This document shows positions 1 to 64,000 of a DNA stretch of 64,000 nucleotides, in pieces. Both the position numbers and the translations under genes were made by a program. Where the stretch lies: the NCBI GenBank assembly GCA_018668255.1, contig JABISZ010000054.1, forward strand, positions 7,780 through 71,779, written 5' to 3'. The notes below the pieces were generated by a model. The model was not told the origin of the DNA, did not search any database, and saw only the letters and a list, made by a program, of their open reading frames with translations. The stretch comes from Pseudomonadota bacterium (GTDB lineage: Bacteria > Pseudomonadota > Gammaproteobacteria > Ga0077536). Positions within the stretch are counted from its first letter, which is position 1. Every line of letters starts with the position of its first letter.

Positions 1-498
1 ACAACGCTAGTACAAGGTATTTCAAGAGGGGACCGTATGGATTACGCCTTGCAGAAAGCTGTTGAACTGGGAGTGAACCATATTATCCCTGTTTATACCG
101 CCAGAAGCGCCGGTCGACTTGATGAGAAAAGAAAAGTCCGCAAGTTAGAACACTGGAAAGGTATCGTGCAACATGCAAGTGAACAGGCAGGTCGCAACAT
201 GGTTCCAACAATTGACCCCATACAAGAACTCAAAGAAAACGTGCTAGCGCTAGTCGGGGCAAATGTATATGTCTTGGATCCGCTTAGTAAGACGCCTCTT
301 TCAAAACAAAAACCAAGTGGCAATAAGATTGCAATCATCGCCGGACCCGAAGGAGGCTTCGATGGCAATGAGATTCATCAAATGTCACTGCGATATGGCG
401 CCACACCAGTATCGCTTGGGCCACGAACCTTACGGACAGAAACTGCAGCAGTATGCGCCTTAAGCGTTATACAGGCACTCTGGGGGGACCTCGGCTAA
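1..498 (+). CDS. rsmE: 16S rRNA m3U1498 methyltransferase RsmE (5' end outside window)
   Basis: Frame open from base 1: QGISRGDRMDYALQKAVELG, EQAGR, GPEGGF and SLGPRTLRTETA motifs of RsmE. Confidence 0.95.
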   Translation, partial: TTLVQGISRGDRMDYALQKAVELGVNHIIPVYTARSAGRLDEKRKVRKLEHWKGIVQHASEQAGRNMVPTIDPIQELKENVLALVGANVYVLDPLSKTPLSKQKPSGNKIAIIAGPEGGFDGNEIHQMSLRYGATPVSLGPRTLRTETAAVCALSVIQALWGDLG

Positions 499-708
499 TT
501 AAATCAATCGTACAACCGTCGTCATCCATTGTCGATACGCCAAATTTTCACCTATACTACCCAACATAAGGCAGTAATAATGCGACATTGCAACCCTTGA
601 GCAGGCACTGTTTAAGGCTCGCATCATCGGAAATACCGTCTGTGCTTTTTAAAAATATCAGGTTGACGCACTGCGGTGAGAGAAGCTCAATTGATCTAGG
701 TATCTGAA

Positions 709-2112
709 ATGAATGATAAACCAAGTATTCGTAAACCATGGGGGGGACGTTTTAATAGTCCCACCGACGCTTTCGTTGAAAGCTTTACTGCGTCGGTGAC
801 TTTTGATCAGCGACTAGCTATGTGTGATATTCGCGGCTCGATTGCTCATGTCACTATGCTAAGTGAAACTGGAATCATTACCGAAGATGAGAAAAAACTT
901 ATTGTTGATGGATTGGAAGCAATCAAAAGCACTATTAAAGCTGGGGACTTTAGTTGGTCAATAGCTCTTGAAGATGTTCACATGAATATAGAGCATGCTC
1001 TTGTCGAGGCTATTGGAGAAGTTGGCAAGAAATTGCACACCGCACGCTCAAGAAACGATCAGGTTGCAACAGATATTCGTCTTTATTTGCGAGCGCAAAC
1101 TGAAATCTTTCAGTCTCGTCTGCTAGAACTAATGACAACACTCATCGAGCTCGCAGAACGAGAAGCCGCTACGCTAATGCCAGGATATACTCACCTGCAA
1201 GCTGCTCAGCCGATTACGTTTGGACATCACATGCTAGCGTGGTTCGAAATGTTAATTAGAGATTACTCTCGATTTTCAGATTGTAAAAAAAGACTTAACT
1301 CCCTGCCGCTGGGAGCCGGAGCGTTGGCGGGGACAACCTTTCCCATTAATCGCCAACGAGTCGCTGAACTCCTGAAATTTGATACAGTAGCTGAAAACTC
1401 ACTAGATGCCGTCAGTGACCGAGACTTTGCCTTAGAATTCTCTTCTGCAGCGTCTATATTAATGATCCACTATTCCAGAATGGCTGAAGAGTTAGTGTTA
1501 TGGAACTCACAGGCTTTCGCTTTTGTCGAAATAGATGATGCCTTCTGCACAGGGTCTTCGATGATGCCACAGAAAAAAAATCCCGATGTGCCTGAACTAC
1601 TTAGAGGAAAATCTGGCCGCGTGGTAGGTAATCTGATGGCCTTACTTACTTTAATGAAGTCGCAACCTCTTGCCTACAATAAAGACAACCAGGAGGACAA
1701 AGAACCAATTTTTGACACAATTGATACCATCAACGACTGCACACGTGCGCTCACAGAGTTGATACCTTCGTTGAGAACCAATGAAGATCGCATGAGGGCG
1801 GCAGCGGCACATGGTTTTATCACCGCCACCGATTTAGCAGACCACCTTGTTCGACTAGGCCTGCATTTTAGAGATGCCCATGAAGTGGTCGGGAAGGTCG
1901 TCAATTTAGCTCTTAGCAAGGACTGCCAGATGCACGAATTGTCTTTAGCTGAGTTTAGAACCTTTGATGAGCGTTTAGATGAAAGCGTCTATAACATTCT
2001 TGATATGGATAATGCTCTAGATAGCAGAAAGCATTGGGGCGGAACTGCGCCATTAGCCGTGCGTGAGGCTTGCGCTCGGGCAAGAAATCGGCTGAAGGAT
2101 CTCGACTACTAA
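709..2112 (+). CDS. argH: Argininosuccinate lyase
   Basis: WGGRF N-terminus, LHTARSRNDQVATD, GSSMMPQKKNPD signature. Confidence 0.98.
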   Translation: MNDKPSIRKPWGGRFNSPTDAFVESFTASVTFDQRLAMCDIRGSIAHVTMLSETGIITEDEKKLIVDGLEAIKSTIKAGDFSWSIALEDVHMNIEHALVEAIGEVGKKLHTARSRNDQVATDIRLYLRAQTEIFQSRLLELMTTLIELAEREAATLMPGYTHLQAAQPITFGHHMLAWFEMLIRDYSRFSDCKKRLNSLPLGAGALAGTTFPINRQRVAELLKFDTVAENSLDAVSDRDFALEFSSAASILMIHYSRMAEELVLWNSQAFAFVEIDDAFCTGSSMMPQKKNPDVPELLRGKSGRVVGNLMALLTLMKSQPLAYNKDNQEDKEPIFDTIDTINDCTRALTELIPSLRTNEDRMRAAAAHGFITATDLADHLVRLGLHFRDAHEVVGKVVNLALSKDCQMHELSLAEFRTFDERLDESVYNILDMDNALDSRKHWGGTAPLAVREACARARNRLKDLDY

Positions 2113-2123
2113 GGGTTCCGCTA

Positions 2124-2933
2124 ATGACCAAAACACGGCTCCTAAAGTTTTTAGCCAGTTTCATATTGATAGTCGTTTTTATAAGCTGCATAACTATGCT
2201 AACTAACCCAAACAACTATAAAAACTTTATAGCTGACAAATTTCACAGCGAAACGGGATATCAGCTTCACTTAACTGGAGACATAGAGCTTTCGTGGTGG
2301 CCTAACATCACAGGCTTAATTAATAACATCTCTGTCGGCAACAGTTCTGATGATAAAACTTGGTTTATAGCTGAAAAACTGTCTATCTCCACTGATTCCG
2401 CTCAACTAGTGAAAAACTATGGTGTACCTGATGTTGTTCAGCTTTTGGCTACTGATGGAGTATTGAACGGATTTGATGTTGTAGGTATTCTTAATGTTTT
2501 GGAGCGCATTATTGAGTGTAAGTGCCTTTTACCTATTCCTACTTCAGGGGAAACTCGGTTCGAGACTTTAACTGCCAAAGTTTTTATGCAAAACCAAGTC
2601 TATAGTAATCAAGACTTATACATCCAAGGATCAGGCTTCACTTTAACGGGTAAAGGAACCCTAGCCGACATCAAGAAATCTTCAGTCGATTATGACTTGA
2701 TACTGTATGTCGATGCAATGTCCGAACAGTCTCAATTGCAAAACAGCAACCTCGGAAATTACACAATTGCGATCCACTGTTATGGAGATCTATCGGATCC
2801 TACATGTACACCAGACTTGAGTACAATAGTCGAACAAATCATCAAAAAAGACAGCAAAAAAAAAATCAAAAAACTAGAGAAAAAAATAATAAAAGAGGCC
2901 GAAAAATTCTTAAAGGGACTACTACAGTTCTGA
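2124..2933 (+). CDS. Short AsmA-family protein
   Basis: N-terminal TM followed by NPNNYKNFI...TGYQLHLTGDIELSWWP (AsmA N-term); C-terminal GETRFETLTA...NQDL...GKGTLAD...VDYDL; directly upstream of mutY like asmA in many Gammaproteobacteria. ATG 2124 preferred to the track start inside argH. Confidence 0.7.
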   Translation: MTKTRLLKFLASFILIVVFISCITMLTNPNNYKNFIADKFHSETGYQLHLTGDIELSWWPNITGLINNISVGNSSDDKTWFIAEKLSISTDSAQLVKNYGVPDVVQLLATDGVLNGFDVVGILNVLERIIECKCLLPIPTSGETRFETLTAKVFMQNQVYSNQDLYIQGSGFTLTGKGTLADIKKSSVDYDLILYVDAMSEQSQLQNSNLGNYTIAIHCYGDLSDPTCTPDLSTIVEQIIKKDSKKKIKKLEKKIIKEAEKFLKGLLQF

Positions 2934-2934
2934 A

Positions 2935-3537
2935 ATGAAGAACGCACTAACTCTCTCGGCGCTATTCAGAAACATAGAGTTTCTAGTCATTCTAATGATC
3001 ATCTCATTGGTCAATGGCGGTGTTCTGGCAAATCAACGGCCTGTTCTAAAGAGCTTCGAAGTAATCGATGGCGCCTATCTTTATAAATACTCTCAAGTGA
3101 TCAACGCGCGCGCCCAAGATGTTTATGCCGTACTTAGCGAACATAACAAAATATCCCAATTGAATCCAAACGTACAAGCCAGCGCTGTCATCAGTCGGGA
3201 TGGCGACACATTGAAAAGACTACTCAGGATTAAACAGTGCATCTTTTTTTTCTGCTTCAAGATGAAATTGGTCGAGCATATCGTTGAAACCAGAAATGAA
3301 ATAAAAAGTACGATTCTGCCCAAAGAAAGCGATTTTTCAGAAGGGTTTTCACATTGGCGATTGGACAGTATCGGATCAAAAGAAACCATGCTTACTTTAA
3401 GCGCAAGACAAAAGCCCAACTTCTGGATCCCACCAATAATAGGTGCAGCCATCATTCGATCTGTACTAAAAGAACAACTCGGAATAACTTTCAACTCGAT
3501 CCGCTTAGTAGCCCAAAATAAAGCGACAAAAAAATAA
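2935..3537 (+). CDS. SRPBCC/START-like (polyketide cyclase) family protein
   Basis: INARAQDVYAVLSEH, CIFFFC, G.SHWRL and KPNFWIPPIIG pattern typical of SRPBCC-fold proteins. Confidence 0.6.
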   Translation: MKNALTLSALFRNIEFLVILMIISLVNGGVLANQRPVLKSFEVIDGAYLYKYSQVINARAQDVYAVLSEHNKISQLNPNVQASAVISRDGDTLKRLLRIKQCIFFFCFKMKLVEHIVETRNEIKSTILPKESDFSEGFSHWRLDSIGSKETMLTLSARQKPNFWIPPIIGAAIIRSVLKEQLGITFNSIRLVAQNKATKK

Positions 3538-3540
3538 AAA

Positions 3541-4605
3541 ATGGACAAGCGACTCTCTTTCTCTCAGAAATTAATCGACTGGCATCAAGTCCATGGTCGA
3601 CATGACTTGCCATGGCAGGCTGATCAAACCGCTTATCGTGTTTGGATTTCCGAGATTATGCTACAGCAAACCCAGGTAGCTACTGTAATTCCATATTTCA
3701 ACAAATTTATACTAAACTTTCCAACAATTAAGTCTCTTGCCTCGGCAGGGGAGGATGACGTTCTGAGACTTTGGACGGGACTAGGATATTACTCTCGAGC
3801 AAGAAATCTAATGAAAACCGCTCAACTAATCCAAACACTTCATGATGGAGAATTCCCGACAAACATTGATCTTCTGATTGCCTTACCTGGCATAGGGCGC
3901 TCGACTGCCGGTGCTATAATTTCTTTAGCTTTCGAGGCAAAGGCGGCAATCTTGGACGGTAATGTTAAACGTGTTCTAGCACGTTATCATGGGATCCGAG
4001 GTTGGCCCGGACATGGAAAGATCGAGAAAAAATTCTGGGCTGTCGCCGAAGCCTCACTTCCTGATAAGAACTATCGCACTTATTCGCAAAGCGTTATGGA
4101 CCTTGGAGCTACTTTATGCACTCGTGCCAAACCTGAGTGCATACGATGTCCCTTACGAAAAGGATGTCACGCGTTCAAACACGACGTAATCACCGACCTC
4201 CCAGGGAAAAAACCTCGTCAAACCCTTAAAAGACAAAATTTTTTTTTCATGATCATAATAAATCAATTAGGTGACATACTGCTGCAAAAGCAACCTGAAA
4301 AAGGCGTGTGGGGTGGCCTGTGGAGCTTTCCTAAAGCTGCGGATAAGAAAGACTGTGATATTTTCCTCAACGATTTATTTTCGGTTAAGTGGCAACGAGT
4401 GAAAGAGATGGACTCCTTTCAACATCGCCTTACTCATTTAGAATTCCGAATCACTCCTCTTTTGTTTAGCTCATCCGCAACCAGGAAAGAAACCGTGCTT
4501 ACAGATAACCTAACGTGGCATAAAATCCACAAAAAAATGTCTGTGGGTCTACCTGCTCCGGTAAAAAATCTGATCCTAGAAGTCGCAAAAGTGAATAGTC
4601 ATTAG
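3541..4605 (+). CDS. mutY: A/G-specific adenine DNA glycosylase MutY
   Basis: VWISEIMLQQTQV, GLGYYSRARNL, HhH-GPD LPGIGRSTAGA, DGNVKRV, Fe-S CTRAKPECIRCPLRKGC. Confidence 0.98.
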   Translation: MDKRLSFSQKLIDWHQVHGRHDLPWQADQTAYRVWISEIMLQQTQVATVIPYFNKFILNFPTIKSLASAGEDDVLRLWTGLGYYSRARNLMKTAQLIQTLHDGEFPTNIDLLIALPGIGRSTAGAIISLAFEAKAAILDGNVKRVLARYHGIRGWPGHGKIEKKFWAVAEASLPDKNYRTYSQSVMDLGATLCTRAKPECIRCPLRKGCHAFKHDVITDLPGKKPRQTLKRQNFFFMIIINQLGDILLQKQPEKGVWGGLWSFPKAADKKDCDIFLNDLFSVKWQRVKEMDSFQHRLTHLEFRITPLLFSSSATRKETVLTDNLTWHKIHKKMSVGLPAPVKNLILEVAKVNSH

Positions 4606-4617
4606 GGAACTGCTATA

Positions 4618-4893
4618 ATGAACGATATGAGTACAGTACAGTGCGTAAAATTAGACCGAGAGGGCGAAGCTCTATCGCGAGCGCCATACCCCGGTGAATT
4701 GGGACAACGAATATTGGCTGGCGTCTGTAAAGAAGCATGGCAGGGCTGGCTAGGCCACCAAACCATGCTCATCAATGAAAACCGATTGACGCCTATCGAG
4801 GCTAAAGATCGAAAGTTTTTAGAAACTGAAATGGAAAAATACTTCTTTGGGGAAGGCTCAGAAGCCCCTAAAGACTTTATTCAACCTAAATAA
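4618..4893 (+). CDS. yggX: Fe(II)-trafficking / oxidative damage protection protein YggX
   Basis: YPGELGQRI, WLGHQTMLINENRL; downstream of mutY. Confidence 0.95.
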   Translation: MNDMSTVQCVKLDREGEALSRAPYPGELGQRILAGVCKEAWQGWLGHQTMLINENRLTPIEAKDRKFLETEMEKYFFGEGSEAPKDFIQPK

Positions 4894-4929
4894 CAAAAAA
4901 GACACTATATGAACAACCTGTATAAGTTC

Positions 4930-5165
4930 GGATTTCCAGGACCGCGGGTTGGAGTACTAACTGTCATAGAGCGTCCGTAAGATTTGTAGAAAAATATCGT
5001 GTGGCGGAAGAGACAGGTCAGTTAGTACAATCGCTAGAGATAGCCGACGACCGGCACGATCGTACCCTAACTATGACTCGCTATTTTGATCGTAAGGAAA
5101 AATAGTATGGCCGTCGACGAGGCGTAACATTCTGTCCTGCAAACCAGCGCGGACAGAATGTTATA
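4930..5165 (+). ncRNA. Candidate structured non-coding RNA, family not recognised
   Basis: Several helices in a 280-bp gap between convergent genes: GTACTAACTG 4954-4963 / CAGTTAGTAC 5019-5028; CGACGACC 5045-5052 / GGCCGTCG 5109-5116; CTATTTT / AAAATAG hairpin; 13-bp terminal hairpin. Strand inferred from a weak promoter-like sequence at 4899-4928. Confidence 0.45.
5125..5163. terminator. Perfect 13-bp inverted repeat (terminator or terminal RNA helix)
   Basis: TAACATTCTGTCC 5125-5137 / GGACAGAATGTTA 5151-5163, between convergent transcription units; no long T-tail. Confidence 0.55.
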
Positions 5166-5174
5166 CAACTTAAT

Positions 5175-5564
5175 TTAGCCGATTAGCTTCAGCCCCATAA
5201 TCACAAGCAATATAAGCTGCACGCTGTAAAGCGTTGCTCTCAATAGAACCGGATAAAAGGATGTGGAGATTAAATGGACTACGGATTGCCCTATTCTGCA
5301 GTATAAAAATATTGCAGCTAAGCCATTGATGACTTCCGTTTTCCCTAAAAATACTGCTAGTAGCATTATACCGAGAGCAGGAGCTAAATTTTCGAGTGTG
5401 TTGCCCAGAGCACGAGTTGCGCGCAAACCGAAGTCGCTGAGATCGCTTCCGTCGTTTCTGAAGCTATATCTAACTCCCTTTTCCGTGATGCGCACTGCGA
5501 CTAGCAGAAAAGAGAGCGCAATCGCCCAAAGCACGAGGTACACGATGACTTGAATAGTATCCAT
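5175..5564 (-). CDS. MAPEG family membrane protein
   Basis: Hydrophobic segments with RATRALGNTLENL and FLYCRIGQSVVH motifs. Confidence 0.85.
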   Translation of the reverse strand: MDTIQVIVYLVLWAIALSFLLVAVRITEKGVRYSFRNDGSDLSDFGLRATRALGNTLENLAPALGIMLLAVFLGKTEVINGLAAIFLYCRIGQSVVHLISTSFYPVLLRATLYSVQLILLVIMGLKLIG

Positions 5565-5653
5565 TTAAATCCCCTTTGAAACATTTAATTACTATGTATC
5601 TGCATAATAACGGGAATTATGTGTGGTTGCGATCTTTAATCGTGTCTCTATTT

Positions 5654-6040
5654 TTATTGATTCAGTTGTAGTTCCTTAATCGCGTCAATGATTTGACAAT
5701 GATAGGAAGAGCTTGCACACAATATTCCTTTATTTCCAAGCATTCCTTCAGCATCAGAAACTACCGCGCCAGCGTCGGTCGCTATTAGAAATCCTGCTGC
5801 GTCATCCCAAATTTTTTCTATGTAGTACCGGTCTGTTAGTAGTCTGATAAACGCGTCAGCTTGACCTCTACTTACTATTGTATATTTGCATTGACTATCT
5901 ATTTTTGGTTTATAATTTTTTTTATTAAGGGCTTTCGCGATCCGGTCGTTCTTTTTTGTGACCGAGTGAAGGGGCTCCACAGAGCCACATATCTTTATTT
6001 CGCTTGATTCCTCTGCTAAGGACCGCTCTAAATTTAGTCG
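5654..6040 (-). pseudogene. C-terminal remnant of a HAL2/CysQ-type 3'(2'),5'-bisphosphate nucleotidase (inositol monophosphatase family)
   Basis: ICGSVEPLHS, DSQCKY.IVSRGQAD and EKIWDDAAG...AGAVVSDAEG motifs; in-frame TAG at 6041-6043; the N-terminal DPIDGT half is absent. Confidence 0.65.
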
Positions 6041-6052
6041 CTACTCCGTCAA

Positions 6053-6805
6053 TCAAAGTAGCAGTATCCAAAAACCTGAGACCATCATTAAAATCGCGGG
6101 TATTGCGGCGATATAACCAGAAAGAACCCGCTCGAAAAGCATAAAAAAGCATAATGCGCTCATCGTCAAAAGACTCATCGTACCGCCGGCAAACATTAAT
6201 AACATCAGCATCCAACAGCAACCAACGCAATATAAGCCATGTCTAGCTCCCATTATGGAAGCGCCCAACAAACCGTCACGCCAGTTCCCTATGAAAAACC
6301 CTAACGGGCTCTGACAGTGTCTGAGGCACATTTCCTTCATCGGGCTTAGTTGATAGAGTCCCGCAAGGATCAACAATAGGCCGGCTAAAATGGCCTTTAA
6401 AGAAAAAGAGCCTGCCTGAAGATATCCCATTGTATTCGCTAGATACTGCAGACATGCCGCCATAAGGGCAAATATAAACCACACAAACAGATAGCCGGAG
6501 AAAAAGAGTAAACTAGCCCGATTAGTTTGAGTCCCCTTATACACCTGACGAAAAACTATCCCTGTTGGCAAAACAACGGGGACCATCATGGCGATCATCA
6601 TCACCATCCACATGCTCGCTGTAACTGTGAGGTAAGTCGTCATATCTGTAGGGTGCATCATTACATGCATAAAGAACTTGTCGACGTCTAACTCGCCGCC
6701 GCTCCACGATATTGAAGGCATCGTCAGAATCCACCATGACACAGCGGTAAGACTTATAAGGACAAACCATGTCAGTAGATTTTGAATACGATAATAAAGA
6801 CGCAT
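6053..6805 (-). CDS. DUF2182 predicted metal-binding integral membrane protein
   Basis: WMVMMIAMMVP, YQLSPMKEMCLRHCQSP and GLYCVGCCWMLMLLMFAGG motifs. Confidence 0.92.
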   Translation of the reverse strand: MRLYYRIQNLLTWFVLISLTAVSWWILTMPSISWSGGELDVDKFFMHVMMHPTDMTTYLTVTASMWMVMMIAMMVPVVLPTGIVFRQVYKGTQTNRASLLFFSGYLFVWFIFALMAACLQYLANTMGYLQAGSFSLKAILAGLLLILAGLYQLSPMKEMCLRHCQSPLGFFIGNWRDGLLGASIMGARHGLYCVGCCWMLMLLMFAGGTMSLLTMSALCFFMLFERVLSGYIAAIPAILMMVSGFWILLL

Positions 6806-6819
6806 CCTATCGTCTCAAT

Positions 6820-7446
6820 TCAAGCAACCTCTCCTGACCAGTCAAATGGCGCGAAATGTCCATTAGTGCTCTCGGTATTATCTTCCCAATGAATACCAAA
6901 CGCGCTGATGACATTGCGTATTGCAGTTGCGAGGTTAAGACGCTTATTGACTGGGTGCGAAGTGTTGTCAATCGCAACACACTCGCCAGGGATAGAAAAA
7001 CTCTCAACACCTTCAATAGATTGATCCAACAAGTCACCTATTTTTACACTGACATTATTCCCATCTCTAACAAACTCGATAGGATGTCTTTCAACGCCAC
7101 GAAAATCACTAATCATTGGAGCAAACATTCCGACTCCTTGATCTGCAGGAGTCGTACATAACGCAACTATTGCATCTACTTGGGCATCAGATGCTGAGGA
7201 GTCAACGACCAGTCCTCCAATCCATCCGCCTTCGGACATTATAGCCTTCGACTGGGCAAACATAGTCCAGCGGACACCATTCAGTGACACGCCGGCATAT
7301 GAGCCAACTGTCGTGGAGAAAGCCAACGCTACTTTACAAAAGTCGTATGTCGCAGCTGTAGTAGAGTTCTTCGGTATGCAAGGACATAGAAATTCACAAC
7401 TGCAGGCCTCCATATACTCCCCAGACATATTCCATTTTTGTGCCAT
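6820..7446 (-). CDS. DUF1326 domain protein
   Basis: W.MSGEYMEACSCEFLCPC N-terminal Cys cluster, C-terminal NGHFAPFDW; GAGGGG RBS before ATG 7446; usual partner of DUF2182. Confidence 0.9.
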   Translation of the reverse strand: MAQKWNMSGEYMEACSCEFLCPCIPKNSTTAATYDFCKVALAFSTTVGSYAGVSLNGVRWTMFAQSKAIMSEGGWIGGLVVDSSASDAQVDAIVALCTTPADQGVGMFAPMISDFRGVERHPIEFVRDGNNVSVKIGDLLDQSIEGVESFSIPGECVAIDNTSHPVNKRLNLATAIRNVISAFGIHWEDNTESTNGHFAPFDWSGEVA

Positions 7447-7697
7447 TTTATATCCCCTCAAATAAACGACATGAATCGTCTATTAAACTACACGATAATT
7501 AGGCAACAAACAAAGCTCCACCAACGACTTGAATACTTGAGAGGCCACTCGGTAGCTCGAAATACACAACTAATAAAATATTTAGAACTATGATCACTAA
7601 TGGCAGTCGTGTTAAAATATTAAAATCGAGAAGCTTAATCTGTTACGTAAAACTAACCAGCTAATCTGCTGGGGGAATTACGCCAAAGCACTCGAAT

Positions 7698-7773
7698 GGC
7701 CTGGTAGCTCAGTCGGTAGAGCAGTGGACTGAAAATCCTCGTGTCGGTAGTTCGAATCTACCCCAGGCCACCA
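7698..7773 (+). tRNA. tRNA-Phe (GAA)
   Basis: GGCCTGG acceptor stem, TAGCTCAGTCGGTAGAGC D-arm, CT-GAA-AA anticodon loop, GTTCGAAT T-loop, 3' CCA. Confidence 0.98.
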
Positions 7774-8048
7774 CTCCCCAAAAAAAGCAGGTGCAATTAA
7801 GCCTCCAAAACCCTTAAGTTCATTCCAGAGTGTCCAGTACAAAAAACTGTAGACAGATCTGCAAACTCCCTCAGACACGGTAACCGTCGTCCGTCTTTTT
7901 CACCTAAGGTGCCACAAATTTGATCCCGCGGCCTGCTTTCATCGTACATAACACTAAAGTTGAAAATCTTCAGACCTTTAATCATCGGGGCTTACCTGAA
8001 ATGTTTTTAATTTAACGAGTCTATGAAAATTAGGGAAGTAAGTATTTT

Positions 8049-8450
8049 ATGAATAGATCCTTAGAAAAAACTTTACAAGATGCTGATGTTAGTCTCAGCG
8101 TACTTCAAGCTCTTGCCGACAATAGCTTTGATTCTGTTCTTGTCACCGATGCGACCAAAGCAGGGAAAATTATCTACGCGAATAAGTCATTCAGTAAATT
8201 GACAGGCTATACACAATCAGAAGTAACTGGTAAAACTCCAAGAATTTTACAGGGTCCCGCAACCGACAAAAAAGTCGTAGGTCGTCTGAGGGAAGCGCTT
8301 ATGCAAGGCAAAAAATTTGAAGGGAAAGCCATTAACTATAAAAAGAATGGAACTCCATTTATTATGTATTGGAGAGTAGTTCCGGCCCGCGTCGGAAAAG
8401 ATACAAAAGTATGGATAGCTATCCAACGAGAGGGAGTTGCGGTGGAGTAG
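8049..8450 (+). CDS. Stand-alone PAS domain protein
   Basis: DSVLVTDA, IIYANKSF.KLTGY, GKTPRILQG, NYKKNGTPF; no output domain; lacks the LOV Cys (GxNCRFLQ). Confidence 0.88.
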   Translation: MNRSLEKTLQDADVSLSVLQALADNSFDSVLVTDATKAGKIIYANKSFSKLTGYTQSEVTGKTPRILQGPATDKKVVGRLREALMQGKKFEGKAINYKKNGTPFIMYWRVVPARVGKDTKVWIAIQREGVAVE

Positions 8451-8488
8451 TGCGTCGCCTGTTTGGAGATTTCAAATAGTGACTATTG

Positions 8489-9370
8489 TTAAGGTTTTTT
8501 GTTGTCTTTGGTTGTGATCAAGCTCAGGGCTAGTAGCCCACTGACTATGAGTGACATACCTAACCATTCAAAATTATCCGGTGTTTCTCCAAAATAAACA
8601 GCTGACGTAACCATAGCAATAGGGGGAGCTGCTAATGTCGAAAGGCTAGCGGTACCTGCATCCAAGTTGTTGAGTGCGTACATCCAGAGCATCGAGCCTA
8701 AAGCTGTAACGCCGACAGACACAAAACCTAGCGACAAGACAAAACGGCTTGACCACACGATTGGGTCCTCAGAGGCAAACCAAGAAACAGCTGTCAGCGG
8801 GATGCATCCGAAAGCCATTTGCCAAGCCGTCATTGACAGTAAATCCATTTTCTCTCGGCTTTGAAGTTGCTTAACCATAATGGCTCCTAAGGCCCACACT
8901 ATTCCCGCAGATACGGCTAAAAGACTACTTTTGAAGCCTCCAATTAGAACCCAAGGTTTAACGATGGCGATCAATCCAAAGGCTGCCAAAATCACGGCGC
9001 CCCACTGGGCATGCTGAACTTTTTCGTTCAGAAGTAGCCAAGCAAATACTAAGGTAAAAAACGGCATGGTATAAACCATAAAAGCTACCCGCCCCGCGCT
9101 ACCTTCAGCCACAGCCCAGGTAGAAAGGCTGAATAGCAAGGTAGTATGCACAAACCCCAAAACCATCAACTCGCGCCACCTAGTTGGCCGCAGAGAACGA
9201 CCTGTGAGAGGCAACAGTGCTAACAAGCATAATGCACTAAGACTGAGCCGCAGGGCCGTAAATTTAAATGGTGGGGCATCAATCAGGCCTACTTTAAGAA
9301 TGGTCCAACCATATCCCCATAAAATAGACATCACGAAAATTGCCGCAAGCGGCTTACCTTTTAACTGCAA
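8489..9370 (-). CDS. EamA/DMT family transporter
   Basis: About 10 TM segments; LWGYGW, PPFKFTALR, YTMPFF, LLNEK, two-repeat DMT pattern. Confidence 0.92.
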   Translation of the reverse strand: MQLKGKPLAAIFVMSILWGYGWTILKVGLIDAPPFKFTALRLSLSALCLLALLPLTGRSLRPTRWRELMVLGFVHTTLLFSLSTWAVAEGSAGRVAFMVYTMPFFTLVFAWLLLNEKVQHAQWGAVILAAFGLIAIVKPWVLIGGFKSSLLAVSAGIVWALGAIMVKQLQSREKMDLLSMTAWQMAFGCIPLTAVSWFASEDPIVWSSRFVLSLGFVSVGVTALGSMLWMYALNNLDAGTASLSTLAAPPIAMVTSAVYFGETPDNFEWLGMSLIVSGLLALSLITTKDNKKP

Positions 9371-9493
9371 CGGTACGGCCCTCGATTATCCACCAAAGCG
9401 TCATAGACGCTAGCGAATATCAGTGTAGTAGTGATCAATCAGCTCCGCATAGTACATCAAAAGGTCAATGAGTAATGTAGTTGGAAAAGTTGA

Positions 9494-10150
9494 TCACTGG
9501 CATAAAGGCCAAACTTTATACCAGCTACGACATCGCAATCGCTGCTCGCAAGCGGGTAGCTGTGTGGCAAACTTGGCCGCTACTCGTGCAACCTTGTCGG
9601 AAACTGATAACAAGCCAGGCTTCTTATGCTGATTGCCGCGCTTGTACCCTCCATGACCTTCATGATAAGCAAGATACAACTCTTTCGCGTTCCATTTAGA
9701 AATACCTAAACGTGTATGTGTGCGATGGTTGTACCATCCAATAAAATCTAGAGCATCCTCCATATCAGTCCGATTTCTAAAAAGCGCCCCTCTTTCACTT
9801 TCATATTCACTCCACACAGGGTTTTGTGCTTGGGCATAGCCTTTAGCTGAAGACCCTCGACCTATCGGTACAAATAAAAACCACTTGAACGGAGGTTTTG
9901 CATGGCTACGAAAGCTAGATTCCTGCTTCACAAAAGCCATCAGTATATGCTTTGGGGTTCCCCACTCTTTTTGCGAGTCCTGAGCATAGTCGAACCATTT
10001 CGGATACTGGTCAAAAATCCGACAGATATTCCCTTGTTCTTTAGGAGGAACGGTCGCACACGCAACCATCATCGGAAGCAATAAAAGTCCTATCAATACT
10101 TTGGTTAAATAGGTATGCAGACACGTCATAACTTCAACAACAAGATGCAT
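9494..10150 (-). CDS. Transglycosylase SLT-domain lipoprotein
   Basis: Lipobox-like VACAT, FVKQESSF catalytic-Glu motif, SSAKGYAQA, LYLAYHEG. Confidence 0.85.
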   Translation of the reverse strand: MHLVVEVMTCLHTYLTKVLIGLLLLPMMVACATVPPKEQGNICRIFDQYPKWFDYAQDSQKEWGTPKHILMAFVKQESSFRSHAKPPFKWFLFVPIGRGSSAKGYAQAQNPVWSEYESERGALFRNRTDMEDALDFIGWYNHRTHTRLGISKWNAKELYLAYHEGHGGYKRGNQHKKPGLLSVSDKVARVAAKFATQLPACEQRLRCRSWYKVWPLCQ

Positions 10151-10927
10151 TCAAAACTCCGATATTCCCGAAAATTCTACCGGTCGACCCTTCATAAAAG
10201 CGTTTACCGCTTCATTGTTCAGCGCACCACCCATCAATTTCCGATAGACCTCGATTTCTCTGTCATGGCATTCTCGTCCCAACCGATGTTTTCCTGAGGC
10301 AAGCATCAATTTCTTAGTCTCGACAAGCGATAGGATCGGGTTTTTACTAATGTTCTCAGCTACTGCCATCGCCTCGACTTGTAATTCGCTAGGCTCAGAG
10401 AGCTTCCATACGTAACCAAATTTGAGAGCCTCATCTGCGCTAATCCATCCCCCCGAGAACAATGTATATGCTGCATTTTGCCAACCCATTTGCGACACAA
10501 ACAAACCGCTGCTTCCGGCCTCTGGAGCCAATCCAAGCTGGGGAAACGGTGTCCGCAGTCTTGCATCACGTGACATAAAAACAATGTCACAATAAGCTAA
10601 CAGTGTCATCCCAATGCCAACGGCAAGCCCATTAACCGCGCCAATGAGCGGTTTACTGAAGTCAGACAAAGATCTTAAGAAATCAGGAAAGACGTGTTTC
10701 TTAACCTTTCCATCAAGAATTAACTGCATATCATAGAGATCTTGCCCAGCTGAGAACGCCGACCCCTCCCCAGTCAACACGACAACTGCCACCTCCGATG
10801 AGGCATCAGCTTGTAGTAAAGCATCTCTCACTTCGGCGAACTGCAAGTTATCAAAAGCGTTAAGCTTATCAGGACGGTTGAATGAAATTTTTCTTACTCG
10901 TCCCAAGTTCTCAATTTTCAAGCTCAT
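10151..10927 (-). CDS. Enoyl-CoA hydratase/isomerase family protein
   Basis: FNRPDKLNAF, AFSAGQDL, KPLIGAVNGLAVGIG, PEAGSS. Confidence 0.93.
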   Translation of the reverse strand: MSLKIENLGRVRKISFNRPDKLNAFDNLQFAEVRDALLQADASSEVAVVVLTGEGSAFSAGQDLYDMQLILDGKVKKHVFPDFLRSLSDFSKPLIGAVNGLAVGIGMTLLAYCDIVFMSRDARLRTPFPQLGLAPEAGSSGLFVSQMGWQNAAYTLFSGGWISADEALKFGYVWKLSEPSELQVEAMAVAENISKNPILSLVETKKLMLASGKHRLGRECHDREIEVYRKLMGGALNNEAVNAFMKGRPVEFSGISEF

Positions 10928-10942
10928 AACAGTCGTCCCTTT

Positions 10943-11830
10943 CTAATTCCTGACATCATCGAATAGATCCATGAGATCTGCATTGCCCCCGAGGTCCTCA
11001 ACCTGATCACTAGAATCTATGGCGACGAAAAGCATCTTATCTATAATCTTAGTAACTTTTCGTGTAGCGGTTCTATCAAATTTTCTGTCTGTGTGATTAT
11101 CGAACCAGTGTGCCGCCCCAGCTAAACCGACAAATTCGACCCCTCCACCCGAGCGAGATAAATTGTCAGCTTTAGCCTCACATTCAGATGCACTGGTGAT
11201 GCGATCTTTCAAACCATGGAAAATTATCGCCTCCGTCGAATTAGGGAAACCTTTATTTGCGGATATACTCCCCGCACCACAGTAGGGGTAAAATAGGAAA
11301 GCTGCTTTAAAGTTATCCTCTTTTAAACTGACGTTAACTGTTAGATTCGGAGGTCGGTCACCAGATGCCACCATGGATAAAAAATCAGAAGCGCTCCAGC
11401 CACCATGAGACCAACCCATAAGGATAGTTTTTGTCTCATCAATGTCCGACCGAGCCCAAATACTCGGTAAAATAGCCATTAAATCGCCAGCACGCTCGCT
11501 CCCTTGCATCAACGTACCGGCACAAACCTCATTCAGCATCTTTCGTCTATCTCGAATTCTACGAACGGCAAAGCTATCTACGTGAAGAACTGCAAAACCC
11601 TTTTTACGCAGTCGCTTTTTCCACACACTTTGATGTGGGTGCCAGCTCATACAACCTGGCAACAGGATAGCTAACGGATGCGGACCAGCACCTCTGGGCA
11701 TCTTCAGCTCAGAAAAAGGGGCCACAACTTGCGAGTATGCGACTGGATCCTCTCGCCCATGGACGCTCGAGGCAAAGGCTAGGAAGACAAATCCCAACAG
11801 GAAAAATTTATTAAAAGAGTTAACACACAT
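10943..11830 (-). CDS. Exported dienelactone hydrolase-family alpha/beta hydrolase
   Basis: Signal peptide, GWSHGG nucleophile elbow, FYPYC, HGLKD, AAHWFD. Confidence 0.85.
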   Translation of the reverse strand: MCVNSFNKFFLLGFVFLAFASSVHGREDPVAYSQVVAPFSELKMPRGAGPHPLAILLPGCMSWHPHQSVWKKRLRKKGFAVLHVDSFAVRRIRDRRKMLNEVCAGTLMQGSERAGDLMAILPSIWARSDIDETKTILMGWSHGGWSASDFLSMVASGDRPPNLTVNVSLKEDNFKAAFLFYPYCGAGSISANKGFPNSTEAIIFHGLKDRITSASECEAKADNLSRSGGGVEFVGLAGAAHWFDNHTDRKFDRTATRKVTKIIDKMLFVAIDSSDQVEDLGGNADLMDLFDDVRN

Positions 11831-11952
11831 TTAAGTCGGAACTCCAGGTAGATCGATCAACAATTTACTCATGTTCACAGGTTAGCATAGTATAGTCATA
11901 TCATTTTCAAGGACGCACAGTTAAAGCGTCCAAATTTTAAGAGCATCTGTTT

Positions 11953-12609
11953 ATGTCGAACACAGCTAACTGGTATTTTGATTTCATTTCACCTTATGCT
12001 TATTTCCAGTTCAAGCATTTTCATCGTCTGCCTTCCTCACTAAATGTCACTCTGCGCCCCATCTTGTTCGCGGGTCTTTTAGGTCACTGGAAAACAAAAG
12101 GACCGGCAGAAGTACCAGCAAAGCGAATTCAAACGTACCAGTACTGTGATTGGTATTCAAAGCGCATAGGACTTCCTTTTAAAACGCCACCAGCACACCC
12201 TTTTAACCCATTAAAGATATTAAGGCTGGCAATTGCGCTAAATTGTTCAATGAAAGCTGTTGGCGCAATATTTGATTACGTCTGGGGACAAGGAGGCGAC
12301 ACACACTCTGAAGAAGGCTTTAAATCACTGTGTGATAAAATGGCACTCAAGGACGTCCCTGCTCTAATAGGCTCCAAAGACGTCAAAATCAAATTGCGTG
12401 AAAATACCGCACAAGCTATAAAGGCAGGAGTTTACGGAGTCCCCACATTTCATTACGAAGGAGATCTATTTTGGGGATTCGATGCCACCGAAATGTTTCT
12501 TGAACGAATCAAGGACCCATCCTTACTCACTCAGCCTGAAATGATTCGGCTTGCCGATCTCCCGGCAGCAAAAGAACGAAAAAACATAGCTGTAAAACTG
12601 GAAAGTTAA
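11953..12609 (+). CDS. 2-hydroxychromene-2-carboxylate isomerase / GST-kappa (DSBA family)
   Basis: YFDFISPYAY, GPAEVPAKR, HPFNP, GVYGVPTF, FWGFD. Confidence 0.92.
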   Translation: MSNTANWYFDFISPYAYFQFKHFHRLPSSLNVTLRPILFAGLLGHWKTKGPAEVPAKRIQTYQYCDWYSKRIGLPFKTPPAHPFNPLKILRLAIALNCSMKAVGAIFDYVWGQGGDTHSEEGFKSLCDKMALKDVPALIGSKDVKIKLRENTAQAIKAGVYGVPTFHYEGDLFWGFDATEMFLERIKDPSLLTQPEMIRLADLPAAKERKNIAVKLES

Positions 12610-13029
12610 TTGGTAAAGCGAATGACAAGATTACAGCGAGAAATGTTTCTTGAGAAACCTTATCTTGCTGTCGTAGGTATTGAAGAGCCGGGCTTATCAC
12701 CCAGAGTCGTTCCCCTCTGGTATAACTATAAGCCCTCAACCGGATTCAGTATCATTGTTAAAAAGAAATCTAAGAAACTTCTACTACTCCGAGCAGCAAA
12801 ACGATTCTCTCTTTGTATTCAGGAACAACAACCTCCCTATAAACATGTAAGCGCACAAGGACCTATCATTGAGATGCGCGACTGCGTCGACCACATTGAC
12901 TTGCTGGCTGTAGCCACCAAGTATTTAGGTGTCGAAGAAGCACAAAAATTTCTTCAAGACCGAGTACCCTCTGACTCGCTAATTCTAATTATGGATCCCA
13001 AAAAATGGGTCACGGCCGATTACTCATGA
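12610..13029 (+). CDS. Pyridoxamine 5'-phosphate oxidase-like split-barrel protein (FMN/F420-binding class)
   Basis: FLEKPYLAVV, PRVVPLWY.Y, RFSLCIQ..PPYKHVS.QG, W.TADY; start may be ATG 12622. Confidence 0.82.
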   Translation: MVKRMTRLQREMFLEKPYLAVVGIEEPGLSPRVVPLWYNYKPSTGFSIIVKKKSKKLLLLRAAKRFSLCIQEQQPPYKHVSAQGPIIEMRDCVDHIDLLAVATKYLGVEEAQKFLQDRVPSDSLILIMDPKKWVTADYS

Positions 13030-13156
13030 TTCTGTAACCTCATTAAATCTTCACATATCATTCACGTCTTTCGTGATAGCTTTACGGCGTAAAAACTGAT
13101 AGCCAGGGGAGGTGTGTTATCGAATAGAAAAACTAAAAAACAGAATAGGAGCTATT

Positions 13157-14539
13157 ATGGAAAGGCTTAAAATAAGCACTTTTTTGCTTTTTGTCCTGAC
13201 ACTTTTTGCGTCAATGACACTAAGCGCGTTTACTGCTGAAGATCACATTTCTTGGATAAAAACCAACCAAACAGCTGCCCCTCAATTTGTGGATGGGGAC
13301 GTTATCACATTCGATAAAGCCGATCTCATCCGACCTTTTATCCCAGCTGAACAGCAGGAAGAGCTGATTTTCCCTGGAATGGAAATGGTAATTAAAGATG
13401 CTGGAGATCTCAGTCCGGCAGATGCATTCAAAGTCGCAACGAAAAAACACTATGGCAGTGCAACAATAGCCGCCAATGGCGCTATTGAAAACTACCAAGC
13501 GGGTCGCCCGTTTGACCCTACAAAGTTCAAAGCAGGCAGCAAAGAAGACGGCTGGAAAATGGCTTGGAACTGGACATTTCGCTGGAATAACGATGGCTTG
13601 AAAATCAATGACGTGCATTGGGTTTGGGTGCGCAGAGGCGGCGAACATGCGAAACACGAAGTCATGTCTACAAGCAAAGGGAAATATGCTAAATTTTATG
13701 AAGGTGGCGGCACGTTCGAGCGTGTACTAGCTGGCCCTTACCAACGTGTCATCATGTCTCATAGAGCAGACTTACCAGAGTCTGACTATAGAATGAATGC
13801 AGGGAAAGGCTTCGCTAAAAACACTAATTTCCGAGAATACACTGGTTTTAACTCACCGTTTGATATCGCAGGAACCGCTTTCCTGATCTTACGATACGAT
13901 GATGTGAATAAAGCTGATGACTCTTGGGCTTATATCCCAAGTCTAAGACGTGTTCGTCGCATCTCAGTTGAAGTGAAATCAGACTCTCTGTTAGGCACAG
14001 ACCATACTCTAGAAGACTTTTACGGATTTAATGGCCGACCAATGGAGCATACTTGGGAGTACGTCGGCGAAGCGAATTTGCTCGCTGTTGTGCGATCACG
14101 TCACACGGATACCGTCTTTTATGGTCCAAACGGATGGGCGCCTAAAGACGACTGGGCCCTGAGAAAGGTCGACATATTGAGAATGTACCCTGGACGCTCT
14201 AATCATCCATATTCGACAAAATTTATCTATATGGGTAGACAATCAGGTGAAGCATTCTATGCTAATGCCTTCGATAAAGCGGGTGAACTGTGGAAGATTT
14301 GGCAAATTCAAAAATCTTGGACAGAAGATCCTCAATATGCAGAGCATCAGAGCAAAGTCTTTAAAGGTGACGCGACAAACCCTGGAACACGAGTTCTTAG
14401 TTTCCAAAGTATCAACGTTATCGATAAACAAAACAATCGAGGTACATTAGTACCCTGTCGTGGAGTAAGCTTCCCGGACACCACTATCAAAAAAGTTAAA
14501 CGTACACATGACGTTAACTATTTGACAGAAGGTCGATAG
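13157..14539 (+). CDS. DUF1329 exported protein (LolA-like fold family)
   Basis: Signal peptide after TAGGAG RBS; DDSWAYIPSLRRVRRIS, HPYSTK, FDKAGELWK motifs. Confidence 0.88.
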   Translation: MERLKISTFLLFVLTLFASMTLSAFTAEDHISWIKTNQTAAPQFVDGDVITFDKADLIRPFIPAEQQEELIFPGMEMVIKDAGDLSPADAFKVATKKHYGSATIAANGAIENYQAGRPFDPTKFKAGSKEDGWKMAWNWTFRWNNDGLKINDVHWVWVRRGGEHAKHEVMSTSKGKYAKFYEGGGTFERVLAGPYQRVIMSHRADLPESDYRMNAGKGFAKNTNFREYTGFNSPFDIAGTAFLILRYDDVNKADDSWAYIPSLRRVRRISVEVKSDSLLGTDHTLEDFYGFNGRPMEHTWEYVGEANLLAVVRSRHTDTVFYGPNGWAPKDDWALRKVDILRMYPGRSNHPYSTKFIYMGRQSGEAFYANAFDKAGELWKIWQIQKSWTEDPQYAEHQSKVFKGDATNPGTRVLSFQSINVIDKQNNRGTLVPCRGVSFPDTTIKKVKRTHDVNYLTEGR

Positions 14540-14549
14540 TAAAAAAGCT

Positions 14550-14579
14550 AAAGTGCTCGGCGTTGCCGAGCACTTTTTT
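14550..14579 (+). terminator. Rho-independent terminator
   Basis: AAAGTGCTCGGC-GTT-GCCGAGCACTTT followed by a T run. Confidence 0.9.
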
Positions 14580-14755
14580 CACTTGCTCTAAAAGTCGTGG
14601 ATTTTTCATCTCATAATCCCCATAAAACATATCACCTTCTAGTTTAGACACAACACTATATTAGGCCTATCTAAAGCTTCCAAAAATAATCCCGAAACAA
14701 GAAGATTCGAGCTAATATGATCACCTTTATGAAAAATCAGAGGAAGTAGCAGCTA

Positions 14756-16108
14756 ATGAAAAAAGTTTATCAAAATGCAAACGAGGCTCTAGCTGGCCTA
14801 CTTAGTGATGGGATGACTGTAGCTTCAGGAGGCTTTGGTCTTTGTGGTATCCCAGAGAACTCCATCGAGACGCTCGCCAACTCGGAAGTTAAAGAGCTGA
14901 CGATAGTAGGGAACAACGCAGGCGTGGATGACTTTGGAATGGGGTTGTTACTGGCGACTCATCAAGTTAAAAAAGTCGTGGCTTCTTACGTGGGAGAAAA
15001 TAAAGAATTTGAACGACAAGTCTTGGCAAAAGAGATCCAGCTTGAGCTAAATCCTCAGGGCACATTAGCAGAGAGGATTCGCGCGGGTGGTGCAGGAATA
15101 CCCGCGTTTTATACTAAAACTGCTTTTGGAACTGAATTGGCAAAAGAAAAAGAAACTAAAGAATTTGATAACGAAAACTACGTTCTTGAAACAGCAATTA
15201 AAGCAGATCTCTCATTAGTTAAAGCATGGAAAGGCGACCATGAGGGAAACCTTGTTTTCCGTAAAACAGCGCGAAACTTTAACCCTATGATTGCTACATG
15301 CGGGAAAATCTGTATTGCCGAAGTGGAAGAACTCGTTGAAGTAGGAGAGTTAGATCCTGATCAGATACACACTCCAGGTATATATGTAGATCGAATATTT
15401 GAAGGCACTAACTACGTTAAACGAATTGAATTCCCGACCACCTCGGCTCATGCCGGCGGGTCAGGGTCGCCGACTAGAGAATTGATGGCTAGAAGAGCGG
15501 CAAAAGAACTGCACGATGGCTTCTATGTGAATTTAGGTATCGGTATACCGACACTTGTCGCCAACTTCATCGCGGATAACATAAAGGTAACGCTCCAGTC
15601 GGAAAATGGTCTTCTCGGAATAGGCCCTTTCCCGGGTGCAAACGAAATAGACGCTGACCTAGTCAATGCGGGGAAACAAACAATAACCTCCATCCCTGGT
15701 TCAAGTTTTTTTTCTAGCGCTGACTCCTTTGCAATGATCAGAGGTGGACATATAGATATCTCAATACTTGGAGGCTTAGAAGTAGCTGCAAACGGCGACT
15801 TAGCCAACTTCATGGTCCCTGGGAAAATGATCAAAGGCCCTGGTGGCGCGATGGATCTTGTTTCAGGTGTGAAACGGGTAGTTGTTTTACTTGAGCATAC
15901 GGCTAAAGACGGGAGTCCGAAAATCCTAGATCAGTGCGCTTTGCCTGTTACAGGAAAAAACGTTGTTGACCTGATAATAACGGAACTCTGCGTTTTTGAG
16001 GTGTTGCCTGATAATCAAGGACTTCTCCTTGTAGAGTTACAACCTGGAGTCCAACTCGAGGAAGTCATACAAAAAACTGGCTGCAACTTTAAAACTACGT
16101 CAGACTAG
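14756..16108 (+). CDS. Succinyl-CoA:3-oxoacid CoA-transferase, fused A+B subunits
   Basis: GGFGLCGIPE and QGTLAERIRAGG (A subunit), then NLGIGIPT, SENG and GGAMDLV (B subunit) in one ORF. Confidence 0.93.
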   Translation: MKKVYQNANEALAGLLSDGMTVASGGFGLCGIPENSIETLANSEVKELTIVGNNAGVDDFGMGLLLATHQVKKVVASYVGENKEFERQVLAKEIQLELNPQGTLAERIRAGGAGIPAFYTKTAFGTELAKEKETKEFDNENYVLETAIKADLSLVKAWKGDHEGNLVFRKTARNFNPMIATCGKICIAEVEELVEVGELDPDQIHTPGIYVDRIFEGTNYVKRIEFPTTSAHAGGSGSPTRELMARRAAKELHDGFYVNLGIGIPTLVANFIADNIKVTLQSENGLLGIGPFPGANEIDADLVNAGKQTITSIPGSSFFSSADSFAMIRGGHIDISILGGLEVAANGDLANFMVPGKMIKGPGGAMDLVSGVKRVVVLLEHTAKDGSPKILDQCALPVTGKNVVDLIITELCVFEVLPDNQGLLLVELQPGVQLEEVIQKTGCNFKTTSD

Positions 16109-16188
16109 AGCTCATGACGCCCTGATCACAACGGTAATGGCTAAATATGGCTGCCGTTAAAAAGACTGCGTAAAAAGGAGCGAAAGAA

Positions 16189-16485
16189 ATGGGAACAAAC
16201 GCTGATGATCTACAATTAATCGAGGAATTCAAAAAGAATCCTATTGGCCATCACAGCCCCGATTTACAACGATTATTAAACCGCCTCCGGTCCGTTCCGA
16301 TGGAAAACAAATATTGTCTCGTTGTAATTAAACCGAATCGAGAGTGGCAGCTTGCAAAAACCACTGGGAAACCTGGGGTCGCTGTAAAACTACTACAGAA
16401 AAAATTCACCAGTCAACCCGAAGCCGAATGGTATGTTTTTCGAAAACGCTGGAAAAACCTCACCGGCGAAACATTAAAACCATAG
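16189..16485 (+). CDS. dmfA1: N,N-dimethylformamidase alpha (small) subunit-like, copy 1
   Basis: LIEEFKKNPIGHHSPDLQRLLNRLR...EAEWYVFRKRW; immediately upstream of a DMFase beta gene. Confidence 0.8.
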   Translation: MGTNADDLQLIEEFKKNPIGHHSPDLQRLLNRLRSVPMENKYCLVVIKPNREWQLAKTTGKPGVAVKLLQKKFTSQPEAEWYVFRKRWKNLTGETLKP

Positions 16486-16570
16486 CCATATATTGTCTCT
16501 ATGAAGAAAGCACGTTCATTACCTACATGCCTAAGGTGCTTAAATTGAAGAAGGGGAGTGTTTCAAACTC

Positions 16571-18832
16571 ATGAAAATTACAGCCTATGCAGATAAAACA
16601 AGTGTCGCACCTGATGAAACTATTAACTTCATGGTCAACTGTAATGCTAAGCAGTTTAAAGCAGACTTTGTAAAGTTAATTTGCGGAGACATGAATCCCG
16701 ACGGACCTGGCTATCAAGAAAAAGTCATCAGAACTAAAGCAACTGGCACCTACCCGGGCAGAAAGCAGACTATCTATGCCGGTTCATTTGTTCAAATCCA
16801 AGACAACGAAAAATTTAATCACCTTGAAAGCTTTACTTTGAAGGCGTTCATATGGCCAACCACCCCAAATAAAGGGCACCAAACCATTATTGGCAACTGG
16901 TCAGAAAAAGATCAAAACGGTATGTCACTGGACATAAGTCCGAATAACAATGGCCTGATGTTAACAATAGGTTCAGGGCCTGATAAAGTTCAGTATGTCG
17001 TCTCTGGGAAACCATTTTTAGAAAGAGAGTGGTATTTTGTAGCGGCGACCTACAATGCAGACACCAAGCGAATTACTCTGATTCAAGAGCCTTTGCATAC
17101 GCACGCAAAAACACGCGATCGAAGTATTAAAAATGGAAAATCCAAATTCATCACACCACCAAAATCAAATCGTCGGATCACTATTGGCGCCCAATTTAAA
17201 AGAACAGACAAAGGTCGTACGGTCTGCCAAAACTACTTCAATGGTAAAATTGACAGTCCTCTTATAGCCGCAAGAGCGCTAACAGCCAACCAAATAGAAC
17301 AACTCAAAACGGGTTACGATAAAATTAGAATGTCCAATGACGTCGTTGCCGCATGGGACTTCTCAACCGACATCTCTTCGTTAAAAATTTCTGATGTTTC
17401 TGGAAACAATATCCATGGGAAAGTTGTCAATATGCCAGTAAAGGCTATGACTGGCTGGAACTGGGATGGGGAAGAAATGAACTGGAAGCATGCGCCGAAA
17501 CAATATGGTGCGATTCACTTTCACGATGATGATGTTCACGATGCGGGCTGGGAAATAGACGTCTCATTAAGGGTTCCAAAAACTCTGAAAAGTGGTCTTT
17601 ATGCCATCCGGCTCCGCGCCGGTAAAGATCTGACAGATGAAGACTACGTGCCGTTTGCTGTTCTTCCCCCAAGAGGGAAGGTGACGGCTGATATCTGCTT
17701 CATCTTGCCCACCGCGACCTACATGGCATATGCCAATGAACACATGGGAACCGACTCTCCCATAGCACAGTTACTTGGTGGTCGTCTTGTCGAACACGAA
17801 AGACAGGATCTCTATCGTAATGAGCACAGAGAATATGGGGCTAGTTGCTATGATACTCATACCGACGGCTCGGGGGTCTGCTACTCATCGCGACTTCGAC
17901 CAATATTAAATATGCGACCAAAATATAAGAGCTGGCTGGGTGGAGAAGGCTCTACACTATGGCAATTTAACGCAGACACTCATATTACTAACTGGCTTGA
18001 AGCTCAAGGCTATAATTACGATGTTATTACTGATGAAGAACTTCATCACGACGGAGTCTCCGCCTTAGAAAAATATCGAGTAGTCCTGTCGTCCTCTCAC
18101 CCTGAGTATCATTCGAAAGAAATGTGGGATGCCATGTCGACCTATCAAAAGGGCGGAGGTCGCTTAATGTATCTCGGTGCGAACGGATGGTACTGGCGTA
18201 TTGCCTTTCATCAAGAAGCCGAAGGTGTCTTAGAAGTCCGGCGGGCAGAAGGGGGCATACGCGGCTGGGAGGCACAAACAGGAGAATATTACCACTCCTT
18301 TACCGGAGAATACGGCGGACTATGGCGACGAAATGGGAGAGCACCTCAAAAAATTGTTGGTACGGGATTCACTGCACAAGGGTTTGATATCTCGTCTTAC
18401 TACAAAAGGAACCCTGACAGTTTCAAAAAACCAGTCAAATGGATAATGAATGGCGTCAAGGATGACGAGCTAATCGGTAACTTTGGACTTATTGGTGGAG
18501 GTGCTGCGGGACTTGAACTCGATCGTGCTGATACAAAACTGGGGACACACCCCGATGCATATGTACTCGCATCTTCCGAAGATCACACTGATCTATACCT
18601 AGTCGTTTGTGAGGAACTCTTGATTAATTACCCCGGCCTAGGAGGACAAGAAAACCGTCTCGTTAGAGCAGATCTTGTATTCTACGAAACAGATCAAGGT
18701 GGAGGCGTGTTTTCAACGAGTTCAATCGCATGGCCTGGGTCGCTTTCACATAATAATTATGACAACAACGTGTCAAAAATCACTAAAAATGTGCTTGATC
18801 GCTTTGTCGGAGAAGACCCTCTACTAGACTAA
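16571..18832 (+). CDS. dmfA2: N,N-dimethylformamidase beta (large) subunit-like, copy 1
   Basis: LamG-like N-terminal region, YGAIHFHDDD, TYMAYANE, CYDTHTDGSGV, RPILNMRP, HPEY, GLELD. Confidence 0.92.
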   Translation: MKITAYADKTSVAPDETINFMVNCNAKQFKADFVKLICGDMNPDGPGYQEKVIRTKATGTYPGRKQTIYAGSFVQIQDNEKFNHLESFTLKAFIWPTTPNKGHQTIIGNWSEKDQNGMSLDISPNNNGLMLTIGSGPDKVQYVVSGKPFLEREWYFVAATYNADTKRITLIQEPLHTHAKTRDRSIKNGKSKFITPPKSNRRITIGAQFKRTDKGRTVCQNYFNGKIDSPLIAARALTANQIEQLKTGYDKIRMSNDVVAAWDFSTDISSLKISDVSGNNIHGKVVNMPVKAMTGWNWDGEEMNWKHAPKQYGAIHFHDDDVHDAGWEIDVSLRVPKTLKSGLYAIRLRAGKDLTDEDYVPFAVLPPRGKVTADICFILPTATYMAYANEHMGTDSPIAQLLGGRLVEHERQDLYRNEHREYGASCYDTHTDGSGVCYSSRLRPILNMRPKYKSWLGGEGSTLWQFNADTHITNWLEAQGYNYDVITDEELHHDGVSALEKYRVVLSSSHPEYHSKEMWDAMSTYQKGGGRLMYLGANGWYWRIAFHQEAEGVLEVRRAEGGIRGWEAQTGEYYHSFTGEYGGLWRRNGRAPQKIVGTGFTAQGFDISSYYKRNPDSFKKPVKWIMNGVKDDELIGNFGLIGGGAAGLELDRADTKLGTHPDAYVLASSEDHTDLYLVVCEELLINYPGLGGQENRLVRADLVFYETDQGGGVFSTSSIAWPGSLSHNNYDNNVSKITKNVLDRFVGEDPLLD

Positions 18833-18865
18833 AGGTCTAGCAAAGACCTCTGAAAGTTACTTTTC

Positions 18866-18926
18866 TTTTTTAGAAAAACACTTGTTCTAAAAAACATATT
18901 GCGCTGCGAGATACTAGCACTATAAT
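18866..18926 (+). promoter_or_regulatory. Operator-like box plus sigma70 promoter of sRNA-1
   Basis: 10-bp inverted repeat TTTTTTAGAA / TTCTAAAAAA (18866-18894); TTGCGC-16 nt-TATAAT (18899-18926). Confidence 0.7.
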
Positions 18927-18931
18927 TCTTG

Positions 18932-19016
18932 CTCCTTCTTGGTATTTCGACCTCCCCTCGACTCCAAGTTGGAACCTCCCAAAAAGAAGTCGGGCCTCCT
19001 TGGTCCGACTTCTTTT
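18932..19016 (+). ncRNA. Candidate small RNA 1 with C-rich anti-SD loops
   Basis: Hairpin CTTGG..TCGA-CCTCCCC-TCGA..CCAAG, single-stranded ACCTCCC, terminator AAGAAGTCGGGC-CTCCTTG-GTCCGACTTCTTTT. Confidence 0.7.
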
Positions 19017-19042
19017 ACTTCACAAAACGTTTATTCCAAAAC

Positions 19043-19097
19043 AGAAAAACACTTGTTCTAAAATAATGTTGCAACGCAATATAATATTCGATAAAGT
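19043..19097 (+). promoter_or_regulatory. Second copy of the operator-like box plus promoter of sRNA-2
   Basis: AGAAAAACACTTGTTCTAAAA 19043-19063 identical to 18872-18892; TTGCAA-17 nt-TAAAGT (19069-19097). Confidence 0.7.
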
Positions 19098-19100
19098 GCA

Positions 19101-19220
19101 TGGGTCTGAGAGAATTTGTCTTCCCCTCAATCTCTCAGACAGCCCAATTAGTAATTCGACTCCCCTCGAATCTAACTGGGATTCTCCCCCAAACCGGACC
19201 TTCATGGTCCGGTTTTTTTT
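19101..19220 (+). ncRNA. Candidate small RNA 2 with C-rich anti-SD loops
   Basis: 10-bp stem GTCTGAGAGA / TCTCTCAGAC with a CTTCCCCTC loop; TTCGA-CTCCCC-TCGAA hairpin; TTCTCCCC linker; terminator AAACCGGACC-TTCAT-GGTCCGGTTTTTTTT. Confidence 0.72.
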
Positions 19221-19280
19221 GCTTCCGCCTAAAGAGAAACTCTAAAAACGAATCGTTTTAGAAGTCATTACCTAAACTGA

Positions 19281-19808
19281 TTAATCGGCACCGCTGCGTT
19301 TTAACAACAACTCACATACCTCTCGGACTGCACCATGCCCCCCGACCCGATTACAGACGTAATCAGCATTGGCGATAATTTGAGGAAGAGCATCGTTCGG
19401 ACATGCTGAGAACCCAACTGCGAGGATGGAGGCTAGATCATTAACGTCATCCCCTACAAATGCCACTTCAGACATCTCTATATCCCATTCTTTAACAAGC
19501 CCTTCTAAAACCTGCAGTTTATCAGTGACGCCAGGGTAATAGCTTTGAATGCTAAGTTTTTCCATACGTGCGCGAGTAGGGGCATCATCCTCACCAGTCA
19601 TCACACAGATTAATACGCCTGTACTCTCCAAAAGCTGCATTCCTTTGGCGTCTCGAGTGTCAAACTTTTTTAACTCAATACCTTGAGCTCCGTAATACAT
19701 CCCACCATCAGTAAGAGTGCCATCAACGTCCACTACCAAAGCTCGAATCTTGGGTATGCGTGTCGCTGAGGATTGTGCAGCTTTTTGTTTATCAGTCATG
19801 AAATTCAC
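19281..19808 (-). CDS. KdsC-like HAD phosphatase (KDO-8-phosphate phosphatase family)
   Basis: DVDGTLTDG, FDTRD, FVGDDVND, GGHGAVREVCE. Confidence 0.9.
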   Translation of the reverse strand: MNFMTDKQKAAQSSATRIPKIRALVVDVDGTLTDGGMYYGAQGIELKKFDTRDAKGMQLLESTGVLICVMTGEDDAPTRARMEKLSIQSYYPGVTDKLQVLEGLVKEWDIEMSEVAFVGDDVNDLASILAVGFSACPNDALPQIIANADYVCNRVGGHGAVREVCELLLKRSGAD

Positions 19809-19954
19809 AGCTCACTATAAATTAACTGGTCAAGGCTAAACGCTCGCCCCAGCCGCTGCTGACTAACAAGCATTGAATAATATTGTTTTGCAGTCTAGAG
19901 TCTATCATTCAAGATAGGTTTTACGAATAACTATAGATAGCAGGAGGTTTTAGT

Positions 19955-20965
19955 ATGCAAATCATAAAGCGCCGTGAGTCTCAAAAATATGCGTTCGACA
20001 ATCGGGATGAACCTGCGTTACATGTCATAGAGGGGGAAACATTTCAGGTCGAAACAGACGATGCCCTCTCTGGAATGATCGATGATGACAGCGATGACCC
20101 GTTCATCCAAGGATTCGACGGGAAACACTTTTCAGAACTAGCACAGGCAACTCCAGGTCTATTCAACCCAGTAGTAGGGCCAATTCACATCAAAGGATGC
20201 AAAGCAGGCGATGTCCTGGCAGTACATATCGATTGGGTTGACCCTTGGAGATATGGCTTTTCTGGAATTTTACCGCGTATCGGACCGCTTGGAGACTCTC
20301 TTCGATATCCAGATTGCGCGGATGGACACGTACAAGTGATAGAGCATCTGGCTGGTCCCAGCGGATTCACGCGCGATGGCACTGCAAAATACTCAGAAAA
20401 TCTTAGCTGGCCCCTGGAACCTTTTATAGGTACTTTGGCTACCGCGCCAGAACGCGAAGTGTTCACCTCCGTTCTCGGACAAGGGCCATTCGGTGGAAAT
20501 ATTGACTGTCGAGATATATGTGCGGGACACACAATCTACCTCAATTCCTATAATGATGGGGGACTCCTTTACATAGGGGATGTTCATGGAGGACAAGGGG
20601 ATACTGAATTTACTGGCATCGCTGATGAGACTCGCTCTACGGTGCAGTTGTCGTGCACCGTCATACCCAATAAGCGGAATCCCTGCGTGAGAATAGAAAA
20701 ACCAGATAGTATCGTAGCAGTTGGCATCAATCTACCTATGGAACATGCGGTATATGATGCAACGGACAATCTAATGCAGTGGCTCGCTGATGAGTATGAC
20801 GTCCCTCCCAAAGATCTATATATCAGAATGTCATGTGATCCGGCGTTTAGAATCCGTACTTATCAAATGGTTCGGTTACAAACTATTCAGCACGTTGTAG
20901 GTGCAGAATATCCCAAGAGTCGTCTTTTTAACGCCATAGATTCTCCGACTAAAGTTAACTCATGA
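19955..20965 (+). CDS. Acetamidase/formamidase family protein
   Basis: NPVVGPIHIKG..AGDVL, PFIGT, FGGNID, GDVHGGQGDTE motifs. Confidence 0.9.
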   Translation: MQIIKRRESQKYAFDNRDEPALHVIEGETFQVETDDALSGMIDDDSDDPFIQGFDGKHFSELAQATPGLFNPVVGPIHIKGCKAGDVLAVHIDWVDPWRYGFSGILPRIGPLGDSLRYPDCADGHVQVIEHLAGPSGFTRDGTAKYSENLSWPLEPFIGTLATAPEREVFTSVLGQGPFGGNIDCRDICAGHTIYLNSYNDGGLLYIGDVHGGQGDTEFTGIADETRSTVQLSCTVIPNKRNPCVRIEKPDSIVAVGINLPMEHAVYDATDNLMQWLADEYDVPPKDLYIRMSCDPAFRIRTYQMVRLQTIQHVVGAEYPKSRLFNAIDSPTKVNS

Positions 20966-21804
20966 GAATTGGCGTTTCTCTACCTATTCGTGAGCTCAAG
21001 AACGACCTCGCTGCAATAGTAGCGTTTGCACAACTCGCAGAGGAATTAGGCTTCACTCATTTAAGAATACCAGATCAAATACTGAGGCCGAACAATCAAC
21101 ATCTTCATGAACCATTAACATTAATGGGATATCTGGCCGCCCTCACCGAGAAGATCGAACTGACCCCATCTGTAATCGTCTTGCCTTTAAGAGAGACAAT
21201 TCTCCTCGCAAAACAAACTACGGAAATCGATATATTATCAGGAGGTCGACTGAGACTTGGCATTGGAGTGGGTGGGAGTGAAGATGAGTATCAGTTCGTG
21301 GGAGAGGACTATAAAACTCGTGGAAAGAAATGCGACGAACAAATGAAACTACTAAAGGAACTGTGGTGTAAAGAAAGCGTCGAATTTATAGCCGATTGGC
21401 ACAATATTTCTAAGGCCGGAATTAACCCGCTACCTATACAACGGCCTATACCCATGTGGATCGGCGCGAAGGCATCGCCAAGACGGAGTGTCATTAATAG
21501 AATTGGTACCTTATCCGATGGGTGGTTTGTATTATGCAATCCAGAAGAATTTCCAAAACTTAACATGGAAATTAATGATATCGCCAAAAAAAGCGGTCGC
21601 GACCCAAAAGAAATTGGCACTGAAGCAGGGGTCGCAGTAGTAGGCCCACGCGAGCACGAATGGCAAGGCCGAGTGAAAGTGTGGAAAAGCAAAGGATTAT
21701 CACACCTATGCATCAGGACCCTAGGAGGAGGGCTTTCTCCAAAGCAACACCTTGAAAAGTTGCAGGAAATTTCAACCGAGCTCGAAGAAGTAAACGCTTA
21801 TTAA
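20962..21804 (+). CDS. Luciferase-like (LLM) oxidoreductase, probable F420-dependent class
   Basis: AEELGF, HEPLTLMGYLAA.T, D.LSGGRLRLGIGVG, PLPIQRPIPMWIG; ATGA overlap with the formamidase gene. Confidence 0.88.
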   Translation: MRIGVSLPIRELKNDLAAIVAFAQLAEELGFTHLRIPDQILRPNNQHLHEPLTLMGYLAALTEKIELTPSVIVLPLRETILLAKQTTEIDILSGGRLRLGIGVGGSEDEYQFVGEDYKTRGKKCDEQMKLLKELWCKESVEFIADWHNISKAGINPLPIQRPIPMWIGAKASPRRSVINRIGTLSDGWFVLCNPEEFPKLNMEINDIAKKSGRDPKEIGTEAGVAVVGPREHEWQGRVKVWKSKGLSHLCIRTLGGGLSPKQHLEKLQEISTELEEVNAY

Positions 21805-21893
21805 CTAATTTAAAGGGAAGAGATTCTTTTGGCTTCTGGTAACTGAAAAAAGCGTTAAAACGAAACAAGTTAAAAAGCCTGATCTTCTTACTA

Positions 21894-22775
21894 TTACCCT
21901 AAAAAATTCTCCACTAACTCTAAGAAAGCCGCCAATTGATCATGGTGCACCCAATGCCCCGCCCCTGAAAACCCTTTGACCGTAGCGTTAGAAAAGTACT
22001 TTGCTCTACCATCTTCCTCAGGGCTGGAAGCCCAGCTTTCTTCGCCGTAAACGAGTAAAGTAGAACAAGCTATCTGTCCCCATAAATTTTCGATTTCTTT
22101 ACTCGGCATGTCGAACGGCGGCCAAGCTCTTACGTAGTTATCGAACTTCCAAGAGTACGTGCCATCTTCATTCTGACTGGTCCCGTGCACAGTCAAGTGA
22201 TAAGCCTGCTCTGGAGACAGGTGCTTATTCTCTCCTTGCATGCGCCCGAGAGCTTCTTCTACCGAAGCATACCGTCGAGGTAATCGCCCGGCAAAACTTC
22301 TTTTTTCCTCGATCCAATCACGCAGCCTCTGGTCATAACTTTTCTTTGCTCTCTCCGCCAGCATCTTAGGAGGAAAGCCCAATCCTTCTATAGCTATTAT
22401 AGATTTTACCATGTCCGGAAACAGACCAGCATACCGAAGTGCTATGTTTCCACCCAGAGAATGAGCCAAGATCGTAACCGGCGCGAGCTGCTTTTGATGC
22501 ACGAGCTGAGCTAAATCATAAATATAACTTGCCATATCATAATGACCATCAGGAGACCAGTCACTATCTCCGTGACCTCGTAAATCAGGAGCAATAATGT
22601 GCCATTTGTGACGCAAAGACTGCGCCACCCAGTCCCAATTCCGACAGTGGTCGCGTCCACCATGAACCAAAAGCAAAGGCGGGCCATCTGGATTACCCCA
22701 GTCGACGTAGTGAAGGCGCAGCCTTTGTGAAGAATATCGATGTGAAGTTGGGCCTGGAATCAAATCTTTAGTCAA
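21894..22775 (-). CDS. Alpha/beta fold hydrolase
   Basis: VHGGRDH, DLRGHGDS, AHSLGG, AGHWVHHDQ. Confidence 0.93.
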   Translation of the reverse strand: MTKDLIPGPTSHRYSSQRLRLHYVDWGNPDGPPLLLVHGGRDHCRNWDWVAQSLRHKWHIIAPDLRGHGDSDWSPDGHYDMASYIYDLAQLVHQKQLAPVTILAHSLGGNIALRYAGLFPDMVKSIIAIEGLGFPPKMLAERAKKSYDQRLRDWIEEKRSFAGRLPRRYASVEEALGRMQGENKHLSPEQAYHLTVHGTSQNEDGTYSWKFDNYVRAWPPFDMPSKEIENLWGQIACSTLLVYGEESWASSPEEDGRAKYFSNATVKGFSGAGHWVHHDQLAAFLELVENFLG

Positions 22776-22821
22776 TTAAAAGCTCCTCTCGCATAAAACT
22801 ATGATGTTATCGAATCTGGGC

Positions 22822-23763
22822 TCATTTTTGAGCATGGCTAAGGCCAGAAACAATATTGTAAGCCATGTTTAATACAGGACAATCGAGACTCAGACGCTTG
22901 GCCTCTCTGACTAAAAACCCGAGTGTTTCGTGAACTTCTAACTGTTTTCCCGCCAGAAGATCTTGCAATGCAGATATACGATGCCCTGGAGCCTGGCGCT
23001 TGAAATCGTTTCCAATACCCATAACAACAGAAATTGCCGTCTCAAGAGAACCTTGAGTAATTGTTGCAACCGGAAATGGAGGTCTATCTAAAAGTACTAC
23101 CCCGCTCTTATCAGCAACACGTCCAGACTCACGCATAATCTCTGCCCCAAGCTTTGCAAAAAAAGGATTGCTCAGGCTATCTCCTGTGTCTAGCCGCGAA
23201 ATAACAGCTACTGTCAATAACGCTACCCATCCCACAAATTTAGACCACTCTTCGTTGTAGATATCGTCACTTAACTTAGTGGTAATGCCGGCGGCATCGA
23301 TAACAGAAACTAGAGAGCCTACTTCGGGCCAATCACCACCCAAGTGCAAAGCAACGTTCCGGGTGAACACAGCTGTTCCATCCGCATCAAGCTCTCCGCT
23401 AAAATTAGCCATGCATCCTAGGACTTCGTCATAACGCGATTCTAATAACCGTGTTTTTTCTACTCCATTTGCAAGCGAGAAAACGACATCTGCTTGGGAG
23501 CCAGCACAATCTTCCAACGCCTCAGCCATATGGTAAGTTTTCACCGCATAGATGAGAATACCATCTTTGGATGGCTCATTTATTGTAAGTCCTTTTTCAA
23601 CGCCTAGCGCCAACGATACTAAGCCTCTGACCTTAAGACCATGTGCCTGCACTTGCTCTAATCGTCGACCTCGTACTCTCACATTTACAGTATGCCCCGC
23701 TTCAAGCAGGTGAGCTGCTAAAATAGTCCCTAATGCTCCACATCCGACGATAGTAAACCGCAT
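22822..23763 (-). CDS. Ketopantoate reductase (ApbA/PanE) family protein
   Basis: GCGALG Rossmann motif, AVKTY, NGV, WSKF, SALQDL..GKQLE. Confidence 0.85.
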   Translation of the reverse strand: MRFTIVGCGALGTILAAHLLEAGHTVNVRVRGRRLEQVQAHGLKVRGLVSLALGVEKGLTINEPSKDGILIYAVKTYHMAEALEDCAGSQADVVFSLANGVEKTRLLESRYDEVLGCMANFSGELDADGTAVFTRNVALHLGGDWPEVGSLVSVIDAAGITTKLSDDIYNEEWSKFVGWVALLTVAVISRLDTGDSLSNPFFAKLGAEIMRESGRVADKSGVVLLDRPPFPVATITQGSLETAISVVMGIGNDFKRQAPGHRISALQDLLAGKQLEVHETLGFLVREAKRLSLDCPVLNMAYNIVSGLSHAQK

Positions 23764-23877
23764 ATACCCTCTTTCAAAATCACCCCAACATAAGTGGTAT
23801 TCTACACAAGAAATAATTTTATTTTCTTAATCTACCAGTATGCCGATACAATCAGTAAGGTAAAAAAGGGAAACAAT

Positions 23878-25110
23878 ATGCGATGTGAAGTAGTGGCCAT
23901 AGGGACAGAGCTCTTGTTGGGCCAGATCATTGACACCAACTCTTCTTGGATTGGGGAGCAACTGACCCAAATTGGAGTTGATTCTCTTTACCAAACAAAA
24001 GTTGGCGACAACCATAGTAGAATCATAGCGACTATAAAAACTGCTCTTGAAAGAAGTGATGCTGTCATATGCTGCGGCGGCTTAGGTCCTACGCAAGATG
24101 ACATCACTCGTGAAGCAATTGCTGAGATTATGGATGTCAAACTAATTTTTGATTCTTCTATAGCTGAAACCATAAAAAAAATGTTTGTCTCTCGCGGGCG
24201 CTCAATGCCCGACAATAACTTAAAGCAAGCAGAAATTCCTGAAGGTGCCTCCCCAATTCCTAAACAGCCTGGAACTGCGCCAGGATTAATATGCCCTATA
24301 GGTCAGAAAGTTCTTTATGCCGTTCCTGGCGTTCCCTATGAAATGCATCAAATGATGAAGACGGCAATTCTTCCCGACCTTATTGCGCGTGCTGGTCATA
24401 AGGCTATTATCAAAAGTAGAGTATTAAAAACGTGGGGATACAGTGAAAGCAGGCTAGCCGAGATCCTAGAAAACAGAATATCGGAACTAGACGAAGTAGG
24501 GAATCCTACGATTGCTTTTCTAGCTAGCGGTATAGAAGGCCTCAAAGTCCGGATTACGGCTAAAGGTAATACTCAAGCTGAGGCAGAAGAACTGATAGAA
24601 AAAGAAGAAGAGAATGTGAAACAGCTTTTGGGGAGCTCAATATTTGCAACTGACAATGGGACTATGGAATCAACTATCATTAGCTTACTCAAAAAATCTG
24701 GACTGACATTGTCATTGGTCGAAGTAACCAGCGGTGGAATTGCTAGTGCCCGGCTATCCGCTGCAGATCCACTTGGTGAGGTGTTCTTCGGCAGTATAGT
24801 GCCAAGATCTAGCGGCACGAGAAAACAATTACTTAATGTGCCCCAGGACATTATTGGGACCTCGGAAGGCGCCAAGCAGCTGGCAATCGCAGCAAGAGAA
24901 CTATTCAAAACAGACATTGGTCTATCCACCACTGGGGAGCATGATGTTTTAGGTGTAACAAAAAGAGGCCAAACGTATCTTGGAATTGCCAACCGAAATG
25001 AAGCTCAAGTAGAGCAAGTCAAGTTACCTGGAGACTACGAAAGGGTTCGTCAATTTAGCGTTATTAGCCTTTTAAATTCACTACGCCTAAGTGTGTCTAA
25101 AAAAGATTAA
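23878..25110 (+). CDS. cinA: CinA family protein (MoCF-like domain plus PncC-like domain)
   Basis: AIGTELLLGQIIDTN, VGDN, GGLGPTQDDITR, GTAPG, PGVPYEM; C-terminal PncC-like domain is degenerate. Confidence 0.9.
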   Translation: MRCEVVAIGTELLLGQIIDTNSSWIGEQLTQIGVDSLYQTKVGDNHSRIIATIKTALERSDAVICCGGLGPTQDDITREAIAEIMDVKLIFDSSIAETIKKMFVSRGRSMPDNNLKQAEIPEGASPIPKQPGTAPGLICPIGQKVLYAVPGVPYEMHQMMKTAILPDLIARAGHKAIIKSRVLKTWGYSESRLAEILENRISELDEVGNPTIAFLASGIEGLKVRITAKGNTQAEAEELIEKEEENVKQLLGSSIFATDNGTMESTIISLLKKSGLTLSLVEVTSGGIASARLSAADPLGEVFFGSIVPRSSGTRKQLLNVPQDIIGTSEGAKQLAIAARELFKTDIGLSTTGEHDVLGVTKRGQTYLGIANRNEAQVEQVKLPGDYERVRQFSVISLLNSLRLSVSKKD

Positions 25111-25117
25111 AGAGATT

Positions 25118-25336
25118 ATGGAAATTGAAATAAAATATTGCGGAATATGAAACTATAAACCTGAAGCGCTCCGTGTGAGGGAACAGCTGATGAGATCAGG
25201 ATGCAATGTGCAACTCATAGAAGGCACAGGTGGAGTGTTTGATATCGTGGTCGACGACCAACTGAAATTTTCCAAAAAAATAAGTGGCAACTTTCCATCA
25301 GAAAAAGAAATTTCGTCGATAATTTCGGGTTTTTAA
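25118..25336 (+). CDS. SelW/SelT/SelH (Rdx) family selenoprotein, 72 aa, Sec encoded by TGA 25148-25150
   Basis: Hand translation MEIEIKYCGI-U-NYKPEALRVREQL...LIEGTGGVFDIVVDDQLKFSKK.SGNFPSEKEI: CxxU plus G.F.I and FSK..FP Rdx motifs; absent from the ORF track. Confidence 0.9.
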
Positions 25337-25342
25337 AATCAT

Positions 25343-25606
25343 ATGTTGGTAAAAAAATGGATCCTAGAACAACTAGGATCCGAACAAATTACTTTTGAAA
25401 AAATCAGTAGCACAGTGCTTCTACAAGCCCAGAACCACAACGTAAATATTTCACTACAAGAAATCCGGACCGTTACCGAACATCTGATAAAAAATGGAAC
25501 GATAGACAGCTATCAGTACCTCGCTGAAGAAAAGTACTATGCAAAGACAATTTATGATAAATCTAATATCTACTGGTACTTTTTTAAGCTAAGCTCTAGC
25601 GAGTAG
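25343..25606 (+). CDS. Hypothetical protein
   Basis: 87-aa ORF filling the gap between the selenoprotein and amidase genes on the same strand. Confidence 0.55.
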   Translation: MLVKKWILEQLGSEQITFEKISSTVLLQAQNHNVNISLQEIRTVTEHLIKNGTIDSYQYLAEEKYYAKTIYDKSNIYWYFFKLSSSE

Positions 25607-25636
25607 TTCAAACAGTGATGAAAAGAGGACTGTTAA

Positions 25637-27040
25637 ATGGGAAACATAGATGATCTATTGCTAGAAACCATACAAACTATAGCACCGATGATCGAATCTA
25701 AAACTATCTCTCCGGTCGATCTGACCGAAGCAATGTTGAACAGGATCGAATCGGTCGATGAAAGCATCGGAAGCTATGCGCTTGTTACACCAGATCTTGC
25801 CATGGACGAAGCACGACTAGCTGAATCACAAATCATTGCTGGCAACTATCTTGGTGCACTTCATGGCGTGCCAATCGCACTAAAGGATCTTATTGACGTT
25901 GCTAACGTTCCAACTGAGTGTGCTTCGACTATCCTGCGAGGAAACATTCCACGCACAAATGCTACAGTCGTTGAAAAACTCAAATCAGCAGGAGCGGTTA
26001 CTTTAGGTAAATTAAACCTGACAGAATTTGCACTGTACGGCTACCATCCCGAGTTTACCCCACCTGCCAATCCTTGGAACCTTGAGCATTGGTCAGGTGT
26101 ATCGTCCTCAGGTTCAGGAGCCGCCACTGCTGCATCACTTTGCTACGCGAGCCTAGGAACCGATACTGGCGGTTCAATTCGTTTCCCTTCCGCCGCATGT
26201 GGTGTCGTAGGAATAAAAGCTACTTTTGGGAAAATCAGTCGACATGGTGTTTTTCCATTATCGGATACGCTGGATCACACAGGACCAATTGCTCGCTGTG
26301 TTAAGGATGCTGCGCTTATGCTAAGCATCCTCGAAGGTAGAGATCCAAAGGACCCGTCGACAAGAACAGACCCTGTAAGCGACTATTTCGGCGCAACCTG
26401 CAAAGGACTCTCCGATTTTAAAATTGGGCTGGATCCTATCTATTGCTCTAAAGGATGTGATACGGAAATGTCAGCGGCAACGTTCACCGCAGTCGACCTT
26501 CTCAAAAGCGCAGGCGCAACCATAGTTCCGCTCGACGCGCCTGAACTAGAAAATGCCGCAAGACATTGGTTAAGTATATGCTCAGTTGATGCTCTCATGA
26601 GTCACAAAAAGCTTTTCCCAGAGAGAAGGGAGGACTACGGGCCAGTCTTCAGGGCACTTTTAGAGCATGGAGAAACTGTCTCTTCAGTTGAGTATGCAGA
26701 AGCGACACGTCAACGCCAATATACTACTGCCCTCATCAATGACCTATTATCGAAAGCGGACGTCATCGTTTGTCCTGCAATGCCAACGATTGCTGGACCT
26801 CAATCCGATTACCCCCCTCAGCAAGTCGCCGCCGTCGAAGACATTGGACCATTAGTGAAATTCGCAGCACCAACAAATTTTTCTGGCCACCCAAGTATTA
26901 CGATACCTAATGGATTTAGCGCAGGTGGAATGCCTACTGGGATGCAGTTTATTGGTCGACATGGAGATGAGGCGTCCATCATTCGAGCGGCTGCCGCCTA
27001 CGAGGAACTGACGGATTGGCAAAAACACAAACCCTTATAG
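25637..27040 (+). CDS. Amidase signature family enzyme
   Basis: LHGVPIALKD (Lys), SGVSSSGS and GTDTGGSIRFP (Ser-cisSer-Lys triad). Confidence 0.95.
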   Translation: MGNIDDLLLETIQTIAPMIESKTISPVDLTEAMLNRIESVDESIGSYALVTPDLAMDEARLAESQIIAGNYLGALHGVPIALKDLIDVANVPTECASTILRGNIPRTNATVVEKLKSAGAVTLGKLNLTEFALYGYHPEFTPPANPWNLEHWSGVSSSGSGAATAASLCYASLGTDTGGSIRFPSAACGVVGIKATFGKISRHGVFPLSDTLDHTGPIARCVKDAALMLSILEGRDPKDPSTRTDPVSDYFGATCKGLSDFKIGLDPIYCSKGCDTEMSAATFTAVDLLKSAGATIVPLDAPELENAARHWLSICSVDALMSHKKLFPERREDYGPVFRALLEHGETVSSVEYAEATRQRQYTTALINDLLSKADVIVCPAMPTIAGPQSDYPPQQVAAVEDIGPLVKFAAPTNFSGHPSITIPNGFSAGGMPTGMQFIGRHGDEASIIRAAAAYEELTDWQKHKPL

Positions 27041-27047
27041 CAAGCTA

Positions 27048-28241
27048 TCACGATTGCCTCGTCTCCGCACGGGATAGATCTAAAAGTCTCCAGAGATACC
27101 AGCTAGCTACACTCCGGTAAGGTCTCCACAACTGTCCGTATTTATTGAGTGTTTTTCGGTCAGTTTCTCCTTTTTTCCCAAGCATATAGGCATGACCCAA
27201 GCGAAGTCCCAAGTCGTCTACTGCAAGCACATCTGGTCTACCAAGACGGAACATTAACAGCATCTCAACAGTCCATTGTCCTATGCCCTTGACTTGAGTT
27301 AACGATTCGATAATCTCATTATCGCTCATTTTTTTTAATTTAATCAGAGTTGGAATTTCACCAGAAAGTGTTCGTTCTGAAAGATCACTGACTGAGAGAA
27401 TCTTGTTGCGAGACAAACCGCACCCGCGCAACTCTTCATGCGATAGGCTCAAAAAATTCTGCGCCGACAGTCCTTTAGGCAATAGTTCAAACTTGTCACA
27501 TAGCCTCTGGAAAATCGCGGCCGCAGCCTTAACACTGAGCTGTTGCGATACAATAGCTTTCACTAAGGAGAAATAAACCGTAGATTCTTTTCTTAACGTC
27601 ATGCTCGGTTCTCCTACTCGAACAATTGCCTTCGCCATGTCTGGATCCACTGCACTAAGATAATCGGCCGCTTTTCTAGGATCGTAGGGGAAACCCAGGT
27701 GTCCCTTATGCGGCATTTTCTCTACTTCTATGAGATATCTTTTTAGAGATAGCCCTCCTGGCGCACTAAAACCTCTAAGGTCACCATTAGCGGCAACAAT
27801 TCGATGGCATGGGACGATCAATGGAAAAGGATTGGCCCCCAATGCCTGTCCAACCGCACGCGAAGAATTGGGAGACCCAAGCAACTTGGCCAGTTGCCCA
27901 TATGACACTGTAGATCCTGCGGCTATCTTGCTAGCTTGAGAATAGACACGCTGACAAAAAGCCGTCACGGTGGTCAAATCTAAATTGGAAATAGGTAATT
28001 CAAAAGATTGTCCGGACAGCATCTGAACTATGTTTTTCTGAACTTTCCTAATAGTCGGACTGGCAAGTGAAACATATGGGAAATCCTCAAAACCAGTCTT
28101 TAAGGCAGCCAGTGTTATTGCTTCGGATCGCTCAGGAAACTGTACTTTTACTATCCCGCGGTTATTCCAAACCAATCCGCAGTGGCCAATTACCGTCTTA
28201 AAAAGCGTCAACCCTTTTTTATCCATGACTAACATCCCCAT
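27048..28241 (-). CDS. Fused O6-methylguanine-DNA methyltransferase (Ogt) / 3-methyladenine DNA glycosylase (AlkA-like)
   Basis: N-half SYGQLA, RAVGQALGANP, PCHRIV; C-half IVSQQLS, VKGIGQWT, GRPD, WRPYRSVASWYLW. Confidence 0.92.
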   Translation of the reverse strand: MGMLVMDKKGLTLFKTVIGHCGLVWNNRGIVKVQFPERSEAITLAALKTGFEDFPYVSLASPTIRKVQKNIVQMLSGQSFELPISNLDLTTVTAFCQRVYSQASKIAAGSTVSYGQLAKLLGSPNSSRAVGQALGANPFPLIVPCHRIVAANGDLRGFSAPGGLSLKRYLIEVEKMPHKGHLGFPYDPRKAADYLSAVDPDMAKAIVRVGEPSMTLRKESTVYFSLVKAIVSQQLSVKAAAAIFQRLCDKFELLPKGLSAQNFLSLSHEELRGCGLSRNKILSVSDLSERTLSGEIPTLIKLKKMSDNEIIESLTQVKGIGQWTVEMLLMFRLGRPDVLAVDDLGLRLGHAYMLGKKGETDRKTLNKYGQLWRPYRSVASWYLWRLLDLSRAETRQS

Positions 28242-28328
28242 TCAAGAAAGGTATTTTCTACTTGTTTTGCAAGATAAGATAGATGTATTGTCTACATCAA
28301 TAAAAAACATCGGAGTTATAAACACGTG

Positions 28329-28877
28329 ATGTACCAACTGGACTCACAGAAAATCACCGCTGATGGAGAATATTTCATCGCACCAAGCGCAACGGTATTA
28401 GGAAACGTCCATCTCAAAAATAACGCTAGCGTATGGTTCGGCGCGGTATTGCGTGGCGATAATGACCTCATCACAGTTGGAGAAAACTCCAACATACAAG
28501 ATCTATCAGTTTTACATACAGACCCTGGTTGCCCTTTAACCATAGGAGCTAACTGTACAATAGGACACAAAGTCATGCTTCATGGGTGCACGATCGGAGA
28601 CAATACGTTGATTGGGATCAATGCTGTTGTTTTAAATGGCGCAAAAATAGGCTCAAACTGCCTTATCGGAGCGGGCGCACTCATAACGGAAGGAAAAACT
28701 ATCCCAGATGGTAGCCTTGTAATGGGTGTCCCCGGAAAAATCATAAAGAAGCTCACACCCGAACAGATTGAAGGACTAACCGAATCAGCACAAGGGTACG
28801 TGCAAAATTCTCAGCGCTTCAAGTTAGGCTTAAAACACCAGGAAAGTGCAACAAAACCCTTAAACTCCTCTGAATAA
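28329..28877 (+). CDS. Gamma-carbonic anhydrase family protein (YrdA/PaaY-like)
   Basis: VWFGAVLRGD, NIQD, LHTD, GHKVMLHGC, hexapeptide repeats. Confidence 0.93.
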   Translation: MYQLDSQKITADGEYFIAPSATVLGNVHLKNNASVWFGAVLRGDNDLITVGENSNIQDLSVLHTDPGCPLTIGANCTIGHKVMLHGCTIGDNTLIGINAVVLNGAKIGSNCLIGAGALITEGKTIPDGSLVMGVPGKIIKKLTPEQIEGLTESAQGYVQNSQRFKLGLKHQESATKPLNSSE

Positions 28878-28890
28878 TTAGCCTACCTAA

Positions 28891-30093
28891 TCAACTGAAA
28901 CGTTTAATAATCTGCTTACCAAGAGCCATCATGTGAACCTGGTCCGGCCCATCAGCCTGACGACACCAGCGAGCATAGTTAAAGGCTTCAGCCATAAAGT
29001 AGTCACCTGTCAACCCACCGGCGCCATGGATCTGCATACAGCGATCAATAACCTTCTGCGCCATGAGCGGAACAGTTATCTTGGCTGCCGCAATCATATC
29101 GCTAGCCTCTCGAGCCCCTACTTCATCCATACGAGATGCCGTTTTCATAGTAAGTAAACGAGCCTGCTCAATCTCGCAAAAGCTTACTGCAATATCCTCT
29201 CTAACGGACTGATGTTCAGCAAGCATTTTACCAAAAGTCGAACGGGAGACAGATCGTCGGCAAGCGTACTCTAGTGCACGTTGAGCAGCTCCAATAAGGC
29301 GCATGCAATGATGTATCCGACCGGGGCCGAGTCTTCCTTGAGCTATTTCAAACCCACGCCCCTCACCCAAAAGCATATTTTCAGCTGGAACTCTTACATC
29401 ATCAAACAGTACTTCTGCATGCCCTTGAGGTGCATCGTCATAACCTAAAGTAGTCAATGGACGGGTGACTATCATACCTGGAGCCCCTTTAGGCACCAGA
29501 ATTTGGCTTTGCTGTAAGTGTCGATTAGGATTCTCTGGGTCAGACTTGCCCATAACAATAAAAATTCCTGTGCGCTCATTCATTGCGCCAGTAATAAACC
29601 ATTTTTTTCCATTGATAACATATTCATTGCCATCACGCATAATTGAAGTCTGGACATTAGTGGCATCACTGGATGCTACATCAGGCTCTGTCATTGCAAA
29701 AGATGAGCGAATATCTCCAGACAAAAGAGGCTCCAACCAGTGCTTCTTCTGCTCTTCAGTTCCATATTTCATGAACACTTCCATATTGCCAGTGTCCGGG
29801 GCATTGCAGTTGAAGACCTCAGCGCTCCAATAGACTCGACCCATGATTTCAGCCAGAGGAGCGTAATGAGCATTACTTAACCCACCAAATTTCTCAGGGA
29901 CAAAAAGATTCCACAAACCTTGCTCTTTTGCTTTTGATTTTAGTTCTTCTACGACCGACATAGTCACGAAACGATCTTCTAAACCCGCTAACTCCTCGTG
30001 ATACCGAGCCTCATTCGGATAGACATGTTCAGTCATAAACTGTTCAAGTTGCAGTTCCAGATTTTCGGGACTCTCGGTGATATTTGCGTACAT
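28891..30093 (-). CDS. Acyl-CoA dehydrogenase
   Basis: [48 protein letters not shown]. Confidence 0.95.
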
Positions 30094-30262
30094 TTGCTTA
30101 TCCTAGATATTAACTATGAGGTTTATTATACCCGCTATGATAGCTTTTTAGACAGGTTGCCTGAATAGGTAATTTACATAGCACGCCAAAAATGGTGTCA
30201 TACCGCGATGGGCTAAAAATAGTCAGTAACGAATAGGGCAAAAGAATACGAGGGGAGCATAA

Positions 30263-30685
30263 ATGCCGGCACCAAAAAAACCCACTGCACTGCAACAAAA
30301 CTACGCCTTAACGGCAGTAGATGACTATGACATGAGAATGTATGTGGTCGATCACTTGAAAGATAAAGACAAAAGAAACGCGCTTATAGCAGAGCATGCG
30401 AAATTCCCTAGAGGAGGAGCGACTCAACCGGGAAGCCCGCCTCCACTCCAGAGCCAAACGTTAAAGAGATTAGTAGATAAGTTACGAATGGTGCCTCAAA
30501 CCGGGAAACACACCATCGTAGAAACAATTCCATGGAAGGAATATGCCATCGGCATCTTACCTGGCGCCCGCGGGAAGCCGGTAAAAATAACTAACGAAAA
30601 ATATAACTCTAGAGATGATGCTAACCACGCTATTTTTTGCAAACGATTAAAGGCTTTGTGCGCTCATTACGATATCCGCATGTAG
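30263..30685 (+). CDS. dmfA1: N,N-dimethylformamidase alpha subunit-like, copy 2
   Basis: LIAEH..P.G, LKRLVDKLR, PWKEYAI..LPGARGKP, HAIFCKR; upstream of beta copy 2. Confidence 0.78.
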   Translation: MPAPKKPTALQQNYALTAVDDYDMRMYVVDHLKDKDKRNALIAEHAKFPRGGATQPGSPPPLQSQTLKRLVDKLRMVPQTGKHTIVETIPWKEYAIGILPGARGKPVKITNEKYNSRDDANHAIFCKRLKALCAHYDIRM

Positions 30686-30699
30686 TTCAGGGGAAAACC

Positions 30700-33108
30700 A
30701 TGAAACAAGACTCAATGTTACGCATAACCGGCTATTCCGATAAATGCTCCGTTACACCAGGAGATGAGATCACATTTTATGTTCATAGTGAATTTGGTGA
30801 ATCTTACCAATCTGATATCGTAAGACTTATCAACGGAGACACCAATCCTGAAGGTCCAGGATTCAAGGAAAAACTATTCCGAACCAGTGTTAATGCAAAG
30901 TACAAAGGTGAGAATCAGCCTTTAATGGCAGGAAGTTACCTGCTTGCCCCGCAAAGTGATCATTTTGACCTAGAAAGCCTGACGCTGTGTGCCTATATTT
31001 ACCCAACAACTCCAACGGTCGATACAGAAGGAGTTGCGGTCGGAGAACAAGCGCTGCTCTCGAAATGGGATGCAGATAAGAAAAAAGGGTACGGATTATT
31101 CATCAATAAAGAGGGTGAGCTTGAATTTCGTTTAGGGAATGGCAGAGGAAAAGTAGAAAGCTTTAGCACTCGCAAACCCATGATGAGAAAAATTTGGTAT
31201 AAAGTCATGGTCAGTTTCGACGCGTCTACTGGCAAAGGACTCATCTGCCAGATCCCTTATCTGACTGCGACTAATGGTGGTCATGGACCAAGTATGCTCC
31301 ATCCCCGCTCTGACACCGAAGCTGAACGTAAATTTATCGCTAAAAACGGCGCAGCCAAAATGCACGAAAGCCCCTTCACGATGGCCGCTAGCTGCAAGTC
31401 CTCGGAATGTGGCCGGCAGGTGTTTGATGGACATTACAACCATCTGGAACAGCCTTGGGATATCCCCGAGCACACTGAAAAATACAATGGGAAAATCGAT
31501 AGACCACGAGTGGCAAATCGAGCGCTAAACAGAGCTGAAATAGAGCTTATTCTAGGTGCACCTAGAATGGAGGCCATACCAACAGAACTAAGGTCTTCTA
31601 TCGTAGCTGCTTGGGATTTCAGCGCTAATATTTCAGAAAATGCTGCGTCCACGCACATTGTAGATGCGGGTCCCCATCGACTACATGCTGTTGGAATAAA
31701 TCTCCCAGTCCGGGGAACACCAGGTCATAACTGGTCCTCCCACTTCATGAGCTTCATCCATGGGCCTCAAGAGTACGGCGCAATACATTTTCACGATGAA
31801 ACTGTGGATGATGCGCGTTGGAAGCCAACATTTACGCTAAAAATCCCCGAACGCATGGTCAGTGGAGTCTATGCTGCTCGCCTCAGGGTCAAAGGGAAAT
31901 CAACTCCAGATCATGAAGACTATATCCCATTTTTCGTACGTCCACCTAAGGGCACAACGACTGCGAAAATTGCTCTAGTCATGCCGACTCACAGTTATAT
32001 GGCATACGCGAACGATAACTTAAGCGTTAACTCCGTGGTAGCACAATTATTAACAGGACAGGTGCCACTCCTGCAACCAAGCGACTTATTACTTAATCAA
32101 GAGCGCGGATATGGACTAGGGACGTATGCGTCCTATCGAGACGGCTGGGGAGTAAACGTGTCTTCTCGTCTGCGCCCGATCCTCAATATGAGGCCCAAGT
32201 ATCTGCATGTGCTCTCGCCATCGCTTTGGCAGTTCAACGCAGATTTACATCTCGTTGACTGGTTGCATGAACTTAAGTATGACGTAGATATTATTACTGA
32301 CGAAGACGTGCAAAGAGAAGGCGTGACGCTTCTAAACCAATATCCCATAGTCTTAACAGGACACCATCCGGAGTATGTCTCTGAAGAGGCAATGGACGCC
32401 TATCATGACTACCAGCTGCAAGGCGGTCGTTTTCTATATCTGGCAGCCAATGGCTTCTATTGGATCACTGTGCCGCATCCCGAAAACCCCAACATCATCG
32501 AGGTGAGAAAAGGGGATAACGGAACTCGAGCATGGACTATTAACCCTGGCGAATACTGTAATGCCTTCGATGGAAAACATGGTGGCTTATGGCGAGTTCG
32601 AGGACGAGCTATGAGCAAGCTACTCGGCGTCACTTTCACTTCTTTTGGCCTCACATATTCTTCCTACTATCGCCGCGCGCCGGATAGCAATCTGCCTGAG
32701 TGCCAATGGATAATGAAAGGCTTAAGTGCTGACGAGCCTATTGGAAACTTTGGCTTAGTAGGTGGAGGTGCCGCGGGTCTTGAACTCGATCGATACGATC
32801 TAGAACTGGGCACGCCACACAGAGCGTATCTATTAGCTCACTCTGAGGGGCATAACGATATCTTTGTATCAGTAACTGAAGAATCGACGTTTAATGCCAG
32901 AGGCTATACACAAGGAGGAACAGGCGACAACAATCCTTGGACACGCGCAGATATCGTCTACTACAAGACACCGAACGACGGGGCAGTTTTTTCTGTCGGT
33001 TCAATGTCATGGTGTGGCTCATTGCAGCACAATGATTACGACAACAATGTCTCTCAAATCATGCAAAATGTTCTCAATGGTTTTCTAAAACCAGGCACAT
33101 TGCCATGA
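30700..33108 (+). CDS. dmfA2: N,N-dimethylformamidase beta subunit-like, copy 2
   Basis: YGAIHFHDE, SYMAYAND, RPILNMRP, LWQFNADLH, HPEY, GLELD; ATG 30700 after a GGGG RBS. Confidence 0.9.
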   Translation: MKQDSMLRITGYSDKCSVTPGDEITFYVHSEFGESYQSDIVRLINGDTNPEGPGFKEKLFRTSVNAKYKGENQPLMAGSYLLAPQSDHFDLESLTLCAYIYPTTPTVDTEGVAVGEQALLSKWDADKKKGYGLFINKEGELEFRLGNGRGKVESFSTRKPMMRKIWYKVMVSFDASTGKGLICQIPYLTATNGGHGPSMLHPRSDTEAERKFIAKNGAAKMHESPFTMAASCKSSECGRQVFDGHYNHLEQPWDIPEHTEKYNGKIDRPRVANRALNRAEIELILGAPRMEAIPTELRSSIVAAWDFSANISENAASTHIVDAGPHRLHAVGINLPVRGTPGHNWSSHFMSFIHGPQEYGAIHFHDETVDDARWKPTFTLKIPERMVSGVYAARLRVKGKSTPDHEDYIPFFVRPPKGTTTAKIALVMPTHSYMAYANDNLSVNSVVAQLLTGQVPLLQPSDLLLNQERGYGLGTYASYRDGWGVNVSSRLRPILNMRPKYLHVLSPSLWQFNADLHLVDWLHELKYDVDIITDEDVQREGVTLLNQYPIVLTGHHPEYVSEEAMDAYHDYQLQGGRFLYLAANGFYWITVPHPENPNIIEVRKGDNGTRAWTINPGEYCNAFDGKHGGLWRVRGRAMSKLLGVTFTSFGLTYSSYYRRAPDSNLPECQWIMKGLSADEPIGNFGLVGGGAAGLELDRYDLELGTPHRAYLLAHSEGHNDIFVSVTEESTFNARGYTQGGTGDNNPWTRADIVYYKTPNDGAVFSVGSMSWCGSLQHNDYDNNVSQIMQNVLNGFLKPGTLP

Positions 33109-33521
33109 GTGAAGTAAATGAGGAGGTTCCTCTTGATCGGGATCACTTTTGGTGGATACACCCTGCACTTCGAGGCCAGCAGTCGCTAGACGGCTCCGCG
33201 GCTGGAGCATTGCCTTGGAGATGGGAGAAATCCGCAACTGCCAGTAATGCTGATCCTGTTGAAACAATCGATCCGGCAGGACCTTATGCAGATTTTGCCA
33301 AGCTACTCTATAAACTCAATGGCTATAAACCCGGACCAGTTACTGGTTGGTATATTGTCCTGTCCCCAGAAAAAGACAAGTTTGCAGTCGGACAGCTATG
33401 TGTCGATCCCAATATCCCAGTTGTCTTGTTTGAAGATAATGTCTATTCAACTGAAGCCGAAGCGAGAAAAGTTGCCACTGAGTTAAAAAAGGTAAACCCT
33501 GGCCTTATACATACAAGTTAG
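33105..33521 (+). CDS. Divergent DMFase alpha-subunit-like protein (alpha')
   Basis: ATGA overlap with the beta-2 stop; DPAGPY..FAKLLYKL...P.IPVVLFEDNVYSTEAEA aligns by eye to both alpha subunits in this window. Confidence 0.6.
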   Translation: MSEVNEEVPLDRDHFWWIHPALRGQQSLDGSAAGALPWRWEKSATASNADPVETIDPAGPYADFAKLLYKLNGYKPGPVTGWYIVLSPEKDKFAVGQLCVDPNIPVVLFEDNVYSTEAEARKVATELKKVNPGLIHTS

Positions 33522-33571
33522 TTAGCCTTGATTCTCTATCAGACCACAACTCTTTTGACGGCGACGATTAA

Positions 33572-34825
33572 ATGAATGTTCCTAAGCGCCTTCTGGCGAT
33601 GGTGGCACTGGTGGCTGCCGGTGAAATGATATTTAGTCTACCATTCCATCTACCCCGATACCTCCGCCCTTCAGTACTTGAGGGGTTTAATCTAACCAAC
33701 TCTGAGTTAGGCGACATATTTGCAGTGTATGGTGTCACAGCGATGCTGGCATACTTCCCCGGCGGATTAATAGCCGACAAATTCAACCCAAAAATCCTGA
33801 TCATTATTTCACTTGTAGCTACAGCGATTGGTGGTATCTATCTCGCCACCTTCCCTGGTGTTGTAGGACTCGCAATTCTCTATGCGTACTGGGGAATAAC
33901 TACCATTTTCCTATTCTGGGCGGGCTTGATGAAATCCACCCGAGAGTGGGGCGGTGACGCAGCTCAGGGGAGAGCATTTGGATTCCTAGAAGGAGGCAGA
34001 GGGTTAGCTGCAGCCGTTTTTGCATCAATCGCGGTCTGGCTATTCGCACAAGGAATCCCAACTCTAGAAATAATCAATCAAGCAGATAGGCGACAGGCAT
34101 TATCGAGTGTTATCTTTTTATACACTGGTCTTACATTCCTTGCGGCAATTAGCGTCGCCATTTGGCTGCCTAATAATGAAAAAAGCGGCACTTATAAGCC
34201 GCTAAAGACAAGCGTCTTAAAAATGCTAGTGAGGCTAGATATATGGCTGATTGCAATTGTCATCACTTGTGCATACTGCGGCTATAAAGGATTAGACAAT
34301 TACGCTTTATACGCGCACCAAGTGCTAGGGATGAGCGAAGTCGAATCAGCTTCCTTCATCTCTAAAACTGCCTATTTACGGATCTTCGCCGCTATATCCG
34401 CAGGTCTACTCGCAGATCGGATTCAAGCTAATAAGACTTTAATCTTCTTGTTTTTGACTCTCTTCCTGAGCTATAGCTTTTTAGGGATCTGGGGCGGACC
34501 TGAAGAGCTACTTTACTTTATTATCATTAACATAATTATTACTCTGTTGGCCGTTTTTGCGCTCCGTGGGGTATATTTTGCGATGCTTGAAGAAACCAAA
34601 ATACCGGCGAGGAATACAGGATCTGCTGTCGGATTAGTGTCAATAGTCGGCTATACCCCAGATATTTTTCTGGCACCTATTGGAGGCCGAATTCTGGATG
34701 CTTCACCAGGCGCAGAAGGTCACTTAAATTATTTCTGGTTGCTTTCAGCCATTTCTCTTATAGGCGTCATTGCTGCGGTCGCTTTATACTTCTGTAACAA
34801 TCATTTAACTAGGGACAAAGAATGA
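33572..34825 (+). CDS. MFS transporter
   Basis: About 12 TM segments, GGLIADKF MFS motif A, QGRAFGFLEGGRG. Confidence 0.92.
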   Translation: MNVPKRLLAMVALVAAGEMIFSLPFHLPRYLRPSVLEGFNLTNSELGDIFAVYGVTAMLAYFPGGLIADKFNPKILIIISLVATAIGGIYLATFPGVVGLAILYAYWGITTIFLFWAGLMKSTREWGGDAAQGRAFGFLEGGRGLAAAVFASIAVWLFAQGIPTLEIINQADRRQALSSVIFLYTGLTFLAAISVAIWLPNNEKSGTYKPLKTSVLKMLVRLDIWLIAIVITCAYCGYKGLDNYALYAHQVLGMSEVESASFISKTAYLRIFAAISAGLLADRIQANKTLIFLFLTLFLSYSFLGIWGGPEELLYFIIINIIITLLAVFALRGVYFAMLEETKIPARNTGSAVGLVSIVGYTPDIFLAPIGGRILDASPGAEGHLNYFWLLSAISLIGVIAAVALYFCNNHLTRDKE

Positions 34826-35553
34826 GAAAGAAAGTATGTCTTATAGTCGGGGCAGGACAGGGACTAGGAAGAGCTCTGGCTCAGAAATTTGCGACCGAAG
34901 GCTATCATCTTAACTTAGTGTCACGGACTCTAAGTGGAAGTCAGATAGCGCTAAAGGCCGCACATTCGGCATTCCCAGGAGGGGACCATCGTCATGTAAC
35001 CGCTGATGCTACTAAGCCGGAGGAATTAGAAAAAACTCTAGCTGAAGCAGTTGCCTCGCACGGCACTCCCGAAATTTTTATTTACAACCCTCGTGGTGGA
35101 TACCAATTAAGGGATCCTTTGCAGATATCCTATGCAGAAATGAACGATACCCTCAACCTAGAAGTGGTAGGGGCCCTCGCGTCAGCAAAGGCCATAATTC
35201 CAGAGATGCTGGACAACAAAAAAGGAACCATTATTTTTTCAAGTGCGACAGCCGCTTTTAGAGGATCAGCAACCAATCCGCTATATTCCATCGGAAAGTT
35301 CGGGCTTCGTGGATTGTCTCAAAGTCTGGCCAAAGCATACAGTGCTAAAGGCTTACATATTGCACATGTTCGGCTCGACTGCACTTTGGACGTCCCTGAC
35401 ATCAGAGACTGGATGGGGGATACATTTAAAATTAAAGAAACGAGTAATGTAGATGACGTAGCACAGTCTTACTGGTGGCTTCACCAACAACCAAGATCCG
35501 CATGGAGTAATGAATTGGAGCTCAGACCTTATAGTGAGAACTGGACATTTTAG
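34822..35553 (+). CDS. Short-chain dehydrogenase/reductase
   Basis: GAGQGLG, YSIGK, HQQPRSAWS.EL.LRP C-terminus. Confidence 0.92.
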   Translation: MRKKVCLIVGAGQGLGRALAQKFATEGYHLNLVSRTLSGSQIALKAAHSAFPGGDHRHVTADATKPEELEKTLAEAVASHGTPEIFIYNPRGGYQLRDPLQISYAEMNDTLNLEVVGALASAKAIIPEMLDNKKGTIIFSSATAAFRGSATNPLYSIGKFGLRGLSQSLAKAYSAKGLHIAHVRLDCTLDVPDIRDWMGDTFKIKETSNVDDVAQSYWWLHQQPRSAWSNELELRPYSENWTF

Positions 35554-35631
35554 AGTCAAAAATTCACCATCAAAAGACTTCGATAAAAATACGACAGCTA
35601 CATTAAGTGCAACTGATAAAAAGGACAAAAA

Positions 35632-36405
35632 TTGGTTCAAAATTTTGAAAAAAAGTTAGTGCTAATTACTGGTGCCAGTCGCGGCATCGGAAAATCAATA
35701 GCTCTAGCCTTAGCAAAAGATGGAGCTCATGTGATCTGCGCTGCAACCGAGGCACGCAACTCAGGCAAAGTTGTGGCTGAAATACAAGCAGCTGGAGGCA
35801 AAGCAACAGCTGTCGGTTGCCTTGTAGAGAACCCTCTTGCTGTCAAAAGAATGTTTGCGGAAGTGCTCGATCAGGCAGGACCTGTTGACGTCCTGATCAA
35901 TAATGCGGGTATATCAAAACCGATGCTTACTATGGAGATGACTGAAGAAAACTGGGATCAGCACATGAATATTAACTGTAAATCCATATTTCTGTGTTCT
36001 CAAGCTGCTGCGCTCCAAATGAAAATGAACAATGGCGGATCCATTATTAATATAGGATCAATCTTGGGCCGCAATGCCTTCCCTGCAACGCTAGGATATT
36101 GCGCCTCCAAGGCCGCCGTCGATCAGATGACAAAAGTAATGGCAATAGAATGGGCGCGATATGGAATCCGCGTGAACTGCATCGCACCAGGCTATATTCG
36201 TACTGAGCTAATTGACCAACTGGCAGTTGATGGAAAAGTAAAACTTAAAGATCTGGAAAGACGGACTCCTCAGAGAAGATTGGGAACAGGTGATGACATT
36301 GCTAACGCAGTAAGATATGTTGCCAGCGAAGGTGCGGCTTTTATGACGGGGGAAACATTGGTTGTTGATGGTGGGTGGACCGCTTTCGGCTACTATCAAA
36401 CATAA
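35632..36405 (+). CDS. Short-chain dehydrogenase/reductase (classical)
   Basis: TGASRGIG, NNAG, YCASK, VDGG. Confidence 0.94.
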   Translation: MVQNFEKKLVLITGASRGIGKSIALALAKDGAHVICAATEARNSGKVVAEIQAAGGKATAVGCLVENPLAVKRMFAEVLDQAGPVDVLINNAGISKPMLTMEMTEENWDQHMNINCKSIFLCSQAAALQMKMNNGGSIINIGSILGRNAFPATLGYCASKAAVDQMTKVMAIEWARYGIRVNCIAPGYIRTELIDQLAVDGKVKLKDLERRTPQRRLGTGDDIANAVRYVASEGAAFMTGETLVVDGGWTAFGYYQT

Positions 36406-36428
36406 TTTAATGAGATAAAGGAAGAACG

Positions 36429-37241
36429 ATGCAGATCGGTATCTCTATCAACAATATGGGACCTCTATCTACAAAGGAAGTGATCACCCGGCAGGCCCTT
36501 AAAGCTGAACAATCGGGGTTAGATCACATATGGGTACTCGATCATATCGCCATTCCTCCTGATCAATCAGAAGGATCTGGGGGACGATACGTAGATCCTT
36601 TGGCTACACTCGCGTTTCTAAGCGGCATTACAAGCACAATAAAATTAGGCACTTCTGTTTTAGTGCTCCCCTATCGTCCTGCATTAGCTACTGCTAAATG
36701 GGTTGCTTCTATCCAAGAGCTCTCGTCAGGAAGATTAATTCTTGGTGTAGGTATTGGATGGATGGAAGCTGAATTCATTGTGACTAATGCATCACTGAAG
36801 ACCAGAGGCTCTGTAACTAATGAAACAATTGAGTTCTTCATGGAGTGCTTCGCAAATGATATTGTTTCATACAAAAACCAACAGTTTATTTTTAGTCCGC
36901 GCCCAAAGCGACCTCCAATTTTGATTGGGGGAAATCAGAATGCCGCAATCCAACGAGTAATGAATTACGGAGACGGTTGGATGCCTATGATAAAGGATCA
37001 TGATTCACTCATAAGCAAATGCCAAGATTTACAGCGACTGAGAAGAGAAGAAGGCAAAGACAAAGCAATTATCATCCCCTTAATGGCTTTAGATTTCTCT
37101 GATCTTTCAAAAGTCGTGGATCAGTTGAGCGCGCTCGAAGAGGCGGGATGCACGGGTATAGAACATTTTCAGTCGTCCAAAACAGAATACGACTTTAATT
37201 CAACGGTAGACTGTCTCGCAGAACTTAAAAGCCAATTGTAG
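36429..37241 (+). CDS. LLM class probable F420-dependent oxidoreductase
   Basis: IWVLDH, DPLATLAFL, LGTSVLVLPYR, SSGRLILGVGIGW, PPILIGG. Confidence 0.88.
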   Translation: MQIGISINNMGPLSTKEVITRQALKAEQSGLDHIWVLDHIAIPPDQSEGSGGRYVDPLATLAFLSGITSTIKLGTSVLVLPYRPALATAKWVASIQELSSGRLILGVGIGWMEAEFIVTNASLKTRGSVTNETIEFFMECFANDIVSYKNQQFIFSPRPKRPPILIGGNQNAAIQRVMNYGDGWMPMIKDHDSLISKCQDLQRLRREEGKDKAIIIPLMALDFSDLSKVVDQLSALEEAGCTGIEHFQSSKTEYDFNSTVDCLAELKSQL

Positions 37242-37249
37242 AAAATATT

Positions 37250-38422
37250 ATGAATTTAATAAAAAAAATAGTCGATAAGAACAAGGACCATGCCGCTTGG
37301 CGTCAAATAATACACGCACACCCAGAGCTTGCTTATCAAGAGTATGTCACAGCCCAATTTGTTGCGGACAAACTAGAATCTTTTGGCATCACTATCGTAA
37401 GAGGTCTCGGGAAAACGGGTGTAGTTGGCACGATAAAATCTGGGTCCAGTGATAGGTCAATCGGGCTGCGGGCAGACATGGATGCCTTGCCTCTGACAGA
37501 GATGAACACTTTTAGTCATCGTTCAAAGAATACGGGAGTAATGCATGCATGCGGACATGACGGGCACACCGCAATGCTTCTAGCGGCTGCACAGCACCTA
37601 TCAGCACACCAAGACTTTGATGGCATAGTCCACTTTATTTTTCAGCCTGCTGAAGAAGGAGAGGCCGGTGCAAAAGCCATGATGGATGATGGACTTTTTA
37701 CAGATTTTCCTATGGAAGCTGTTTATGGAATTCATAACTGGCCCGGACTTCCCGTTGGTGAAATGGCAATGAGAAAAGGTCCCATAATGGCTGCGATGGA
37801 TTTGTTTGAAATTAAGGTTATCGGGAAAGGTGGTCATGCAGCTTTACCACATTTAGTGATTGACCCTATACAAGTTGGGACACAAATCGTACAGGCTTGG
37901 CAAACGATTGTATCCCGTAACGTAAAACCAACCGACCCTGCCGTACTTTCGGTCACGCAGTTCCATGGAGGAGATACAGATGCATGGGCAGTGGTTCCTG
38001 AAGAAATAACAATAAGAGGAACAGTTAGAACATTCTCAACGGACACAAAAGAGCTTATAAAATCGCGCATGGAGAAGATCGCACTTGGAATCTGTCAGGC
38101 ACATGACTGCAAGTTAGAATGGTGGTATGACGAGCGATTTCCACCAACTGTCAATTCAGACGAGGAAACTGACGTGGCAGCAAAAGCAGCTATCTCAATT
38201 TGTGGTGCTGAAAACGTCAATACAAATGTCGAAATGGTTACCGGATCAGAAGATTTCGGGTATATGCTTGAGGAAAAGCCGGGGTGCTATGCATTCATAG
38301 GTAACGGACCCGGAGATGGCGGATGCCTACTCCATAGTCCTCATTTTGATTTTAACGATGAAGTAATTCCCGTAGGTGCCAGTTACTGGGTGGAACTAGT
38401 GAATCAAGTATTAAAGAAATAA
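37250..38422 (+). CDS. M20D amidohydrolase (hippurate hydrolase / aminoacylase family)
   Basis: HAHPELAYQE, LRADMDALP, MHACGHDGH, FQPAEE, GSEDF, LHSPHFDFND. Confidence 0.95.
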   Translation: MNLIKKIVDKNKDHAAWRQIIHAHPELAYQEYVTAQFVADKLESFGITIVRGLGKTGVVGTIKSGSSDRSIGLRADMDALPLTEMNTFSHRSKNTGVMHACGHDGHTAMLLAAAQHLSAHQDFDGIVHFIFQPAEEGEAGAKAMMDDGLFTDFPMEAVYGIHNWPGLPVGEMAMRKGPIMAAMDLFEIKVIGKGGHAALPHLVIDPIQVGTQIVQAWQTIVSRNVKPTDPAVLSVTQFHGGDTDAWAVVPEEITIRGTVRTFSTDTKELIKSRMEKIALGICQAHDCKLEWWYDERFPPTVNSDEETDVAAKAAISICGAENVNTNVEMVTGSEDFGYMLEEKPGCYAFIGNGPGDGGCLLHSPHFDFNDEVIPVGASYWVELVNQVLKK

Positions 38423-38452
38423 GTAACATCACAACAAGCAAAGGACATAACT

Positions 38453-38845
38453 ATGGATACACATCAGAAACTGATAACAGCTGGATTTAAGGCACTAGGA
38501 GAAGGCGACCACGAACCACTCATGGGGCTGTTTGACAAAAATGTCCAGTGGACCATCATAGGTAACACCCGATTTTCTGGTACTTACAATGGGATGGAAG
38601 AAGTAGCGACTAAGCTCCTGGCTCCTCTCGGCGAGCTTGTCGATGGCCATCTTCACATTACCGTTGATAATTTAATATCTGATGGCGACTATTTGGCTTG
38701 TCAGGGGCGTGGAGAATCTAAAACCAAAGCTGGCGGGACATACAATAATACTTATTGCTGGGTATATCGCTGGTCGGGAGACAATATTGTCTCAGTTACC
38801 GAATACTTAGATACCGAAGTCTTAACGGCGTCCTTTGGAGCATAA
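38453..38845 (+). CDS. SnoaL/NTF2-like protein
   Basis: FSGTYNG, G.TYNNTYCWV, VTEYLDT pattern. Confidence 0.88.
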   Translation: MDTHQKLITAGFKALGEGDHEPLMGLFDKNVQWTIIGNTRFSGTYNGMEEVATKLLAPLGELVDGHLHITVDNLISDGDYLACQGRGESKTKAGGTYNNTYCWVYRWSGDNIVSVTEYLDTEVLTASFGA

Positions 38846-38879
38846 TCACGGAATGGAGAGGACCGAGTGCACTGATTGA

Positions 38880-39977
38880 TCAAACATTAAATCGAAAATG
38901 CATCACGTCTCCGTCTTTGACAACATATTCTTTCCCTTCAACCCGCAATTTACCTAATTCTCGAGCCTTAGACTCTCCCTTGTGCTCAATAAAATCATGA
39001 TAGGCAATAACTTCTGCGCGGATGAATCCTCTCTCAAAGTCAGTATGTATCACTCCAGCCGCCTCTGGTGCTAACGAGCCAATAGGAATTGTCCAAGCAC
39101 GAGACTCTTTAGGGCCGGCAGTAAAATAGCTTTGTAGTCCTAGTAACCGATGGCCTGCCCTTATAACCTGATCTAAGCCTGACTCCTCTATTCCTATATC
39201 ACTCAGAAATGCAGCTCTTTCATCCTGAGGTAAGGCAGCAATCTCTGCTTCAATCGATGCGCAAAGTACAATACATTCTGCCCCTACTTTTTCAGCATAC
39301 GCGACTACTGCCGCTGCCTCATCACAACCTTGCAGTTCGTCTTCTGCAACATTAGCCACAAACAATAATGGCTTTGCCGTCAGTAATGCCATCTCTTGCG
39401 CGAGAAGTGCAGGAGCACCATCATTCTGTAAGTTACCCGCCCTGATAGCTGTTCCTGCCTCGAGCAAGTCTAAAAGCACTTTGAATGACTCCGTACGTAA
39501 TTTTTGATCTTTATCACCAGATTTCGCTTGTTTCTCAGCTCGTTCCAATCCCCGCGTACAAGACTCGAGATCAGCTAAAGAGAGCTCAGTCTCAATAATC
39601 TCTATATCTGAAATAGGATCAACAGTACCAGACACATGGGTAATATTATCGTCATGAAAACATCTCACAACATGCGCAATTGCCGCTGTTTCTCTAATAT
39701 GAGCAAGAAATTTATTACCTAACCCTTCGCCTTTAGAAGCACCTGCAACTAGCCCAGCAATATCTACAAATTCCATACTCGAGGGGATCACTTTTTTGGA
39801 GCAGGCTATATCTGCAATCGCGCTCAATCGCTTATCAGGGACAACAACTATTCCTATATTTGGCTCTATAGTACAAAAAGGATAATTTTCCGCAGCGATC
39901 CCCGCGCTTGTTAACGCGTTAAACAGAGAAGATTTCCCCACGTTAGGTAATCCAACAATTCCGCACTTAAAACCCAT
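38880..39977 (-). CDS. ychF: Ribosome-binding ATPase YchF
   Basis: GIVGLPNVGKS, NYPFCTIEPN, DIAGLV, FTAGPKE. Confidence 0.98.
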   Translation of the reverse strand: MGFKCGIVGLPNVGKSSLFNALTSAGIAAENYPFCTIEPNIGIVVVPDKRLSAIADIACSKKVIPSSMEFVDIAGLVAGASKGEGLGNKFLAHIRETAAIAHVVRCFHDDNITHVSGTVDPISDIEIIETELSLADLESCTRGLERAEKQAKSGDKDQKLRTESFKVLLDLLEAGTAIRAGNLQNDGAPALLAQEMALLTAKPLLFVANVAEDELQGCDEAAAVVAYAEKVGAECIVLCASIEAEIAALPQDERAAFLSDIGIEESGLDQVIRAGHRLLGLQSYFTAGPKESRAWTIPIGSLAPEAAGVIHTDFERGFIRAEVIAYHDFIEHKGESKARELGKLRVEGKEYVVKDGDVMHFRFNV

Positions 39978-40576
39978 TAAATACCCTCGGCTTTTTTCTT
40001 TTCTCGAGTGTTCAAACGATTCATCACCTGCGTAAAGGCTCCCGCTCGAATGTCTTCCAAGGAGTCCACTACCCTATCTATAGCTACACAAATTTCATCG
40101 CACTCACTTGGTTTAACCGAGCCTAGGACATAGTTCGTAACATCCCAACCTTCAGGAGGTCGCCCTATCCCGATCCGCGCTCGCCTATAACCGTCTGTAC
40201 CGAGCTCTTGCGTAATACTGCGCAAACCATTATGTCCCCCATGACCACCCCCGTGCTTTAACCGCACAGAACCAACCGGTAGATCCAAATCATCGTGAAC
40301 TACGAGGATTTGACTTGGTTTAACCTTATAGTATCTAGCAAAGGCAGCGACGCTGCGTCCACTCAAGTTCATATAAGTGGTTGGTTTCAAACCATACATT
40401 CCCGCGGCTCCCTTTGCTAAAAGGCCGTGGAAACGAGCTTCCTTTGAAAAGTCAGTCCTTGTCTTTAATGCCCATTCGTCTAACAGCCAGAAGCCGACGT
40501 TATGACGGCTTTTTTCATGCTCACTACCAGGGTTGCCTAGCCCGACAACCAGTTCGATTGAGTCAGCTGCGACCAT
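39977..40576 (-). CDS. pth: Peptidyl-tRNA hydrolase
   Basis: GLGNPG, RHNVGF, KPTTYMNLSG, HGGHNGL. Confidence 0.97.
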   Translation of the reverse strand: MVAADSIELVVGLGNPGSEHEKSRHNVGFWLLDEWALKTRTDFSKEARFHGLLAKGAAGMYGLKPTTYMNLSGRSVAAFARYYKVKPSQILVVHDDLDLPVGSVRLKHGGGHGGHNGLRSITQELGTDGYRRARIGIGRPPEGWDVTNYVLGSVKPSECDEICVAIDRVVDSLEDIRAGAFTQVMNRLNTREKKKAEGI

Positions 40577-40617
40577 GAAAAAAGCTCAGAGTAAAAACAT
40601 CTGAGATGACTTTTCTT

Positions 40618-41280
40618 TTAATCAGGAGTATCGGCGCTTTCATCAGTCTCTGAGGCATCTTCTTCTGGCACATCATCTTCCTGAGTCGGCTCTTCCTCTT
40701 CTAGGCGCGGAGCATTAACCTGGACTATGGCAGCTGCACCATCTCCACCATGAAGCATTGCAGTGATTTCCACACCTTCAGGCATAGATAGATCATACAT
40801 ATGCAGAACATCTCCCAAACTTAAGGCCTCGACATCAACCTCAACAAATTCTGGGATACTGGCAGGCAAACAAGTCACTTCGATATCAGCCGCTAAATGC
40901 GCAATCACACCACCATCTTGTTTGACACCGACACATAAATCTTCGTTCACAAAATGTATTGGCACTCTGATGTTTAGGGTCTCTGATTCGTTTATCCTGT
41001 TGAAGTCCATATGCATTATCACTGGTTTCCAAGGGTGCCGTTGCATATCTTTAATTACTACTTTCTCCTTTTTACCTTCAATAGACAAACCCAGGACCTG
41101 CGAGTAAAAGCTTTCGTTAGAGGTCGCTTTTAGCATATCGGAGTGTGATAACTGAATCGAAACCGCATCTTTTTTACCACCGTAGACTATACCCAAGACT
41201 TTGCCGGCTTTGCGAAGGCGGCGGCTCGCACCCTTGCCCATCTCGCTGCGAATTTCCGCATTTAAAATAATATCTTCCAT
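40618..41280 (-). CDS. rplY: 50S ribosomal protein L25/Ctc
   Basis: GKGASRRLR, QRHP, H.DF, C-terminal TL5 domain, acidic tail. Confidence 0.97.
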   Translation of the reverse strand: MEDIILNAEIRSEMGKGASRRLRKAGKVLGIVYGGKKDAVSIQLSHSDMLKATSNESFYSQVLGLSIEGKKEKVVIKDMQRHPWKPVIMHMDFNRINESETLNIRVPIHFVNEDLCVGVKQDGGVIAHLAADIEVTCLPASIPEFVEVDVEALSLGDVLHMYDLSMPEGVEITAMLHGGDGAAAIVQVNAPRLEEEEPTQEDDVPEEDASETDESADTPD

Positions 41281-41317
41281 TTCGTATTCTCCAAGTAACT
41301 ATTAATATCCGTCATCC

Positions 41318-41337
41318 TTCATCCGCGACCAAATGAA
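41318..41337 (-). promoter_or_regulatory. Putative L25 leader hairpin
   Basis: TTCATTT-GGTCGC-GGATGAA on the minus strand upstream of rplY; the TGGTCGCGG core resembles proteobacterial rplY leaders as I recall them. Confidence 0.55.
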
Positions 41338-41347
41338 AAACAACCCT

Positions 41348-42301
41348 CTAATCAACAAACATCGAGCTCAACGATTGGCTCGAATTAATTCTACGGATAC
41401 TCTCCGCCAACAAACCTGCAACTGATAGCTGTCTTATCTTCCCGCATGCAATGGCATCCTCGGTTAACGGGATTGTATCAGTAACCACCAACTCATCTAA
41501 TGGCGAATTGGTCAAATTAGTTATCGCACTGCCTGAAAGAACGGCATGTGTGCAATAAGCGACTACTTTTTTAGCGCCATTCTCTTTTAGAGCAACCGCT
41601 GCACTGCATAAAGTACCCGCAGTATCAACCATGTCATCAACCATCACGCAAGTTCGATCTGCGACATCACCTATTATATTCATGACACGCGTCTCATTGG
41701 CCTTAGGACGGCGTTTATCGATAATAGCTAAATCGGCATCATCAAGCCTCTTAGCGATAGCGCGGGCGCGGACCACTCCTCCGACGTCGGGCGAAACCAC
41801 CATCAGATCGGGATATTCGTGCTTCCAAATATCTCCGAGTAGCACGGGTGAGGCATAAACATTGTCCATGGGTATATCAAAAAATCCCTGAATTTGCTCA
41901 GCATGCAAATCAACTGTGAGCAACCTCGTAGTACCAACATTCGAGATCATGTTAGCAACAACTTTAGCTGTAACTGGCACCCGGGCTGAACGCGGCCGCC
42001 GATCTTGTCGAGCATAACCAAGATAAGGTACGACTGCAGTAATGCTTTGAGCCGATGCCCGCCTAAGAGCATCAATTAAAATTAACAGCTCCATAAAGTT
42101 ATCATTGGTTGGCGCGCAAGTAGGTTGTATCACTATAGCATCTCGTCCTCGAACATTTTCTGAGATTTCCACCATAGTTTCTCCGTCACTAAACGAACCA
42201 ACTACAACTTTCCCTAAGGGAACATTAAGGTAACGCGCCACAGCCGATGCTAGTGATGGATTGGCATTACCAGTGCACAGCATCATTGAATCTTCATTCA
42301 T
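41348..42301 (-). CDS. prs: Ribose-phosphate pyrophosphokinase
   Basis: [32 protein letters not shown]. Confidence 0.98.
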
Positions 42302-42429
42302 TACGGTCGAAACCTCTTCACATAAATATTTAGATTAAGCCGCCCATATGATTCGTTATAGGCGTAGCTTTATGATTCCGCCACATCTTATACTAAGCGG
42401 AGACTATTAGCTTCACGAAGCTAAAAAAT

Positions 42430-42504
42430 TGGCTGGGCTGACAGGATTCGAACCTGTGAATGCTGGGATCAAAACCCAGTGCCTTACCGCTTGGCGACAG
42501 CCCA
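42430..42504 (-). tRNA. tRNA-Gln (TTG)
   Basis: TGGGCTGTCGCCAAGCGGTAAGGCACTGGGTTTTGATCCCAG...GTTCGAATCC...CAGCCCAGCCA; conserved position between ispE and prs. Confidence 0.98.
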
Positions 42505-42509
42505 ATTGT

Positions 42510-43373
42510 TTAAATTTTTTCCTTCATCGCTTCTCTATGAAGCCTGCTTAATAGTGGGGATTGATTCATCCGTCCCCCACAATGTCCTTTCCACTGCTTA
42601 GGCAGTACCTTGAATACATTTTCAGCCGCCAAATCGCTTTCAATACATATAAACACGGCAGCCCCAGTACCACTCATTTTCGCAGCCCCGTATCCAGATA
42701 ACCAGAAGAGAGCGTCGGCCACCTCCGGATATAAGCGACAAGTTACTGGCTCACAGTCATTATGGCTTAGCTCCAAAGAAAAGTCGTGCATTTTGATTGC
42801 CTTGGTATCGCGTGTCAACTCCGAATCACCGAATATTTGTGCTGTTGCAACACTTACTTGAGGAGTAACAACAATAATTGGACCAACATCAGGCTCACAA
42901 AAGGATAATTTTTCTCCCACTCCCTCTGCCCAAGCTGCCTGTCCATGAATAAAGATCGGCACGTCCGCACCCAGTCTCAGTCCCAACTCGGCTAGCTCCT
43001 CAGTCGGAAGTTCCAAACCCCAAAGATAATTTAACGCAACCAAAACAGTTGCGGCATCTGAGCTACCACCTCCTAAGCCAGCGCCCATTGGAATATTCTT
43101 TTTAACTGATATGTCTACGCCGCTTTTGACTGCACAGTGCTTTTGTAGCGATTTAGCCGCCAACACTACCAGATCATCACTCGCATCTACCCCAGGCAAC
43201 TGAGTTTGTCGGGTAATTACACCATCATCACGAATCATAAAGTCGAGCTGATCATACAGATCTATGAACTGAAATAGAGTTTGGATATCGTGATAGTTGT
43301 CAGAACGACGTCCTGTAATATGGAGAAATAGATTTATTTTTGCGGGTGCTGGCCAGCTAGCGGATACGTTCAA
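42510..43373 (-). CDS. ispE: 4-diphosphocytidyl-2-C-methyl-D-erythritol kinase
   Basis: PAPAKINLFL, PMGAGLGGGSSDAA, GADVP. Confidence 0.97.
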   Translation of the reverse strand: MNVSASWPAPAKINLFLHITGRRSDNYHDIQTLFQFIDLYDQLDFMIRDDGVITRQTQLPGVDASDDLVVLAAKSLQKHCAVKSGVDISVKKNIPMGAGLGGGSSDAATVLVALNYLWGLELPTEELAELGLRLGADVPIFIHGQAAWAEGVGEKLSFCEPDVGPIIVVTPQVSVATAQIFGDSELTRDTKAIKMHDFSLELSHNDCEPVTCRLYPEVADALFWLSGYGAAKMSGTGAAVFICIESDLAAENVFKVLPKQWKGHCGGRMNQSPLLSRLHREAMKEKI

Positions 43374-44008
43374 TCACCTACCTCCCAATCTCTAAATGCT
43401 ATGCGCGACTCCCGCTCTCCACAGACCACAGAAATCCTCCTCGGCAAATTAGGCTTCCTGGTTTCATAATACCCTGAGATCTCTACATTACATCCGGCTT
43501 GAGAGAATCCTACCCACCGACCAACAGAATCAAATACCATATTAGTAGTGGCCTCCGATAGTCTCCGATCGGGAATACCCAGCATCCAATAACGAAAGTG
43601 CGAAATAGGCACCGTCCAACCAAACTGAGACTTCAGGAGCGACTCAGGCGTCTTAGCTAAAACTGATTGCCCATCAGAAGTGATCAGCTTCACAACTTTA
43701 GTATTTCCTTTTATAACTAGACTCCCTGCACCAAATGGACCCGAGAACTCTAAAGTAAAAATATCCCCCTGCTGACGCCACTTCAGGTCGCCGCTAAATG
43801 AGCCTTCATCCGACTTTAGCGAAAAACGAGATGCAAAACTCCAACGGTTCAATGTTGCAACAGCCTCGGCATGCTCGCCTGACAAATTATTCACTTCTTG
43901 CGGAGTTACTCGTGTATGGAACATGGAAGTCGAACATGAGCATATTGCACAAAGGCCAACTCCCATTAAACTGGCTCGGATAAAGCCTGTTTTCTTATAC
44001 AAATCCAT
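43370..44008 (-). CDS. lolB: Outer-membrane lipoprotein LolB
   Basis: Lipoprotein Cys, W.Q, GPFG, GWTVP..FRYWMLG.P, LPRRI; upstream of ispE. Confidence 0.88.
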   Translation of the reverse strand: MDLYKKTGFIRASLMGVGLCAICSCSTSMFHTRVTPQEVNNLSGEHAEAVATLNRWSFASRFSLKSDEGSFSGDLKWRQQGDIFTLEFSGPFGAGSLVIKGNTKVVKLITSDGQSVLAKTPESLLKSQFGWTVPISHFRYWMLGIPDRRLSEATTNMVFDSVGRWVGFSQAGCNVEISGYYETRKPNLPRRISVVCGERESRIAFRDWEVGD

Positions 44009-44306
44009 AACTTTCCTTAACTTCGCTACCCATACGTCCCGCCAACCCTGACTCTCTACTGTCTATTGTCCAACAAATACAGGAACTAGGTCGAGAACTT
44101 TCCCCCAGCTTATATTCGCTATGGATACCAGTCATATGCGCACAAAAAAGCACTACTAACATCAAAGTAGGCTAGGCATACCTGATTGAACTATAATCCA
44201 GAGTAAATAGGTTGGCTTAAAGAACAAAGAACTAATTTAAATCAACCTGCTAAATCAAATATTTTTGAGTTCACATCGCGCTAGAACAGGTACTTATTAT
44301 AACACT

Positions 44307-45554
44307 ATGTCTCTGATTATACTGGGTTTGTCTCACAAAACTGCACCTCTACAGATCAGGGAAAAAGTAGTTTTTGACGATGGCAATTTGCCAGAAGCAC
44401 TTGCAGAGTTGACCAATCAGCCGGGAATATCAGAAGCTATGATTCTTTCAACCTGTAATAGAACAGAGATTTACTGCTATGCTGAGGGCCTCGCTCAAAA
44501 TGCCCTAGTGACATGGCTTGCTAAGTTGAAAGGGCTAGAAGCAAATATTATCCTGAAGCATATGTATAGCCTTACTAATCAAGATGCTGTGCAGCACTTA
44601 CTTAGAGTTGCTAGTGGCCTTGATTCCCTAGTAATTGGTGAGCCTCAAATACTAGGGCAGCTCAAAAAAGCCTATAGAACCGCATTCGAAGTTGGAACGC
44701 TTGGAAAATTTTTAAATCGGTTACTGCAGTTTTCTTTTTCCTCGGCCAAAGAAACGAGGACAGAAACAAAAATCAACAACTCTCCTGTGTCAATTGCCTA
44801 CGCAGCGGTAAAACTTTCACAGCAGATCCATGGAGATCTTAGCAAAAAAACTGCTCTTTTGGTGGGGGCTGGAGAAACTATCTCACTGGTGGCTAGTCAT
44901 TTAGTAAGCTCAGGACTACGAAACCTTATTGTCGCGAATCGCTCTTTTACTAGGGCCTCAGTCCTTGCCAAGAAATATGCTGGCGAAGCAATAACCTTAA
45001 GCTTGGTTCCAAATAGGCTCCATGAGGCGGATATAGTGGTGTCGTGTACAGCCAGCCGCTCGCCCATCATCACTAAGAAATCAGTTCAACTATCAACTGA
45101 TAAACGGGAGGGGAAACCAGTCTTCATAGTAGATCTAGCCGTCCCGCGAGATGTTGAGCCTGAGGTAGATAATCTGCAGAATACTTTTCTATACACTGTG
45201 GACGATTTCGAATCCGTGATCTCGGAAAACCTCAAACTAAGAAAAGATGCTGCTGCAGTCGGAGAAGAAATGATCCATATGCAAGTGCAAGAATATATGG
45301 GGTGGCTAGAGTCTCAAACAGCGGCCGAAACGATCAGAGAGTTCAGAGAATATGCGCAAAACCTTAAAGAAGAAGCCTTGGAGCAAGCTCGCTCCAGTCT
45401 AAATAGTAAGCCAGCCGACAAAGTAATAGAACAGTTAGCTACGACCCTTACGAACAAGTTGATACACCGCCCTACAATAGCGCTTCGAGAAGCACACCTG
45501 CAAACCAATGACCTTCAGGTTGCTAGAAAAATTCTTGGGCTAAATGAAAACTAA
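44307..45554 (+). CDS. hemA: Glutamyl-tRNA reductase
   Basis: [31 protein letters not shown]. Confidence 0.97.
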
Positions 45555-45562
45555 TAATTGTT

Positions 45563-46645
45563 ATGAAAAAATCCTTACTCCAGAAGCTAGAAAGTGTATC
45601 CGACCGGAAAGTCGAGGTAGAGGAGATGCTAGCCACTCCTCATATTATTAAAGATCAAGCACAATTTAAAGCGCTCTCAAAAGAACATGCCGAGATAGCC
45701 CCTCTAGCAGGCTGGTTTGAGAAATATACGGAGATGCAAGCCGAGGTAACTAGCGCATTAGAGCTTGCACAAGAACAAGATGCACAAATGCGCGAAATGG
45801 CAAACGAAGAACTACTAAAGGTAAAAGCAGCATTAGCTAATATTGAGCGAGAGGTTCAAACTTTACTTATCCCAAAAGACCCAAATGATGAAGCCAGCGT
45901 ATATCTTGAAATCCGCGCAGGCACTGGTGGAAATGAGGCTGGGATATTTGTTGGAAATCTTTTGCGCATGTATTTACGCTATGCAGAGAAACAACAATGG
46001 CAAACCGAAATTATTAGCGCTAGTGAGTCGGAAGCTGGCGGCTATAAGGAGGTCGTAGCTCTAATTGATGGGAAAAACGTGTTCTCCAAACTAAAATTCG
46101 AGTCGGGGGCCCATAGAGTTCAGCGTGTGCCAGAAACTGAGTCTCAGGGTAGAATACACACATCAGCGTGTACAGTTGCAATTATGGCACAAGTTGATGA
46201 AGCAGAAATTGAAATCAACCCCAGTGACTTGAGAATAGACACGTTCAGGGCATCTGGAGCAGGGGGTCAACACATAAACAAAACCGATTCTGCGATCCGA
46301 ATAACCCACCTCCCAACCAACGTCGTAGTTGAGTGTCAGGATGAACGCTCCCAACACAAAAATCGTGCGCGCGCACTTAGTTTGCTGCAATCGAGACTGC
46401 TACAAGCAGAGCGCGACAGGATAGACTCGGAACAAGCTTCTACCCGGAAGAGATTAGTAGGCAGTGGGGACCGCTCGGAAAGAATAAGAACCTATAACTA
46501 TCCTCAAGGGCGTGTTACGGATCACAGAATCAATCTCACAATATATAAACTTGATGAAGTTTTAATCGGGGATCTAGATCTGGTAATCGCCCCCTTGGTC
46601 AGGGAACATCAAGCGGAACTAATTGCAGGAATGCAAGCAGAATAA
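45563..46645 (+). CDS. prfA: Peptide chain release factor 1
   Basis: [11 protein letters not shown] motif, GAGGQH, RIRTYN. Confidence 0.98.
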
Positions 46646-47494
46646 ATGCGGCAAACCAACAACATAGCTACGCTGTTGCAGCAAAGTACCCATCTGCTGA
46701 CCAAGAGCCTAACTCCGCGATTAGATGCTGAAGTCATATTAGCCTCAGCTCTAAAAACTAATAGAACTTGGCTGTATGCCAATAGCGATTCCATAGTATC
46801 TCCCGAAGAAACAGCTGCTTACTTAGTAAAAGTAAAAGAACGAGGCAAAGGTGTACCGGTACCCTATATAACCGGATGCTGCGAATTTTGGTCATTACCT
46901 CTAAGCATAACACCCGATGTTCTGATCCCTAGACCGGAAACAGAGCTTTTAGTGGCGATGACACTAGAGATCATAAAACGTTCACCATCTCGACTTTCAA
47001 TGGCAGATCTTGGAACAGGAAGTGGAGCGGTGGCGCTTGCCGTGGCTAGCGAGACGGACCAACCAATGATCGCTGCTACTGATCTATCTCTCTCGGCACT
47101 GAGAGTAGCAAAGCGCAACCTACATCAACTAGATTATAAAAACGTAATAGTGTTAGCCGGTTCTTGGCTAAATCCCTTCGGGCGCAAAAGTCTGGATATT
47201 ATAGTCGCAAACCCTCCATATATAGGGCGTGAAGAAAGCCATCTGACTGATGCTGCTATTAAGTTTGAGCCGGCAATAGCGCTTTTTTCAAAAAATGACG
47301 GAATGCAAGAAATCGACTGTATAATCGTTCAGGCAAGTAAGTGCCTTAAGCAAGATGGTTGGATTTTACTAGAGCATGGGTTCCAACAAGGGAAAAAAGT
47401 GCGGAGCAGTTTAGAACACAATGGCTATTCTCAAATACATACAGAAAAAGATCTTAATCAATGCGAGCGGATAACACGAGCCCGTATGAGCTAA
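46646..47494 (+). CDS. prmC: Release factor glutamine methyltransferase
   Basis: LIPRPETE, DLGTGSG, NPPY; follows prfA. Confidence 0.96.
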   Translation: MRQTNNIATLLQQSTHLLTKSLTPRLDAEVILASALKTNRTWLYANSDSIVSPEETAAYLVKVKERGKGVPVPYITGCCEFWSLPLSITPDVLIPRPETELLVAMTLEIIKRSPSRLSMADLGTGSGAVALAVASETDQPMIAATDLSLSALRVAKRNLHQLDYKNVIVLAGSWLNPFGRKSLDIIVANPPYIGREESHLTDAAIKFEPAIALFSKNDGMQEIDCIIVQASKCLKQDGWILLEHGFQQGKKVRSSLEHNGYSQIHTEKDLNQCERITRARMS

Positions 47495-47506
47495 TGGATA
47501 TATCTA

Positions 47507-48265
47507 ATGGATGATGATTTACTGCTCCGTTATAGTCGGCAAATACTCCTGCCAGAAATTGATATTAATGGTCAGAGCCTTCTAGCAGAGTCGACAGTAG
47601 TGATTATAGGAATTGGCGGTCTGGGATCACCTATCTCTATGTATCTAGCCGCGGCAGGCGTGGGGAACTTAGTGCTTGTCGATCACGACGTGGTCGAACT
47701 ATCAAACTTACAGCGACAAATAGTGCATTCGACACAAGATCTAGGGAAAAATAAAGTCGTATCGGCTAAAGATAGACTCCTAGCTCTTAACCCTAACGTG
47801 AAAGTCAAAATTATTCCCAAAATGTTAGAGAAAACTGATTTCAATAAACTATTCTCTAGCGTAGATGCAGTAGTCGATGCGACCGATAACTTTGAGTCTA
47901 GATTTGAAATCAACAGGCAGTGTGTTAAACACAGTAAACCATTAATATCTGGCGCCGCAATTCGTTTCGAGGGACAGGTGACGGTTTTTCAGACAAGTAT
48001 CAATAGTCCTTGTTATCGATGTTTATATAATGATGACATCACTACCGCCGAAAACTGTATCGAGACTGGGGTAATCGCGCCTTTACTGGGAATTATAGGG
48101 AGTATACAAGCTCTAGAGACTTTAAAAGTGCTCACAAATACAGGAGTCTCTCTAGACGGTAGATTGCTATTGCTCGATGCTCTTGGAATGGAGTGGCAAA
48201 CAATGAAGTTTAAGAAGGATCCTAAATGTCCTGTATGTTCAACCAGAAGCCCATCAGCCACCTAA
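47507..48265 (+). CDS. moeB: MoeB/ThiF adenylyltransferase
   Basis: RYSRQ, GIGGLG, SNLQRQ, CYRC and CPVC zinc motifs. Confidence 0.92.
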   Translation: MDDDLLLRYSRQILLPEIDINGQSLLAESTVVIIGIGGLGSPISMYLAAAGVGNLVLVDHDVVELSNLQRQIVHSTQDLGKNKVVSAKDRLLALNPNVKVKIIPKMLEKTDFNKLFSSVDAVVDATDNFESRFEINRQCVKHSKPLISGAAIRFEGQVTVFQTSINSPCYRCLYNDDITTAENCIETGVIAPLLGIIGSIQALETLKVLTNTGVSLDGRLLLLDALGMEWQTMKFKKDPKCPVCSTRSPSAT

Positions 48266-48284
48266 CTGAATTACGCAATTAAAT

Positions 48285-49037
48285 ATGAATAAATTTAGTT
48301 TCTTAATCTGCGCAGTCATAATGACTCTTCCGCTGCAAAATTTATTTTCAGCAGATAGAGCCTATGTCATCGATAAGCTCCTAGTTGGCATCTATGAGAA
48401 AGAAGATCTAAATAGCACAATCGTAAAAATCATATCCACTGGGACTGAATTAGAAGTGATACAGAAAACAGATCAATTCGCACTAGTTGTTGACCCTACG
48501 GGCGCAAAGGGATGGATAGACAAATCCTACCTAATGGCTGAACCAACGTCAGAAATGATCTTAAACAAACTGATAAGGGAAAATACAAAAAATGTTACGT
48601 CGAATTCAAAAACGGTAGGCTCAGGAGAAACCTTAGCTGCGTTGAAAAAAAGTAATACCAAATTAAAAGCTAAGCTTGCAGGAGTGCTGCCTGAAGCAAA
48701 GAAATGTGAATCTAAGCTATCTATTCTAGAAAAAGAATCTACTCAAATGCGACAAGAGCTAAGCACAGAGTGTTCTAGTATTGGCTCTTCTGCCACGTGG
48801 ACTAAAAACGATTATATGGCGATTGAATCCGCACTAGAAAAAGCCAATATACAGATAAAGAAGCAGAACTTAATAAAAGATACAAAAATAAACTTACAGT
48901 TAGTTCTTATAGTTATTCAGCATTACTGGATATCATTAATGATCCTGGTAATGCTGATAACAGCAGCTGCTTTTGGCGCAGGGGCTTATATGTTTGACGT
49001 GATATCTCGCAAACGACATGGAGGCTATCGCCTTTAA
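48285..49037 (+). CDS. SH3-domain membrane-anchored protein (YgiM-like)
   Basis: Signal peptide, SH3b GTELEV...GWI, coiled region, C-terminal TM followed by RKRHGG. Confidence 0.75.
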   Translation: MNKFSFLICAVIMTLPLQNLFSADRAYVIDKLLVGIYEKEDLNSTIVKIISTGTELEVIQKTDQFALVVDPTGAKGWIDKSYLMAEPTSEMILNKLIRENTKNVTSNSKTVGSGETLAALKKSNTKLKAKLAGVLPEAKKCESKLSILEKESTQMRQELSTECSSIGSSATWTKNDYMAIESALEKANIQIKKQNLIKDTKINLQLVLIVIQHYWISLMILVMLITAAAFGAGAYMFDVISRKRHGGYRL

Positions 49038-49801
49038 TGAAAATTGCCACATGGAATGTGAACTCTATTCGGGCTCGTCTTGATCAAATCACAGATTGGC
49101 TCGCAATCAATAATATTGACATACTGGCCATTCAAGAAACCAAAGTACAAGACAAGGATTTTCCCTTAGATGCGTTCAACGAACTTGGCTACAATTGTTC
49201 ATTCTATGGTCAAAAATCGTATAATGGAGTTGCATTCTTGGCGAATTCAAACATCGAGCTGCTTGCGAACAACATCCCCTCCTTTGAAGATCCTCAATGC
49301 CGTGCTTTAGCGGTAAATATTGATGGCGTTACCCTAGTTAATTTGTATGTCCCTAATGGCTCAGAAGTAGGGTCGGAAAAGTACAGCTATAAAATCTCAT
49401 GGCTGAACGCTTTAAACGTCTGGCTATCAGGACTTTTAAAGTCTCACTCAAACGTAATAGTTCTCGGAGATTTCAATATAGCCCCAACAGATGATGACGT
49501 ACACGATCCTTCTGGATGGAAAGGAAAAATACTATGCAGTGACGAGGAACGCTCTCAACTAGAAGCCATTACTCGATTAGGCCTGAAAGACTCGTTTAGA
49601 AGCTTCCCCCAGGAGCCAGAAATTTTTTCTTGGTGGGATTACCGCGCGGGTGGCTTCCAACGAAACAGAGGGCTTAGGATAGATCTTATATTAAATAGCC
49701 AAAGCCTTGATGATAGGCTGGTAGCCTGTTCGATTGATCCCACCCCTCGCAGAAATACTAGACCCTCAGACCACGCCCCAGTTATTTTGGAAATAAAGTA
49801 A
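49037..49801 (+). CDS. xthA: Exodeoxyribonuclease III
   Basis: TWNVNS, QETK, YNGVA, GDFN, WWDYR, SDHAP. Confidence 0.96.
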   Translation: MKIATWNVNSIRARLDQITDWLAINNIDILAIQETKVQDKDFPLDAFNELGYNCSFYGQKSYNGVAFLANSNIELLANNIPSFEDPQCRALAVNIDGVTLVNLYVPNGSEVGSEKYSYKISWLNALNVWLSGLLKSHSNVIVLGDFNIAPTDDDVHDPSGWKGKILCSDEERSQLEAITRLGLKDSFRSFPQEPEIFSWWDYRAGGFQRNRGLRIDLILNSQSLDDRLVACSIDPTPRRNTRPSDHAPVILEIK

Positions 49802-49932
49802 ATATGCCCCTATATTTATATATCAGAGCGATTAGCTTCCTCAAAACCTATACGCTAATTTAAAGATAAGGTTGCAATCTAAGACATCCGAAACTAAACT
49901 CCCCGAACCAAGAATGTCTCGTTGAGAAAAAA

Positions 49933-50145
49933 ATGAAAGAAGCAATACACCCTAATTACCATACGATAAGCGTCACTTGCAGTTGTGGCAGCACTTTCGA
50001 AACGCAGTCGACCTACTCTGAAGAAAAATTACATCTAGACGTCTGCTCGTCATGTCACCCCTTTTACACTGGGCAACAGAAGATCGTCGACACTGCTGGC
50101 AGAGTCGACAAATTCAACAAGCGCTACGGGAAAGGTGCCAAATAA
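49933..50145 (+). CDS. rpmE: 50S ribosomal protein L31 (zinc-binding type)
   Basis: [25 protein letters not shown]. Confidence 0.97.
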
Positions 50146-50150
50146 TAAGC

Positions 50151-50756
50151 TCAGCTAGGGTTATTCTCAGCGGAGCTAAACAACCATTCCTCTATCGTGC
50201 ACCAAGCACTCTCGATACCCTGATGCTTGGTAGCAGAAAATAACTGGGCTGAAATCACGTCAGAAGACTCAGAGATACGGCGGTTCACCTTACTTAAAAC
50301 ATTAAGGCCCTCTCCACGACTCACCTTGTCCGATTTGTTAATCAAAATCAACATCGAAACGTCACATGACGAACACCACTCTATCAGAACCTCTTCCTGA
50401 GGCTTTAAAGGGTGTCGTACATCCATTAACATGACCAGACCTGCCAAAGATTTTCTGGTCTCAAGATAGTCGGGCAGCTCCTGCTCCCAATGAGATCTCA
50501 AGCTTTTAGCGACCTTTGCATACCCAAAACCTGGAAGATCCATCAAGCGTCTCTGAGAATCGAGATTAAAAACCACTAGATGTTGAGTACGGCCTGGAGT
50601 TCTGCTAGTGCGCGCTAAATTTTTTTGCCCGCAGAGCACATTTAGTGCACTAGATTTACCACTATTCGACCGGCCGGCAAAAGCCACCTCGTAACCTTCA
50701 TCACTTGGGAGCAAACTGCATCTAGGCACGCTCATTTGGAACGATGCCTGTTGCAA
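50151..50756 (-). CDS. yihA: Ribosome biogenesis GTPase YihA/EngB
   Basis: GRSNSGKSS, TSRTPGRT, DLPGFG, NKSDK. Confidence 0.96.
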   Translation of the reverse strand: MQQASFQMSVPRCSLLPSDEGYEVAFAGRSNSGKSSALNVLCGQKNLARTSRTPGRTQHLVVFNLDSQRRLMDLPGFGYAKVAKSLRSHWEQELPDYLETRKSLAGLVMLMDVRHPLKPQEEVLIEWCSSCDVSMLILINKSDKVSRGEGLNVLSKVNRRISESSDVISAQLFSATKHQGIESAWCTIEEWLFSSAENNPS

Positions 50757-50903
50757 TAGGGCTCTAGTTTTTGAAAAGGCTTCTGTGTCTATGTGAGTAC
50801 TCTCTTTTTGAGTAAATTATAACATCTGATGCAAATATTATTTAGATCATCCGATGATCCAAGTATATAATAGGCGATACATAATCAACCGAGAGTTATT
50901 CGA

Positions 50904-51503
50904 ATGTATCAAAGGAAATTTTTCCTTCGCCTTTTAGTCATATTTTTATTTGCTACCACACAAAACGTGTACGCAGATGGAGCTGAAAAAGCTGCCGTTT
51001 GTGGAGCATGCCACGGCGCTGACGGGAATAGCTTAAATCCAGTTTGGCCAAGCCTTGCTGGCCAAGGGGTAGATTATACTGTCAAGCAACTAAAGGCTTT
51101 TAAGTCTGGAAAACGTCAAAATGGACTTATGTCCCCGATGGCAATGAGCTTAAGCAACGAGGATATGTTGGATATTGCCCTATATTATGAAAAACAGCCC
51201 CTCATAATTAAATCTGTGGCCGCAGACGAAATAGAAGACGCCGAAAAATTGTATCGAGGTGGGGACAAGGCTCGAGGTATACCAGCGTGTATGTCCTGTC
51301 ACGGACCAAATGGTGCTGGAAATCCTGCCGCCAAGTATCCTGCGATTCGCGGACAACATGCTGAATACACAGCGGATCAATTGCAACAGTATGCAAACAA
51401 GTCGCGCACCACTGATCAACAACAAATGATGAGAATGGTAGCAGAAAAACTTACTGAAAAAGAGATGCGTCAATTAGCGACTTATGTGTCCGCTCTCCGC
51501 TAG
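50904..51503 (+). CDS. Diheme cytochrome c4
   Basis: Signal peptide, CGACH and CMSCH; divergent from yihA and followed by dsbA. Confidence 0.95.
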   Translation: MYQRKFFLRLLVIFLFATTQNVYADGAEKAAVCGACHGADGNSLNPVWPSLAGQGVDYTVKQLKAFKSGKRQNGLMSPMAMSLSNEDMLDIALYYEKQPLIIKSVAADEIEDAEKLYRGGDKARGIPACMSCHGPNGAGNPAAKYPAIRGQHAEYTADQLQQYANKSRTTDQQQMMRMVAEKLTEKEMRQLATYVSALR

Positions 51504-51518
51504 GCGTGATTAAAAAAT

Positions 51519-52187
51519 ATGCGCTCTGAGAAAATGTTAATGACCACACGAGCTTTAGGCGCATTCCTGCTGGTGTTAGTCGTTGCATCAGCAATATCAG
51601 CCACCGACAAATTTGTTGCTGGCAAAGACTTTGAGCAAATTTCTCCTAGCGTAAAAACCCAAGCGACAAAGGGGAAGGTAGAAGTTATCGAGTTATTTTG
51701 GTACGGATGCTCCCACTGCTTTGCATTCGAGACCGAAATCTCAGTATGGGAAAAACAAAAATCAGGATTTATAGAATTTCGGCGAGTACCAGCAATCTTT
51801 GACAGAAAATGGGCTAGCCATGCGCGGGCTTACTATACCGCTGAAAAACTAGGACTTACGAAAATTGTGCACCCGAAACTGTTCGCGGCCTTGCACACAG
51901 AGAAGCAAACAATCTACACAGAAACCGAGCTCGCTGATTTCTTTGAAAGCATAGGTGTGGGGAAGGAAGATTTTACCGCTGCCTACACTTCTTTCGAAGT
52001 AGATACCCTTACTAGAAAAGCAATGGCGCTAACAAGAAGCTATGGCATCGGGGGCGTGCCTTCTATGATTGTTGCCGGAAAATTTCGCTCAAGCGTAAGA
52101 CATGCGGGATCTTCTAAAAACCTGCTAAATGTAGTCGACTTTCTAGCTCACCGAGAGCTAAAGATGGGCACCAATTTATCACCCTAG
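51519..52187 (+). CDS. dsbA: Thiol:disulfide interchange protein DsbA
   Basis: ELFWYGCSHC, GVP cis-Pro loop. Confidence 0.92.
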   Translation: MRSEKMLMTTRALGAFLLVLVVASAISATDKFVAGKDFEQISPSVKTQATKGKVEVIELFWYGCSHCFAFETEISVWEKQKSGFIEFRRVPAIFDRKWASHARAYYTAEKLGLTKIVHPKLFAALHTEKQTIYTETELADFFESIGVGKEDFTAAYTSFEVDTLTRKAMALTRSYGIGGVPSMIVAGKFRSSVRHAGSSKNLLNVVDFLAHRELKMGTNLSP

Positions 52188-52226
52188 CTAATGTGCGACA
52201 CTCCAGCTTCTAAACGAGACATCGCA

Positions 52227-52253
52227 GTGATAGAAAGTTCATCAAACTGTCAT
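52227..52253 (+). promoter_or_regulatory. Pho box upstream of pstS
   Basis: GTGAT, TTCAT and GTCAT half-sites at 11-bp spacing (52227, 52238, 52249); AGTTCATCAAACTGTCAT resembles the PhoB consensus. Confidence 0.7.
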
Positions 52254-52317
52254 GTAGCGAACGCATACTCGTTCTCCCTTTAACCCTTTTTATATTCCTG
52301 CTTGGAGGTTTTGTCTA

Positions 52318-53283
52318 ATGATTAAACGTCTTCTCTCCGTTATTGCAACTACACTAGTATTGTCTAGTTCACTCAGTGCGCTTGAAGTAGATTCTGGAAT
52401 ACAGAGTTATCAAAAAGAGCCTGGTATATCAGGGAATCTAAATAGCGTAGGTTCAGACACGCTGGCTAACCTTATGACTCTTTGGGCAGAAGGTTTCAGA
52501 ATATTCTACCCAAATGTTAATATTCAAATACAAGCTGCAGGCTCTTCTACTGCGCCTCCCGCACTGACTGAAGGCACGGCAAATACTGGTCCGATGAGCC
52601 GGAAAATGAAATCAAAGGAAATGGCAGCTTTCGAAACTAGACACGGCTACAAACCAACGGCTATACCTGTAGCAATCGACTCTCTTGCTATCTTCGTAAA
52701 CAAGGACAATCCTATTAAAGGGATGAGTATCATGCAGGCAGATGCTATCTTTTCTGCAACCAGAAGATGTGGTGCAGTAAGTGATATCAAAACTTGGGGT
52801 GAAGTCGGTTTAACTGGTGATTGGACAAACAGAAATATTCAGGTATATGGTCGTAACTCTGTCGCAGGCACCTATGGCTATTTCAAGAAGAAAGCTCTTT
52901 GCAAAGGCGACTTTAAAGATAGCGTAAACGAGCAACCCGGTTCTGCTTCTGTTGTTCAAGGGGTCACAAAATCTCTTAATGGAATCGGATACAGTGGCAT
53001 CGGTTACCGGACATCTGGAGTCAAAGCTATCGCTTTGTCGAAAAAAGGAACCAAGTACATCGAACCTACGTCCGATAACGCTATAGCAGGGATTTATCCT
53101 CTTGCACGCTTCTTATACGTATATGTAAATAAAGCCCCTAATAAACCTCTTCCTCCTCTTGAACGAGAATTCATGAAAATGGTACTTAGCAAAGAAGGGC
53201 AAGAAGTTGTTATAAAAGACGGCTACATTCCTTTACCTGAAGTTGTCGTCAGGAAGTACCTTGCAACTTCGCTAGCTAAATAA
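52318..53283 (+). CDS. pstS: Phosphate ABC transporter substrate-binding protein PstS
   Basis: [30 protein letters not shown]. Confidence 0.95.
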
Positions 53284-53391
53284 AAAATAAGTCGTGTTTT
53301 CGGCATGGAGTAGTCGCAGCTTTTTTCATGAGCATTCCTCAAAATTATTAGCTACACTGCATTGGATTAACATTCCTGAACGCGAGTACCG

Positions 53392-54573
53392 ATGAATCTA
53401 AAGTATGATGTAGTCATAGTAGGCGCAGGAGCTGCGGGATCTATTTGTGCCAGCGAAGCTGGAGAGCGAGGACGTCGTGTAAGATTAATTGATCATTCAA
53501 AAAAATTTGGGGAAAAAATCAGAATTTCCGGTGGCGGACGTTGTAATTTCACCAATATTCACTGTGGACCCGAAAATTTTATTTCGTCAAACCCTCACTT
53601 CTGTAAATCAGCTCTAACGCAATTTGACTCAAAAAGCTTTACTGATATTTTAGATGCTGCCAAAATTCCTTATCACGAAAAACACTCTGGCCAATTATTT
53701 TGCGACAATAGCTCACGAGATATTCTAAATCTTCTGCTTCAAAAAATTACTGAAAACAAAGTAGATCTTTCACTAGGAGAATCGGTCACTAAAATCGACA
53801 AAACTAACGATGGATACCGCATATATACGGATATAGCCTCTTATTCATGTACCTCGCTAGTTATAGCAACTGGTGGACTTTCAATCCCAAAGATTGGCGC
53901 AACTAAGTTTGGTCATGAAATAGCCCTGCAATTTGGTCACTCTCTTGTCTCCACAAAACCTGGTTTGGTGCCGCTTACATTCGATACGGCATTATTGACG
54001 CATTGTGCAGATCTTTCAGGCATAGCTGTCGAAGCAATAGTCAGCTGCGAAGGACACTCTTTTTCCGGTGGTTTACTTTTCACGCATCGAGGACTCAGTG
54101 GGCCATCGGTTCTACAAGCATCTTCATACTGGCAGCCCAACAAACCTGTCACAATAAACCTAGCGCCACTAAGCGGTGACAGTCAGAAATTAAATTTATA
54201 CAACCTATCGAAGCCTAATAAATTGGTGAAAAATATCTTGGGCCAGTTAATTCCCCAAAGACTTGCGACGTCTATCTGTGCACAAATGAATTTAGATAAG
54301 AGATTAGGAGAAGCTACTGAAACTTTGATTGCATCGCTAGATGAAAGAGTGTGCGCTTGGACTGTTTGTCCTACAGGGACTGAAGGTTATCGCACTGCGG
54401 AAGTTACGGTAGGCGGTGTAGATACCTCTAATCTATCGTCGAAAACCATGGAGTCGTCGATACACCAAGGGCTTTACTTTATTGGAGAAGTAATCGATGT
54501 CACTGGTCATCTAGGCGGGCACAACTTTCAGTGGGCATGGTCTTCGGGTTGGGTAGCAGGAAAAAATGCCTGA
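53392..54573 (+). CDS. HI0933/YhiN/BaiN family flavoprotein
   Basis: GAGAAG, SGGGRCNFTN, ATGG, LFTHRGLSGP, GGHNFQWAW. Confidence 0.95.
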   Translation: MNLKYDVVIVGAGAAGSICASEAGERGRRVRLIDHSKKFGEKIRISGGGRCNFTNIHCGPENFISSNPHFCKSALTQFDSKSFTDILDAAKIPYHEKHSGQLFCDNSSRDILNLLLQKITENKVDLSLGESVTKIDKTNDGYRIYTDIASYSCTSLVIATGGLSIPKIGATKFGHEIALQFGHSLVSTKPGLVPLTFDTALLTHCADLSGIAVEAIVSCEGHSFSGGLLFTHRGLSGPSVLQASSYWQPNKPVTINLAPLSGDSQKLNLYNLSKPNKLVKNILGQLIPQRLATSICAQMNLDKRLGEATETLIASLDERVCAWTVCPTGTEGYRTAEVTVGGVDTSNLSSKTMESSIHQGLYFIGEVIDVTGHLGGHNFQWAWSSGWVAGKNA

Positions 54574-54889
54574 ACTGGCTAAGTGTTCAGAAACCATCTT
54601 AATCCTAACGGGATATCGATCGGATGCCCTATTGAATCGGAGTCTTTCTAGTCATCCCACGATTGAAGAGCTGTAACTTCATGAGCATGATATCTCACTG
54701 CATCGATAATAAATCCCCTAGGGGAAAGACAGAAAGCAGCACAAGCCTACCTTCATTAGGGCATGACATATTGCCTGTTAAAGCGTTCTTAATTCTAGCC
54801 ATAACAAAAATTTTATAAGGCCTATAGTCCTTGGAAATTTTTCGCTATAATACGGCTTGATCAATTAGCCAATCTTTTGAGAGTATCTA

Positions 54890-55408
54890 ATGAATAATAA
54901 TGAAGACGAAATATTCGTTCGCAATTTTTCTCTAGTTTTAGCAGGGCTTTTAGTAATTGGGTTGATAGCTTTTATATTAGCTAATGTGGTAACTGAAAAA
55001 TTTGCCGGTGCATCAGGCGACAGTGAAATCATCGCGGAGCGAATCGCTCCTGTGGGCGCTCCGAATACGAGTGAGGCCGCAATAGTTTTCGAAACTTCCA
55101 AAAACGCAAATGCAGGAGCGCCAAAAACTCCTAAAGAATCTATGGCAGAAGTAGAAGACGGAAAAGTAGTTTACGATAAAGTTTGCACTGTCTGTCATGC
55201 TCAAGGAATTGCAGGGGCACCAAAATTTGCCGATATATCTGCTTGGTCAAGCAGACTAGCGAAGGGGAAACAGGCTTTATATGCAAATGCTATCAACGGT
55301 TATATGGGCGATGCAGGATATATGCCGGCCAAAGGCGGTGACATGAAACTACACGATGACTCCGTTCGCGCCGCAGTAGACTATATGTTAACAAGCTTAG
55401 AAAACTAA
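54890..55408 (+). CDS. Membrane-anchored cytochrome c5
   Basis: N-terminal TM, RIAPVG, CTVCH, GAPKF, MPAKGG. Confidence 0.93.
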   Translation: MNNNEDEIFVRNFSLVLAGLLVIGLIAFILANVVTEKFAGASGDSEIIAERIAPVGAPNTSEAAIVFETSKNANAGAPKTPKESMAEVEDGKVVYDKVCTVCHAQGIAGAPKFADISAWSSRLAKGKQALYANAINGYMGDAGYMPAKGGDMKLHDDSVRAAVDYMLTSLEN

Positions 55409-56520
55409 TTATTAAGCTCTCGTAAAATTGACTGGTAAGACTCCTCTGTAGCTTTGTTAAAACTGGCACGGCGGGCTCTGAATTCTGTGTACGAATTTAG
55501 TACTTTCATGAACTTCTCATCCTTTTCCGCCTCTTCGCGTAGCACCTCCCTAGTCAGCTTTGCTAGATGCAGAGTAACTTCCTTCGGAAATTCGAGAACT
55601 TGAATATGGTCTTTGTTTTTTAGTGAGTTAAAAGCATCCATATTTCCCACTTCTGACAAGCCATACATGTAAAGGCTAGCTGATGCAGCTGCGGCTTCAA
55701 CGATTGTCTTTAAGTCTGCGGGCAAATCAGCCCACGCATTAGAATTTATGATTAGCTCCAGTTGAGTCCCGGGCTCATGCCAACCAGGGTAATAGTAATA
55801 TTTCGCAGCACGGTCAAGCCCAAATCTCAGATCATGAAGAGGCCCTACCCACTCGGTTGCATCTATCGTCCCTCTTTCTAAAGCCGTGTATATTTCCGCT
55901 GCGGATAAAAGGACCGGATTACCACCCGCTTTGGCTAAAACTTTTCCTCCCAACCCAGGAATTCTCATTTTAAGGCCTTTGAGATCCTCGATGGTGTTAA
56001 TTTCTTTGTTGAACCATCCGCCCATCTGTATGCCTGTATTCCCTAAAGGGAAAGGCACAATTCCAAAAGGCTCGTAAAGTTCTCGCCAAAGCCCAAGGCC
56101 TTCGCCACTATAAATCCAAGCCCATGCCCCATTTTGCATCATGCCAAAAGGTACTGTGCTTAAGAACTGAGCAGCAGGAACTTTCCCTGCCCAATAATAA
56201 GAAGCTCCGTGTCCCATCTCTACGGCCCCCTGAGATACTGCATCAAAAGTCTGTAAGGCAGGAACCAACTCACCCCCTGCGTAAACTTTGATTCTCAGAC
56301 GGCCACGACTCATTAACTCTACATCACGAGAAAATTTATGAACCGTATCTTGATTAATCGGCAAATTAGGAGGCCAGGCGGTTACCATCTTCCAATTGAA
56401 AACTCTATGGTCTTCTGCGTCCTCTGCAGCTGCGGTGTTCTCAGACTCCACTCCACATCCGCTCAGGACAAGAGCCAAAACAAAGCTCAGAGAAAATAGT
56501 ATTTTTTGCATCTTACCCAT
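55405..56520 (-). CDS. TRAP transporter substrate-binding lipoprotein (DctP/TakP-like)
   Basis: Lipobox LSGC, WKMVTAWP, YYWAGK, QMGGWF, KMRIPG, PGWHEP. Confidence 0.93.
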   Translation of the reverse strand: MGKMQKILFSLSFVLALVLSGCGVESENTAAAEDAEDHRVFNWKMVTAWPPNLPINQDTVHKFSRDVELMSRGRLRIKVYAGGELVPALQTFDAVSQGAVEMGHGASYYWAGKVPAAQFLSTVPFGMMQNGAWAWIYSGEGLGLWRELYEPFGIVPFPLGNTGIQMGGWFNKEINTIEDLKGLKMRIPGLGGKVLAKAGGNPVLLSAAEIYTALERGTIDATEWVGPLHDLRFGLDRAAKYYYYPGWHEPGTQLELIINSNAWADLPADLKTIVEAAAASASLYMYGLSEVGNMDAFNSLKNKDHIQVLEFPKEVTLHLAKLTREVLREEAEKDEKFMKVLNSYTEFRARRASFNKATEESYQSILRELNN

Positions 56521-56534
56521 AAACAGCACCTTTC

Positions 56535-58703
56535 CTATATTTTTTTTAGCCCCGCATAACCCAACACTAGCCACTTTACCCCTTTGTCTTGAAAGTTGAC
56601 CTGCACTCGAGCATGTTCACCCTGGCCCTCAACTTGCAGAACGACCCCTTCTCCAAATGCTTTATGGAGGACAGGCTGTCCCAAGCGAAAATTAGGGTCG
56701 TGCGGAGTTTTTCCAGATTTTAAAGTGGGTTTCAGCTTCTGTGTTGCATAGAAATTTCCACCCACTCTTACATTTTCAATGGCCTCTAACGGAAGTTCAC
56801 TAATGAATCTAGAAGGCTGAGGATAATAATCAGCACCATGCAATCGGCGGGACTGTGCGTTGGTAATGACTAACTTTCTCATTGCGCGAGTAATTCCAAC
56901 GTAGCAAAGTCGTCGTTCTTCTTCAAGCTGGGCTGGGTCTCCTGAAGAACGCTGATGTGGAAACAAGCCTTCTTCAACACCGACAAGAAAAACCAACGGG
57001 AATTCCAGGCCTTTTGCGGAATGTAATGTCATTAATTGAACGCAGTCAGCATCCTTAGAGGCCTGGTTCTCTCCTGACTCTAGTGCCGCCTTAGATAAAA
57101 ATGCATCCAGTAATGAAAGCCCTTGATCCTCGGCGCTAGGGACAAAATCTCTGGCCGCCTCAATCAATTCGTCAAGATTCTCAACCCGATCAAAACCTCG
57201 CTCACCTTTTTCTTTTTTATAGTGCTCAACGAGCCCACTTAGGGTTATGACGGCCTCTAACAAAGCAGACAAATCGACATCGGAGAATGTTGAGCTCATC
57301 CGGTCAATCAGGTCCCTAAATCGCTGAAAGCTTGCTAAAGCTCTGGGCGAAAAAAGATTTGCATCAATTTGGCGCTGCATTGCTTCCCACAGAGTAATTT
57401 CGCTGCTTCTCGCAATCAACCGAAGTTCATCTAATGTACGCTGACCTATTCCCCGTGGCGGAAAATTTACTATCCGCTCAAATGCAGCATCGTCACTACG
57501 AGAGTTAGCTAGACGCACATAAGCTAATGCATCTTTTATCTCCGCGCGCTCATAAAACTTAAAACCTCCGTACACTCTATAAGGTAAATCTGTTTGTCGC
57601 AACGAATCTTCAAGTACGCGCGATTGAGCGCTCACACGATAGAGAATAGCGCAATCAGAGAGCTTCCCATATTTGTCGCACCACTGGCTAATCTTTTCTG
57701 TTACGAATCTAGATTCATCCACTTCGTTATAAGCGGTATACAAAGATATACTTTCACCAGCTACATCTTCGGTCCATAACTCTTTACCGATTCGGGTAGG
57801 ATTATTGCTTATCAAAGCATTTGCCGCATCAAGGATATTGCGAGTGGAGCGATAATTTTGCTCAAGACGAATCATTTCATGCTTAGCGAAGTCTCGTCGA
57901 AATCGTTGCATGTTCTCAACCTCAGCACCGCGCCAACTATAAATAGATTGATCGTCGTCACCAACTGCATAAAACTGACTCTCTCCCCCCGAGAGCTGTC
58001 GAAGCCATGCATATTGAATAGCATTGGTGTCCTGAAATTCATCAACCAAAATATGTCGAAATCGCATTTTATAATGCCGCAACAAACTAGGCACGTTAAC
58101 CCACAGCTCGTTAGCTCTCAAAAGTAGCTCGGCAAAGTCAACTAAGCCTGACCTCTCACATGAAACCTCATACGCTTCATAAATTTTAACCATTGTCCTC
58201 GTTGAGCTATCACCATAGTCATCAACATCCTTCGGGCGCTCTCCTCGATCTTTACAACCGTTAATAAACCATTGCACTTCTTTAGCAGGATATTCTTTAT
58301 CGTTTAAACGAAGATCTTTAATCATTCTTTTTACCAGACGTAGTTGATCGTCCGAGTCGATGATTTGAAATTTTTCTGCTAACTTCGCTTCCCTCCAATG
58401 AAGCCTAAGTAATCTGTGAGCGATGCTATGGAAAGTCCCTACCCAAATCGATGTGACTTCAAACTGCGTCAACCCTGCTATCCGAGAACGCATTTCTGCT
58501 GCCGCTTTATTAGTAAACGTCACAGCAAGAATGCTGCTAGGGGATGCCAAACCTGTTTCTAGACACCAAGCTACCCGGTGCACTAGTACTTTAGTTTTGC
58601 CACTGCCTGCACCAGCTAAAACCAACAGCTGAGGCGCCTCGGATGTAACGGCATCTCTCTGTTTTTCGTTCAATACGTCTAAGATCGGATCACTTGCCAT
58701 CAT
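56535..58703 (-). CDS. uvrD: DNA helicase II
   Basis: AGAGSGKT, DEFQDTN, QNYRS, TLHSAKGLEF, C-terminal Tudor-like domain. Confidence 0.97.
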   Translation of the reverse strand: MMASDPILDVLNEKQRDAVTSEAPQLLVLAGAGSGKTKVLVHRVAWCLETGLASPSSILAVTFTNKAAAEMRSRIAGLTQFEVTSIWVGTFHSIAHRLLRLHWREAKLAEKFQIIDSDDQLRLVKRMIKDLRLNDKEYPAKEVQWFINGCKDRGERPKDVDDYGDSSTRTMVKIYEAYEVSCERSGLVDFAELLLRANELWVNVPSLLRHYKMRFRHILVDEFQDTNAIQYAWLRQLSGGESQFYAVGDDDQSIYSWRGAEVENMQRFRRDFAKHEMIRLEQNYRSTRNILDAANALISNNPTRIGKELWTEDVAGESISLYTAYNEVDESRFVTEKISQWCDKYGKLSDCAILYRVSAQSRVLEDSLRQTDLPYRVYGGFKFYERAEIKDALAYVRLANSRSDDAAFERIVNFPPRGIGQRTLDELRLIARSSEITLWEAMQRQIDANLFSPRALASFQRFRDLIDRMSSTFSDVDLSALLEAVITLSGLVEHYKKEKGERGFDRVENLDELIEAARDFVPSAEDQGLSLLDAFLSKAALESGENQASKDADCVQLMTLHSAKGLEFPLVFLVGVEEGLFPHQRSSGDPAQLEEERRLCYVGITRAMRKLVITNAQSRRLHGADYYPQPSRFISELPLEAIENVRVGGNFYATQKLKPTLKSGKTPHDPNFRLGQPVLHKAFGEGVVLQVEGQGEHARVQVNFQDKGVKWLVLGYAGLKKI

Positions 58704-58816
58704 TAAGCCAATAAATTTAATAAACTGGAGCCTGTATAAACCCTATAGGCAAATCGAGGCGGTTAAGATCAAATACGATTTAGCATCCGAATGCCAGAAA
58801 GGTTACGATAGGATAC

Positions 58817-60166
58817 ATGTATTCTAACAAAAATCAGAACTTTAATAACCCTGATGTTTTAAGCGAAGTTGCAGAAAAAGTGCTTCGCATTGCTAAACAA
58901 AAAGGATTAACCGAAATTGAAATCTCTCTATTTGGAGGGGAAGGTGTTGAAACCTCCGTGCGGGATAATACCTGTGAGTCAATTGAGCATCAAAAAGACA
59001 AAAGCATTGCTATCACTGTTTATCAGAGTGGAAGAAAAGGCACCGCAAAAAGCTCTGATTTTTCTACTAGCTCAATTAATAGCACAATCGAGTCGGCCGC
59101 AACTATAGCAGGGTATAGCGAAGTCGATCCCTATGCGGGACTTATAGAAAAAAGATACTTGTGTAATAAAGCAATCAATCTAGATCTAGATTATCCCTGG
59201 GATATAGAAATAGACGAAATGGTTCAAATTGCTGCGCGAGCTGAAATCTCTGCCCTAGATGCCAGTGCAAAGACTCTTAAGTCGGATGGGGTGCATCTAA
59301 GTAAATATCGTGGAGCAAAAGTCTACGCTAATAGTTTGGGGTTCAATCAGGGCTACCAAAGTACGCGACATAGTCTTAGTGCCATCATGATTGCCGAGAA
59401 CGGGCCTAATGAAAAACAAAAAGGGTATTGGTCTTCGTCACACAGAGACCCGACAAAACTCATGAGCCCTGAAGAGATTGGAGCTCTATCCTGTCGACGC
59501 GCGGAAGGAAAACTAAACGCTAAAAAAATACCAACTGGCCAATATGCAATCGTGTTTGAACCTCGCGTCAGCGCAGGTATTTTTGGTCATGTGCTCAGTG
59601 CGCTCTCGGGGAAAGCCCAGTATGAAAAAAACTCTTTTTTAGCAGATTCTCTAGGAAAAATAGTGCTCCCGACTTTTATCTCTATCTCCGAAGACCCACA
59701 TTTGCAAACAGGCCCAAGCAGTGCTCCTTTTGACAGCGATGGAATGGGTACGATGCAAAAAGATTTTGTCCGCCACGGGTGTGTGAAAAATTACGCATTA
59801 AGCGGCTACGCTGCCAGAAAACTGAAAATGGAGCCAACAGGAAATTCTGGAGGATGCTTTAACATTGCGGTTAATGGAGGGGACTATAGCCAAAAAGAAC
59901 TCATCCAGGCTACTAGGTCTGGCCTTCTTATCACCGACTTGATGGGGTTCGGGGTTAACCTACTGACAGGGGACTATTCAAGAGGCGCTTCCGGCTATCT
60001 TATAGAGAATGGGGAGCTTGTCCATGCAGTGGAAGAAATCACGATTGCCGGGAATCTCAAAAAAATGCTAATGGGAATTACTCAAATAGGAAATGATGAA
60101 GACATAGAGGCATCGATAAAAGTTGGCACTCTTTGTATCGACAGCATGACGGTTGCCGGAGGGTGA
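58817..60166 (+). CDS. pmbA: Metalloprotease subunit PmbA/TldE
   Basis: FDSDG, MGFGVN.LTGDYSRGASG, EITIAGNL. Confidence 0.94.
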   Translation: MYSNKNQNFNNPDVLSEVAEKVLRIAKQKGLTEIEISLFGGEGVETSVRDNTCESIEHQKDKSIAITVYQSGRKGTAKSSDFSTSSINSTIESAATIAGYSEVDPYAGLIEKRYLCNKAINLDLDYPWDIEIDEMVQIAARAEISALDASAKTLKSDGVHLSKYRGAKVYANSLGFNQGYQSTRHSLSAIMIAENGPNEKQKGYWSSSHRDPTKLMSPEEIGALSCRRAEGKLNAKKIPTGQYAIVFEPRVSAGIFGHVLSALSGKAQYEKNSFLADSLGKIVLPTFISISEDPHLQTGPSSAPFDSDGMGTMQKDFVRHGCVKNYALSGYAARKLKMEPTGNSGGCFNIAVNGGDYSQKELIQATRSGLLITDLMGFGVNLLTGDYSRGASGYLIENGELVHAVEEITIAGNLKKMLMGITQIGNDEDIEASIKVGTLCIDSMTVAGG

Positions 60167-60188
60167 GGCTCAGCGTAGAACGCATTCT

Positions 60189-61931
60189 TTATCCTTCAAA
60201 TTCGTAATGCGTACTATACAAATGAGAGTAAACCCCTTTTTTACTTAGTAACTCATCATGTGTTCCTGTTTCTAAAATGGTTCCTTTATCTATCACAACT
60301 ATACGATCAGCTTCAATTACTGTTGATAACCTATGTGCCACCACAAGGTTTGTGCGTCCATACCTTAGGCTCTTCAAGGCCTGTTGGATAAGACTTTCTG
60401 CCTCATTATCAAGGGCAGCTGTCGCCTCATCCATAATTAAAATAGGAGCATCTTTGAGGAACGCTCTAGCTATTGCTATCCGCTGCTTTTGTCCTCCCGA
60501 AAGCCGAGACCCATTTTCTCCGACAGTTGTTTGCATCCCATCGGAAAACTGACCAGCAAATGCTAAAACTTGCGCTTTTTCTGCCGCATACAATATCTGC
60601 TCTTCAGTAGCCGCACGGTTCGCCCCATATGCAATGTTGTTATATATTGTATCGTTAAACAGCACGATATTTTGGCTCACATATCCTATATTTGATCGCA
60701 AACTGTCCAAAGAAAAATCTTCTATGTTTATCCCATCAAGACTAATGACTCCATTTGAAGGCGCATAGAATCTTGGCAAGAGATTCACCAGAGTCGACTT
60801 CCCACCTCCAGATTTACCAACAAATGCTACGGTCTCCCCAGGCCGAATAGTCAGAGAAATTTTTGTAAGTACTTCTTGCCCATCATAACGAGCAGAAATG
60901 TCTGCAAACTCGATTTGCCCTTGAACTTTTCCACAGACTCGCCCCTCGTTGTTTTCAACTGGCGTATCAATCAACGTAAATACCGACTTCGCAGCGGCCA
61001 TTCCTCGTTGCAAAAATTCATTGGCCCCAGCTAACCGTTTAATGGGCGGCAAAAGTAGAGCCGTCGCAGTTACGAAAGAAACGAAGTCTCCTCGTGTCAT
61101 TGCCGAATCAGTAGCTTCTTTTAAAGCAAGCATGATTAAAATCGAGATTCCGGTTGCTACTATTAGCTGGATCAAAGGCACGACCATGGCACTAGAGCGG
61201 ACCACTTTCATCTGAAATTTTCGAGCATGATGAACGGCACGTAAAAACCGGCTACCTTCATGTGAATAACCACTGTAAATTTTTATTTCGCGGTGCCCTT
61301 TAATAGCTTCTCCAGCGACTTCATTTAATTCGCCTATCGAGTCTTGCAGACGAGAACTCATATTACGCATCTTTTTTGAAACACGACGGACAACAATAGC
61401 TATTAAAGGAGCGAAAAAAATCAGGAATATCGTTAGCCGCCAATTCAAATAAGTCAGGTAGCCCAACAAAACCAAAACTACTGCAGAATCTTTTACAGCA
61501 ACCGTTATGACTCTCGTTGAAGCCTCAGCAACTTGCGTCACATCAAAAGTAAACTTCGATATCAAGTTACCAGTTCCCGATTTGTCATAAAAACCTGCAG
61601 GTTGCCTGATTAACGCATCGAACATCCGCATTCTTAAATCACAAATAGTTGTCTGTGCGACCCAGTTTAAACTAACCGTCGCGATGTAGCTTAATACTCC
61701 GCGAACAAAAAAAAGCGTTATCAATACTAGCGGGATGTGAAGAGCCAAAGAGCCTTGAGTCTCACCAAAGTCACCGTCAATTAAAGGCTTCACGAGGGCC
61801 GGCAAAATCCACTCAGTGGAGGCTAGCCCAATCATTGCGACTATAGATAAGGCGAACACTTTCCAATGTGGTTTAACAAAAGCAAGAAGCCGAACATATA
61901 TTTTAGACGTGTCTGAATGGAATACCTGCAT
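60189..61931 (-). CDS. msbA: Lipid A export ABC transporter MsbA
   Basis: Six-TM ABC half transporter, GKSGGGKST, LSGGQKQR, DEATAALD. Confidence 0.92.
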   Translation of the reverse strand: MQVFHSDTSKIYVRLLAFVKPHWKVFALSIVAMIGLASTEWILPALVKPLIDGDFGETQGSLALHIPLVLITLFFVRGVLSYIATVSLNWVAQTTICDLRMRMFDALIRQPAGFYDKSGTGNLISKFTFDVTQVAEASTRVITVAVKDSAVVLVLLGYLTYLNWRLTIFLIFFAPLIAIVVRRVSKKMRNMSSRLQDSIGELNEVAGEAIKGHREIKIYSGYSHEGSRFLRAVHHARKFQMKVVRSSAMVVPLIQLIVATGISILIMLALKEATDSAMTRGDFVSFVTATALLLPPIKRLAGANEFLQRGMAAAKSVFTLIDTPVENNEGRVCGKVQGQIEFADISARYDGQEVLTKISLTIRPGETVAFVGKSGGGKSTLVNLLPRFYAPSNGVISLDGINIEDFSLDSLRSNIGYVSQNIVLFNDTIYNNIAYGANRAATEEQILYAAEKAQVLAFAGQFSDGMQTTVGENGSRLSGGQKQRIAIARAFLKDAPILIMDEATAALDNEAESLIQQALKSLRYGRTNLVVAHRLSTVIEADRIVVIDKGTILETGTHDELLSKKGVYSHLYSTHYEFEG

Positions 61932-61975
61932 TTACGAGCCCTACCCCTAACGGTTTTTGTACAAACCTATCATCT

Positions 61976-62734
61976 CTAGACGCTTTTTGCCGCCCATTCT
62001 TTTATTGTCGACACAACATGCGCATCAGAAAACTCTTTCACAACTATTGGCATCAAAGAGAACCCTGATAATGCGATCTCAGCTGCTAGCCTAGATCCTA
62101 AAACCAGCGTCTGCACATCGAAAAGCCAGATAAGATCGTCTGTCATTATTTTACTTACAAGAATGTCTAAAGCTTGTTTACTGGCAATTACAAGAAGATC
62201 TGGAGCAGGGCTAGAATCTAGCTTTTGAAGCAGGTCTCCCTTGATTTCACGCCTGACATAACAGCTCAGGTACTCGACTATATATCCTCGGCTCTCTAAA
62301 CCTCTGCGCAACAACTCACGACCTCCGTTTCCACGGAAAATGACCACCGTCTTAGGAATGCAGGTGCGTTGCAACTCTAATAACTCAAGCAATCCTTCAG
62401 AATTGTAAGAAGTCCTAGGGATGATACAACCGCTTACACCCATGTTTTTAAGGGTCTTTTTCGTCGCAGGCCCTATTCCAAGAACGGAAATATTGACCGA
62501 ATTCTTCGATGCCTCCAAGAATGCTCTAGCGCCGAATCTCGCAGCATTTTTACTAACAAATATTGCGATTTGAAAGTGGGGTGTGAGACCGCAACCTAAC
62601 TGAGAGACGTTAGCTTCTATTTCAAACATAGGCACGTTTACTACTATAGCGCTTTCTTTTTGCAGTAAATGAGACAAAGCTTTGGACTCACTCTCTGGGC
62701 GAGTCAGCAAGACAGACAAGGAGGACAATGACAC
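61976..62734 (-). CDS. hemD: Uroporphyrinogen-III synthase
   Basis: LLTRP, FVSKNA, IGPAT, SEGLL, RGNGGRELL; downstream of hemC. Confidence 0.93.
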   Translation of the reverse strand: MSLSSLSVLLTRPESESKALSHLLQKESAIVVNVPMFEIEANVSQLGCGLTPHFQIAIFVSKNAARFGARAFLEASKNSVNISVLGIGPATKKTLKNMGVSGCIIPRTSYNSEGLLELLELQRTCIPKTVVIFRGNGGRELLRRGLESRGYIVEYLSCYVRREIKGDLLQKLDSSPAPDLLVIASKQALDILVSKIMTDDLIWLFDVQTLVLGSRLAAEIALSGFSLMPIVVKEFSDAHVVSTIKEWAAKSV

Positions 62735-62751
62735 TTAAATAATACCTCTAG

Positions 62752-63675
62752 TCAAACTGCCGATAAAATCTTATCAGCGCCGGCCTCTATAAGTCTATTT
62801 GCAAGAGTTTCTCCAAGCCGTTCCGCATCGCTCTTAGGAGCCTCTAATCGACGATTAATCAATAATTGGCCGTCAATACTTGCTACCACTCCAGTCAAAA
62901 CCAGTTTATCATTTTTGATAACTGCGTGACCCCCAATCGGAACTTGGCAACTTCCGTTCAAAATTCTATTCATCGAGCGCTCTGCTTTAACGCAGTTAGC
63001 AGAACTCTCACAGTTTAAAGGCGCTACAAGAGATTGGACATCGGTCCGCGCCGTGCATACCTCGACTCCTATCGCACCTTGCCCTACAGCTGGCACCAAT
63101 TCGTCTAGACCGAAATATCCGCATTTCGTAGAGATCAAACCTAATCTCTTTAGTCCTGCAGCAGCTAGTACGATCGCATCATATTGACCACTTTGTTGCT
63201 TTTCCAAGCGAGTTGTTACGTTACCCCTTAAATCACGAATATTAAGATCTCTGCGAAGCGCCAATATCTGACTTCGTCTCCTCAAACTCGATGTGCCAAC
63301 TGTTGCGCCAGCAGGCAGAGTAGTCAAATCGTATCCACTACTAGTTACTAGCACGTCTCTAGCATCTTCTCGTCCAAGAATAGACGCTATGCAAAACTCG
63401 GGACTTATGGCGTTGGGCAAGTCTTTCATGGAGTGGACAGCCAGATCGGCTCTACTCTCTAACAGAGCGACCTCAAGCTCTTTTATAAATAAACCTTTCC
63501 CTCCAATCTTAGATAGAGACATATCTAAGACTCTATCTCCCTCGGTAGTTATTTCAATAAATTCAATTCTTAAGTCTGGATTCAAAGCTATAAGTTTGCT
63601 CGCTACAAAACGACTCTGCCAAAGAGCCAACTGGCTAGCTCGGGTTGCGATACGTATTATGCTTTCTTTTTTCAA
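62752..63675 (-). CDS. hemC: Hydroxymethylbilane synthase
   Basis: IATRAS.LALWQ, GGKGLFIKELE, VHSMKD, GTSSLRR, GSCQVP. Confidence 0.98.
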   Translation of the reverse strand: MKKESIIRIATRASQLALWQSRFVASKLIALNPDLRIEFIEITTEGDRVLDMSLSKIGGKGLFIKELEVALLESRADLAVHSMKDLPNAISPEFCIASILGREDARDVLVTSSGYDLTTLPAGATVGTSSLRRRSQILALRRDLNIRDLRGNVTTRLEKQQSGQYDAIVLAAAGLKRLGLISTKCGYFGLDELVPAVGQGAIGVEVCTARTDVQSLVAPLNCESSANCVKAERSMNRILNGSCQVPIGGHAVIKNDKLVLTGVVASIDGQLLINRRLEAPKSDAERLGETLANRLIEAGADKILSAV

Positions 63676-63774
63676 GAAGTTATTCCCACGCTTTTATAAC
63701 TGTATAATGACAATATATCTTAATAATATGAATTAGAGTCGCTGGTTGGGTCTTTTAAAATAGGTTTACATATC

Positions 63775-64000
63775 ATGAAGAAACGTCTCGGAGTCATTAT
63801 GGACCCTATTACAGGGATAAAACCGCACAAGGACACCACCCTCGCACTACTGCTTGCTGCGCAGAAATTTAACTACGACATCTATTATATGGAAATGAGC
63901 AACTTGTCACTAGTGGACGGAGCTGCTTTCGGTAAAGCCAGCAGAATAGAAGTCTACGACTCCAACGATCGTTGGTTTCAATATCTAGGTAATGAGTCCA
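63775..64000 (+). CDS. gshB: Glutathione synthetase (5' part; runs off the window)
   Basis: Hand translation MKKRLGVIMDPITGIKPHKDTTLALLLAAQ matches the GshB N-terminus. Confidence 0.93.
   Translation, partial: MKKRLGVIMDPITGIKPHKDTTLALLLAAQKFNYDIYYMEMSNLSLVDGAAFGKASRIEVYDSNDRWFQYLGNES

Follow-up and report, generated by a model that had tools for sequence, protein, structure and literature searches.

Tandem small RNAs with exposed C-rich motifs beside a dimethylformamidase-like gene belong to an undescribed, lineage-restricted RNA family of Gammaproteobacteria

In sX13 of Xanthomonas and in RsaE/RoxS of Firmicutes, multiple C-rich loops pair with G-rich sites near ribosome-binding sites, and the NmsRs of Neisseria use pairing of the anti-Shine-Dalgarno (anti-SD) type. 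The 6C RNA of Actinobacteria (PMC6486639) likewise has several C-rich loops, which engage G-rich sequences close to the ribosome-binding site, and this is the kind of mechanism that we propose, in conditional terms, for the RNAs reported here. The cuckoo RNAs (CcsR or alpha-r14; RF02344) are made up of two to four adjacent hairpins, each with a loop carrying CCUCCUCCC (Reinkensmeier and Giegerich 2015, PMC4615179). Like them, the RNAs considered here are short, often multicopy, repeat a C-rich anti-SD-like motif and have stems that vary by compensatory change. With the NmsRs, which regulate metabolism (PMC5362039), they share an arrangement as tandem sibling genes, and with the Betaproteobacteria toxic small RNA (RF02278) a C-rich, anti-SD-like sequence followed by a terminator.

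These likenesses go together with clear differences. Whereas the cuckoo RNAs carry their motif in the loop of every hairpin, the family reported here has CCUCCCC or CUCCCC in one P1 loop (in two loops in the long units) and once more in a single-stranded copy, after which the terminator follows. The cuckoo hosts are Alphaproteobacteria (Rhodobacterales, Rhizobiales), whereas the present family is confined to one gammaproteobacterial order. The NmsRs, for their part, belong to Betaproteobacteria, and no sequence or covariance-model relation to them was found, while sX13, RsaE/RoxS and 6C are unrelated to the family in sequence, structure and host. The alphaproteobacterial families named in a first-pass annotation of this DNA are accordingly to be seen as analogues and not as relatives, since the organism is a gammaproteobacterium.

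Comparison with Rfam 15 (4227 models) at gathering score matched no described family: in the whole window, by which we mean the stretch of 64,000 nucleotides analysed here, the sole matches were two tRNA genes, at 7698-7770 (+) and 42433-42504 (-), and AbcR / alpha-r15 was not matched. When positions 18800-19300 were compared with Rfam at E up to 10, 15 chance-level hits were obtained, the best of them (rli32) with 22 bits against 100. RF02344 was not among these 15 hits, nor was it found at E 0.1 in the loci of four relatives, which had no Rfam match at E up to 0.1. RF02278 was the only thematically related model to score at all, but its 15.5 bits (E 1.7) fall short of the gathering score, 50 bits, and membership in it was rejected. 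A description of the family was likewise not found in the literature on C-rich or anti-SD small RNAs (sRNAs) or on dimethylformamidase in connection with small RNA.

The two units occupy an intergenic gap of 448 bp (18833-19280) and run from promoter to terminator on the + strand. Upstream of the gap lies a gene for a 753-aa protein resembling the large subunit of N,N-dimethylformamidase (16571..18832, +; Pfam DMFA2_C, PF20254, E 2.9e-98), itself preceded by a 98-aa ORF (16189-16485), and a CoA-transferase gene precedes this amidase pair. Downstream of the gap is a HAD-hydrolase gene on the - strand. The window holds a second dimethylformamidase-like locus (30263-30685 and 30718-33087), the 140-aa upstream ORF of which has no Pfam match. 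In genome G000 there are three dimethylformamidase-like large-subunit paralogues with mutual identities of 45-49%, and the one on contig C33 (C33:259-2607) contains one in-frame TGA.

All of the sequence features listed by the first-pass annotation are present at the places it gave. Unit 1 (18933..19016, +) would yield an RNA of about 84 nt. Its first hairpin, P1, has the form TTCGA-CCTCCCC-TCGA and displays CCUCCCC in the loop (18951-18957); a single-stranded linker follows, with an unpaired CCUCCC at 18975-18980, and then an intrinsic terminator (18985-19012), a 15-bp hairpin AAGAAGTCGGGCC-TCCTT-GGTCCGACTTCTT with TTTT behind it, bringing the unit to its end at 19016. Both C-rich motifs of this unit have an unpaired probability of 1.0. 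The additional CTCCTT reported for the terminator loop of unit 1 is indeed there, but it is not kept in relatives. Unit 2 (19104..19220, +), of about 117 nt, begins with an extra 5' hairpin (19104-19140) whose loop carries CUUCCCC (19120-19126). Its P1 (19143-19181) reads TTCGA-CTCCCC-TCGAA, with the loop CUCCCC at 19160-19165, and the unpaired linker at 19183-19190 reads TCTCCCCC in DNA and UCUCCCCC in RNA. A terminator scan placed the terminator at 19191-19215, followed by eight T.

Both units fold far more stably than expected from their composition. The minimum free energies are -37.3 kcal/mol for unit 1 and -46.5 kcal/mol for unit 2, as compared with -18.8 and -26.5 kcal/mol for shuffled sequences (z -6.26 and -5.70), and for neither unit was any of 200 dinucleotide shuffles equally stable. 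A covariance model of the family, R1, described below, recognizes unit 1 with 65.9 bits (E 6e-13) and the core of unit 2 (19141-19222) with 74.6 bits (E 5.8e-15). The units are very probably genuine structured non-coding RNA genes.

A putative sigma-70-type promoter can be read from the sequence in front of each unit. For unit 1 (18899..18926, +) it consists of TTGCGC (18899-18904), a spacer of 16 nt and TATAAT (18921-18926), an arrangement that recurs in the family; for unit 2 (19069..19097, +) it consists of TTGCAA (19069-19074), 17 nt and TAAAGT (19092-19097), and its position is kept in six genomes of the genus, in the units orthologous to unit 2. A simple consensus scan missed both promoters because their -35 hexamers are weak. 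Every family unit examined nevertheless has TTGC..GC, 16-18 nt, TAnnnT in front of it, with the RNA starting about 7 nt further on. Further upstream lies a conserved site, TAGAAAAACACTTGTTCTA in unit 1 (18871..18889, +) and CAGAAAAACACTTGTTCTA in unit 2 (19042..19060, +), which was recognized by its recurrence in family promoters. Its consensus, nGGAAAnAnnnTTnTTCnAA, holds about 16 bits of information, and 37 of 40 family promoters have the site 26-28 nt 5' of the -35 hexamer. It is a candidate for the place at which a transcription regulator binds, probably one shared by both units.

Searches with this site brought no convincing regulon to light in two genomes. In G000, regular expressions retrieved the two sRNA promoters and weak look-alikes only, and a position weight matrix applied to two A+T-rich genomes gave more than 100 hits of at least 13 bits in each, without any pattern. 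Two further observations concern the promoter regions of other genera. In high-GC genera the TGC-N3-GCA element of the -35 region recurs about 27 nt further on, where the RNA starts, in inverted or direct orientation (L026, L033, L036, L028, L042). Genus g18 has another motif, GTGTTACGG, some 40 nt 5' of the GGAAA site. These repeats and this motif may be operators or regulator sites.

That the two units are copies of one RNA family is established by their relatives. The gap DNA is present in all six other genomes of the genus, always 3' of the same gene and always with two units, and among 80 loci encoding relatives of the 753-aa protein many gammaproteobacterial ones, of far higher G+C content, have units of the same design downstream. 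R1 was built on 29 aligned units (84 positions, 20 pairs) and searched against 48 sources and then 21 sources; the second search retrieved 40 units in 21 loci at E <=0.001. In the alignment of these 40 units, 86.6% of the cells form standard pairs, and changes on both sides occur at 15 of the 20 pairs (72 cells). The alignment was fitted to R1 and is therefore biased towards the structure of the model, so that the relevant measure is provided by controls: none of 500 column shuffles reached the observed covariation score, and sliding the partners by 1-3 columns lowered pairing to 25-52%. A plain MAFFT alignment analysed with RNAalifold gave 4 pairs only, with misaligned arms, and was superseded by the model-fitted alignment. 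The compensatory change first noticed between the two copies hence extends to 40 units.

The same alignment bears on the strand. G-U pairs are frequent (in columns 70-84, for example, GC occurs 22 times and GU 12 times) and would be non-pairing C-A on the opposite strand, and U runs follow the terminators on the + strand only. Together with the promoters, these features identify the + strand as the RNA strand. Units 1 and 2 represent a real RNA family in two copies, and covariation supports its structure. With this covariation, and with Rfam giving no match either at gathering score or when E values up to 10 were allowed, the idea of an undescribed family of sibling sRNAs has stood up well. 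The family is lineage-restricted, and the kind to which it belongs, that of sibling sRNAs with multiple C-rich anti-SD-like seeds, is already known.

The C-rich motif is the sole strongly conserved sequence of the RNA. Its family consensus is (CG)ACCUCCCCUCG, and the forms present in the window are CCUCCCC, CUCCCC, CUUCCCC and CCUCCC. High-GC genera have CGACCUCCCCUCG in the P1 loop, closing pairs included, and GACCUCCCCUCG in the linker, and in the genus of the window the motif is shortened to CUCCCC or CCUCCC. CUCCCC is kept across units ranging from 38% to 66% G+C, while the stems vary. Over 37 units the mean unpaired probability is 0.99 for the first motif and 0.86 for the second, as compared with 0.44 for the whole RNA, in agreement with the exposure of anti-SD-like motifs that had been noted for the two copies. 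The core of the 16S anti-SD sequence is ACCUCC. Since the motif contains the core of that sequence with further C residues, it would pair best with ribosome-binding sites of the GGGGAGG(U) type.

Within its host lineage the family is widespread but not universal. R1 finds two matches only in the window's own 2.3-Mb genome, namely units 1 and 2, and the family occurs in 34 of 81 species genomes, belonging to 8 of the 18 genera of one gammaproteobacterial order that consists of a single family. The carriers are uncultured marine and soil Gammaproteobacteria. Each of them has one locus, with one to five tandem copies: a single unit in 13 genomes, two in 17, three in one, four in two and five in one (G028). 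In a sample of the class that took one genome from each family, none of 150 genomes (149 from other families and one from another genus of the host family) had the RNA, in a search with R1 under the stricter filters of Infernal in which few candidates were scored per genome. A pattern scan of metagenome contigs for two copies of the motif gave 12 stretches, among which 5 have family members, amounting to 6 covariance-model hits; two of these 6 differ in their 5' part. The remaining metagenome matches (L257, L258, L259, L262, L263) are unrelated contigs in which the 13-mer CGACCTCCCCTCG, or a close variant, is simply repeated in tandem, and none of them has an R1 match.

Dimethylformamidase-like paralogues are found in 78 of the 81 genomes, but the RNAs follow one orthologue group, the members of which are 66-99% identical to the window protein. 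The location beside an amide hydrolase gene, remarked upon for the window, is a recurrent one: 26 of the 34 carriers have this PF20254 orthologue upstream of the RNAs, on one contig with them and in the same orientation; in 20 it is their direct neighbour, and in 6 a distance of about 1.9-2 kb separates them. The latter six genomes span three genera, and in them a gene of about 1.9 kb stands between the amidase gene and the RNAs. In L042 (4785-6572), where it was annotated, its product of about 595 aa combines TPR repeats with a guanylate/adenylate cyclase domain; such a cyclase/TPR gene of about 595 aa between amidase gene and sRNA array was noted in three genera (L042, L028, L032, L037, L052). 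In four carriers the contig is too short to show the upstream gene. In G011 (L130, G011:C12:13288-16379) the RNA lies directly 3' of the CoA-transferase gene, the small and large amidase genes both being missing there, and in G012 the gene before the RNA encodes TPR repeats (the ORF is cut at the start of the locus, so that a cyclase domain is not seen), with no orthologue among the matches listed. G025 and G033 complete the tally of 34. Conversely, nine genomes have the orthologue without the RNA. The link between RNA and amidase gene is therefore strong but not obligatory, and the neighbours of the RNAs other than the amidase pair differ between genera.

RNA libraries contain small parts of the region: 20 runs from 17 studies hold fragments of 18400-19700. 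In four of these runs, contigs of depth 3-5 cover 18774-18924, 18941-19100 and 19181-19331 at 100% identity, and further contigs cover the flanking genes; the contigs cross the borders of the units, carry neither ends nor strand, and may stem from read-through or contaminating DNA. As for RNA chaperones, Hfq (PF17209) is present in 76 of the 81 genomes, including the four other species of the genus, but was not found in G000 (98% complete), G001 and G003, the three closest relatives, and ProQ was not found in G000. Hfq may have been lost in one small clade that keeps the sRNAs. In some other bacteria, strong G-C seeds act without a chaperone.

The units have what generally marks a trans-acting sRNA gene, namely a promoter of their own, an intrinsic terminator and no conserved ORF, and also what generally marks a base-pairing sRNA, a conserved covarying structure together with an accessible conserved seed. 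As the anti-SD core is extended by C, these RNAs most likely act by pairing in trans with ribosome-binding sites rich in G, and, on the anatomy of the RNA, we favour this action with some confidence over the other mechanisms considered. According to this proposal, each gene would have a sigma-70-type promoter of its own that drives transcription on the + strand, under the control of a shared regulator bound to the site of about 20 bp located 26-28 nt upstream of the -35 hexamer, and the intrinsic terminator would end the RNA. Each RNA would then display two or three accessible C-rich motifs, in apical hairpin loops and in the single-stranded linker before the terminator. These motifs would pair in trans with G-rich (GGGGAGG-like) ribosome-binding sites of several mRNAs, and pairing would block binding of the 30S subunit and so lower translation.

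Potential targets were sought by scoring 2248 translation-initiation regions of G000, in which 2252 genes had been crudely called, against the exposed seeds. The top site (1 of 2248, -26 kcal/mol) is the ribosome-binding site of a gene for a luciferase-like monooxygenase, as classified by Pfam (G000:C33:3528-4424; L154:3528-4424), with 14 nt perfectly complementary to the 5' hairpin loop of unit 2 (19114-19127). This gene adjoins, and is divergent from, another dimethylformamidase-like paralogue. It was rejected as a conserved target, as in G001 and G003 loop and site have both changed, with two mismatches and no compensation. The G-rich ribosome-binding sites that the first-pass annotation had put forward as targets did not fare better. 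The one before 30263 (CGAGGGGAG) differs by a single mismatch in G001 and G003, and G002, G004, G005 and G006, the four remaining species of the genus, do not have it at all; the one before 16571 is not kept in relatives. The amidase operon as a target in cis was also set aside, because many genomes have G-rich ribosome-binding sites before the large and small subunits whether or not they carry the sRNA; the small-subunit site of the window is weak (AAAGGAGC).

A comparison of G000 with G004, from the same genus, covered 820 orthologue pairs with consistent starts. The number of pairs in the top 10% of both genomes was 20 for the sRNA seeds, 20 for the 16S anti-SD, 21 for reversed seeds and 14-18 for shuffled seeds. 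Because the control seeds equal the sRNA seeds, the signal in this comparison reflects conserved Shine-Dalgarno strength only. Accordingly, no specific target survived the conservation tests, whether in the genome-wide scoring of G000, among the relatives within the genus or in the comparison of G000 with G004.

This outcome lends some weight to a different reading, namely that the RNAs are protein decoys, whose repeated (CG)ACCUCCCCUCG motifs would sequester an RNA-binding protein. The logic would be that of CsrB/RsmY/RsmZ and CsrA, transferred to a C-rich motif, with 2-3 motifs per RNA and 1-5 RNAs per locus, a variable copy number like that of sponge RNAs. It is also suggested by the motif itself, since 12-13 nt including the flanks are invariant in both contexts, the hairpin loop and the single-stranded linker, which exceeds what a pairing seed usually needs and counts against the pairing mechanism. 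In low-GC genera, on the other hand, the flanks drift (CGAUCUCCCCUCGA, UUGACCUCCCCUUCAA) while the C-rich core stays, as would fit a pairing seed. Moreover, no candidate protein is encoded beside the RNAs, the neighbours of which vary between genera, and we know of no bacterial protein that binds CCUCCCC. On balance we regard protein decoys as rather unlikely.

A related speculation, which we hold to be unlikely, is that, instead of regulating a few mRNAs, the locus supplies a tunable pool of 16S-like anti-SD decoys switched on by one regulator, with a maximum of about 10 motifs per locus. The pool would either compete with ribosomes for every strongly G-rich ribosome-binding site, and so shift translation globally, or titrate a protein that binds the invariant 12-13 nt motif. 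If true, the presence of such a pool beside the amidase operon would link this switch, in uncultured marine Gammaproteobacteria, to the use of amides or nitrogen as nutrients.

Alternatively, the units might be cis-linked elements of the dimethylformamidase-like operon, such as 3'-end products, stabilisers or insulators, rather than independent genes acting in trans. This would account for the fact that 26 of 34 genomes have the same orthologous gene upstream and in the same orientation, and one RNA-library contig (18774-18924) joins the end of the amidase gene to the promoter of unit 1. Yet each unit has its own conserved -35 and -10 elements and upstream site, and in the window a hairpin with a T run already follows the stop codon of the amidase gene (16571-18832). 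The intervening gene of about 1.9 kb in six genomes of three genera (cyclase/TPR, as annotated in L042) and the position of the RNA after the CoA-transferase gene in G011, where the amidase gene is missing, speak against such a dependence as well, and we consider it quite improbable. That the region instead encodes small proteins is hardly credible: ORFs of 45-81 aa do overlap the units (18929-19066, 19000-19245 and 19100-19261 on the + strand, 19020-19205 on the - strand), and the first-pass annotation had singled out their translation and conservation as evidence against its RNA genes, but in G001 and G003 not one of them has retained its frame, ends or length, those of 53-81 aa being non-conserved even at this DNA identity of 87%, they are absent from the other four species of the genus and from the high-GC genera, and substitutions track base pairing, not codons.

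Very little is known about regulatory RNAs in uncultured marine bacteria. The present analysis adds a well-defined family that can be searched for with a covariance model and that has a fixed genomic address, a conserved promoter and a candidate regulator site. The design in which tandem siblings carry multiple C-rich, anti-SD-like motifs, known from Alpha- and Betaproteobacteria, Firmicutes and Actinobacteria, is thereby extended to this gammaproteobacterial lineage, in RNAs that have no detectable relation to those families. Their steady tie to a dimethylformamidase-like locus offers a starting point for studying the control of amide use in these organisms.
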